36,744 nt of DNA from a virus (taxonomy: Duplodnaviria; Caudoviricetes): positions 1 to 36,744 of the IMG/VR virus record IMGVR_UViG_3300012844_000002. One strand, given 5' to 3'. Both the position numbers and the translations under genes were made by a program. The first letter of the stretch is position 1, and each line of letters opens with the position of its first letter. Below the pieces are notes generated by a model. That model was not told where the DNA came from. It did no database searches and saw nothing but the letters and a program-made list of their open reading frames with translations. Positions 1-36,744 of the stretch are shown piece after piece.

Positions 1-597
1 GCTGCCGCCCTTCACAGCGGCGTTTGTGCTGTCAGCGGATGCTAGTGGCAGGGTCTGGACAATCGTGAGGTCAAGCATTCGCAGGCCGTGCAGGCGGCAC
101 AGTGGGCGGCCCTGGTCGTCGCAGATGGCATCCATCGCCGCGCCCATGCGCTTCCACCAGGCTGCTGTGCCGGGTGATCGCCACTGCCCGGAACTGCCCA
201 AGGCGACCGTTCGCCAGGCTTGTGCTAAGCGCTGTAGCCGCTCGATCGACTCATGCATGTGCCAGACCGGCACGCCAGGCAGGTGGCCAGGCCATTGCTC
301 GAGCAAGCGGTCATTGGCCTCTTCGTCCCCATCTATCTCGTCGGGGATGAGTGCCCAGTCGAACCCGGGGTGCCGGTGCCAGTCATCCACCCAGCGGGTG
401 TAGCCGTACACGTCTACCTGGCCGCCCTTCTTCCAGACGGTGAACGCACCGTTGTCGAAGACGAAGGACTGACAGGCCTCTGCGATGATGCCCATATCGT
501 CTTGGCGTGGGAACGGCACCAACGCGTGCCGGCCGGCCAGTAGCCGTGCTGCATCCTGCCGCGTACCGCCAATCGGCGTGCCGTGGTAATGGATCAT
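1..597 (-). CDS. TGT/DpdA-like guanine transglycosylase, 3' end truncated by the window edge
   Basis: Not in the ORF track. Manual translation from ATG 597 is open for 199 codons: MIHYHGTPIGG...FVFDNGAFTVWKKG...ALIPDEIDGD...GVPVWHMHES...VALGSSG...RLHGLRML...LASADSTNA. DNGAF, PD, PVxH, ALG, HGL and SADS match TGT-fold motif order. Confidence 0.8.
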   Translation of the reverse strand, partial: MIHYHGTPIGGTRQDAARLLAGRHALVPFPRQDDMGIIAEACQSFVFDNGAFTVWKKGGQVDVYGYTRWVDDWHRHPGFDWALIPDEIDGDEEANDRLLEQWPGHLPGVPVWHMHESIERLQRLAQAWRTVALGSSGQWRSPGTAAWWKRMGAAMDAICDDQGRPLCRLHGLRMLDLTIVQTLPLASADSTNAAVKGGS

Positions 598-860
598 CCG
601 CTCAACCTCACCGTTTCGATCTCGACGCCCTGGTGCACGGCCTTGATCACCTGATCACCGCCGAAGCGCTCTGCGAGGTTGTCGGCGATCTGCTGGTGCC
701 AGCCCTGCTTGATCAGCGCGGTGGCGGTCTTGATGTGCTCGACGCGGATCATCGCTCGGCTGCAAATCGCCAAGCTGTAGACGATGACCTCGCCGTCACC
801 AGGGCAGGTCGCAGTGAACAGGTGCCGGTAGGTGTTTCTGGATCGGTTTTCTGTGGGCAT
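594..860 (-). CDS. Small QueF-like (QueF-L, T-fold) protein
   Basis: 88 aa; FTATCP..G, IRVEHI, WHQQIA, HQGVEIET resemble QueF FTSLCP / VE / HE / RGGI motifs; ATGA overlap with the TGT-like gene. Confidence 0.65.
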   Translation of the reverse strand: MPTENRSRNTYRHLFTATCPGDGEVIVYSLAICSRAMIRVEHIKTATALIKQGWHQQIADNLAERFGGDQVIKAVHQGVEIETVRLSG

Positions 861-912
861 GGGGATACCTCGCGGTTATATTTCACGCGGATCTAAATAG
901 AGGGTGTCAGGG

Positions 913-1347
913 ATGTGGCTGTGGCAGAACTATCTTAAGTACCGCGTTGCTTTGCGGAAGCAGGCGAAGGCACAGGAGGCGCTGGATAAAGAATACCCAC
1001 CAGATGAGCCTGAGGAGCTGACAAACAGTTGGATGTCTGACTACGTCAAAAGGGAAGACGGCCTGCTGCACTGGAAGTGGCTTATCCACACCGAGTACCT
1101 ACGCAACAAAGCAGACGTTCTGGATGCACAAATGCCTGACATCACTGAGCCAGGAATGTATGGGCGGGTCGAGTGGGATGATGATCCAAAGCAACCCTAC
1201 TACCTTACTGAGAAAGGCATAAGAGCTGCCCGCGATGCAATCAGGGCGGAGGAGAATCATCGACGCCAGGCGGTAGGGTATTGGTTTGGGATGGTGATGG
1301 CTTTGATTGCGGCTGTTACTGGATTGGTATCTGCATTCAAGGGCTAG
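913..1347 (+). CDS. Moron, hypothetical protein with C-terminal transmembrane helix
   Basis: Opposite strand to neighbours, more AT-rich; GAGGG RBS before ATG 913; hydrophobic C-terminus YWFGMVMALIAAVTGLVSAF. Confidence 0.7.
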   Translation: MWLWQNYLKYRVALRKQAKAQEALDKEYPPDEPEELTNSWMSDYVKREDGLLHWKWLIHTEYLRNKADVLDAQMPDITEPGMYGRVEWDDDPKQPYYLTEKGIRAARDAIRAEENHRRQAVGYWFGMVMALIAAVTGLVSAFKG

Positions 1348-1348
1348 A

Positions 1349-2218
1349 TTAGTCACCGCAGAAGCAGTCGATGTCTTCGGCTAGGAAGTCGAAATCAAAA
1401 TCCGTCTGCCTGGCTCGCTGATCGGCTGACCAGGCGAGCGCCCTGTAATTGGGGCGGTCCTGCCGGAATACCTGGCCGAACCTTTCTTCTGTGCCAGACC
1501 ACCAGATCACCCTGGACGGGTCTTCCTGGATGGTCCTGATCAGCTTGGCCTCGTTCTTTTTCCAGCACAGGTCGCAGTTGCCGTAGTCCGAGTCCATGCC
1601 CAGGTCGAAAGCCTGTTCGGCCCAGAAAGCCGCCACGTTTTTCTTGATGACGCCCGCGACGTAGGATGGGCAGACGCTATCCCATCGCGCATTGCCGCGT
1701 TCGTTGGCGGTCATCATTCGGCTGTAGCGGCGGGGCTCGTCGTAGCGGATTCCGACGATGCAGTCCCACTCGTCGTAGCCCAGGGCGCGCATGTGCTTCT
1801 CGCCGATCTTCACCTTGAGGTAGGCGGTGCACATGTTGTTGCTGAAGTTCGGCAAAACCGCTGGCAGGTTCTTCTCAGCCTTCCGGTATGCCTGGTAGTA
1901 CTCGAGCATCATGGTGAAGGGCTCGCCATTGCGGCTGGCCGTCTCGAAGTCGACGATCTTGTACCAGGGCGCGTCGTCCGGCTGCCCGTACACCCGGCAC
2001 CACTCCATCCAGACGATTTTGACCCCCCAGTGCTTGGCCATGGCGTCGATGAAGACCAACGTCTCCTCGCGCTCCTTGCCGGTGTTCTGGAAGAAGGCGT
2101 GCACTTCTGCCGGTAGCTTGCCGCCGTGGGCTTCGAGGATTTTCCAGAGCATGTGCCCGCTGGTGCGACCACCACTGACGCCGATCTGCGCCGGTCCAGT
2201 GATTTGATAGGGATTCAT
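1349..2218 (-). CDS. PAPS-reductase-like adenine nucleotide alpha-hydrolase (PP-loop) protein
   Basis: VSGGRTSG PP-loop, FQNTGKEREETL, CTAYLK, VGIRYDEPRR, GNCDLCWKK, terminal CFCGD; GGAG RBS before ATG 2218. Confidence 0.85.
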   Translation of the reverse strand: MNPYQITGPAQIGVSGGRTSGHMLWKILEAHGGKLPAEVHAFFQNTGKEREETLVFIDAMAKHWGVKIVWMEWCRVYGQPDDAPWYKIVDFETASRNGEPFTMMLEYYQAYRKAEKNLPAVLPNFSNNMCTAYLKVKIGEKHMRALGYDEWDCIVGIRYDEPRRYSRMMTANERGNARWDSVCPSYVAGVIKKNVAAFWAEQAFDLGMDSDYGNCDLCWKKNEAKLIRTIQEDPSRVIWWSGTEERFGQVFRQDRPNYRALAWSADQRARQTDFDFDFLAEDIDCFCGD

Positions 2219-2270
2219 GGCAATCTCCATTGCAGGCGCCGCCCTCGCCGGGGAGGCGTGAAAGTTGGTA
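2216..2270 (-). repeat. Hairpin + RBS leader repeat, copy A
   Basis: TACCAAC...GCCTCCCCGGCGAGGGCGGCGCCTGCAATGGAGATTGCCATG aligns with 3604-3658. Confidence 0.75.
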
Positions 2271-2338
2271 TTTGTGATGGCTCTGTGCTATCGCTTAGCA
2301 ATGACATGAGGTCGCTCAGCACCGCACAGGAGATGGCG

Positions 2339-2578
2339 ATGGATATCGAGCCAAGCAATCAACAAGTAGCAATCGAAGTCGGGATTGAAGAAGAGCAAGT
2401 GGAGCGGTATCGACGCGAGTCGTTGCTATTGGGAGATGGATCTTGGCTTGTCCATTTCGCCTATGAGATGCCGAAAGAGCTCCGGCACCGCTTCATTGGA
2501 AGCTTCACTGCGATAGTGAAGGCGAATGCTCCAGGGGGGGAGGACAGGGAGTATGGGGAGTATTTCAGCTCGCCATAG
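2339..2578 (+). CDS. Moron, hypothetical protein (79 aa)
   Basis: AGGAG RBS 6 nt before ATG 2339; opposite strand to the early operon. Confidence 0.6.
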   Translation: MDIEPSNQQVAIEVGIEEEQVERYRRESLLLGDGSWLVHFAYEMPKELRHRFIGSFTAIVKANAPGGEDREYGEYFSSP

Positions 2579-2734
2579 CCAAGGAGGCATTGTCGTTTAA
2601 TGGGAAGACGTTGGCGGGTAGCACCAGGGAATATTGAGCAATAAGTTCGCCGATCACCGTGGTAGTAAAGGTGACCTGGTAATTGAAGGGTAATATGGGA
2701 CACTGGCATGAGGCCGGCTAAAATGGAATCGGAA

Positions 2735-2962
2735 ATGTCTTTGAACGATATGCAGCAGCATGAGTTGCTTGCGCTTCTTGCTGCTGGTGCAGCTTTGGAG
2801 CTGCCACTTGGTACGCGTCAGCAGCAAGACTTAGTGGCGCTCGCTGTGGCCGCAAGGGAAGCAGGATCCCATCTCACGCTCACTGATACTGCGTTCCGCC
2901 AGCAACAGGATTTAGTCGCTATCGCAATGGCTGGCAGGGGCCATCTAACAATCAAGAATTGA
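2735..2962 (+). CDS. Moron, small protein with internal repeat (RQQQDLVAxA)
   Basis: Three imperfect repeats MQQHELLALL / RQQQDLVALA / RQQQDLVAIA. Confidence 0.7.
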   Translation: MSLNDMQQHELLALLAAGAALELPLGTRQQQDLVALAVAAREAGSHLTLTDTAFRQQQDLVAIAMAGRGHLTIKN

Positions 2963-3046
2963 GAGCTTCGTTCGCGGCAGTCGGGATCCAGATAGCAGAT
3001 GGTCAGTACTGCCGTCTCCGAGAAGGCGTTATCGGTGAATAGGGGA

Positions 3047-3067
3047 CGGCGCTGGCGGGCAGCGCCG
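3047..3067. terminator. GC-rich hairpin between convergent genes
   Basis: CGGCGCTG-gcggg-CAGCGCCG perfect 8-bp stem; no clear U-tract. Confidence 0.4.
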
Positions 3068-3072
3068 GATGG

Positions 3073-3606
3073 TCAGGCCGTGACGCGCTCGCCGATGACC
3101 GCAGTGCTATAGGTGACTTCGTAGTTCAGTGTTAGCTCGAAGGAAGTCGCGCAGTGTGGGCACTTGCACTCGTCCGGATACTCGAAGTCTGATGCGTCGA
3201 ATTCCGCCTCGGCAAACTTGGCCAGGGCCTTCGCTTTGGTTGCAGCGTCAATGCGATCCTGGCAAGGCTTACAGGTGAAGCCTTCGGAGTGACCCCAGGG
3301 CGTCTCGGTGAGCTTCGAGCGATGGGTTCCGCAGTAGTGACAGGCGTTGTGCTTGTCGCAGACGATGTAGCTCCACTTTCCCGTTGTGCCGTTGCACTTG
3401 TTGCAGCCCGAAACCCAGTACCAGGCGCCGTCGATGCGCTCGGCGTACAGTCCCTTTTCCGGCGGCTCAAGTTTTACTTCCGGCAGGCCGTTGCGGTGAG
3501 GCCGGTCGTGATTCTTGCCGTTCCAGATGTTGGTGTGGCCGGAGCGGGTGCGGTCGGTCCATTCGCCAGGTATCTCGGCGATGAGGATCTTGGTGTGCTT
3601 GTCCAT
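3073..3606 (-). CDS. Hypothetical multi-zinc-finger phage protein
   Basis: CNKC, CDKH, CHYC, CKPC, CPHC motifs; GGAG RBS before ATG 3606. Confidence 0.75.
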   Translation of the reverse strand: MDKHTKILIAEIPGEWTDRTRSGHTNIWNGKNHDRPHRNGLPEVKLEPPEKGLYAERIDGAWYWVSGCNKCNGTTGKWSYIVCDKHNACHYCGTHRSKLTETPWGHSEGFTCKPCQDRIDAATKAKALAKFAEAEFDASDFEYPDECKCPHCATSFELTLNYEVTYSTAVIGERVTA

Positions 3607-3658
3607 GGCTTTCTCCATGCATGCGCCGCCCTCCGTGGCCGGATGGCATGTGTTGGTA
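3604..3658 (-). repeat. Hairpin + RBS leader repeat, copy B
   Basis: TACCAACACATGCCATCCGGCCACGGAGGGCGGCGCATGCATGGAGAAAGCCATG. Confidence 0.75.
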
Positions 3659-3705
3659 CGGGAGTTGCTCTACCCTTGAACAATCTTTAATTGGGGGAGC
3701 GGGCA

Positions 3706-3801
3706 ATGACTCAGAACGATGTGCGCTACATGTTCTTCGTTGTAGGTGCTGTGCTGGTTCTAACTGTGGTGGGGGTATTGGTTTTTATTAGGTCCATCTG
3801 A
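3706..3801 (+). CDS. 31-aa single-TM micro-peptide
   Basis: MTQNDVRYMFFVVGAVLVLTVVGVLVFIRSI*; GGGGAG RBS; below the ORF-track cutoff. Confidence 0.6.
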   Translation: MTQNDVRYMFFVVGAVLVLTVVGVLVFIRSI

Positions 3802-3931
3802 GCATCCAGTGGGTGGTACTACCCTGAATTGGGGGCCGCATGGTGATGGGACTGGTAGGTCACGGGAAGCGATCCTACGCGGACATCTAGGGCTCGTGCT
3901 GAATAGACACAGCCAACTGGAGAGACTAGCT

Positions 3932-4039
3932 ATGACACAGGACAGTATTTATTACCTTGTTTTCATTTCGGCCACTGTGCTGATGTTGTGTGCTGCAGCC
4001 TCCATGGCATTCATTGAGGTGTTTTTTGCCATTCCATAG
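3932..4039 (+). CDS. 35-aa single-TM micro-peptide, apparent paralogue of 3706..3801
   Basis: MTQDSIYYLVFISATVLMLCAAASMAFIEVFFAIP*; GGAG RBS. Confidence 0.6.
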   Translation: MTQDSIYYLVFISATVLMLCAAASMAFIEVFFAIP

Positions 4040-4080
4040 CATTAAGCGGGCTGCCATTTGATGGAAGAAGTGCCGTAACT

Positions 4081-4443
4081 TCAAGTGTACGCCGAGAGTA
4101 GAAGTACGCCTGTGTCGTCGGGGTCGTCCCCAAGCATAAGGGCCGGCGCACGCAGTTCGCGGCTGATCCGGAAGTGGTCGAGCTTGCGCACCACAGCGGG
4201 TGATATCTCGATTTCGTGGCGCGGAGCACTGAGGAAATGACGGGCCGCTTCAGGCCCTAATTCATGAATGCGGTGGATCAGAAGAGTCATAGCCTCGCCG
4301 TTTTCCTCGACCTCGGCCCAGTCCTTGATCTCGTCCAGCGCCTGGCGCGTGCCTGGGCGGACCTTCATTCGCAGGTCTTCTTCCTGCAGCTTGGCGGCCT
4401 TGGCCCTGCGCTTCTCGTCACGCTGCTGCTGCATCAGGGCCAT
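4081..4443 (-). CDS. Hypothetical phage protein
   Basis: GGAGG RBS before ATG 4443; phage-like codon usage. Confidence 0.7.
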   Translation of the reverse strand: MALMQQQRDEKRRAKAAKLQEEDLRMKVRPGTRQALDEIKDWAEVEENGEAMTLLIHRIHELGPEAARHFLSAPRHEIEISPAVVRKLDHFRISRELRAPALMLGDDPDDTGVLLLSAYT

Positions 4444-4783
4444 CACCGCCTCCATTGCGTACGAACGCGGTGCCCGGGGCGTACTCCAGCAGGTCGCATA
4501 CCCGGTTGATGATCTTGAGCGCGGCGTCGAAGACTTTGGCGTCGTCCGGCTCGCGGGCTAGGCGCTTCATGTTCGGCTGGTGCTCCAAGCACACTTTGTC
4601 GACCAGGCGCCAGGCCAGCCTGCGCAGGTGGTCCGCGCTGTCGTGCTCTCGCAGGCTCAGCGCGAAGGCCAGGGCGACCTCATCAGCACGGTACTGGCCG
4701 CCGCTGCGGGTGTTGTACAGCTTCTTGACCGGGCGATTCATCCAGGCCGGCAGGGTTACGACTCCAGAGGGTGCTTTCTGCAT
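4418..4783 (-). CDS. Hypothetical phage protein
   Basis: 121-aa ORF co-oriented and packed in the operon. Confidence 0.7.
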   Translation of the reverse strand: MQKAPSGVVTLPAWMNRPVKKLYNTRSGGQYRADEVALAFALSLREHDSADHLRRLAWRLVDKVCLEHQPNMKRLAREPDDAKVFDAALKIINRVCDLLEYAPGTAFVRNGGGDGPDAAAA

Positions 4784-4855
4784 TTCGGTGCTCCGTGAGG
4801 CCGCTTGGCGGCAGGTGGAACTGGTCTTGCCTGCGGCGCTGGCGGACCTGATTTT

Positions 4856-5374
4856 TTAGACCGGACCGTCGCATCGCTTACCCTCAACCTTGGGATAGTC
4901 GACGCCGAACAGGTGGATGACCCTACAGAACTTGCGGTCGGAGATGCCCAGCTTGGTCTTGGCTTCGTGCCGGTTAAGACCAGCATCGCGCAACTGGGTG
5001 ATCTTGGCAGCCAGGGCCTTGTCCGCTTCGGGGTCTGCATAGGCCCTGTTCTTCTCCCCGCGACCGCGCTTGGGATCGGGCCTGAAGCAGAAGCAGCCTT
5101 CCATAGCCGCCCGGTACAGCGTGGTCTGGGCCAGGCCAGTGTGCTCCATGGCTTCGGCATAGGTCATGGTCTTGGCCAGCTTGCGCAGCTCGGCCAGCTG
5201 CTCTTGGCGCTTCTGCGCCTTCTGGCTGATCGGCTTTGGCTGCACGGCGCGAACCTGCTCGATGTCGCGATGCGGGCGGTGCGGCACGTACTGGAAACCG
5301 TCGAGCACGATGATGCTGCCTCCAGAGGCAAGGAAGGCCGCTTTGGCGGCCTCCAGGTCGATTGATGGGTTCAT
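4856..5374 (-). CDS. Hypothetical protein with two HTH-like segments
   Basis: Start MNPSIDLEAAKAAF after GGAGG; MTYAEAMEHTGLAQTTLYR and GLNRHEAKTKLGISDRKFCR. Confidence 0.7.
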   Translation of the reverse strand: MNPSIDLEAAKAAFLASGGSIIVLDGFQYVPHRPHRDIEQVRAVQPKPISQKAQKRQEQLAELRKLAKTMTYAEAMEHTGLAQTTLYRAAMEGCFCFRPDPKRGRGEKNRAYADPEADKALAAKITQLRDAGLNRHEAKTKLGISDRKFCRVIHLFGVDYPKVEGKRCDGPV

Positions 5375-5382
5375 GGGGCCTC

Positions 5383-6000
5383 CTATGCTGCGATGCCGAG
5401 CACGCGGTTCATCCGATCGTCGAGGATTTCGTAGAAGGTCTTCACGCGCTCCGAGAGCTTGCGGATCATTGCCTCGTCCCGGTATGCGCGCTTCACGAAC
5501 AGCGGCATGCCAGGCCAGTAGCAGATGAAATCGATCCACTCGCGCTCCGACACCCAAAGGCCGCCCTGGCACTGGGCGACGTGCTCCTTCGGAATCTCTC
5601 CACCGAGGATCACGTCAACCTGCAGCTTCGGCAGCTTGGTCTTGATCTCGGTCAGACCGCTATCTCCGACCAGAGCGTCTGGCGAGTAGCCGATGCCGTG
5701 GTTGAGGATGATCCCGACCTCGGTTGTCTCGACCTCCTCGCTGTCGCGGTAGAGATTGCGTGCAACCCCTTCCAACTCGTGGCCACGCTCCGTGTGGCGG
5801 TTTCCGCTGAATGGATCGGCTGCTTCGCCGGTGATGCGTTCGCCGATCAGCGTGTTCATGTACGTGAAGGCGCCGGCACCGAAACCCGATTCGCCCTTGC
5901 CGTTCACCAGCAGGCAGTCCAGCTCACTGCAGGTGATGATGCCCAGGCGCAGGTCAAGCCAGGCCTGGGTGCCTTGTTCGACGTCTGAGATGATCTGCAT
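5383..6000 (-). CDS. YqaJ / lambda-exonuclease family recombination nuclease
   Basis: QGTQAWLDLRLGIIT, ERGHELE, YSPDALV, EIK, QCQGGLWV motifs. Confidence 0.92.
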   Translation of the reverse strand: MQIISDVEQGTQAWLDLRLGIITCSELDCLLVNGKGESGFGAGAFTYMNTLIGERITGEAADPFSGNRHTERGHELEGVARNLYRDSEEVETTEVGIILNHGIGYSPDALVGDSGLTEIKTKLPKLQVDVILGGEIPKEHVAQCQGGLWVSEREWIDFICYWPGMPLFVKRAYRDEAMIRKLSERVKTFYEILDDRMNRVLGIAA

Positions 6001-6003
6001 GGT

Positions 6004-6762
6004 TTACTCCTGCGGACGGTTGGCCGACTTGGTGAGGCGGGCGAGCACAGCATCGAACTCGGATTTGTAGACGTTGGCGGCGCAGCCGTACTTGGCCGTG
6101 AAGTGGTCGACCAGCACCTGGCTGCATTTTTTCAGCAGCGCGTCGAGCTGTGCAGCCTGCCGCGGGGTGATGACCGGCTCGTCTGGCTGCTGCACCTGAT
6201 TCGCACCTTGGCCGTCATCGTCTTCACCGGTGGTGGTGAAATTCAGTAGGGCGCCAGCGGTATAGCGCTTGCCGTAGCTGACCGAACTGGCAACCGCTTG
6301 CACTGCGTTTTTGCTGCCTGTGGCATCGGCCGGCAACAGGATCGAGGTTGTTTCCCGGTGCCCGTCGCGATGGCTCAGCACGCCCTCAACCTCGATTCCT
6401 CGCTCGGTTCTCGGAATGCGGAATGTGAGCGCGAAGCCGTGTTTCGCGAGTATCGGCTTCAGCTCTTCGTTGATGTCTTCCCACAGGGCATAGGTAGATT
6501 GAACGTTCTTGTACTTGTCCCTGATGGCGCCGCGCTCACGAACCACCGGGAGCTCTTCCTGCATGGCGGCCAGGGCGGCATCGAATGCTTGTTGAGCCTG
6601 CTGCGCTTGATGCTGGCGGTGCATCGCCATTAGCCGCTCCATCTTGTCGATGTCCGCGTTCGGCGACATTGCGACCTGCTGGATGATCTGCAGGATGGTC
6701 ACCGACTCGGTGGCGACGGCCGGCGGCTGGGATTGGGTTTCGACCCTGGCTACTTGGCTCAT
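6004..6762 (-). CDS. ERF-family single-strand annealing protein
   Basis: YALWEDI...PILAKHG, LSHRDGH, QAVASSVSYGKRYT; adjacent to the exonuclease. Confidence 0.88.
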   Translation of the reverse strand: MSQVARVETQSQPPAVATESVTILQIIQQVAMSPNADIDKMERLMAMHRQHQAQQAQQAFDAALAAMQEELPVVRERGAIRDKYKNVQSTYALWEDINEELKPILAKHGFALTFRIPRTERGIEVEGVLSHRDGHRETTSILLPADATGSKNAVQAVASSVSYGKRYTAGALLNFTTTGEDDDGQGANQVQQPDEPVITPRQAAQLDALLKKCSQVLVDHFTAKYGCAANVYKSEFDAVLARLTKSANRPQE

Positions 6763-6769
6763 GGCGACC

Positions 6770-7873
6770 TCAGTATTGGATGGTGATGTTCGGGATCTTG
6801 CGCTCGGCAATCAGGGTGATCGCCTGCTTGGCGCATTCCTCGGTCATGCCGCCGGCGATGAAGGCCTCAAGGGCGGCACGGTTGATGCTTCGACGGTGGG
6901 CGACGTCGCGTTCGCGTTGCTGCTGCTGGCGCACGATCTCGGCGGCAGCTGCATCGGCACGGCGGCGCTCGTCCTCACGAGCCTGTTCAGCTGCTTCTTC
7001 AGCCCGGCGGGCGGCGGCCTGGCGTTCTTGCTCGGCGCGCTGCTCGGTGGCAACTCGGTCCGCTTCAGCCTGCGCTCGAGCGCGTTCCGCTTGCTCGGCC
7101 TGCAGCTTCAACTCCAGTTCGCGTCGCTCGGCAGCGGCCTTGGCTTCAAGTTCTCGGCGCTGCGCGGCTTCCCGTTCGGCCTGGGCCTTCTGCTCGGCTT
7201 CGCGTCGTACACGCTCCTCGGCCTCCCGCGCGATCCGCTCCTCGCGCTCCTTCTGCTCGCGGGCTTCAGCCTCGGCTCGCAGGCGGGTCAGTTCAGCTTG
7301 CTCGGCGTCGTACTTCTTACGGGCAGCCACGGCGACCACAAGGGCGTCCATCGACGCTTCTTTGGTCCGGGCGGCCTCCGCTTCGAACTCTTCCCAGGCC
7401 TCGCCAAGGGCGAATTGGGAGAGCTCCGTGGCGCGCGCTTCCAACTGCTCGGCGTCCAGGGCGCCCAGATCGGTGGCCAGTTCCTTCATGCGGGCGATAG
7501 CGTCGTTGTGGCGGTCGACCCGCGCGTCCTCGACCGTCTGCCAGTCGGTGAGCGGCTGGCGGACCTCATCGCGCAGGTTGTCCATGGTGGTCACGAACTC
7601 GCGCAGTTCAGCCTCGACCACCTTCGGCATTTCCTTGAGCCGGCGCAGGTAGTCGCGGCCCGGTTTTTCGACTGCGGTCTTCGACTTGCTGACCTTGGCG
7701 GCCAGGCTGGCGATGCGCTCGCGGCCTTTGCGGGTGGTCAGGTCGGGCACTTCGCCAAGGACCTCGCCCTTCACCAGGTCAATAAATTGCTGCAGGCCGC
7801 CGGCCACATAGATGGCCGGGGCGTTCGCTTCGCTGATCTCCTCGATCGCGATCAGTTTCTGTTCTGCGGACAT
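6770..7873 (-). CDS. Long coiled-coil phage protein
   Basis: E/A/R-rich heptads; DLTTRKGRERIASLAAKV; GAGG RBS before ATG 7873. Confidence 0.85.
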   Translation of the reverse strand: MSAEQKLIAIEEISEANAPAIYVAGGLQQFIDLVKGEVLGEVPDLTTRKGRERIASLAAKVSKSKTAVEKPGRDYLRRLKEMPKVVEAELREFVTTMDNLRDEVRQPLTDWQTVEDARVDRHNDAIARMKELATDLGALDAEQLEARATELSQFALGEAWEEFEAEAARTKEASMDALVVAVAARKKYDAEQAELTRLRAEAEAREQKEREERIAREAEERVRREAEQKAQAEREAAQRRELEAKAAAERRELELKLQAEQAERARAQAEADRVATEQRAEQERQAAARRAEEAAEQAREDERRRADAAAAEIVRQQQQRERDVAHRRSINRAALEAFIAGGMTEECAKQAITLIAERKIPNITIQY

Positions 7874-8046
7874 TGGAAAACCTCGCGCCAGGCCGGCGCC
7901 GTCAGTGGAATAGGGAAAATGCCAGGTCACCCAGGACTGGAGGTATTGCCCAGGCCCTGGCTGCGGTGGATGGTTGCGCGCTCTCGCCGCTTACGCTCCC
8001 GAAGGGGTACGGTTATCCCGAAGGCCCGCCGTGCTCGGGTGTGAAT
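7874..8046 (-). ncRNA. Candidate structured intergenic RNA
   Basis: Two C(UUCG)G hairpins, GCGG/CCGC stem, GCCAGG/CCTGGC stem followed by a pyrimidine run. Confidence 0.45.
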
Positions 8047-8163
8047 TCAGGAAGTGATGGTGTCGGCCAGGGCGCTCAGGAGGAGCCAGCCGGTGCAGAA
8101 GGTGAGGGCGATGAAGGAGCCGCGCCAGGTAGCGAAGCGGCGGGCGCGCTGGTAGCCGGTCAT
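8047..8163 (-). CDS. 38-aa membrane peptide
   Basis: MTGYQRARRFATWRGSFIALTFCTGWLLLSALADTITS*; ATGA overlap with the upstream gene. Confidence 0.65.
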   Translation of the reverse strand: MTGYQRARRFATWRGSFIALTFCTGWLLLSALADTITS

Positions 8164-8330
8164 GGCCGAGGCCTCACAGCGATGCGCCCGGCCTTGATGG
8201 CGGCTACGAGCTTGGGCGGCAGGGAAGAGACAGGAACCTCGCGCGGCAGCCCGGCGCCGATGATGGCCAGGCTGCGCTCGATCTGCTCAAGCTGCTCGTC
8301 GATCAGGGACTTAACCGGTGCAGTGCTCAT
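8160..8330 (-). CDS. Hypothetical phage protein
   Basis: MSTAPVKSLIDEQLEQIE...; GGAGG RBS, ATGA overlaps on both sides. Confidence 0.7.
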   Translation of the reverse strand: MSTAPVKSLIDEQLEQIERSLAIIGAGLPREVPVSSLPPKLVAAIKAGRIAVRPRP

Positions 8331-8518
8331 GCAACCTCCTTGCGCCCACCAACGATCTTGTTGAGGCGCCCGCAGTAGTGGTTGAACTCTTCGATGGTGA
8401 TGCGCTGGTCGGCCATCATTTCGGTGAGCTGCTTCTGGATCATCACGGACCAGCTCACCGGAGTGGATGGATCGGCCAAGGCATCCAGCTCGTTGTCGAG
8501 CAGGACATGCGGGCTCAT
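8327..8518 (-). CDS. Hypothetical phage protein
   Basis: 63 aa, ATGA-coupled. Confidence 0.7.
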   Translation of the reverse strand: MSPHVLLDNELDALADPSTPVSWSVMIQKQLTEMMADQRITIEEFNHYCGRLNKIVGGRKEVA

Positions 8519-8931
8519 AGGCCTGCCTCGTCAGCCTCATGCTTCAGGCCCTGCTCGGCGTACTGGTCGAGCATGCCCTCGGCTATCTCATACAGCTTGC
8601 CGTTGATGTGATCGCTCGTACCGACGATGTCCTCGACCATGCTTTTCACCGGTCCGCCGGCCTTCGCCTGGAGCAGGAGGAGGGCGAGGGCGGTGATGTC
8701 GTCTTGCTCGGCTTCCTGCAGCGACCGCAGGTGCTCGGCGACCTTGGCCACGTACTCCTCCTGGCGAACCCCAATCGGGCCGCCGAAGCGCTGCGGGATC
8801 AGAACGTCGCAGCCGCCCACCAGGGCCTCGGCGTTGCTCTCGATCCAGTTCTGAGCCGCTGCCTGGTACGCAGAATCATCGTCAGGCTCGGCATTGTCAT
8901 ACCGCCATTGTGCTGCTCGAAGTGCGCCCAT
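8515..8931 (-). CDS. Hypothetical acidic phage protein
   Basis: 138 aa, GGAGG RBS. Confidence 0.75.
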   Translation of the reverse strand: MGALRAAQWRYDNAEPDDDSAYQAAAQNWIESNAEALVGGCDVLIPQRFGGPIGVRQEEYVAKVAEHLRSLQEAEQDDITALALLLLQAKAGGPVKSMVEDIVGTSDHINGKLYEIAEGMLDQYAEQGLKHEADEAGL

Positions 8932-8951
8932 GGTCGCCTCCAGGTGGTGGG

Positions 8952-9173
8952 TTACTCGGTTGGTGGAGTGAGGTGTGGCTGCCAGTGCGTCACGCGGTGC
9001 TCGAAGCGCGAGCCATCGCCGTAACGCCAGTCGATGCCATTCCAGTAGAGGAAGCGGGCGCCGTTGAAGGCGCTCTGTGCTTTTTGTGCTGGTGTGTAGG
9101 CGATTACCCAGGCCTTGCCGCCACCCCTGGGCAGCTGAGGCATGCGCTCAGCGCACTTGATCCAGCCGCTCAT
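8952..9173 (-). CDS. DUF551-like protein
   Basis: MSGWIKCAERMP...VTHWQP signature. Confidence 0.8.
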   Translation of the reverse strand: MSGWIKCAERMPQLPRGGGKAWVIAYTPAQKAQSAFNGARFLYWNGIDWRYGDGSRFEHRVTHWQPHLTPPTE

Positions 9174-9421
9174 GGCTCTTCTCCACGGCGACGGCGCTCG
9201 GTTGCCATTTCCATATCCAAGTCATGTCGCTCCTCGCTGATCAACTCGGCTACGGCATCTTCGATTTGGGCCATGGCCTGCTGCTCGTCAGCGGCGCGAC
9301 GAATCATCACGCGCAGCAGCTGAACTGCCGCATCAAGGCGTGTTGGATAGACATGGGCCGAAAATCCGCCGGCTTCAGGCTCTTGAATCATGATCTGGCC
9401 GGTAACGCTCATTCCGCTCAT
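9170..9421 (-). CDS. Hypothetical phage protein
   Basis: 83 aa, ATGA-coupled on both sides. Confidence 0.65.
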   Translation of the reverse strand: MSGMSVTGQIMIQEPEAGGFSAHVYPTRLDAAVQLLRVMIRRAADEQQAMAQIEDAVAELISEERHDLDMEMATERRRRGEEP

Positions 9422-9780
9422 GGCTTCACCCGGGCGGCGAGCATGGCGTCGGCGAGCGCGTAAGAGGTCGCTGCAATCTTCTGCGCCACTGTCCGGCCAT
9501 CGCGCGGGTCAACGTAGTCAGGGTTGATGAAATTGCTGTCGGCGCTGGTTGAAGTTGCCTGGGCTGCTGCGAACTTGGCCGCGAAGTAGTCTCGGATGGT
9601 GATGCCGTGAGAGGGGCCGTGGCCGGCGTACTCGCTGGCCTGGACCGGGAAAGCCGGCTGCTTGCCTTCCTCAGCGGGTTGGCACTCATAGCAAATGCCG
9701 CCGATCTGCTCGGATTCGTCGATGCAGCTTGCGCAGCGAAGGCAGCGACCTACGCCAGAAGGTTCTGGTGGCTGGTACAT
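9418..9780 (-). CDS. First pL gene, conserved phage protein (GxTxRDYFAAK...YALADAMLAAR type) with N-terminal CxxC/CxxC
   Basis: GAGGA RBS before ATG 9780; motifs in translation. Confidence 0.8.
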   Translation of the reverse strand: MYQPPEPSGVGRCLRCASCIDESEQIGGICYECQPAEEGKQPAFPVQASEYAGHGPSHGITIRDYFAAKFAAAQATSTSADSNFINPDYVDPRDGRTVAQKIAATSYALADAMLAARVKP

Positions 9781-9793
9781 GGTTTGTCCTCTG

Positions 9794-9869
9794 GACCGCA
9801 TTGGCCAGGAGCCAGGCGCGGGTGACCAAACCCACCGTGAAAGGTGGCCTGACGCCTGCCAATGCGGTC
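9794..9869 (-). ncRNA. Long stem capped by a branched junction in the pL leader
   Basis: GACCGCATTGG/CCAATGCGGTC 11 bp plus two CAGG/CCTG stems plus GGGT/ACCC and CCACC/GGTGG arms. Confidence 0.55.
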
Positions 9870-9932
9870 GAAGTGAAGGGAAAGGGGCCGTGCGCCTCAG
9901 CCCGCTACTGGCGGCAGCATCGGCGCGATATC

Positions 9933-9944
9933 TGTCAAAGAACT
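9933..9944 (-). promoter_or_regulatory. boxA-like antitermination element
   Basis: AGTTCTTTGACA vs rrn boxA TGCTCTTTAACA (9/12), in the pL leader. Confidence 0.5.
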
Positions 9945-10076
9945 TGAGTCCAGTCGGTCCCGCTATCCGGGGCTGGGAGATCACTTCGCTGATCCCGTGC
10001 TATCTGGCGGCTTCACCAGTCGTGTGTGGCCTTGAGGGCCTACCGAGAGGCTGTGTAGCGCCTCGGTGTTGTGCAA

Positions 10077-10105
10077 AGTAAACGCGATGTTTATAAACAC
10101 GTCAA
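10077..10105 (-). promoter_or_regulatory. pL promoter overlapping operator TAAAC-N5-GTTTA (10079-10093)
   Basis: TTGACG-17-TTTACT; A-rich upstream tract 10110-10130. Confidence 0.7.
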
Positions 10106-10160
10106 CACCTTTTGTTTATTTTTGTTTATTGCGGATGAAGGATGCCCAAATCGCAGGCAC

Positions 10161-10185
10161 AAAAAAGCCCGCGCTAGGCGGGCTT
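10161..10185 (-). terminator. Intrinsic terminator after cI
   Basis: AAGCCCGC-ctag-cGCGGGCTT-TTTT on the minus strand. Confidence 0.85.
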
Positions 10186-10203
10186 GAGCGATGCTCTGTA
10201 TCT

Positions 10204-10953
10204 CTACCAGAGGACTGATGACCAGAAGACTTTCCCTTTGATATGGATGTTCTGCTCGGCCATCTCCTGGGCCGTGTATTCCTCATCTGGGTGCTCGTCC
10301 CGGTTGAAGCTGCGCATACGGATGCCGCCCCCGGGAAGGCGATAGAGGGTTTTCACCCTTAGCTGACCGTCATGATCGATGGCGTACATCTTGCCGTCTA
10401 CAACTGCAGTGCTGCCCTGATCCACGCCGACAGTGCTTTTGTCCGGAAGCACGGGCTCCATGCTGTTGCCACTGACCGTGACGCACACAGCGTCATCTGG
10501 TTGCACACCCTGCTTGCGAAGGGTCAGTTTGCCGAAGCGGAGCTTCTGCTTATGGGACTGCTCTACAACTGTCCGGCCGCTGCCGGCAGAAAGCTCCACT
10601 TCCTTGAGGAACGGCACATAGACCTCGTCTTCATCCAGCGGGGTGTCGTCATCCCAGGCATCAATAGGCCCGAGAATCTCGGCGTTGGATTTCTCCAGGC
10701 AGACTCTATCGTACTGACTGTCATCATAGGGTCTAGTGCCCCAGTTCTCAGAGCCTTCACCATCCTGCAACCAAGGAATGTTGACCCCAAGCAGGGTCGC
10801 AACCTTGAGCATCGATTTTCCAGGGACGCCCCTAGAGAACCAATTATTGATCGTCTGCGTGCTGACCCCCATTGCCGACGCCAGGTCGGTTGGGGTCATT
10901 CCTGTTTTCCGCATCCTCTGGCGCATGCGGTCGCCTGAATGTTGATTCGTCAT
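10204..10953 (-). CDS. cI: CI-like repressor (HTH + S24 peptidase)
   Basis: N-terminal HTH (TPTDLASAMGVSTQTINNW), SAGSG cleavage region, GNSMEP, VKTL; start could be GTG 10959. Confidence 0.95.
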   Translation of the reverse strand: MTNQHSGDRMRQRMRKTGMTPTDLASAMGVSTQTINNWFSRGVPGKSMLKVATLLGVNIPWLQDGEGSENWGTRPYDDSQYDRVCLEKSNAEILGPIDAWDDDTPLDEDEVYVPFLKEVELSAGSGRTVVEQSHKQKLRFGKLTLRKQGVQPDDAVCVTVSGNSMEPVLPDKSTVGVDQGSTAVVDGKMYAIDHDGQLRVKTLYRLPGGGIRMRSFNRDEHPDEEYTAQEMAEQNIHIKGKVFWSSVLW

Positions 10954-11005
10954 AAACACAAAGTTTACCGGGCTTGCGTTGTTTATTAAATAAACGTATT
11001 GTTGA
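10953..11005. promoter_or_regulatory. OR operators and pR promoter
   Basis: TAAAC-acaaa-GTTTA 10953-10967; TAAAC-gtatt-GTTGA 10991-11005; pR TTGCGT(10974)-17-TATTGT(10997). Confidence 0.75.
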
Positions 11006-11036
11006 GATATGTTTATTCGCCTAGGGCGGACTGTTT

Positions 11037-11240
11037 ATGGAAATCACCCCTCTGGAGCGTGCAATCCACGCCGTCGGCTCGGGTAAAGCCCTGGCCGAGC
11101 TTCTGGGCGTTACGCCAATGGCTGTTTCCTATTGGAAAACCAGAGGTGTTCCAGCCCGCCAGGCTCTCCCGATTGAGAAAGTGACCGGCGTTTCTCGACA
11201 CGAGTTGCGCCCTGACCTCTACCCATCAGAAGCCGCATAA
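11037..11240 (+). CDS. cro: Cro-like repressor (YdaS family)
   Basis: Divergent from cI; ALAELLGVTPMAVSYW...ELRPDLY. Confidence 0.9.
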   Translation: MEITPLERAIHAVGSGKALAELLGVTPMAVSYWKTRGVPARQALPIEKVTGVSRHELRPDLYPSEAA

Positions 11241-11272
11241 CCATTTTCATAGCCGCAAGGAGCTACCCCAGC

Positions 11273-11473
11273 ATGTACACAGACCCCAACCAGAAACGTG
11301 ACATTCCGGTCAAGGTTCGTTTCGAGCCAGTCCTTGACCGAATCCTTCGGAAGGCTGCGAGCAGGACCCGAATGCAGCACGCCACGTATCTGTACGAAAT
11401 CATCGAGTGGGCCGTCGAAAACGGCGTGATCGAGGAGCTGATGCAGCCCAAGAAACAAGATATCGCGGGCTGA
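11273..11473 (+). CDS. Small DNA-binding protein in the cII position (ribbon-helix-helix-like)
   Basis: VKVRF strand followed by two helices; AAGGAG RBS. Confidence 0.65.
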   Translation: MYTDPNQKRDIPVKVRFEPVLDRILRKAASRTRMQHATYLYEIIEWAVENGVIEELMQPKKQDIAG

Positions 11474-11492
11474 GGCCCCTTTGGAGGGCCGA

Positions 11493-11705
11493 ATGTTTTT
11501 TGAAATGAGCAAGTTGTCGCCTGACGCCAGACGACGGATCGAGGCCCTAATGAGGGCCAATGAATGGACCCTCGAAAAAGCGCTGAACGAGATGGCATTG
11601 GAAGCCGTCTCGGCTGGAGCTACATCCGCTGTCGGGCGGAGGAAAGCCAAGGTTTTACAACTGGTGCCCCTGAAAAGGGCCTCAGAGAGGGACTCTTCAG
11701 GGTAG
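11493..11705 (+). CDS. Hypothetical protein
   Basis: GGAGG RBS before ATG 11493. Confidence 0.65.
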   Translation: MFFEMSKLSPDARRRIEALMRANEWTLEKALNEMALEAVSAGATSAVGRRKAKVLQLVPLKRASERDSSG

Positions 11706-11733
11706 GGCAGAGGCCCTCTCTGAATTACAGGCA

Positions 11734-11764
11734 CAAAAAAGCCGGGATTGCGGCCCGGCTCTCT
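11734..11764. terminator. Probable bidirectional terminator
   Basis: AAAAAA-GCCGGG-attgcgg-CCCGGC-TCTCT. Confidence 0.6.
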
Positions 11765-11790
11765 GCAACATCACATAACTGGGACCAATT

Positions 11791-12591
11791 ATGCATATGC
11801 AGACCCACAGTGTACAGGCCCTATCAATGGCCGCGCCACAAAATGCGAACCACGATTCTGTGGCGCGCATGTCGTCACGGGAGATCGCGGAGGTCACCCA
11901 AAAGCGCCATGACAATGTGTGGCGCACCATCGAATCCCTTCACGCCAAAGGCCTCATCGGACTCCCTCAATTTGAGGAAGTCCCTAATCCGGGCCCTGGG
12001 CCTCTTTGCATCAAGCAATACCTCATCGGCAAGCGCGACAGCTTCGTTGTCGTCGCTCAGCTTTCCCCGGAATTCACCGCTGCGCTGGTGGACCGCTGGC
12101 AGCAGCTGGAGGCCCAGGTAGCGAAGCCTATGCCTGCCGACCTGAGCAAGCTGGAAATCCTCCAGATGGCCTTGGAGTCGGAGAAGGCCCGCGTCCTGCT
12201 CACTGTCCAGGTCGAGGCCCAGGCCAAGAAGATCGACCACCTGGAGAACCTGTTCAAGGAAGGCATGAGCCACGTGCAGTTCTGCAAGGGCCTCAATGGG
12301 GTCAACGTGATGCAGGTTGGACACTTCCTTGAGCGCCGAAACTGGCTCTACAACGAGAGCAAATCCGGTACCCGGTACCGCGTGGCTGCCTATGCCCGCG
12401 ACAAGTACATGACCGAGCATCAGCAGGAGATTACCCCGCACGGGAAAGAGGCGTTCATCAGCTACACGCCGATCCTCCTGCGCAAGGGCGCGGTGCGCCT
12501 GTACGAGCTGTACCTGGCCGGCGAGCTGCCCATGAAGAAGAACTGGGACGGCCTGCATACCCACGACAAGGCCGTGCGGGGTGCAGCATGA
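11791..12591 (+). CDS. Rha-family / KilAC (ANT) antirepressor
   Basis: MSSREIAEVTQKRHDNV, AQLSPEFTAALVDRWQQLE, C-terminal ANT-like domain. Confidence 0.88.
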   Translation: MHMQTHSVQALSMAAPQNANHDSVARMSSREIAEVTQKRHDNVWRTIESLHAKGLIGLPQFEEVPNPGPGPLCIKQYLIGKRDSFVVVAQLSPEFTAALVDRWQQLEAQVAKPMPADLSKLEILQMALESEKARVLLTVQVEAQAKKIDHLENLFKEGMSHVQFCKGLNGVNVMQVGHFLERRNWLYNESKSGTRYRVAAYARDKYMTEHQQEITPHGKEAFISYTPILLRKGAVRLYELYLAGELPMKKNWDGLHTHDKAVRGAA

Positions 12592-12998
12592 GCATTCACG
12601 ACATGCCAGAGGGCATGATATCCGAGTTCCTGGCTGCCTTCCGCGCAAAGTTTGGCTTTGGCGAGATGGCCGCCACCGCCAACGATGATGCGGCCGCGAT
12701 GCTTAAGGCTGCCGCCTGGGCCTGGCAGGCCTCGCGCGATACTGCGCAGGTCGCCGATATCAATCCAGAAGTCGCGGCTCTGATGCAGCGTATCGACGAC
12801 GAGGAGCGTGGCAAGACATTGCTGGCTGAAACATTCGTGCGAGAGACGGGGCGCGCCTCGATATCTGCGCTGCAGCGGAAATTCAAGATCGGGTATGGCT
12901 CAGCTTGCCGCCTTATGGACCGTTTGGTAGTTGAGGGCGTTGTCAGCCCCATCGACTCGGAAGGCCGTCGCCAGGTTCTGCCGAAGGTGTCGTCATGA
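12588..12998 (+). CDS. Stand-alone FtsK-gamma (winged helix) domain protein
   Basis: FVRETGRASISALQRKFKIGYGSACRLMDRLVVEGVVSP...GRRQVL. Confidence 0.85.
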   Translation: MSIHDMPEGMISEFLAAFRAKFGFGEMAATANDDAAAMLKAAAWAWQASRDTAQVADINPEVAALMQRIDDEERGKTLLAETFVRETGRASISALQRKFKIGYGSACRLMDRLVVEGVVSPIDSEGRRQVLPKVSS

Positions 12999-13735
12999 GT
13001 ATGGAGCTGATGGTCAAAGCCATGAAGACCAAGGTCGGCAATCCGCTGCGCAAGCTGGTGCTCATCAAGCTGGCCGACAACGCCAATGACATGGGCGAGT
13101 GCTGGCCGTCGTACCAGCACATCGCAGACCAGTGCGAAATCGGCCGCTCTACCGTCAAGGTTCACATCCGTGAGCTGGAGAAGTCCGGGCTCCTTCGCCG
13201 TGAATTCCGCCGCAAGGGAGAGCTGAACCAGTCGAACGTGTTTCACCTGGCGCTGGAGGGTGGGGCAGCTCCTGCCCTAGGGGGTGGGGCAGGAGATAAC
13301 CCACCTGGGGCAGGAGATAACCCAGGGGGTGGGGCAGGAGCTGCCCCCAGAACCAGTCACTCTTCTGAACCAGTCAAGGAACCGGTAAAGCCTGAGGTCG
13401 CTGACGCTCCAGACTCAGTCGCTTTCGATCGGCTCTGGGCGCTCTACCCGCGCAAGGTCGGCAAGTCTGCCGCTGAGAAGGCTTGGGCGAAGATCAAGGT
13501 CACCGCTGACCTGTTCGACCGCATGGCCGTCTCCCTGGCTGCCTGGACCGTGTCGACCGACTGGACCAAGGACGGTGGCCAGTACATCCCGCACGCATCC
13601 ACGTGGCTGAACGGCAAGCGCTGGGAAGACGAACTGCCTCAGCCCGCAGGCGCGGCCCCGATCGCATCCCGCCGCCCGGCCAGCGGCCCCGACTTCAACG
13701 ACACCAGCTGGGCTGATGACCTGGGGGGCCTATGA
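12995..13735 (+). CDS. Replication initiator (O-like, N-terminal HTH)
   Basis: KLVLIKLADNAND.GECWPS, FDRLWALYPRKVGK, ASTWLNGKRWEDE; internal iterons. Confidence 0.88.
   Translation: MSMELMVKAMKTKVGNPLRKLVLIKLADNANDMGECWPSYQHIADQCEIGRSTVKVHIRELEKSGLLRREFRRKGELNQSNVFHLALEGGAAPALGGGAGDNPPGAGDNPGGGAGAAPRTSHSSEPVKEPVKPEVADAPDSVAFDRLWALYPRKVGKSAAEKAWAKIKVTADLFDRMAVSLAAWTVSTDWTKDGGQYIPHASTWLNGKRWEDELPQPAGAAPIASRRPASGPDFNDTSWADDLGGL
13258..13348. repeat. Iterons / putative replication origin inside O
   Basis: TGGGGCAG at 13261, 13285, 13306, 13330; TGGGGCAGGAGATAACCCA twice. Confidence 0.75.
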
Positions 13736-14493
13736 GCGCACAACCGAAACTGCGCAGCGTGACGCAGATCATGGCCACTGCCAGCAACCTGCCGGCCGAA
13801 GTGCAGGCTCCTGCCAAGCAGTTGGACCCTGGCACTACCGAAGTGGTCAACGCCCTGTTCAAGGAGCTGCAGGCCATATTCCCAGCGTGGAAGCAGGCCT
13901 GGCCGGATGACGACGCCCTGAAGGCTGCCAAGCGCAGCTGGATCAAGTCCTTTGTTGCCGCGGGCATCAACACGCTCGAGCAGATCCGCTTCGGCATCCA
14001 GAAGTGCCGGGTGCTGGGCAAGGATTTTGCGCCGAGCAGCGGCACGTTCATCAAGCTGTGCCAGCCGACGCCGGAGGAGATGGGCATTCCGCCGCTCGCG
14101 CGGGCCTTGGCTGAAGTGCTGGAGAACTTCCACCCCAGCAGGGCGGGTTCCCGCACCTGGTCGCACGCAGCTGTGCGCCACGCGGCCCTGCAGTGCGAGG
14201 CGCAGAACCTGGGGTCGATGGAGGTGGAGCGGGCCGAGAAGGTCTTCGCCCGGGCCTACGACATCACGACCCGCATGCTGGTCGCCGGCGAGCCTCTGGG
14301 CGACATCGCCACCGGCATTGGCCACGACAGCCAAAAGAGCGTGGCCGAGCTGGCCGACGAGTTCGCCAGCCAGCGCCAGGCCCGGCTGCTGGACCTGCAG
14401 CAGATCCCGTCGAGCGCTGCCGCGTGCCGTGCACATCTGCTGGCCAAGTTGAACATAAAGCGCGCCGGGCAGCCGGCCAGGGAGGGGGTGTGA
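13732..14493 (+). CDS. Replication protein P-like helicase loader
   Basis: LFKELQAIFPAW, KRSWIKSF..GI...QIRFGI..CR, PSSGTFIKLC; follows O. Confidence 0.85.
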   Translation: MSAQPKLRSVTQIMATASNLPAEVQAPAKQLDPGTTEVVNALFKELQAIFPAWKQAWPDDDALKAAKRSWIKSFVAAGINTLEQIRFGIQKCRVLGKDFAPSSGTFIKLCQPTPEEMGIPPLARALAEVLENFHPSRAGSRTWSHAAVRHAALQCEAQNLGSMEVERAEKVFARAYDITTRMLVAGEPLGDIATGIGHDSQKSVAELADEFASQRQARLLDLQQIPSSAAACRAHLLAKLNIKRAGQPAREGV

Positions 14494-14633
14494 AGAGAAT
14501 AGCCTTAGCCATGAAAAGTGATCGGCCTCTCACCCACACAGACACACTTCCGCAAGGTTTCTGCAGGCTTGAGGCCGGTCCATCAAATTTTATAAATCTG
14601 GAAAGTTTCGAGCAAGAGGTGAGGCATGGCTGA
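14490..14633 (+). CDS. Possible 47-aa gene or remnant bridging P and ninB
   Basis: GTGA overlap with the P stop, ends overlapping the ninB start; atypical composition. Confidence 0.3.
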   Translation: MKRIALAMKSDRPLTHTDTLPQGFCRLEAGPSNFINLESFEQEVRHG

Positions 14634-15024
14634 GTTCTCCATTCGAAGTTCTCAGGACCTCAATCGGGTATACGGCGCTTTGCACGGTATCGACTTGACC
14701 AAGCCCAAGGTCATCGTCATCAAGGACGAAAAGCGCCCGGACGTCTGCAACCGGAAGATGTGGGCCATGCTGCGTGACGTCTCCCAGCAGGTGGAGTGGT
14801 ACGGCCGCAAGCTCACCGACGAAGACTGGAAGCACATCTTCAGCGCAGCGGTGCAGAAGCAGGACGCGGTACCGGGCATCGACGGTGGATTCGTCGTGCT
14901 GGGCGTCCCGACCCGAAAGCAGTCGCAAAAGTGGTTCAGCGATTTGTTCGAAGTGATGCATGCCTTCGGCGCCGAGCATGGCGTGCGCTGGACTGAGCCG
15001 GATCGGTGGGGAGGGCGGTACTGA
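14626..15024 (+). CDS. ninB: NinB-family recombination protein
   Basis: NRKMWAMLRDVSQQVEWYG, EDWKHIF, VPGIDGGFVVLG. Confidence 0.9.
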   Translation: MAEFSIRSSQDLNRVYGALHGIDLTKPKVIVIKDEKRPDVCNRKMWAMLRDVSQQVEWYGRKLTDEDWKHIFSAAVQKQDAVPGIDGGFVVLGVPTRKQSQKWFSDLFEVMHAFGAEHGVRWTEPDRWGGRY

Positions 15025-15626
15025 TGCTTGCCAAGGAGATCAAGCCGAAAAAGTGCCAGGCACCAGGTTGCGGTCAGCGCTTCACGCCTGCCATGACCAC
15101 GCAGAAGGTTTGCAGCATCGCCTGCGCGCTGGCCATGTCGAAGGATTCGAAGGTACAGAAGGTGGCGGCCAAGGCCATCACCCAGCAGAACCGCAAGGAT
15201 ACCCAGGAGCGCAGGGAGAAGCTGAAGACCCGCCGCGAGCACATGGCCGAGGCGCAGACCGCGTTCAACGCTTTCATCCGCGAGCGAGACGCCGGCCTTC
15301 CGTGCATCAGCTGCGACTCGCGGCCGAGCGATCACGACCTCATCACCGGCAGCCGCTGGGACGCCGGCCACTACCGGTCGGTAGGCGCCTGCCCGGAGCT
15401 GCGATTCGAACCTCTCAACGTCCATCGCCAGTGCGTGAAGTGCAACCGGAACCTGTCGGGGAATGCCGTCGAGTACCGGATCCGTCTGGTGAGGCGCATC
15501 GGTGCCGACCAGGTGGATTGGCTCGAAGGGCCTCATAAGCCCCAGCGCCTGACCATCGAAGACCTGCAGGCCATCAAGGCCATGTACAAGCAAAAACTCA
15601 AAGACCTACGGAGGGCAGCAGCATGA
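15024..15626 (+). CDS. ninG: NinG/Rap-family endonuclease
   Basis: AQTAFNAFIRERD..PCISC, DAGHYRSVGA.PELRF, NVHRQCVKCN. Confidence 0.92.
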   Translation: MLAKEIKPKKCQAPGCGQRFTPAMTTQKVCSIACALAMSKDSKVQKVAAKAITQQNRKDTQERREKLKTRREHMAEAQTAFNAFIRERDAGLPCISCDSRPSDHDLITGSRWDAGHYRSVGACPELRFEPLNVHRQCVKCNRNLSGNAVEYRIRLVRRIGADQVDWLEGPHKPQRLTIEDLQAIKAMYKQKLKDLRRAAA

Positions 15627-15754
15627 ACTGGACACCAATCGACAGCGCTCAGCTGCTGCTTCTGGCCATGGCAGTCTTCGGCGGCTATTCCATCGTCCTT
15701 GGGATGGTCATCTCGGCCAAGCGCAAGCGCGAGGAGGGCGGCCCATGCAACTGA
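15623..15754 (+). CDS. 43-aa single-TM peptide
   Basis: MNWTPIDSAQLLLLAMAVFGGYSIVLGMVISAKRKREEGGPCN*; ATGA overlap with ninG. Confidence 0.65.
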   Translation: MNWTPIDSAQLLLLAMAVFGGYSIVLGMVISAKRKREEGGPCN

Positions 15755-16335
15755 ACTCAGCGCGAGCCGCTTGGCACGATTGCCTCTACACCCCACGGGA
15801 CAGTCAGGGTGCAGTGATGCAGGAGATGGGCCTGCTGGGTCGCATGATCCAGAAGACCGACAAACAGAAGACAGCTGTGCACCAGGCGCACCAGGCTATC
15901 GCCGGCCGCATTCAGCAAGCGATCGACACGCTGCCGGCCCACCTGAAGGCGTTCGGCAACCACATGTACAGTCCGATCGCCACGGCAGATGACGCCGATG
16001 ACGCGCATCAGTCGGTGTTCAGCGTGGCCTATGCCGCTGGCCCGCGCATGTACGCCAAGAAGTTCGAGAAGGCGCGCCTGGTCGCCCTAGGCGTGCTCTA
16101 CCGGTACCGCCGCATGCACCAGGGCGGGCAGAGCGAAGGGCTGGACCCTTGTCCAACGCCTGAAGGGTTCCGCGAGTGGTTGCGGCGCATGTTGGGCGTG
16201 GAGTTGAGCAGTGTGGCCTGGGCCCGGGAGTGGGAGGGGTTCATCGAGGCCTGCTTTGCAGCCTGTAACGACCTCGACAAAGACGCATTGGTGCCTGTCG
16301 CGAGGACAATTGCGGTGATGCGAGAGGTAGCATGA
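15745..16335 (+). CDS. Late antiterminator Q-like protein
   Basis: Position after nin genes and directly before a strong promoter + terminator; function inferred from synteny. Confidence 0.65.
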   Translation: MQLNSARAAWHDCLYTPRDSQGAVMQEMGLLGRMIQKTDKQKTAVHQAHQAIAGRIQQAIDTLPAHLKAFGNHMYSPIATADDADDAHQSVFSVAYAAGPRMYAKKFEKARLVALGVLYRYRRMHQGGQSEGLDPCPTPEGFREWLRRMLGVELSSVAWAREWEGFIEACFAACNDLDKDALVPVARTIAVMREVA

Positions 16336-16356
16336 AAAACGTATCGTTATAACGTA

Positions 16357-16385
16357 TTGACAAAATGCACGGCTGGCGGTAACTT
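16357..16385 (+). promoter_or_regulatory. Late promoter pR'
   Basis: TTGACA-17-TAACTT. Confidence 0.8.
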
Positions 16386-16426
16386 TTACCCATCGTGATA
16401 ATTTTGCCTTTGGCAAACATCAGCAG

Positions 16427-16455
16427 AAAGCCCGACCTTTGAGTCGGGCTTTTTT
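16427..16455 (+). terminator. tR' intrinsic terminator
   Basis: AAAGCCCGAC-ctttga-GTCGGGCTTT-TTT. Confidence 0.88.
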
Positions 16456-16518
16456 GTTTAAAGTTTTTGAAGATACTGACGACACACCGGTGTTGGATCC
16501 ACTAATGCCGGAGAAAAA

Positions 16519-16953
16519 ATGGGATTTTTCGACAAGGTCAAGGAGCTTGCCCTCAAGGCAAAATGCGGAGTTGGTATTCACGGAGGCGAGTACTCCAAAG
16601 TGAGTAGCGGCCCAGCCTGTTTGTACGAGAAGACGTGCCCTGATTGCTTTGATCATCTGACCAAGCACAAGCATGAATACGATGAGTTCCGCTACAGAAA
16701 TCATCACAACTGTACGATGAGTCGCCATTGTGTTCACTGCGGACATGAGGACCTGAAAGAGAAGCATCAGGGCTTCACCGACGCGGGTATGGACGACTTT
16801 TGTAGGGTCAAAGAAAAATGTATCAGGTGCGATTTCACGAAGGTGAAGAAGGAAAACCACTCGTGGACGGAAGTGTCTCGGACAGATACCGACAAAACAA
16901 TGTCGTGCATTCGATGCAAGAAGACGGAAAAGCAGCCACTAGCGCGTCACTAG
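16519..16953 (+). CDS. Moron: Cys/His-repeat, probably zinc-binding, protein
   Basis: 12 Cys; H...C-x5-C-x2-C units; GGAG RBS; own terminator. Confidence 0.8.
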   Translation: MGFFDKVKELALKAKCGVGIHGGEYSKVSSGPACLYEKTCPDCFDHLTKHKHEYDEFRYRNHHNCTMSRHCVHCGHEDLKEKHQGFTDAGMDDFCRVKEKCIRCDFTKVKKENHSWTEVSRTDTDKTMSCIRCKKTEKQPLARH

Positions 16954-16974
16954 TACTGCATAAGAGTCACCCTA

Positions 16975-17001
16975 AAGCCCAGGCACTGTCCTGGGCTTTC
17001 T
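16975..17001 (+). terminator. Intrinsic terminator
   Basis: AAAGCCCAGG-cactgt-CCTGGGCTTT. Confidence 0.75.
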
Positions 17002-17093
17002 AGTTTCGAATCCCATTTTTTTAGTGCACCTCCTCAAATTTGCCCGAGGCCTGATGAGGGCCTCAAACGGGCCTTTTCTTCCAGGGATCATCT

Positions 17094-17405
17094 ATGGCCG
17101 AACCAGCAAGCACGACTGCCGGCGTCTTGCTGGTGAAGTACGGCGTGATCATTGGTGGATTCGCAGGGGCAATACTCTCGCTGACCTTCCTGCGAGGCCT
17201 CACTCGGGGCCAGGCTGTAGCGGCCTTCTTCACCGGTTTCGCTTCCGCAATATTCTGCACCCCGCTAGCCATCAGCTACTTCAACCTCGGCACAAGCGGA
17301 GAAACCCAATACGGCGTGGCCTTCCTGATAGGCCTTCTGGCAATGAACATCATCCCGGTGCTTAAGTCGCTCGTGGGTCAGTTCGGAGCCAAAGGAGCTA
17401 CCTGA
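17094..17405 (+). CDS. Holin-like membrane protein
   Basis: 103 aa, three hydrophobic segments, first late gene position. Confidence 0.7.
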   Translation: MAEPASTTAGVLLVKYGVIIGGFAGAILSLTFLRGLTRGQAVAAFFTGFASAIFCTPLAISYFNLGTSGETQYGVAFLIGLLAMNIIPVLKSLVGQFGAKGAT

Positions 17406-17674
17406 TGAGCTCGACCCTGATTTCCATCCTGATCGGCGCCAATGCGTTCCTGAGCGTGCTGGTGGTGATCGCGGCATGTGATTACCTGCGTCGCATACGG
17501 CCCATGGATCACCCGCTGTTGGCCGTTGCGTTCTACCTAGTCGCCATCGGCGCATTCGGTTCGTTCGTCCTGGCCATGAACGCCCATGTGCCCACGATAT
17601 ACGGCGTGCTCCTCAAACTGGGCATCGTCCTGTATGCGGTTGCCCGGCGTGGGCATGTGTTTCAAGCCAAGTAG
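17405..17674 (+). CDS. Second three-TM membrane protein (holin/antiholin-like)
   Basis: TGATG-coupled; three hydrophobic segments, basic C-terminus. Confidence 0.65.
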   Translation: MSSTLISILIGANAFLSVLVVIAACDYLRRIRPMDHPLLAVAFYLVAIGAFGSFVLAMNAHVPTIYGVLLKLGIVLYAVARRGHVFQAK

Positions 17675-17720
17675 CGCGCGACAGATTCAAGATGGGCCAT
17701 TTCGTGGCGCGGAGACTTCC

Positions 17721-17857
17721 ATGGCGAATGTCACTAGCCTGCGCCATACCTTGCCGGTAGGTGCTGACGTGGTCACCGTAACTAATGAGCTCGAATGATC
17801 GTGGCAATCCTGTTCGGGCATGCGCATGCAGAGACGCGCAGGATGGTGGTCAAGTGA
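17721..17857 (+). pseudogene. Probable broken small phage gene
   Basis: GGAG RBS, MANVTSLRHTLP...ELE* followed at once in another frame by IVAILFGHAHAETRRMVVK*. Confidence 0.45.
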
Positions 17858-18110
17858 TGATGTTCTGTTCATCGAATACGGAGCGTTTCGCAAGATCGAC
17901 TGCGGCGCTGATGGCTGCTCGAGCTTGAGGGCTGTTTCTCCAGCATGTCGAGCCCAGTGCGGCGGATGCTCGGGCGAGGATGTCGCTAACGTTGGCCATG
18001 CTCAGCTCCGACAACGATTCGATACCCATCTGCTCAAGCCTGGTAATGACGGTAGGGCCAACGCCCTTGAGCTCAAGTAGTGCAGCGCGTTCCTTCGGTG
18101 GAAATGGCAT
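17850..18110 (-). CDS. Moron: helix-hairpin-helix domain protein
   Basis: LLELKGVGPTVITRLEQMGI HhH motif; AAGGA RBS. Confidence 0.8.
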   Translation of the reverse strand: MPFPPKERAALLELKGVGPTVITRLEQMGIESLSELSMANVSDILARASAALGSTCWRNSPQARAAISAAVDLAKRSVFDEQNIIT

Positions 18111-18154
18111 TTGTGAAATCCTTTTCTGATTAATGAATCTTCGAAGATTGCCCG

Positions 18155-18397
18155 ATGTTGAGGGGTGAGTTCCAGCGCGAGAACTGGCGTGATGCGTCCA
18201 AGACCCTGCGCAAGATCGCGGATCAACTTGATAGCGGCGAGCTACCGGTATGCAGTATCGGCGTCATGGCCATGCGAGATCCGTCAGGCAGAGTGCAGTT
18301 GTTCGCCTTTGGCCCGGTTTCCGATGATCTGCAATCCCTAGCCATGTTCAGGCTGGCTGAGCAGAAACTGATTGATGTACTGCTCGGCGGTGAGTGA
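18155..18397 (+). CDS. Hypothetical phage protein (start uncertain)
   Basis: 80-aa ORF WRDASKTLRKIADQLD; weak RBS. Confidence 0.5.
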   Translation: MLRGEFQRENWRDASKTLRKIADQLDSGELPVCSIGVMAMRDPSGRVQLFAFGPVSDDLQSLAMFRLAEQKLIDVLLGGE

Positions 18398-18420
18398 GAG
18401 ACCCACCGCCGGCGGGCGGA

Positions 18421-18678
18421 TCAGTGTTGCGTAGGAGACTCGGTGCGCTTTATGTGCTCTGCAGCCAAGACTTGATGGCGCGCAAGCTCGTGCTTCTCAT
18501 GCAGAGCCAGGTACTCCTTGCCATCGTCCGGATTGTGGCGATGCGGGTTACTCAAGAAGTAATACCTCTCGGACTCCTCAGAGGTCAGCCCCACGAAGAT
18601 ATCTCTTCCTTGGCTATCGGTAGATAGGGCTCTCAGTTCCTCTAAGTATCGTTTATCGCCTTCGGTGAGTTTTAGCAT
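18421..18678 (-). CDS. Moron, hypothetical protein
   Basis: GGAG RBS before ATG 18678; antisense to the late operon. Confidence 0.65.
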   Translation of the reverse strand: MLKLTEGDKRYLEELRALSTDSQGRDIFVGLTSEESERYYFLSNPHRHNPDDGKEYLALHEKHELARHQVLAAEHIKRTESPTQH

Positions 18679-18749
18679 TGGTGCCACTCCAGAGTAGGGA
18701 AGGCAATCTGTAGTGGCGTCACGCCATTTTTTCAACCCCGAGGTGCCAT

Positions 18750-19358
18750 TTGAGTAGACCATTGCCACCAGCTGCTCTGCTTGAATCGGTATTTCTAGCG
18801 CTACAGCCAGCGTCAGATGTATGGGATTGGATTCAGCGGGAAATCCTCGCCGAGACCGGCAGCATCCATAACCCTGAGCATGCGCACCTCATCGACGCCA
18901 ACATTGGCGTGCTCTGGGCATCCTCAGGCTTTCCCAAGCAAGGCCGGGTGGTTTTGGGCCAGGCCGAGCAGCTGATGTTCCGCGCTGGCGGATGGCAGAA
19001 GGCACGGCAAGAGCAGCAGATGCGCCAGTGGTTCGGCGAGGAGCCGACCTACCTGATCACACTGGCCGCCGACTACTGCTCCCAGTGCAGCGACGCTGAG
19101 TTCTGCGCCCTGGTCGAGCACGAGCTGTACCACATCGCCCAGGCACAGGATGAGTACGGTGCACCCAAGTTCACCCAGGACGGTCTGCCCAAGCTGTACC
19201 TGCGCGGCCACGACGTCGAAGAGTTCGTCGGGGTGGTTCGGCGCTACGGTGCCAGCGAAGACGTTCAGCAACTGATCGACGCTGCAAGCCGGCCGCCTGA
19301 GGTGGCCAAGATCAACATTTCGAGGGCCTGCGGAACCTGTCTGCTCAAGTCGGCGTGA
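18750..19358 (+). CDS. Phage putative metallopeptidase
   Basis: LVEHELYH (HExxH) and HDVEEF; GAGG RBS before TTG. Confidence 0.85.
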   Translation: MSRPLPPAALLESVFLALQPASDVWDWIQREILAETGSIHNPEHAHLIDANIGVLWASSGFPKQGRVVLGQAEQLMFRAGGWQKARQEQQMRQWFGEEPTYLITLAADYCSQCSDAEFCALVEHELYHIAQAQDEYGAPKFTQDGLPKLYLRGHDVEEFVGVVRRYGASEDVQQLIDAASRPPEVAKINISRACGTCLLKSA

Positions 19359-19389
19359 TTCTGGACAGGCTCTGGACGGATGACAGCCT

Positions 19390-19851
19390 ATGGCAGCCCT
19401 CAGCAACGACGTGAAGGCCTTTATCGTTCAGGCCTTGGCGTGCTTCGACACGCCTTCACAGGTGGTAGAGGCCGTCCAGAAAGAATTCAGCATCACGGTG
19501 ACCCGCCAGCAGGTGGAGACACACGACCCCACGAAGTACTCCGGCAAGGGCCTGGCCAAGCGCTGGGTGGCCCTGTTTGAAGACACCCGCAAGCGGTTTC
19601 GTGAAGAGACTGCCGACATCCCTATCGCCAATCGAGCATTCCGGCTCCGCGCGCTGGGGAGGATGGCCGAGAAGGCCGAGAGCATGAAGAACATGGCCCT
19701 GACTGCCCAGCTACTGGAGCAGGCGGCCAAAGAGGTCGGCGACGTCTACGTGAATCGCCAGACCAAGAACGAGAACCCCCACGATAACGTGCCGCCCACC
19801 CGCGTGCAGGTCGATGTGGTGGATGCGAGGAAGCCTGATGCCGTCCCTTAA
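19390..19851 (+). CDS. terS: Terminase small subunit (DUF2280-like)
   Basis: KAFIVQALACFDTPSQV...IPIANRAFRL; precedes terL. Confidence 0.85.
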   Translation: MAALSNDVKAFIVQALACFDTPSQVVEAVQKEFSITVTRQQVETHDPTKYSGKGLAKRWVALFEDTRKRFREETADIPIANRAFRLRALGRMAEKAESMKNMALTAQLLEQAAKEVGDVYVNRQTKNENPHDNVPPTRVQVDVVDARKPDAVP

Positions 19852-21139
19852 CGTGCCTCAGGCCAGCTTCCTGCGTATGGAGAACAAGTTCCGCGGCTTT
19901 GTGGCCGGGTTCGGCTCAGGCAAGACCTGGGTGGGCTGCGCGGCGCTGTGCAAGCACGTGTGGGAGTGGCCCAGGATCGACTCCGGCTACTTCGCCCCGA
20001 CCTATCCGCAGATTCGCGACATCTTCTTCCCGACCATTGAAGAGGTCGCCTTCGATTGGGGCCTGAAGGTCAAGACGAAGGAGAGCGACAAGGAGGTCGA
20101 GTTCTACAGCGGCGGCCAGTACCGCAGCACTACCATCTGCCGCTCGATGGAGAAGCCGCAGACCATCGTGGGTTTCAAGATCGGGCACGCCCTGGTCGAC
20201 GAGCTCGATGTTCTGCCTGCGCTGAAGGCTGAGCACGCCTGGCGAAAGATCATTGCCCGGATGCGCTACAACGTGCCCGGGCTGAAGAACGGCGTAGACG
20301 TGACCACCACCCCCGAGGGGTTCAAGTTCGTCTACCAGCAGTTCGTGAAGCAGCTACGCGAGAAGCCGGCCCTGCAGGGCATGTACGGCCTGGTGCAGGC
20401 CAGCACGTTCGATAACGAGCTGAACTTGCCGCCGGACTACATCCCGTCGTTGATGGAGTCGTACCCGGCCCAGCTGATCCTGGCGTACCTGAATGGTCAG
20501 TTCGTCAACCTCAACGCCGGTTCGATCTACCACGCCTATGACCGCAAGCTGAACTCTTGCTTCGACACGGTCGAGGCGGGTGAGCCGCTGTTCATCGGCA
20601 TGGACTTCAACGTCGGCAAGATGGCGGCGATCACGCACGTCAAGCGCGCAGACGGCAAGCCCAGGGCGGTGGATGAGCTGATCGATGGCTTCGACACCCC
20701 GGACATGATCCGGCGCATCAAGGAACGCTACTGGCGGCACAACGGCCGGGATTTCGAGAAAACCTGCGAGATCAGGATCTACCCCGACGCCTCGGGCGGG
20801 TCGCGTAAGTCGGTGAATGCCAGCGAGACGGACATTGCCATCTTGCGGCAGGCCGGCTTCAGCGTGATCGCGCCCGACGCCAACCCGCCGGTGAAAGACC
20901 GCATCAACGCCATGAACGCGATGTTCTGCAACGCGAATGGCGAGCGCCGCTATCTGATCAACCCGCTGCGCTGCCCGACCTATGCGGACGGCTTGGAGCA
21001 GCAGGTGTGGGCTCCCAATGGCGAGCCTGACAAGAAATCAGGTGTCGATCACGCGAACGACGCCGGCGGCTATTTCATCCATCACGACTATCCGATCAGC
21101 AGGCCGGTCACTCACGTGCCGATCTCGTTCACTTTCTGA
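19838..21139 (+). CDS. terL: Terminase large subunit
   Basis: Walker A GFGSGKT, Walker B LVDE, TTTPEG, GMDFN, DHANDA. Confidence 0.95.
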   Translation: MPSLNVPQASFLRMENKFRGFVAGFGSGKTWVGCAALCKHVWEWPRIDSGYFAPTYPQIRDIFFPTIEEVAFDWGLKVKTKESDKEVEFYSGGQYRSTTICRSMEKPQTIVGFKIGHALVDELDVLPALKAEHAWRKIIARMRYNVPGLKNGVDVTTTPEGFKFVYQQFVKQLREKPALQGMYGLVQASTFDNELNLPPDYIPSLMESYPAQLILAYLNGQFVNLNAGSIYHAYDRKLNSCFDTVEAGEPLFIGMDFNVGKMAAITHVKRADGKPRAVDELIDGFDTPDMIRRIKERYWRHNGRDFEKTCEIRIYPDASGGSRKSVNASETDIAILRQAGFSVIAPDANPPVKDRINAMNAMFCNANGERRYLINPLRCPTYADGLEQQVWAPNGEPDKKSGVDHANDAGGYFIHHDYPISRPVTHVPISFTF

Positions 21140-21147
21140 GGCCACCC

Positions 21148-22569
21148 ATGCCGAATTTCACTCCCCGGGCAGAGTACTCGGAGGCCTTGCCCGGCTGGCA
21201 GCTGGTCAAGCGCTGCGTGGCGGGCGCCCGCGAGGTGCGCAAGCACGATATCTACCTGCCGATGCCAGACCCGGAGAACAAGTCCCCGGAGAACCTGGCG
21301 CGGTACAAGCAGTACAAGAAGCGGGCAATGTTCCTGAACATCACCGGGCGCACGCGCACCGGCCTGTTGGGCGCGGTGTTCCGCAAGACGGCCGAGTTGG
21401 AGCTACCGGCCGGCGTTGAATACCTGAAGGAGAACGCCAGCGGCGACGGCACGAGCCTGGAGCAGCTTTCGAAGGATGCCGTAGGGGAATGCCTGGATGC
21501 TGGCCGTGGCGGCTTCTTGGTGGACTTCCCGGCCGTTGAAGGCGTGTCGTCGATGGCGGACATGCAGGGCCGCAGCGCGCTGATCCACCACTACGGCGCC
21601 GAGTCGATCATCGACTGGGATGAGCAGGTGGTCGATGGCGTGAAGCGCCTGGTGTACGTCTGCCTTGAGGAGTGCGTCTCGGAGTTCAACCCGGACACCC
21701 TGGAGCGGACCACTGACACCCAGTATCGGGTGCTGCTGCTGGTCGGTGGCAGCTATCTACAGCGTGTTTACGGCAAGGACGGCAACACATTCACAGAGGC
21801 CCAGCCGCTCGACAAGAACGGCCGGCCATTCGATCACATTCTGTTCAGCTTCTACGGCTCCCAGAACAACGACGCCAGCGTCGACAAGTCGCCATTGGAA
21901 GACCTGGCCGACGTGAACATCCTGCACTACGGCAACAGCGCCACGGTGGAGGAGAGCGGCTTCATCAGCAGCCAGCCCACGCTTTTCATCACCACTGACA
22001 TCAGCGCTGACGAGTTCGCCAAGGTTAACCCGAACGGCATGCACATCGGCTCGACGCGGGGCTACAACCTGGGCAAGTCCGGTGACGCAAAGCTTGTCCA
22101 GGCAACCGAGAGTCAGCTGGCCCGCACGCTGATGAAGGACAAGGAAGAGCAGATGCTGATGATCGGCGCCCGGATCGTCCAGAAGGCTGGCGGCGCCGAG
22201 ACAGCCGAGGCTGTGCGCATCCGCTACAGCTCGGACAATAGCGTGCTGGGCACCATCGCCGGCAACGTGTCCGAGGCCCTGAAGCGGGCCATTCTCGACG
22301 CTGAGCGCTTCATGATGGGCGACCCTGACGAAGCCGGTACCGTCTTCTGGCTCAACCAATCGTTCTTCGACGAGACGATGACCGCTCAGGACATCCTCGC
22401 CCAGGTCCAGCTGTGGCAGCAGGGCTTGATTGCGAAGTCCGACCTGCGCACAAACCTGAGGCAAGGTGGTGTGCTTGAGGCTGACCGCACCGACGAGTTG
22501 ATCGACGAGGAGTTGGCCCAGCAGCCGCCGGTGACCGGCAACGACACCGGAGGCGGCGATGAGCAGTGA
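21148..22569 (+). CDS. Portal protein (DUF4055-like)
   Basis: 473 aa after terL; YLP, RAMFLN, PLEDLADVNILHY. Confidence 0.9.
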   Translation: MPNFTPRAEYSEALPGWQLVKRCVAGAREVRKHDIYLPMPDPENKSPENLARYKQYKKRAMFLNITGRTRTGLLGAVFRKTAELELPAGVEYLKENASGDGTSLEQLSKDAVGECLDAGRGGFLVDFPAVEGVSSMADMQGRSALIHHYGAESIIDWDEQVVDGVKRLVYVCLEECVSEFNPDTLERTTDTQYRVLLLVGGSYLQRVYGKDGNTFTEAQPLDKNGRPFDHILFSFYGSQNNDASVDKSPLEDLADVNILHYGNSATVEESGFISSQPTLFITTDISADEFAKVNPNGMHIGSTRGYNLGKSGDAKLVQATESQLARTLMKDKEEQMLMIGARIVQKAGGAETAEAVRIRYSSDNSVLGTIAGNVSEALKRAILDAERFMMGDPDEAGTVFWLNQSFFDETMTAQDILAQVQLWQQGLIAKSDLRTNLRQGGVLEADRTDELIDEELAQQPPVTGNDTGGGDEQ

Positions 22570-23602
22570 CGGCTACCTGTCCGACGCAGCGACTCGCCAC
22601 CAGGTGCACGTCCAGCGCTACGCCGGGGGCAGCCTCAAGCGCCTGGCCAAGTTCATCACCAAAGCGATCAGTACCGCCAAATCTCGCGTATCAGAAGGAT
22701 TGAGCCACTACGGCACCCAGCGGTACGAAAAGCAGATCCAAGAACTACAGGGCGATCTGGCGGGCGTTTATGGCGAGATGAAGCAACAGGCCGTGTTCGA
22801 CCTTACTGAGTTCGCCGGCTATGAGGCGGAGTTCAACATGACCCTGCTTGGCAAGGTCGTGAAGACAGTTGTGCAGCTGAACAAGCCCAGCATCGAGCAG
22901 GTTGCCGCGGCTGCATTGGCTGACCCGCTCGATCTGGAGGTCGGCAAGGGCCGGCAGCGCATCAGCATCAACGGCGCGCTCGACCAGTACGGCACCAAGA
23001 AGAGCGCCGAGATCATCAGCGAGATTCGCATGGGATCGGCACTGGGCGAGACGACAGGTCAGATCACCCGCCGGCTCACCTCGCTCGGCGTACAGCAGCG
23101 AGACCAGGCCGGTGCCCTGGTGCGGACCATGACCAACCACATCGCCAGCTCGGCGAGGTCGCAGGTCATGGAGGACAACGACGACATCCTGAAAGGCAAG
23201 CGCCGAGTCGCCACACTGGACGGCAGGACCACGCCGCTTTGCCGGGCTCTAGACGGCACTGTGGTACCCATGACCGCGCCGTCGCCGCCGTTCCACTGGA
23301 ACTGCCGGACCACCGAGATACCTGTGCTCAAGGACGAATTCGCCCGGGACATACCAGGATCTACTCGGCCAGCGGTCGGGCCTGACGGCGCCGAGCAGGT
23401 CAGCAGCAAGACCACCTACGGCGAATGGCTCGCCCGCCAGCCTGCCGCGTTCCAGAAGGACGTACTGGGGCCAGAGCGCTACAAGCTGTTCAGCAAGGGC
23501 GAGCTGACAATCGACCGATTTGTCGACGACGACGGCAGGACCTTGACTCTCAACGAGCTGCGCCAACGTGAGCCGATGGCCTTTGAGCGCGCCCAATTAT
23601 GA
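22559..23602 (+). CDS. Minor head protein (Mu gpF / SPP1 gp7-like)
   Basis: ATLDGRTTPLCRALDG, PPFHWNCRT. Confidence 0.9.
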   Translation: MSSDGYLSDAATRHQVHVQRYAGGSLKRLAKFITKAISTAKSRVSEGLSHYGTQRYEKQIQELQGDLAGVYGEMKQQAVFDLTEFAGYEAEFNMTLLGKVVKTVVQLNKPSIEQVAAAALADPLDLEVGKGRQRISINGALDQYGTKKSAEIISEIRMGSALGETTGQITRRLTSLGVQQRDQAGALVRTMTNHIASSARSQVMEDNDDILKGKRRVATLDGRTTPLCRALDGTVVPMTAPSPPFHWNCRTTEIPVLKDEFARDIPGSTRPAVGPDGAEQVSSKTTYGEWLARQPAAFQKDVLGPERYKLFSKGELTIDRFVDDDGRTLTLNELRQREPMAFERAQL

Positions 23603-23628
23603 GGTGCTAAAGTGCCATCTTTTGTTTG

Positions 23629-24264
23629 ATGGATGGAACCATGATGTGGTTGAAGGTTGGCGCTTTCATCTTAGGTTGCCTGCTGTGCGGTCTGCTTGGC
23701 CTAACCGCAGGAGTAAATTTTAATCCTCAGTCCAGTGTTCGTTTCATTCCAGACTGGGGAAGTCTCGGAGATTGGGTGTCTGGGATCGGCGCGTTGCTCG
23801 CTGTTGCCATGAGTCTCTATTTGGTTCGTCGTAACGAAGAGCAGCAGTGTGAGCGTGAGCGTGAAAAATTAGAAGTTGAGCAGTGGGCTGAAGGGCTTTT
23901 CTGTTCCGTAAGAGTCATTTCGAAAGGATTCTTCCCTTGCACTGTCAAAGCGGTATTTTTCTATGGCTCGGACGGTCCGAACGGTAGTGCCGTTCAGTTG
24001 GCACCTCACATGGCCGAGGAAGGAAGGATTTCGTTGCCCATGCGCATTGAGTGTCGAGAAGATATTCAGTTTGCATGGCGGGTCGACAAGATGGCCAGCC
24101 TTCTCAATGCCTTGAGTTTCTTGCGCCTGAATAGCATGGAGGACCTGGGTATTAAGGTTGTCACGGTCACAGGGGAGCTCATTGTTCCTATCTCAGCAGA
24201 GTTATCCGATTACCTGATAGGGGCTGCAAGGTCTGAGGGAATCAAGTTCAGATTCGGCGAGTAG
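23629..24264 (+). CDS. Moron: membrane protein with two N-terminal TM helices
   Basis: More AT-rich; DWGSLGDWVSGIGALLAV; followed by a terminator; start uncertain (23626-23644). Confidence 0.75.
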   Translation: MDGTMMWLKVGAFILGCLLCGLLGLTAGVNFNPQSSVRFIPDWGSLGDWVSGIGALLAVAMSLYLVRRNEEQQCEREREKLEVEQWAEGLFCSVRVISKGFFPCTVKAVFFYGSDGPNGSAVQLAPHMAEEGRISLPMRIECREDIQFAWRVDKMASLLNALSFLRLNSMEDLGIKVVTVTGELIVPISAELSDYLIGAARSEGIKFRFGE

Positions 24265-24296
24265 CATCCCAACAAAACATCGATTCAATTTTAGAG

Positions 24297-24321
24297 ACCT
24301 CGGCGATGCCGGGGTTTTTTT
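24297..24321 (+). terminator. Intrinsic terminator
   Basis: ACCTCGGC-gat-GCCGGGGT-TTTTTT. Confidence 0.8.
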
Positions 24322-24364
24322 ATGCCCGCAGGCAGGGCCTGCCCAACGTCTCTGGGAGACAGCA

Positions 24365-25075
24365 ATGACCTTGAAATTCCAACTGGACAGCCTCGAAGGC
24401 GTCGAAGAAGCGGTAGCAGCCCTGTACGTAGAGAAGGACGGCAAGTTCGTCCTCGGCATCGAGGGGCTTCCGCAGCAGGAGGACGTCACCGGGCTGAAGG
24501 CCAAGGTGGAAGAGCTCCTGGGCGAGAAGAAAGCCGCCGAGAAGGCGCGCCGCGAGGCCGAAGACAAGGCCCGTGCCGAGGCTGAAGAAGCCGCTCGCAA
24601 GTCCGGCAACGTCGAGGAGCTGGAGAAATCCTGGTCCGAGAAGTACGCCCGCCGCGAGGCGGAGCTGACCGGCCAACTCGAAAGCACCAGCAGCACCCTG
24701 CAAGGCCAGATCCGGGACCTGACCGTTGGCCGCACCGCGACCGAGATCGCTACCACCCTGGCTGTTCCAGGCAGCGCCAAGGCATTGCTTCCCCACATCG
24801 AACGCCGGCTGAGCGTCGAGCAGCGCGACGGTAAACCCACCGTTGTCGTGCTGGATGCCGCCGGCAAGCTCTCCGCGGCAACGCTGGACGAGCTGAAAGC
24901 AGAATTTACCAACGATCCGGCCTTTGGCCCGCTGATCGCTGGCAGCAAGGCATCTGGCGGCGGGGCCGGGGGTGCAGGCAAGGGCGGCGGGGCCGCAAAA
25001 GGCAATTTCGGCGGTAACAAAGCGGAACGCACGGCGGCAATCGCCAGCCGGTTCCCAGACCTCCCTCAATCGTAA
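24365..25075 (+). CDS. Head scaffolding protein
   Basis: Coiled-coil, Gly-rich tail, precedes the capsid gene. Confidence 0.8.
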   Translation: MTLKFQLDSLEGVEEAVAALYVEKDGKFVLGIEGLPQQEDVTGLKAKVEELLGEKKAAEKARREAEDKARAEAEEAARKSGNVEELEKSWSEKYARREAELTGQLESTSSTLQGQIRDLTVGRTATEIATTLAVPGSAKALLPHIERRLSVEQRDGKPTVVVLDAAGKLSAATLDELKAEFTNDPAFGPLIAGSKASGGGAGGAGKGGGAAKGNFGGNKAERTAAIASRFPDLPQS

Positions 25076-25086
25076 GGAAAACACCT

Positions 25087-26064
25087 ATGTCCCTGTCGCA
25101 AATGCAGGTTTTCAACGAATACATCATGCCGGCGACCATCGAGACGCTGGATCAGATGCTCGTTGCCTTCAACGCCGCCAGCCGCGGCGCAATCGTGCTG
25201 TCTCCGGACGGATTCACTGGCGACTTCCTGCAAGAGTCGTTCTTCCAGACCTTGGCCGCTGCTCAGCGCCGTGTTGACCGCTACGCCGCCAACGGCGCCG
25301 CGCCGATCACCGACCTGACCGAGCTGAAAAACACCTCGGTGAAAGTTGCTGGTGGCTTCGGCCCGATCCGCTACGAGCCGTCGCAAATGACCTGGCTGGA
25401 GCGCCCGACCGCCCAAGGCATCGAGGTAGCGTCCCGCGCGTTCGCCGAGATCCTGCTGAAGGACCAGCTGAACACCGCCATCGCCGCCCTGGTCGCTGCG
25501 ATCACTGCCCAGGCTGCCGCCGTGAACGATGTGTCGGCCACCGCCGGTATCACCTATGCCGGTCTGAACAACGCCCACGCGAAGTTCGGCGATGCCAGTC
25601 AGAACCTGATCACCCAGGTTATGCAAGGCACCACCTACCACAAGCTGATTGGTCAGAACCTGGCCAACCAGCAGCAGCTGTTCCAGGCGGGCAATGTCCG
25701 CGTGATCGACATTCTCGGCAAGGTGTCGGTGGTTACCGATGCTCCTGCCCTGATGCAGGCTGGTGTGGATCCTGCGCCGGACAAGGAAATCATCCTGTCC
25801 CTGGTCCAGGGTGCGGCTCTGGTGCACGACGGTCGCGACATCATCAGCAACGTCCAGACCACCAACGGCAAGGAGCGGATCGAAACCACGCTGCAGACCG
25901 ACTACACCTTCGGCCTGGGTCTCAAGGGCTACACCTGGGATGTAACCGCTGGCGGCAAGTCCCCGACCGATGCCGAACTGGCCACCGGTACCAACTGGGA
26001 CAAGACCGCCACCAGCATCAAGCACACTGCCGGTGTGGCTCTGATCGGTGACGCTTCCAAGTAA
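25087..26064 (+). CDS. Major capsid protein
   Basis: 325 aa, strong codon bias, AAGGA RBS, position after scaffold. Confidence 0.9.
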   Translation: MSLSQMQVFNEYIMPATIETLDQMLVAFNAASRGAIVLSPDGFTGDFLQESFFQTLAAAQRRVDRYAANGAAPITDLTELKNTSVKVAGGFGPIRYEPSQMTWLERPTAQGIEVASRAFAEILLKDQLNTAIAALVAAITAQAAAVNDVSATAGITYAGLNNAHAKFGDASQNLITQVMQGTTYHKLIGQNLANQQQLFQAGNVRVIDILGKVSVVTDAPALMQAGVDPAPDKEIILSLVQGAALVHDGRDIISNVQTTNGKERIETTLQTDYTFGLGLKGYTWDVTAGGKSPTDAELATGTNWDKTATSIKHTAGVALIGDASK

Positions 26065-26112
26065 CCCTGATGGTGGGCTGGGCCTATGGCCTGGCCCACT
26101 GAGGACGTGAGC

Positions 26113-26694
26113 ATGAGCAAGAACAACATCTGGTACTTGGCCGGGCCGTTCCACCAGTACCAGGAAGATGTGAAGGCCTTGGCCAAAGAGCATGGTCTGG
26201 TCATCGTCGACGCCAACGCCGCTACCAATCGCAACGGTGAGGCCAAAGACGTACCAGAGGTCAGCATTCGGCCCGAATTGAAGGCCGTGGCCGTGGTTGT
26301 CGAGGCGGGCGGTCTGAGCCAAGACGTAGTCGATGAACTGACGGCTGAGCTGGCTGCCGTTGGCGTGATCGTCGAGTCCTTCGCGGAGCAGGCCCTGGAG
26401 CGTCCACAAGGAGAACTGGGCGAAATCGCAGGCCGCCTGTTCCAGGTGCTGGAAGCGGTCAATGCCGGAATTGCCAGCCTGCAGCGCGAGCGCGACGGCG
26501 AAGTCCAGAAGGTAATCGAGCTGGAGCAGGAGAAGGCCGAACTGCTCAAGCAGATCGAATCCCTTAAGGGTGCGACTGCCGATCCTGAGGTCGAGGCGCT
26601 CAAGGCTGCGCTGGACAAGGCCGGCGTCACCTACCGCGCCAACGCTTCGAAAGAATCGCTGCAGAAACAGGTCGCCGAGCTCAACCAGCAGTAA
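26113..26694 (+). CDS. Head-associated hypothetical protein with C-terminal HeH/LEM-like motif
   Basis: LKAALDKAGVTYRANASKESL; GAGG RBS before ATG 26113. Confidence 0.7.
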   Translation: MSKNNIWYLAGPFHQYQEDVKALAKEHGLVIVDANAATNRNGEAKDVPEVSIRPELKAVAVVVEAGGLSQDVVDELTAELAAVGVIVESFAEQALERPQGELGEIAGRLFQVLEAVNAGIASLQRERDGEVQKVIELEQEKAELLKQIESLKGATADPEVEALKAALDKAGVTYRANASKESLQKQVAELNQQ

Positions 26695-26733
26695 CACCAG
26701 GGCTGCGGCCCCACTCATTCAAGCGGAGGCCTG

Positions 26734-27126
26734 ATGGCTACCTACATCACCGTGGCCGACGTGGATAGCATCCTCGGGGCTGATTGGGCGCCTGCTGAGG
26801 CCAAGGAAGAGGCGGTCTTCGAGGCGAACGCCTACCTGACTGCGCTGAATCTGGTCGGCATTGATATGGACAACATCCCTGAGGATGTAAAGCAGGCCGG
26901 CGCCCGCCTGGCCAAGTGCGCGTCACAGGGCAAGCTCTACCAGCAGCAGACCGAGGGATCGCTTGAGGCGAAGACAGTTAAGGCAGGGTCGGTATCGACC
27001 AGCAAGACCTTCGGCTCGATCGACAAGACCAGCACGGCCGCCCAGCCTGCCTGCGTGCAGTTAGCCTTGGCCCTGCTCACGCCTTGGCGCAGTAACCCAT
27101 TCGCCTTCGCAGTGAAACGGGGGTAG
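26734..27126 (+). CDS. Head-tail adaptor
   Basis: YITVADVD...IPEDVKQA; synteny. Confidence 0.75.
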   Translation: MATYITVADVDSILGADWAPAEAKEEAVFEANAYLTALNLVGIDMDNIPEDVKQAGARLAKCASQGKLYQQQTEGSLEAKTVKAGSVSTSKTFGSIDKTSTAAQPACVQLALALLTPWRSNPFAFAVKRG

Positions 27127-27128
27127 GC

Positions 27129-27509
27129 ATGGGCATTCGCGACGAAATCCAGGCTGACCTGGCCGAGGCCTTCGACGAAGATCTGGCAGACGCTGTATCA
27201 ACTTTCAACGGAGCCTATATGGGGCCTGGCGTGTGGGACCCCATCAGCGAGACGACCACCTCTCAGCCAGTGACCTACACCGGGCGCGGGGTGCTCGACA
27301 GCTACGACAGCCGACGAATCGACGGCTTGAACATCCTAGTTGGCGACGTGCTGCTGATCTGCCTGGCCAACGAGGTCACGGACAAGCCGGCGGTGGGGCA
27401 CCAGATCATTGCCGCCGACCTGATCACTGGCGAATCGGTCACATACCGCATCGTCAGCCCTGGCATTGACCCGGCCCAGGCGCACTACGAGATCCAGCTG
27501 AGGAAGTGA
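27129..27509 (+). CDS. Head closure/stopper protein
   Basis: Synteny; WDP...YEIQLRK. Confidence 0.7.
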   Translation: MGIRDEIQADLAEAFDEDLADAVSTFNGAYMGPGVWDPISETTTSQPVTYTGRGVLDSYDSRRIDGLNILVGDVLLICLANEVTDKPAVGHQIIAADLITGESVTYRIVSPGIDPAQAHYEIQLRK

Positions 27510-27512
27510 CCA

Positions 27513-27899
27513 ATGGCCAAGCGAGGATGGAGTACTCCGCCGAGCGCTTTCGCCGGGGTGGTCGAGGAACAACTGGCTCAGCGTGTCCGCGTCATCGCCC
27601 TGGCCATGCTCAACGAGATTGTCTTGCGGTCGCCGGTTGATACCGGGCGGTTCCGGGGCAACAACATCGTGAGCGTAGGGGCCCCGGTCTTCACCAGCAA
27701 TGCGAACTTTGACCCGACGGGGTCGGAGACTATCCAGCAGGGTGCCAGGATCACGACTGGCCTGGAGCCCTACACCCAGGTCTTCATCCAGAACAACCTT
27801 CCATACGCCACCGCGCTTGAAGACGGCCATTCGCAGCAGGCTCCTGGCGGGATCTACGCGGTGTCGTTCAATGGCGTTTCCCAGGCCTATAGCTCATGA
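27513..27899 (+). CDS. HK97 gp10-like neck protein
   Basis: SPVDTGRFRGN, NNLPYATALEDGHSQQAP. Confidence 0.85.
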   Translation: MAKRGWSTPPSAFAGVVEEQLAQRVRVIALAMLNEIVLRSPVDTGRFRGNNIVSVGAPVFTSNANFDPTGSETIQQGARITTGLEPYTQVFIQNNLPYATALEDGHSQQAPGGIYAVSFNGVSQAYSS

Positions 27900-28303
27900 C
27901 CTTCGAACAGATCCGGGCCATCGTCACTGGCCGAATGACGCAGTGGGCGGGGATTCCCGCTGACGCCGTCGATTACCCGAACAACCCGCAGGGCCCGTTC
28001 AATCCTGCTGGAAAACCCATCTGGGCCCGATTGGCAAACGTTCCCGGTCTTTCGAGCGCGCCAGAGGTCGGAGTCGGCCCATGTGTGCGCCGTACCGGCG
28101 TCATCATGATTCAGCTGTTCGTGCCTAGCTACAAGGGCACCCTGACCATCACGAAGACAGCCGACACGCTGGTGCAGCACTTCGAGTTCTACAGCGACCC
28201 GGTTGGGCCATTCGAATGCCACGCGGCATCAGCTACCACGGTTGGCGACGACGGGCACGGCTGGTACCAGGTCAACATCTCTGTTCCATATAGGGCCTAC
28301 TGA
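27896..28303 (+). CDS. Tail terminator protein
   Basis: GVIMIQLFVP, WYQVNISVPY; synteny. Confidence 0.8.
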   Translation: MTFEQIRAIVTGRMTQWAGIPADAVDYPNNPQGPFNPAGKPIWARLANVPGLSSAPEVGVGPCVRRTGVIMIQLFVPSYKGTLTITKTADTLVQHFEFYSDPVGPFECHAASATTVGDDGHGWYQVNISVPYRAY

Positions 28304-28494
28304 TGTCCCAGACCATGAAGGTTCGCATCGATGGCGAGCTGGTAGACCGCAAGGTCGCGCACGTTACCCGGGCCATTCAAGATGACGGCTCGACCATCGA
28401 ATACCCGGAGCCAACGATCGATCACAACGAAGTCGTCTTCCGCTCCGAAGACGACCCGGTGCCGATCATCGTCGTTCGCACCATGCCGGCCTGA
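28303..28494 (+). CDS. Hypothetical protein
   Basis: TGATG-coupled 63-aa ORF. Confidence 0.6.
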   Translation: MSQTMKVRIDGELVDRKVAHVTRAIQDDGSTIEYPEPTIDHNEVVFRSEDDPVPIIVVRTMPA

Positions 28495-28511
28495 CAGCCG
28501 ACCCAACCTGC

Positions 28512-28533
28512 ACCGCCACATGGCGGTTTTTTT
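28512..28533 (+). terminator. Intrinsic terminator
   Basis: ACCGCC-acat-GGCGGT-TTTTTT. Confidence 0.75.
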
Positions 28534-28559
28534 ACGCCTATCGATAGGAGAAACACCCC

Positions 28560-29729
28560 ATGTCCAGTGGTGCCAAGGTCTCGACCGCGTGGAAGCGCGA
28601 AGTCACCCCAGGAGTAACACCGGCGGGTAACTGGAACGTGCTGACCCGTGTCAGCTACGGTCTCGTGCCAACCTACAACACTGAAGAGAACAACGAGATT
28701 GGCGCTGACCGCATGGCCCAGGGCACGACCCAGACCACTGTCGACGTCGGTGGCGACGTGGAGACCAAGCTGCGCTATGGCGCGCTGGACGAGTTCATGG
28801 CGTCCTGCTTCGGCAAGGACTGGGCCGGCAACGTTCTGACCATGGGCAACGATCGCATCACGTTCTCGCTCGGTTCCTATGCCAGCGACATCGGCGTTGC
28901 AGCGGTTGCCCGCGGCGCTCAAGTCGCGACCATGAACTTCGAAGTGCCGAGCGACAACGAAATCACGGTCACCACGACCTTTGCGGCCACGTCCTGGCAG
29001 GACAAAGCCGATGACACCTCGTTCATCGTCAGCCCCCAGCCCGAGGCCAAGCAGCGCCGCTATGGCTTCAAGGACGTGAGCGGCCTGAAGATCAATGGCG
29101 AGCAGCTGGGCGAGGACAACGCCTGCGTCGACAGCTTCAACCTGCAGTTCGACAACGGTGTCCAGACCCAGCGTTGCATCGGCAATGGCAACCCGTTCCC
29201 AGGCAACATCATCCCGACCATCTTCACTCCTTCGGGCTCGATCACTATCAGCTGGTCCAAGAAGGCCTACGAGTTCTGGAAGGCGCAGCAGACCGGCAGC
29301 ACGCTGAGCTTCGAATTCACCCTGAACAACGCCGACGGCGGCTACACCTTCCAGATCCCCGAGATGGAAGTGTCCGGCGATTGGCCGGACGGTGGAGCGA
29401 CCGACATCATCCAGGTCGAACTGACCTACACCGGCCGCCGCGTCCCGCCAACCATCACCCGGACGCCGGCTCCCATCGCCGTCACTGGCGTGACCGTGGC
29501 GCCGACCACCGCCAGCATTCAGGTAGGCAAGACCCGCGATCTGGAGGCTCTGGTGGCTCCTGTGGGGGCAAGCCAGCAAGTCACCTGGACCACGTCCGAC
29601 CCAGCCAAGGCCACTGTCAGCCCGACCGGCCTGGTGACCGCCGTTGCGATTGGCACGGCCACCATAACCGCGACCAGCAAGGCCGATCCGACCAAGAACG
29701 GAACCGCGACCATCACCATCACCGCTTAA
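28560..29729 (+). CDS. Tail tube protein with C-terminal Ig-like (Big_2) domain
   Basis: MSSGAKV start; C-terminal VTGVTVAP...VTWTTSDPAKATVSPTGLVTAVAIGTATITAT. Confidence 0.9.
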   Translation: MSSGAKVSTAWKREVTPGVTPAGNWNVLTRVSYGLVPTYNTEENNEIGADRMAQGTTQTTVDVGGDVETKLRYGALDEFMASCFGKDWAGNVLTMGNDRITFSLGSYASDIGVAAVARGAQVATMNFEVPSDNEITVTTTFAATSWQDKADDTSFIVSPQPEAKQRRYGFKDVSGLKINGEQLGEDNACVDSFNLQFDNGVQTQRCIGNGNPFPGNIIPTIFTPSGSITISWSKKAYEFWKAQQTGSTLSFEFTLNNADGGYTFQIPEMEVSGDWPDGGATDIIQVELTYTGRRVPPTITRTPAPIAVTGVTVAPTTASIQVGKTRDLEALVAPVGASQQVTWTTSDPAKATVSPTGLVTAVAIGTATITATSKADPTKNGTATITITA

Positions 29730-29786
29730 CCCTTTGCCTGGCGCGCCCTGCGGTGTGCGCTGGGCCTTTTACCCCAGAGGATTACC

Positions 29787-30230
29787 ATGGCCTTCACCAT
29801 CGCAAAGAAGCCAGAACTCGACATCAACGGCGAACGCTGGGTTGAGTTCGCCCCGGGCGCCGAGATCCTCGTCGGCTCGATCGCCAATCCGCTCTACAAG
29901 TCCCACCAGGCCCTGATCAATCGGCACCTGGCGGCAATCAACCAGCAGGCCCGTATCGGCACTGCCGAATTCAGCCTGTCGGATATCCCTGACGTCGAAC
30001 TGGAGACCGATGATGATCTGTTCATCGAGCTTGCAGCCAAGCACCTGATTAAGGACTGGAAGGGCGTAGACGTAGAGGAAAATCCCGGGCAGCCTGCTCC
30101 TTACACCCCGGATCTGTGTGTTCAGCTCATCAAGCAGATGAACAGCGTCTACTTCCTGGCACTGCGCACCGGCAATGACATTGCGCGCCGTGTTGAGGAA
30201 AAGGCAGCGGTCACCGCGGAAAAGCAGTAG
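29787..30230 (+). CDS. Tail assembly chaperone (G-like)
   Basis: Between tube and tape measure; LIKDWKGV...PYTP. Confidence 0.85.
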   Translation: MAFTIAKKPELDINGERWVEFAPGAEILVGSIANPLYKSHQALINRHLAAINQQARIGTAEFSLSDIPDVELETDDDLFIELAAKHLIKDWKGVDVEENPGQPAPYTPDLCVQLIKQMNSVYFLALRTGNDIARRVEEKAAVTAEKQ

Positions 30231-30592
30231 CGGCATACCTTTGGGGACGAGAGTGGGCCGGTGATGCCAACGAGAAAAAGCGCTGGAAGCATGAGCGCTT
30301 GGGGTCAGGTGTTCCTGATACCCCGGAGATTGACGACGTAACCGCCGAAATCCTTGAGGCCTACGCCTACATCAGCCGGTCGCGGCAGTACGTAGGTATG
30401 GTCGGAGCCCCGGCGCCAATCCCGCCTTCGGCTATTACCGAATACCTCGACCGCTACCCCTCGGCGATATGCCGCGAAGAGTTCGACGCAGCCGTCTTCG
30501 CCATTGACGACAAGTTTCGCAAGCACTGGGAGGAGCAAAGCGAGAAGGCGCAGGCCGCTGCGGATGCCAAATCCAAGCCGAAAAAGCGGTGA
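30218..30592 (+). CDS. Tail chaperone T-like segment reached by -1 frameshift at G GAA AAG (30218-30224)
   Basis: The -1 frame is open from 30221 through the 30299..30592 ORF. Confidence 0.75.
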   Translation, partial: GKAVAAYLWGREWAGDANEKKRWKHERLGSGVPDTPEIDDVTAEILEAYAYISRSRQYVGMVGAPAPIPPSAITEYLDRYPSAICREEFDAAVFAIDDKFRKHWEEQSEKAQAAADAKSKPKKR

Positions 30593-30644
30593 AATCTGCG
30601 CATCAGGGTTGTGGTAGATTCTGACTATCTTTACGGAGGACGCC

Positions 30645-30944
30645 ATGAGTCGACTGATGCTTATCGCCGCCCTTGCACTTTTGCCCGTAGCGGCATCGTT
30701 CGCGAAGGTGCCGGGGCAGTGCGAGAAGATTTCCGATCTTGCTGCACAGGCCATGAAGGCCCGCCAAGATGGCGACCTGCTGAAGGACGCCATGCACTCA
30801 GTAGGTGACGGCAGCAAGTTTTCGGAAAATATGGTGATGAAGGCCTACCAGGTGCGTGTGTTCGCTGAGCCAAAAGAACGATCCACCGCCATCGCCGAAT
30901 TCCAGAACGCCGCCTACCGAGAGTGCTACGACGCTCACAATTGA
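30645..30944 (+). CDS. Moron: small exported protein
   Basis: GGAGG RBS; signal peptide MSRLMLIAALALLPVAASFA; two Cys. Confidence 0.8.
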   Translation: MSRLMLIAALALLPVAASFAKVPGQCEKISDLAAQAMKARQDGDLLKDAMHSVGDGSKFSENMVMKAYQVRVFAEPKERSTAIAEFQNAAYRECYDAHN

Positions 30945-30961
30945 CCAACGAATCGACAATG

Positions 30962-30985
30962 AACCCGCCTAGTGCGGGTTTTTTT
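30962..30985 (+). terminator. Intrinsic terminator
   Basis: AACCCGC-ctagt-GCGGGTT-TTTTT. Confidence 0.85.
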
Positions 30986-31001
30986 ATGCCCGGAGAATGA
31001 T

Positions 31002-33884
31002 ATGGCGCAGGAATCCCGCCTGGCGGTAACGATCGACTCGCGGGGCGCCAAGCGCAATGCGGATGACCTGACCGGCTCCTTAGAGCGCATGGAGCGCGCC
31101 GGAGATGCCGCAGCAGCCTCGGCAGATGGCGTGAGCAGCAGTCTGGACGACCAGCGCAAAGAGCTTTCCCAGCTTCTGGGTCAGATCAACCCTACCGTCG
31201 CGGCTCTCGGGCGGCTCGACGACATGCAGGAGAAGCTTGCGAAGTTCAAGGGCACCAAGTTCCTCGATTCTGAGACCTTCACCGAGTACAACCAGCGCAT
31301 TAACACCATGCGCGACGCCCTGGGCGAAACAAGCGAGGGCATGAACAAGGCCGGGATGTCTGCGAAGGCCTACCAGGCTTCCCTGCGAGGGTTGCCAGCT
31401 CAGTTCACCGATATCGCCGTCAGCCTCCAAGCCGGTCAGGCTCCGCTCACTGTCTTTCTGCAGCAAGGCGGGCAGTTGAAGGACATGTTCGGCGGGGCAG
31501 GGGCGGCGGCCAAGGCCATGGGCGGGTACATCCTTGGCCTGGTCAACCCGTTCACGATAGCTGCGGCCGCTGCTGGAGCGCTGGCACTGGCGTATTACAA
31601 AGGATCGGAGCAGTCCGATGCGCTGCGTAACAGCCTCATCCTTACCGGAAATTTCTCCAAGGCCTCCGAAGCGCAGCTTATTGCTTTGGCCGATTCCGCA
31701 GACCAGGTAACCGGAACATTTGGCCAGGCTGCAGGCGCGCTAGCGCAGCTGACCACTGCCGGTACGAACACTGCCGGCAACCTGAAGCTGATCACCACGA
31801 CCGCCGTCGAGATGCAGCGCGTCACCGGCAAGGCCGTAGAAGAGACCGTCGCCGAGTTCATTAAGCTCGGCAAGGACCCAGTGGCTGGCATCGTCGAGCT
31901 AGACGAGAAATATCGGTTTCTGACCGCATCTGTGTACGCCCAGATCAAGGCTTTGGCAGATCAGGGCAACGCTGTGGGCGCCGCCGATCTGGCAGAGCGC
32001 ACCTATGCTGAGGCGATGGGGCAGCGCACCGCCAAGATTCGCGAAAACCTTGGCCTGATCGAGCGCGGCTGGCTCAACATCAAGGACGCCACGAACGAAG
32101 TCCTCGACGCCTTCGCCAGCATTGGCCGCAAGAGCGTTGAGAACGAAGGGAAGGCTATCACCCAGCTTCAGCAGAAGATCGCCTACCTGCAAAGCACCCT
32201 CGACACCGCCTACGAGGATGACGATGCCCGAATGCGTATCGCCAGCCTCCAGGCGGAGCTGAAGCAGCGGCAGGACATTCAAAAGACCAACGCTGCCACC
32301 CTTGAAGAAGAGGAAAAGCGTCGCCGCATCCAGGAAGAGGGGCGGAAAGGCCTGCAGGACCTGGACACGACCTACAAGAGCTCGCTCACGCAGACACAGC
32401 GCCTGAACAAAGAGCTCTCTGACCTCGACAAGGCCCGCGCCAAGGCTGTATCTGCGGGCGTGTTCACCGCGGCAGAGGAGGCGAAATACGCCCAGTCGCG
32501 CAAAAACATCGAGCAGGAAATCGCGGACATAAAGGCGCGGGAGGCCAAGAAGAATACCCCCAGGGCTGTCACTGGGCAGAATCGAGGCGTATCCGAGGCA
32601 GAAAACACTTTCTCACGGCTCTACAACCAATACGACCCAGCAGCCCAGGCCGCCCGCACGCTGACGAAGGAACAAACCCAGCTCCAGCTTGCCCTGGACA
32701 AGGGGAAAATCAGCCAGGAAGAGTACGGCAAGGCGCTGGCCCAGGCCTCCATCAACTACGCGGCCGCTATCAAGGGCGTCCAAGGCCTGACTCAGGCAGA
32801 ACAGTATCGGGCGCAACTCGAACGGCAGCTGGCGGCGCAACGCAGCGAGTACAGCATTGCCGCTGCCGGTGTCGGCATGGGCGATCTGCAGACGCAGCGG
32901 CTGCAGCAGCGCGTGCAGTTGGAGCAGCAGACCAATGACCGCATCTTGCAGCTGCGCACAGAACTGGCCAACGCCACGACGGAGAAGCAGCGGCAGGACC
33001 TGCAAGCGCAGATCGACCTGACCAACGAGTTTCTACCGAGACAGCTGGAAGCGTTGCAGGCCGGCTGGGCGCAGATGGACCAGGCCATGCTCAACCCTAT
33101 CAACGGGTGGACGGCAGCGGTCCAGAACTTCGGCAATCAGGCGCGGGATATTGCGGGCCAGACTCAGCAAGTGTTTTCGAGTGCATTTGGATCGGTGGCC
33201 AGCGGCATTACCGACCGGATCATGAATTTGAACCTGTCGCTTCAGTCGTTCGGCGATCTTGGCAAGGATGTTCTGCGCGAAGTCGTCGCCGGATTCGTCA
33301 AGATGGGCGTTCAGATGGGGCTCAACGCTGCATTGGCTGCGACGCTCGGCACCGCTACAGCCGGCACGTCCATTGCGCTGGCTGGCACTACGGCTGCTGC
33401 GTGGGCGCCGGCAGCGGCCCTGGCATCGCTGGCAAGCTTCGGCGGCAACTCGATCCCGGCAGCTGCTGCGCTGACCTCGACTACTGCGCTGGCCACAACA
33501 CTGGCGGCGGTGCCTGGGTTCGCCACCGGCGGCTACTTCGCCGGCGCGGGCACTGCAACCTCCGACAGCAACCTCGCAAAGCTCAGCGATGGCGAGTTCA
33601 TCGTCAATGCCGCTGCAACGAAGAAGAATCGCTCCCTGCTGGAGGCCATCAACTCTGGTGAGCGCGTCTCTTCCGGCGGGTCTTCTGGCCAGGGCTCGGG
33701 TTATGCGCCGATGCCTCAGCCAATCGTGCAGATCTACGAAGACCCAACGCGTGCCGGCACATCCCAGGTCACCCGCGAGGGCAACCAGGACTTCATCAAG
33801 GTATGGGTGGCCAGCGTCATGGGTGACGGCGAGGCTGATCAGGCGCTACGAGCCAAATACGGACTTCAGGGGCTAGGCTCATGA
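31002..33884 (+). CDS. Tail tape measure protein
   Basis: About 960 aa, Ala-rich; LPAQFTDIAVSLQAGQAPLTVFLQQGGQLKDMFGG; GFATGG...LSDGEFIVNA. Confidence 0.95.
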   Translation: MAQESRLAVTIDSRGAKRNADDLTGSLERMERAGDAAAASADGVSSSLDDQRKELSQLLGQINPTVAALGRLDDMQEKLAKFKGTKFLDSETFTEYNQRINTMRDALGETSEGMNKAGMSAKAYQASLRGLPAQFTDIAVSLQAGQAPLTVFLQQGGQLKDMFGGAGAAAKAMGGYILGLVNPFTIAAAAAGALALAYYKGSEQSDALRNSLILTGNFSKASEAQLIALADSADQVTGTFGQAAGALAQLTTAGTNTAGNLKLITTTAVEMQRVTGKAVEETVAEFIKLGKDPVAGIVELDEKYRFLTASVYAQIKALADQGNAVGAADLAERTYAEAMGQRTAKIRENLGLIERGWLNIKDATNEVLDAFASIGRKSVENEGKAITQLQQKIAYLQSTLDTAYEDDDARMRIASLQAELKQRQDIQKTNAATLEEEEKRRRIQEEGRKGLQDLDTTYKSSLTQTQRLNKELSDLDKARAKAVSAGVFTAAEEAKYAQSRKNIEQEIADIKAREAKKNTPRAVTGQNRGVSEAENTFSRLYNQYDPAAQAARTLTKEQTQLQLALDKGKISQEEYGKALAQASINYAAAIKGVQGLTQAEQYRAQLERQLAAQRSEYSIAAAGVGMGDLQTQRLQQRVQLEQQTNDRILQLRTELANATTEKQRQDLQAQIDLTNEFLPRQLEALQAGWAQMDQAMLNPINGWTAAVQNFGNQARDIAGQTQQVFSSAFGSVASGITDRIMNLNLSLQSFGDLGKDVLREVVAGFVKMGVQMGLNAALAATLGTATAGTSIALAGTTAAAWAPAAALASLASFGGNSIPAAAALTSTTALATTLAAVPGFATGGYFAGAGTATSDSNLAKLSDGEFIVNAAATKKNRSLLEAINSGERVSSGGSSGQGSGYAPMPQPIVQIYEDPTRAGTSQVTREGNQDFIKVWVASVMGDGEADQALRAKYGLQGLGS

Positions 33885-34555
33885 TCGAATACCCAGCAGA
33901 ACTGCCGCTACCGCTGCAGGACGGCTACGCGCTGGACACCCCTGTCGATCCCATGCTCCGTACTCCAATGGTGTCGGGGCGCGCTCGGCAGCGGCTGAAC
34001 TTCGACGAAGTGCCATACCTGATCAACGCCAAATGGAACTGCGACCGCAACCAAATGGCGTTCTTTCAGGGTTGGTATGCCAGGGCATTGGTGCAGGGTG
34101 TGGAGTGGTTCAAGGCTACTTTGCTCACCCCGATAGGATTCAAAGAGTACGAGTGCCGCTTTGCCGGGCACTACACCGGCCCGACGCTTGTGCAGGTCAG
34201 CCGGTGGGAGTTCTCGGCAGTCCTTGAGCTGCGCGAGCCGCCCCTCATCCAACCGGGCTGGGAAGACTTCCCGCAGTTCTGGTTCATGATGAACATCATC
34301 GACCTGGCGGTTAACCGGGAGTGGCCGGAGTTCACGTTTGACTTCCAGACCTATGCAGCGGCGGTTTCTGCGATCCAGACATTGCAGCACGGACAAAGGA
34401 TCACCGTGGAAACGGACGAAACCCACGATGGAAGCCACGCGATCTACAGCGTAGTCCGCGCCGACAGCCCTTCCCTTGTGTTGGACTTCATTGCTAGTCA
34501 GTACCAATCCGGGCAGACATTGGACTATCTAAATCTGGTGCAGGTGTATGGATAA
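33881..34555 (+). CDS. Distal tail (Dit / gpM-like) protein with C-terminal extension
   Basis: YPAELPLP..DGY, RTPMVSGRARQR, GVEWF, ECRF; follows the tape measure. Confidence 0.8.
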   Translation: MIEYPAELPLPLQDGYALDTPVDPMLRTPMVSGRARQRLNFDEVPYLINAKWNCDRNQMAFFQGWYARALVQGVEWFKATLLTPIGFKEYECRFAGHYTGPTLVQVSRWEFSAVLELREPPLIQPGWEDFPQFWFMMNIIDLAVNREWPEFTFDFQTYAAAVSAIQTLQHGQRITVETDETHDGSHAIYSVVRADSPSLVLDFIASQYQSGQTLDYLNLVQVYG

Positions 34556-35732
34556 CAAGAGCTTTTCTGACCTGATTACGTTCACTAGGTCCACGACTGG
34601 AACGTTCCTCAACTCTGCCGGCCGGATTGTGACTGCTGCGATCGATGTTCCTCGATTTGAGTACGACGCATCAGGCGCTCCGCGAGGTCTGCTGTTTGAG
34701 CAACAGCGCGTAAATTTGGCGCTGCAGTCTGGCGACTTTGCCAATGCCGCCTGGACCAAGAGCGGTGCTACTGTGCCCGCTACTGCTGTTGTCGCACCTG
34801 ATGGCTCTCCGGCAGTGAAGTTGACCGAGAACACCGCAAACACCACGCACCAGGTATCCCAATCCGGCAAGGTGCTCACGGGTTCGACCAAATACTGTCG
34901 TTATGCGCTCGCCAAAGCTGACGGCAGTGGGCGCATGCTGTACCTAGAGACCGACAGCTTCGGGCAGTGGGTGAACTCAGGCAGCTGTCGATACAACCTG
35001 GACACAGGGGTTGTTGACGTTGCGTCGCCCGGTCTTGACGCGGTCGGTATGATCCCATACCCCAACGGTTGGTATCTGTGCTACCTGGTGGCCACAACCA
35101 TCGCAAGCCCTGCTGCCGTACCGTTCGATGTGCAGCTTGCAACCTCAGCAGGCCCGAGCTATTTGGGTGACGGTACGTCAGGTGCTTACATCTGGCACGC
35201 TCAACTTGAGGCCGGGGACGGCCCAAGTTCTCCCATCCCAACCATGGCTGCGCAAGTCACCAGAGCAGCTGACTTGGCGTTTGTTCCGGCCAGCAATTGG
35301 CTACAGGCAGGGGAAGGTACCTTGTTCTGTGAGTACGTGCCGGATGGGGTAACGGTAAACGCAGTATGTGCAAACTTGGGTACAACCAGCGCCGTCGGGA
35401 GGGTCATGCTCTGGTTGCGCGCTAGTGATCAGAAGGCATCGGCATGGGTTGTAAACGACGCTGCTGCTACGGAATTCTCTTCGGTTGTCGGTCCTGCATT
35501 TGCGCCCGGACAAACCATCAAACAGGCAATTGCTTACAAAGCAAACGACTTCCAGTTCTCAGCAGCTGGCGTTCTAGGGCCGAGCGATATGAGCGGCTCT
35601 CTGCCCACCATCGACCGATTGGCACTGGGTGCGCGCGGCGTATCAACCGATCACCTGCAAGGCCACATCCGCCGCATCAAATACTACCCGCGCCGACTGA
35701 GTGCGGGTGAACTCCAGGCGCTCACAGCATGA
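34548..35732 (+). CDS. Virion carbohydrate-binding / LamG-like spike-fibre protein
   Basis: ITFTRSTTGTF...PRFEYD...GLLFEQQRVNL, AQLEAG..SSPIPT...VTRAAD, GHIRRIKYYPRRLS. Confidence 0.75.
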   Translation: MDNKSFSDLITFTRSTTGTFLNSAGRIVTAAIDVPRFEYDASGAPRGLLFEQQRVNLALQSGDFANAAWTKSGATVPATAVVAPDGSPAVKLTENTANTTHQVSQSGKVLTGSTKYCRYALAKADGSGRMLYLETDSFGQWVNSGSCRYNLDTGVVDVASPGLDAVGMIPYPNGWYLCYLVATTIASPAAVPFDVQLATSAGPSYLGDGTSGAYIWHAQLEAGDGPSSPIPTMAAQVTRAADLAFVPASNWLQAGEGTLFCEYVPDGVTVNAVCANLGTTSAVGRVMLWLRASDQKASAWVVNDAAATEFSSVVGPAFAPGQTIKQAIAYKANDFQFSAAGVLGPSDMSGSLPTIDRLALGARGVSTDHLQGHIRRIKYYPRRLSAGELQALTA

Positions 35733-35968
35733 CCGACTATTACCTGAAGACACCGGACGCGGAGACCATGCGCGCCGCACTGGACGCACTGCCAGCCGAA
35801 GGCATCACCGTGGACGAGATCGGGAAGGTCTGTGTCGTGGTTGATCCTGAGGCAGGAACTGTCGAGAAGGTCGACGGCTACTACGCGAACGTGCGGAGCG
35901 ACCTCGATCTGGAATTCCCAGGCATCGAGGTCCTGCACCCTGAAACGCCATGGCGAGTATTCGCATAG
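35729..35968 (+). CDS. Small hypothetical protein coupled to the spike-fibre gene
   Basis: ATGA overlap; MTDYYLK...GYYANVR...PETPWRVFA. Confidence 0.7.
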   Translation: MTDYYLKTPDAETMRAALDALPAEGITVDEIGKVCVVVDPEAGTVEKVDGYYANVRSDLDLEFPGIEVLHPETPWRVFA

Positions 35969-35975
35969 GGGCATC

Positions 35976-36473
35976 ATGACGATTCTCGAAAACACCTACC
36001 GCGAGGCCCTGGCCTCTGGCGGTAAGGAGGCGTTCGTCCGCACGCTGGAGATCACATGCCCGGCCTGGTCTGCCCCGGTGCTGATCTGCAACGGGTTCAA
36101 GGACCGGGTTTGCGGAACTGAGGACGGTCGCCTCCTGACTTTCATTGCCGCAAACATCGGCATAGCGCTCCCACAGAAGAACAACAAGGGCAACCAGGCC
36201 CTGGCATTCGGCGTGGACAACACCACCGGCGCGGTCATGCAGCGTGCAGATGAGGCGCTGGATGCGATCGCCAGGGTAACCGCAACATACAGGGTGTACC
36301 TGGCCAGCAACCTATCGGCCCCATGCGAGAGGCCCTATCGCATGTCGGTCGACAGCGATTCCTTCGAGCAGAACCAGGCCACCTTGCAGTGCGGGTTTTT
36401 CGACATGATCGGCACGGCGTTTCCACGGGACATTGCGAACACCAAGCGTTTCCCCGGCCTCAAATACCTCTAA
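35976..36473 (+). CDS. DUF1833 / gpL-position tail tip protein
   Basis: TLEITCPAW, IALP, VDNTTG, YRVYL, RFPGLKYL. Confidence 0.8.
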   Translation: MTILENTYREALASGGKEAFVRTLEITCPAWSAPVLICNGFKDRVCGTEDGRLLTFIAANIGIALPQKNNKGNQALAFGVDNTTGAVMQRADEALDAIARVTATYRVYLASNLSAPCERPYRMSVDSDSFEQNQATLQCGFFDMIGTAFPRDIANTKRFPGLKYL

Positions 36474-36484
36474 GGGTTTCCCCT

Positions 36485-36744
36485 ATGGAATGGATTAACA
36501 AGTACCTGTCCTGCAGGTATGAGGACGGCGCTCGCGGTCCGGAAATATTCGATTGCTGGGGGCTGGTCAGGGAGGCGCGCCACCTGCACCTGGGCAAACG
36601 TCTGCTGCCGAGCTGGGGGCATGTGCGCAACACCGACCCGCGGGAGTTCACCCGGGCTTACCGGGCCGAGGTTGTGCACATGGAGGAGTGCCAGCCGGAG
36701 CATGGCGCCATCGCTGCCGTGATGCGCGGGCACATATGCGTGCA
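36485..36744 (+). CDS. NlpC/P60-like tail tip assembly protein (gpK position), truncated by the window
   Basis: Manual translation MEWINKYLSCRYEDGARGPEIFDCWGLVRE...; not in the ORF track. Confidence 0.8.
   Translation, partial: MEWINKYLSCRYEDGARGPEIFDCWGLVREARHLHLGKRLLPSWGHVRNTDPREFTRAYRAEVVHMEECQPEHGAIAAVMRGHICV

What the first reader, a model, noticed from the sequence alone, without database searches (positions are those of the whole stretch)
1..860. Translationally coupled QueF-like + TGT/DpdA-like pair: candidate minimal 7-deazaguanine DNA-modification system in a temperate phage
Seen: an ORF absent from the track (ATG 597, open to the window edge) carries TGT-fold motifs in order: FDNGAF (cf. 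DSGAF/DSGGF), IPD, PVWH, ALGS, HGL, SADS (catalytic Asp). Its start overlaps the stop of an 88-aa gene (ATGA at 594-597) with QueF-type FTATCP, VE and H(Q) motifs. Established: phage DpdA swaps guanine in DNA for preQ0/preQ1, QueF-L amidinotransferases convert preQ0 to archaeosine (G+), and such bases block restriction enzymes. Inference: no folE/queD/queE/queC is in the window, so the pair would take preQ0 from the host queuosine pathway. The QueF-like protein is very short, lacks the Asp of CPxxGxPD and has HQ instead of HE, so the product may be a different base or this copy may be degenerate.
Basis: partly seen in the sequence, partly recalled or inferred. Interest (0 to 1): 0.85.

Follow-up and report, generated by a model that had tools for sequence, protein, structure and literature searches.

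The report
Phage DpdA with crippled mini-QueF helper
A soil phage carries a known kind of enzyme that likely swaps guanine in DNA for a host-made modified base, overlapped with a tiny unnamed protein predicted to fold like the archaeal enzyme QueF-L that likely helps supply that base; this copy of the helper has lost a conserved residue predicted to grip the base and is probably weakened.

Summary
Both ORFs and all quoted motifs are real. The large one (cut by the contig end at 199 of about 241 aa) is a DpdA of the 'DpdA-only' phage group tabulated by Hutinet 2019 (48% to SPN3UB). Its two measured relatives, 7-11 and MED16, carry only trace dADG, and MED16 DNA gained no restriction protection. 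The 88-aa ORF is predicted to be a minimal T-fold closest to QueF-L (TM 0.86, Z 12.8). It keeps Cys19/Glu41 but lacks QueF's catalytic Asp and NADPH motif family-wide, so it is neither QueF nor QueF-L. It almost never occurs without DpdA (89 of 91 loci), yet DpdA often lacks it, and a preQ0 importer fills the same slot in 6 of 18 such loci. Best reading: an accessory base-supply protein that traps host preQ0 on its Cys and likely releases ADG. This copy has Gln where 111 of 112 aligned relatives have Glu, also seen in three runs; the matching change leaves B. subtilis QueF about 2% active. I found no paper on the small partner (9 searches). This scan has noted the same pair many times on other DNA.

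The parts
1..597 (-). 5' 199 codons of a roughly 241-aa phage DpdA (TGT-fold guanine transglycosylase, 'DpdA-only' group); cut by the contig end. Predicted active site D48 (454-456), F52, D86 (340-342), H113 (259-261), L172, D189 (31-33). Private V87E (337-339) beside D86.
594..860 (-). 88-aa mini T-fold protein (phrog_37496; family core 80-81 aa), predicted QueF-L-like; C19 (804-806), E41 (738-740), H55, H76 (633-635) kept; E56 replaced by Q (693-695)
594..597 (-). ATGA stop/start overlap; a 4- or 1-base overlap recurs in 59 of 80 related viral contigs
838..876 (-). Generic gene-start leader (ribosome-binding site plus first codons) reused by unrelated genes in related prophages; not part of the T-fold family core
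   Evidence: matches in 17 of 79 loci, 0 with shuffled controls; mostly at other genes

Best explanation
The large gene is a phage DpdA that likely swaps a few guanines in phage DNA for a 7-deazaguanine taken from the host queuosine pathway, and the small gene is an optional helper predicted to capture free preQ0 on Cys19 and likely release it as ADG, the base this DpdA group would insert; this copy's helper is probably weakened by Glu56-to-Gln. Shown here: ORFs, overlap, family membership, residue conservation, co-occurrence. Predicted: both folds and the residue equivalences (C19=Cys55, V40-E41=Val77-Glu78, H55-E56=His96-Glu97 of B. subtilis QueF; D48/D86/H113/D189 = Asp95/Asp130/His181/Asp256 of Salmonella DpdA). 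Inferred: thioimide formation, water as the attacking nucleophile with His76 as base, action on free base before insertion, dADG as product, low modification level.
For: DpdA: 48% and 42% to the SPN3UB and SfI proteins whose accessions stand in Hutinet's DpdA column. The model of a 92%-identical full-length relative matches arcTGT Z 16.1, Cap10 15.4, DpdA 7ui4 14.3. Catalytic columns are kept in 57-59 of 59 rows. Product: MED16 (38%) and 7-11 (36%) belong to this group and carry dADG, 354 and 50 per 1e6 nt, with 3 and under 6 dPreQ0. The Val that restricts the pocket to preQ0 (Val209) aligns with Gly in 51 of 59 rows, leaving room for a bulkier base; ADG is a natural QueC intermediate. Helper: Foldseek top 10 all QueF-L, TM 0.86; VIA Z 12.8 against 9.9 next; C19 112/112, E41 108/112, E56 111/112, H76 110/112. 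Supply-side clues: of 80 DpdA-seeded contigs 62 have the helper, and 6 of the other 18 have a Vut_1/YhhQ importer in the same slot. The helper is fused to QueD-like domains in both orders in 4 proteins. QueD, YhhQ or a nucleoside deoxyribosyltransferase sit between or beside the pair in some loci. Its core is net acidic in 85 of 112 rows. Lesion: B. subtilis E97Q has 1.9% activity and a 280-fold higher KM.
Against: No activity has been measured for the helper or for any phage that carries it. 7-11 and MED16 make dADG without it, so it is not needed for ADG and may make another base. The catalytic Asp is absent (Ile/Val at Cys+7 in 106 of 112), and E. coli QueF Asp197Asn is inactive, so thioimide chemistry may be lost. 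The helper and YhhQ also co-occur (L150, L163, RHph_X2_30), and alternating in one slot may only reflect cassette shuffling. DpdA itself is net acidic too (median -6), so the charge argument is weak. The closest fold, QueF-L, acts on tRNA-bound preQ0, not free base. The His76 position near Cys19 rests on topology only. Glu-to-Gln/Ala/Ser mutants of other QueFs keep moderate activity, so 'crippled' is a probability (about 0.6), not a fact.
Confidence: 0.35

Rival explanations
1. The helper is a non-catalytic preQ0 trap or carrier: it binds preQ0 (perhaps covalently), shields it from host QueF or jams host QueF, and so raises the pool that DpdA uses.
For: Binding residues kept and catalytic Asp lost across the family; hosts carry queF, which drains preQ0; shares a slot with an importer. 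QueF-L forms a stable dead-end thioimide with free preQ0.
Against: His76, Tyr11, Tyr28 and Asn9 are near-invariant, more than a passive binder needs; a covalent trap would withhold base unless it is reversible.
Confidence: 0.22
2. One reading: the helper is a QueF-L-type amidinotransferase that turns DNA-bound preQ0 into archaeosine (dG+).
For: Closest solved fold is QueF-L; Cys and both Glu kept; no NADPH motif (0 of 112), as in QueF-L.
Against: QueF-L and QueF share the active-site Asp, absent here. Phage 'QueF-L' calls were overturned before (Dp-1 and HVTV-1 carry mainly dPreQ1). This DpdA group gave dADG and no dG+ in 7-11. Only two conserved basic columns.
Confidence: 0.15
3. The helper is a DpdC analogue: it hydrates preQ0 already inserted in DNA to dADG.
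For: Bacterial DpdC does this after insertion; QueF-L acts on nucleic-acid-bound preQ0; same chemistry as the best explanation.
Against: MED16 and 7-11 reach almost pure dADG without it; importer and QueD associations point upstream.
Confidence: 0.13
4. The pair does not mainly modify phage DNA: it targets RNA or host DNA, or soaks up 7-deazaguanines needed by host defences such as type IV CBASS.
For: Cap10 ranks second by fold, and TGT folds have been repurposed for protein-bound deazaguanine (abstract); measured DNA modification is trace and unprotective.
Against: All transglycosylase residues are kept; two group members do carry dADG in virion DNA; sequence link to CAjan DpdA, which is shown to be needed for DNA modification.
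Confidence: 0.1

Closest known systems
'DpdA-only' phage group (group 3 of Hutinet et al. 2019, PMC6884629; cluster DpdA/TGT_1 of PMC8306585): SPN3UB, SfI, SEN1, HK106, 7-11, MED16
   Same: Same protein family (36-48% identity), same motifs including the GSSG-type pocket, no preQ0 synthesis genes nearby, host with que genes.
   Different: The five of these genomes searched (7-11, MED16, SPN3UB, SfI, plus BTP1) have no mini T-fold. No DNA of a phage with the helper has been analysed in the papers I read.
QueF-Like (QueF-L) archaeosine synthase of Pyrobaculum calidifontis (PDB 5jyx, 5k0p; PMC5485725)
   Same: Closest predicted fold (TM 0.86, Z 12.8, about 20% identity); Cys nucleophile position; no NADPH motif.
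   Different: 80 aa against about 109; no active-site Asp at the QueF position; an invariant His in the last hairpin; phage gene beside a DNA enzyme; no sequence-level match.
QueF nitrile reductase (B. subtilis, PDB 4f8b), including phage QueFs (Cui et al. 2023)
   Same: T-fold (Z 9.8); CP, VE and (F/Y/W)HE motifs line up with Cys55, Val77-Glu78, Phe95-His96-Glu97.
   Different: No Asp62 equivalent, no E(S/L)K(S/A)hK(L/Y)(Y/F/W) motif (0 of 112); no Pfam QueF hit; profile match to host QueF only E 0.02.
Escherichia phage CAjan DpdA1 and Salmonella Montevideo DpdA/DpdC
   Same: Transglycosylase residues align (25% over 180 aa, E 6e-12; Z 14.3 to 7ui4).
   Different: Shorter barrel (241 aa), Gly in place of the pocket Val, no CxCxxC zinc motif, no DpdB/DpdC-like neighbour noticed, no full preQ0 pathway.

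Membership tests
Phage DpdA (DpdA-only group) | Sequence homology to proteins listed as DpdA by Hutinet 2019 | tested here: met
   48% SPN3UB YP_007011024, 42% SfI YP_009147480, 36% 7-11 YP_004782407
Phage DpdA (DpdA-only group) | TGT-type TIM barrel | tested here: met
   Model of relative L007, pLDDT 91; top matches arcTGT, Cap10, DpdA; generic TIM barrels follow closely at Z 13.7
Phage DpdA (DpdA-only group) | Three active-site Asp, His and base-stacking Phe/Leu | tested here: met
   D48, D86, D189, H113, F52, L172 present in the window and in 57-59 of 59 rows; equivalence by motif and alignment
Phage DpdA (DpdA-only group) | Complete reading frame | tested here: inconclusive
   Cut by the contig end; contigs of runs X4 and X5 continue it without indels and X4 stops at the family position
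Phage DpdA (DpdA-only group) | 7-deazaguanine in DNA, dependent on the gene | not testable with these tools
   Needs LC-MS/MS; known only for relatives 7-11 and MED16
QueF (nitrile reductase) | T-fold with Cys55, Glu78, Glu97 equivalents | tested here: met
   Met for the family; this copy has Gln at the Glu97 position
QueF (nitrile reductase) | Asp62 equivalent | tested here: not met
   Ile/Val at Cys+7 in 106 of 112 rows
QueF (nitrile reductase) | NADPH-binding QueF motif | tested here: not met
   0 of 112 rows
QueF-L (archaeosine synthase) | Single T-fold, closest to 5jyx/5k0p, no NADPH site | tested here: met
QueF-L (archaeosine synthase) | Active-site Asp shared with QueF | tested here: not met
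   Absent at the QueF position; an Asp/Asn at Cys+3 (106 of 112) could be a turn residue or a stand-in; the QueF-L sequence itself was not aligned
QueF-L (archaeosine synthase) | Homodecamer; amidino transfer to nucleic-acid-bound preQ0 | not testable with these tools
   Needs biochemistry; oligomer not modelled

The most novel reading that the evidence does not exclude
The 80-residue protein founds an unnamed T-fold enzyme family: a metal-free Cys/His nitrile hydratase that reverses the last step of host preQ0 synthesis to feed ADG (or another base not yet seen in DNA) to an ADG-preferring DpdA. That would give hundreds of temperate phages a two-gene route to modified DNA and explain why DpdA-only phages carry dADG without DpdC.
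Probability: 0.22. Interest if true: 0.75.

Novelty: new variant of a known kind. Interest (0 to 1): 0.45.

Why it matters
The largest group of DpdA phages (76 of 182 in 2019) has no precursor genes, and how its members end up with dADG, and what for, is stated as open in PMC6884629 and PMC8306585. The helper is a concrete, very small candidate for controlling which base and how much goes into DNA, testable with the published two-plasmid E. coli assay. This window is a poor test subject (cut gene, private lesions) but supplies a natural Glu-to-Gln allele for comparison with intact relatives such as L007 or L021.

Tried and rejected
Pfam and NCBIfam name neither protein. Sequence searches of PDB found nothing for the DpdA and only chance hits at E 0.25 or worse for the helper profile. 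Profile comparison of the helper with CAjan FolE was not significant, so a likeness of His76 to a FolE histidine (recalled) is not claimed. The ESM Atlas gave unnamed viral clusters at 0.95-0.97 and a QueF cluster at 0.88, a lead only. Complex prediction of DpdA with the helper: no answer, score 0.00. A search for long fused forms scored nothing among 7997 candidates, weak evidence. The genomic context of the QueD fusions was not recovered: P0347 gave no locus, and P0292 gave loci matching one half only. Neighbour clustering over 6905 ORFs found no constant third gene. Promoter and terminator scan was at chance level. The DpdA tree is the quick version, with two long branches; used only for 'at least 6 gains or losses'. 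No RNA run holds the locus at a useful share. Three DpdA differences at 53, 60 and 68 near the contig end are not shared by other runs and were discounted. Sequencing error as the cause of Gln56 was rejected. The helper profile hit only the centre genome among 401 of the phylum.

Full report
Observation. Both reading frames, the ATGA overlap at 594-597 and every quoted motif are in the sequence. The window is an entire 36.7-kb virus contig with a lambdoid layout: repressor, anti-repressor, O/P-like replication, NinB/NinG, terminase, head and tail genes. The pair lies at the far end of the leftward early arm. No integrase is on the contig; 'temperate' rests on the repressor genes and on relatives lying in Pseudomonas chromosomes. 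The best-holding runs are soil metagenomes.

The large gene is a known DpdA. It matches phrog_887 at E 1e-66 and 109 of 50,697 phage records. The SPN3UB and SfI matches carry the accessions listed under DpdA, with no other pathway gene, in Supplementary Data 1 of Hutinet 2019. It is 38% identical to MED16 gp38, 36% to 7-11 gp32 and 23% to CAjan DpdA. All 80 fetched viral relatives are 240-245 aa, and contigs of two runs continue this gene without indels. An AlphaFold model of relative L007 (92% identical; pLDDT 91) matches archaeal TGT (Z 16.1, rmsd 3.4, 219 aligned), Cap10 (15.4) and Salmonella DpdA (14.3), with generic TIM barrels from 13.7 down. D48, F52, D86, H113, L172 and D189 correspond by motif to Asp95, Phe99, Asp130, His181, Leu236 and Asp256 of Salmonella DpdA and are kept in 57-59 of 59 rows. 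The GGMV pocket of preQ0-specific enzymes aligns with GSSG; Gedara 2023 argues that the Val excludes bulkier 7-substituents. I infer room for a larger base such as ADG.

What this DpdA group does, where measured. 7-11 DNA has 50 dADG per million nt and no detectable dPreQ0, dG+ or dPreQ1. MED16 has 354 dADG and 3 dPreQ0, and its DNA was cut by the G-site restriction enzymes tested. Neither genome has the small gene. The anti-restriction role known for heavily modified phages is therefore not established for this group.

The small gene. It matches phrog_37496, unknown function; 234 close proteins and 283 clusters at 50% identity. I aligned 112 sequences: the window protein, 101 of the 150 listed representatives (short, near full-length ones) and 10 close relatives. 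The model (pLDDT 94.6, two strands, two helices, two strands) has QueF-L as all ten best Foldseek hits (TM up to 0.86, E 1e-4) and as the top VIA hit (Z 12.8, rmsd 2.1, 86 aligned), ahead of FolE 9.9 and QueF 9.8. C19, V40-E41 and (F/Y/W)54-H55-E56 line up with the QueF nucleophile and preQ0-binding residues. The Asp at Cys+7 is Ile or Val in 106 of 112 and the NADPH motif is in 0 of 112. N9, Y11, Y28 and H76 are near-invariant. It works like a QueF/QueF-L binding site but fails membership of both.

Coupling. Seeded with the small gene, 89 of 91 viral loci have this DpdA within 400 bp (27 of these come from close relatives and partly repeat earlier contigs, the other 64 give 62). The two exceptions, near-copies of each other, overlap a divergent DpdA-like ORF. 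13 of 14 genome loci have both; the 14th was a weak match. In 401 Pseudomonas genomes, 11 have the small gene, all abutting DpdA, and 14 have this DpdA group; three of the 11 were genomes I had found through the small gene, and one has both genes broken. Seeded with DpdA, 62 of 80 contigs have the helper. A quick tree of 54 DpdAs forces at least 6 gains or losses; L005, the DpdA nearest to the window's, lacks it. So the helper needs DpdA, and DpdA does not need the helper.

Clues to a supply role. Six of the 18 helper-less contigs carry a Vut_1/YhhQ importer overlapping the DpdA start. L150, L163 and RHph_X2_30 carry both. Four proteins fuse the helper to a small QueD-like domain, three in one order and one in the other; Pfam PTPS scores near the cut-off in three. 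L144 has QueD between the genes, and 8 of 143 loci scored carry a nucleoside deoxyribosyltransferase beside them. L113/L114 place the same DpdA among QueE, a small QueD and QueC without the helper. Five of five lysogen genomes have queC and queF. ADG is a QueC intermediate. My reading is that the helper captures free preQ0 as a thioimide and, lacking both NADPH and the usual acid, lets water attack, which would give ADG. That chemistry is inferred by analogy with the QueF-L path, where ammonia attacks. A passive trap is nearly as likely.

This copy. Residue 56 is Gln where the other 111 aligned rows, and 118 of 119 close relatives, have Glu. The codon reads the same in contigs of runs X1, X2 and X5, one of which may be the source sample. 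B. subtilis QueF E97Q keeps 1.9% activity with a 280-fold higher KM; a review table rates such mutants as reduced but active. The DpdA has V87E next to D86 where 120 of 120 relatives have Val, also read in X1, X2 and X3. Overall divergence from the nearest relatives is still mostly synonymous, so this is recent decay or altered specificity and not an old pseudogene.

Literature. Nine full-text searches showed no paper on the small partner; subscription journals are largely missing. Seen: Cui 2023 bioRxiv parts 2-5 of 6 (its supplements were not opened and Data S1 could list such a protein); Hutinet 2019 passages, sections 8 and 11 and supplement rows; passages of PMC5485725, PMC10164549, PMC13740343, PMC5372742, PMC8306585, PMC5699537 and 10.64898/2026.04.15.718813; abstract of 10.1101/2025.04.06.647259. 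Earlier notes of this scan describe the same pair in at least ten other windows; they gave me the 7-11 and MED16 leads, which I checked.

Verdict. A real, widespread, accessory partner of a catalogued DpdA group, unnamed in the papers I could search: new variant of a known kind. Interest 0.45, because the DpdA is known, measured modification is trace, the helper's chemistry is untested and this copy is cut and probably weakened.

Noticed in passing
window 1349-2230 (-): 293-aa PAPS-reductase-like gene (phrog_424, E 2e-35; Pfam PF01507 below cut-off) one gene upstream in the same arm; a similar gene recurs near the pair in 9 loci of one neighbour cluster. Not a constant partner.
   Followed up: partly
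window 904-1347 (+): 147-aa gene (phrog_19471, unknown) on the opposite strand with lower GC (about 52%) and a C-terminal hydrophobic stretch; looks like a moron inserted between the PAPS-like gene and the pair.
   Followed up: no
window 838-876 (-); L008, L010, L011, L014, L016, L018, L022 just after dpdA: A 39-bp gene-start leader is reused by unrelated genes in 17 of 79 related loci (0 for shuffles), suggesting cassette exchange by short homology. In L019 the gene upstream of dpdA ends in a remnant of the helper's last codons.
   Followed up: partly
L113:7381-9915 and L114: QueE, a 105-aa QueD-like gene without the motif Cys, an 80-aa unknown ORF, DpdA and QueC in one run; the 80-aa ORF resembles QXV73613 of RHph_X2_30, which lies between its importer and helper.
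   Followed up: partly
L115:2679-3047, L117, L125, L154, L032, L034, L144, L145: Nucleoside 2-deoxyribosyltransferase (PF05014) between or directly after the two genes; could recycle modified base from nucleotides.
   Followed up: partly
L174:6857-7507, L176:8240-8890: Divergent 216-aa DpdA-like ORF overlapped by the helper; keeps the first two Asp motifs but lacks the His motif, and has a very long branch.
   Followed up: partly
PP438422.1 (L194:3321-4237): Microcystis phage Mae-JY30 has the pair in reverse order, dpdA then helper, still overlapping.
   Followed up: yes
L042:7184-7444: A FolE gene about 1.5 kb downstream of dpdA in one relative.
   Followed up: no
window 18750-19358 (+): ORF matching phrog_513 ('transposase', E 1e-97) just before the terminase genes.
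   Followed up: no
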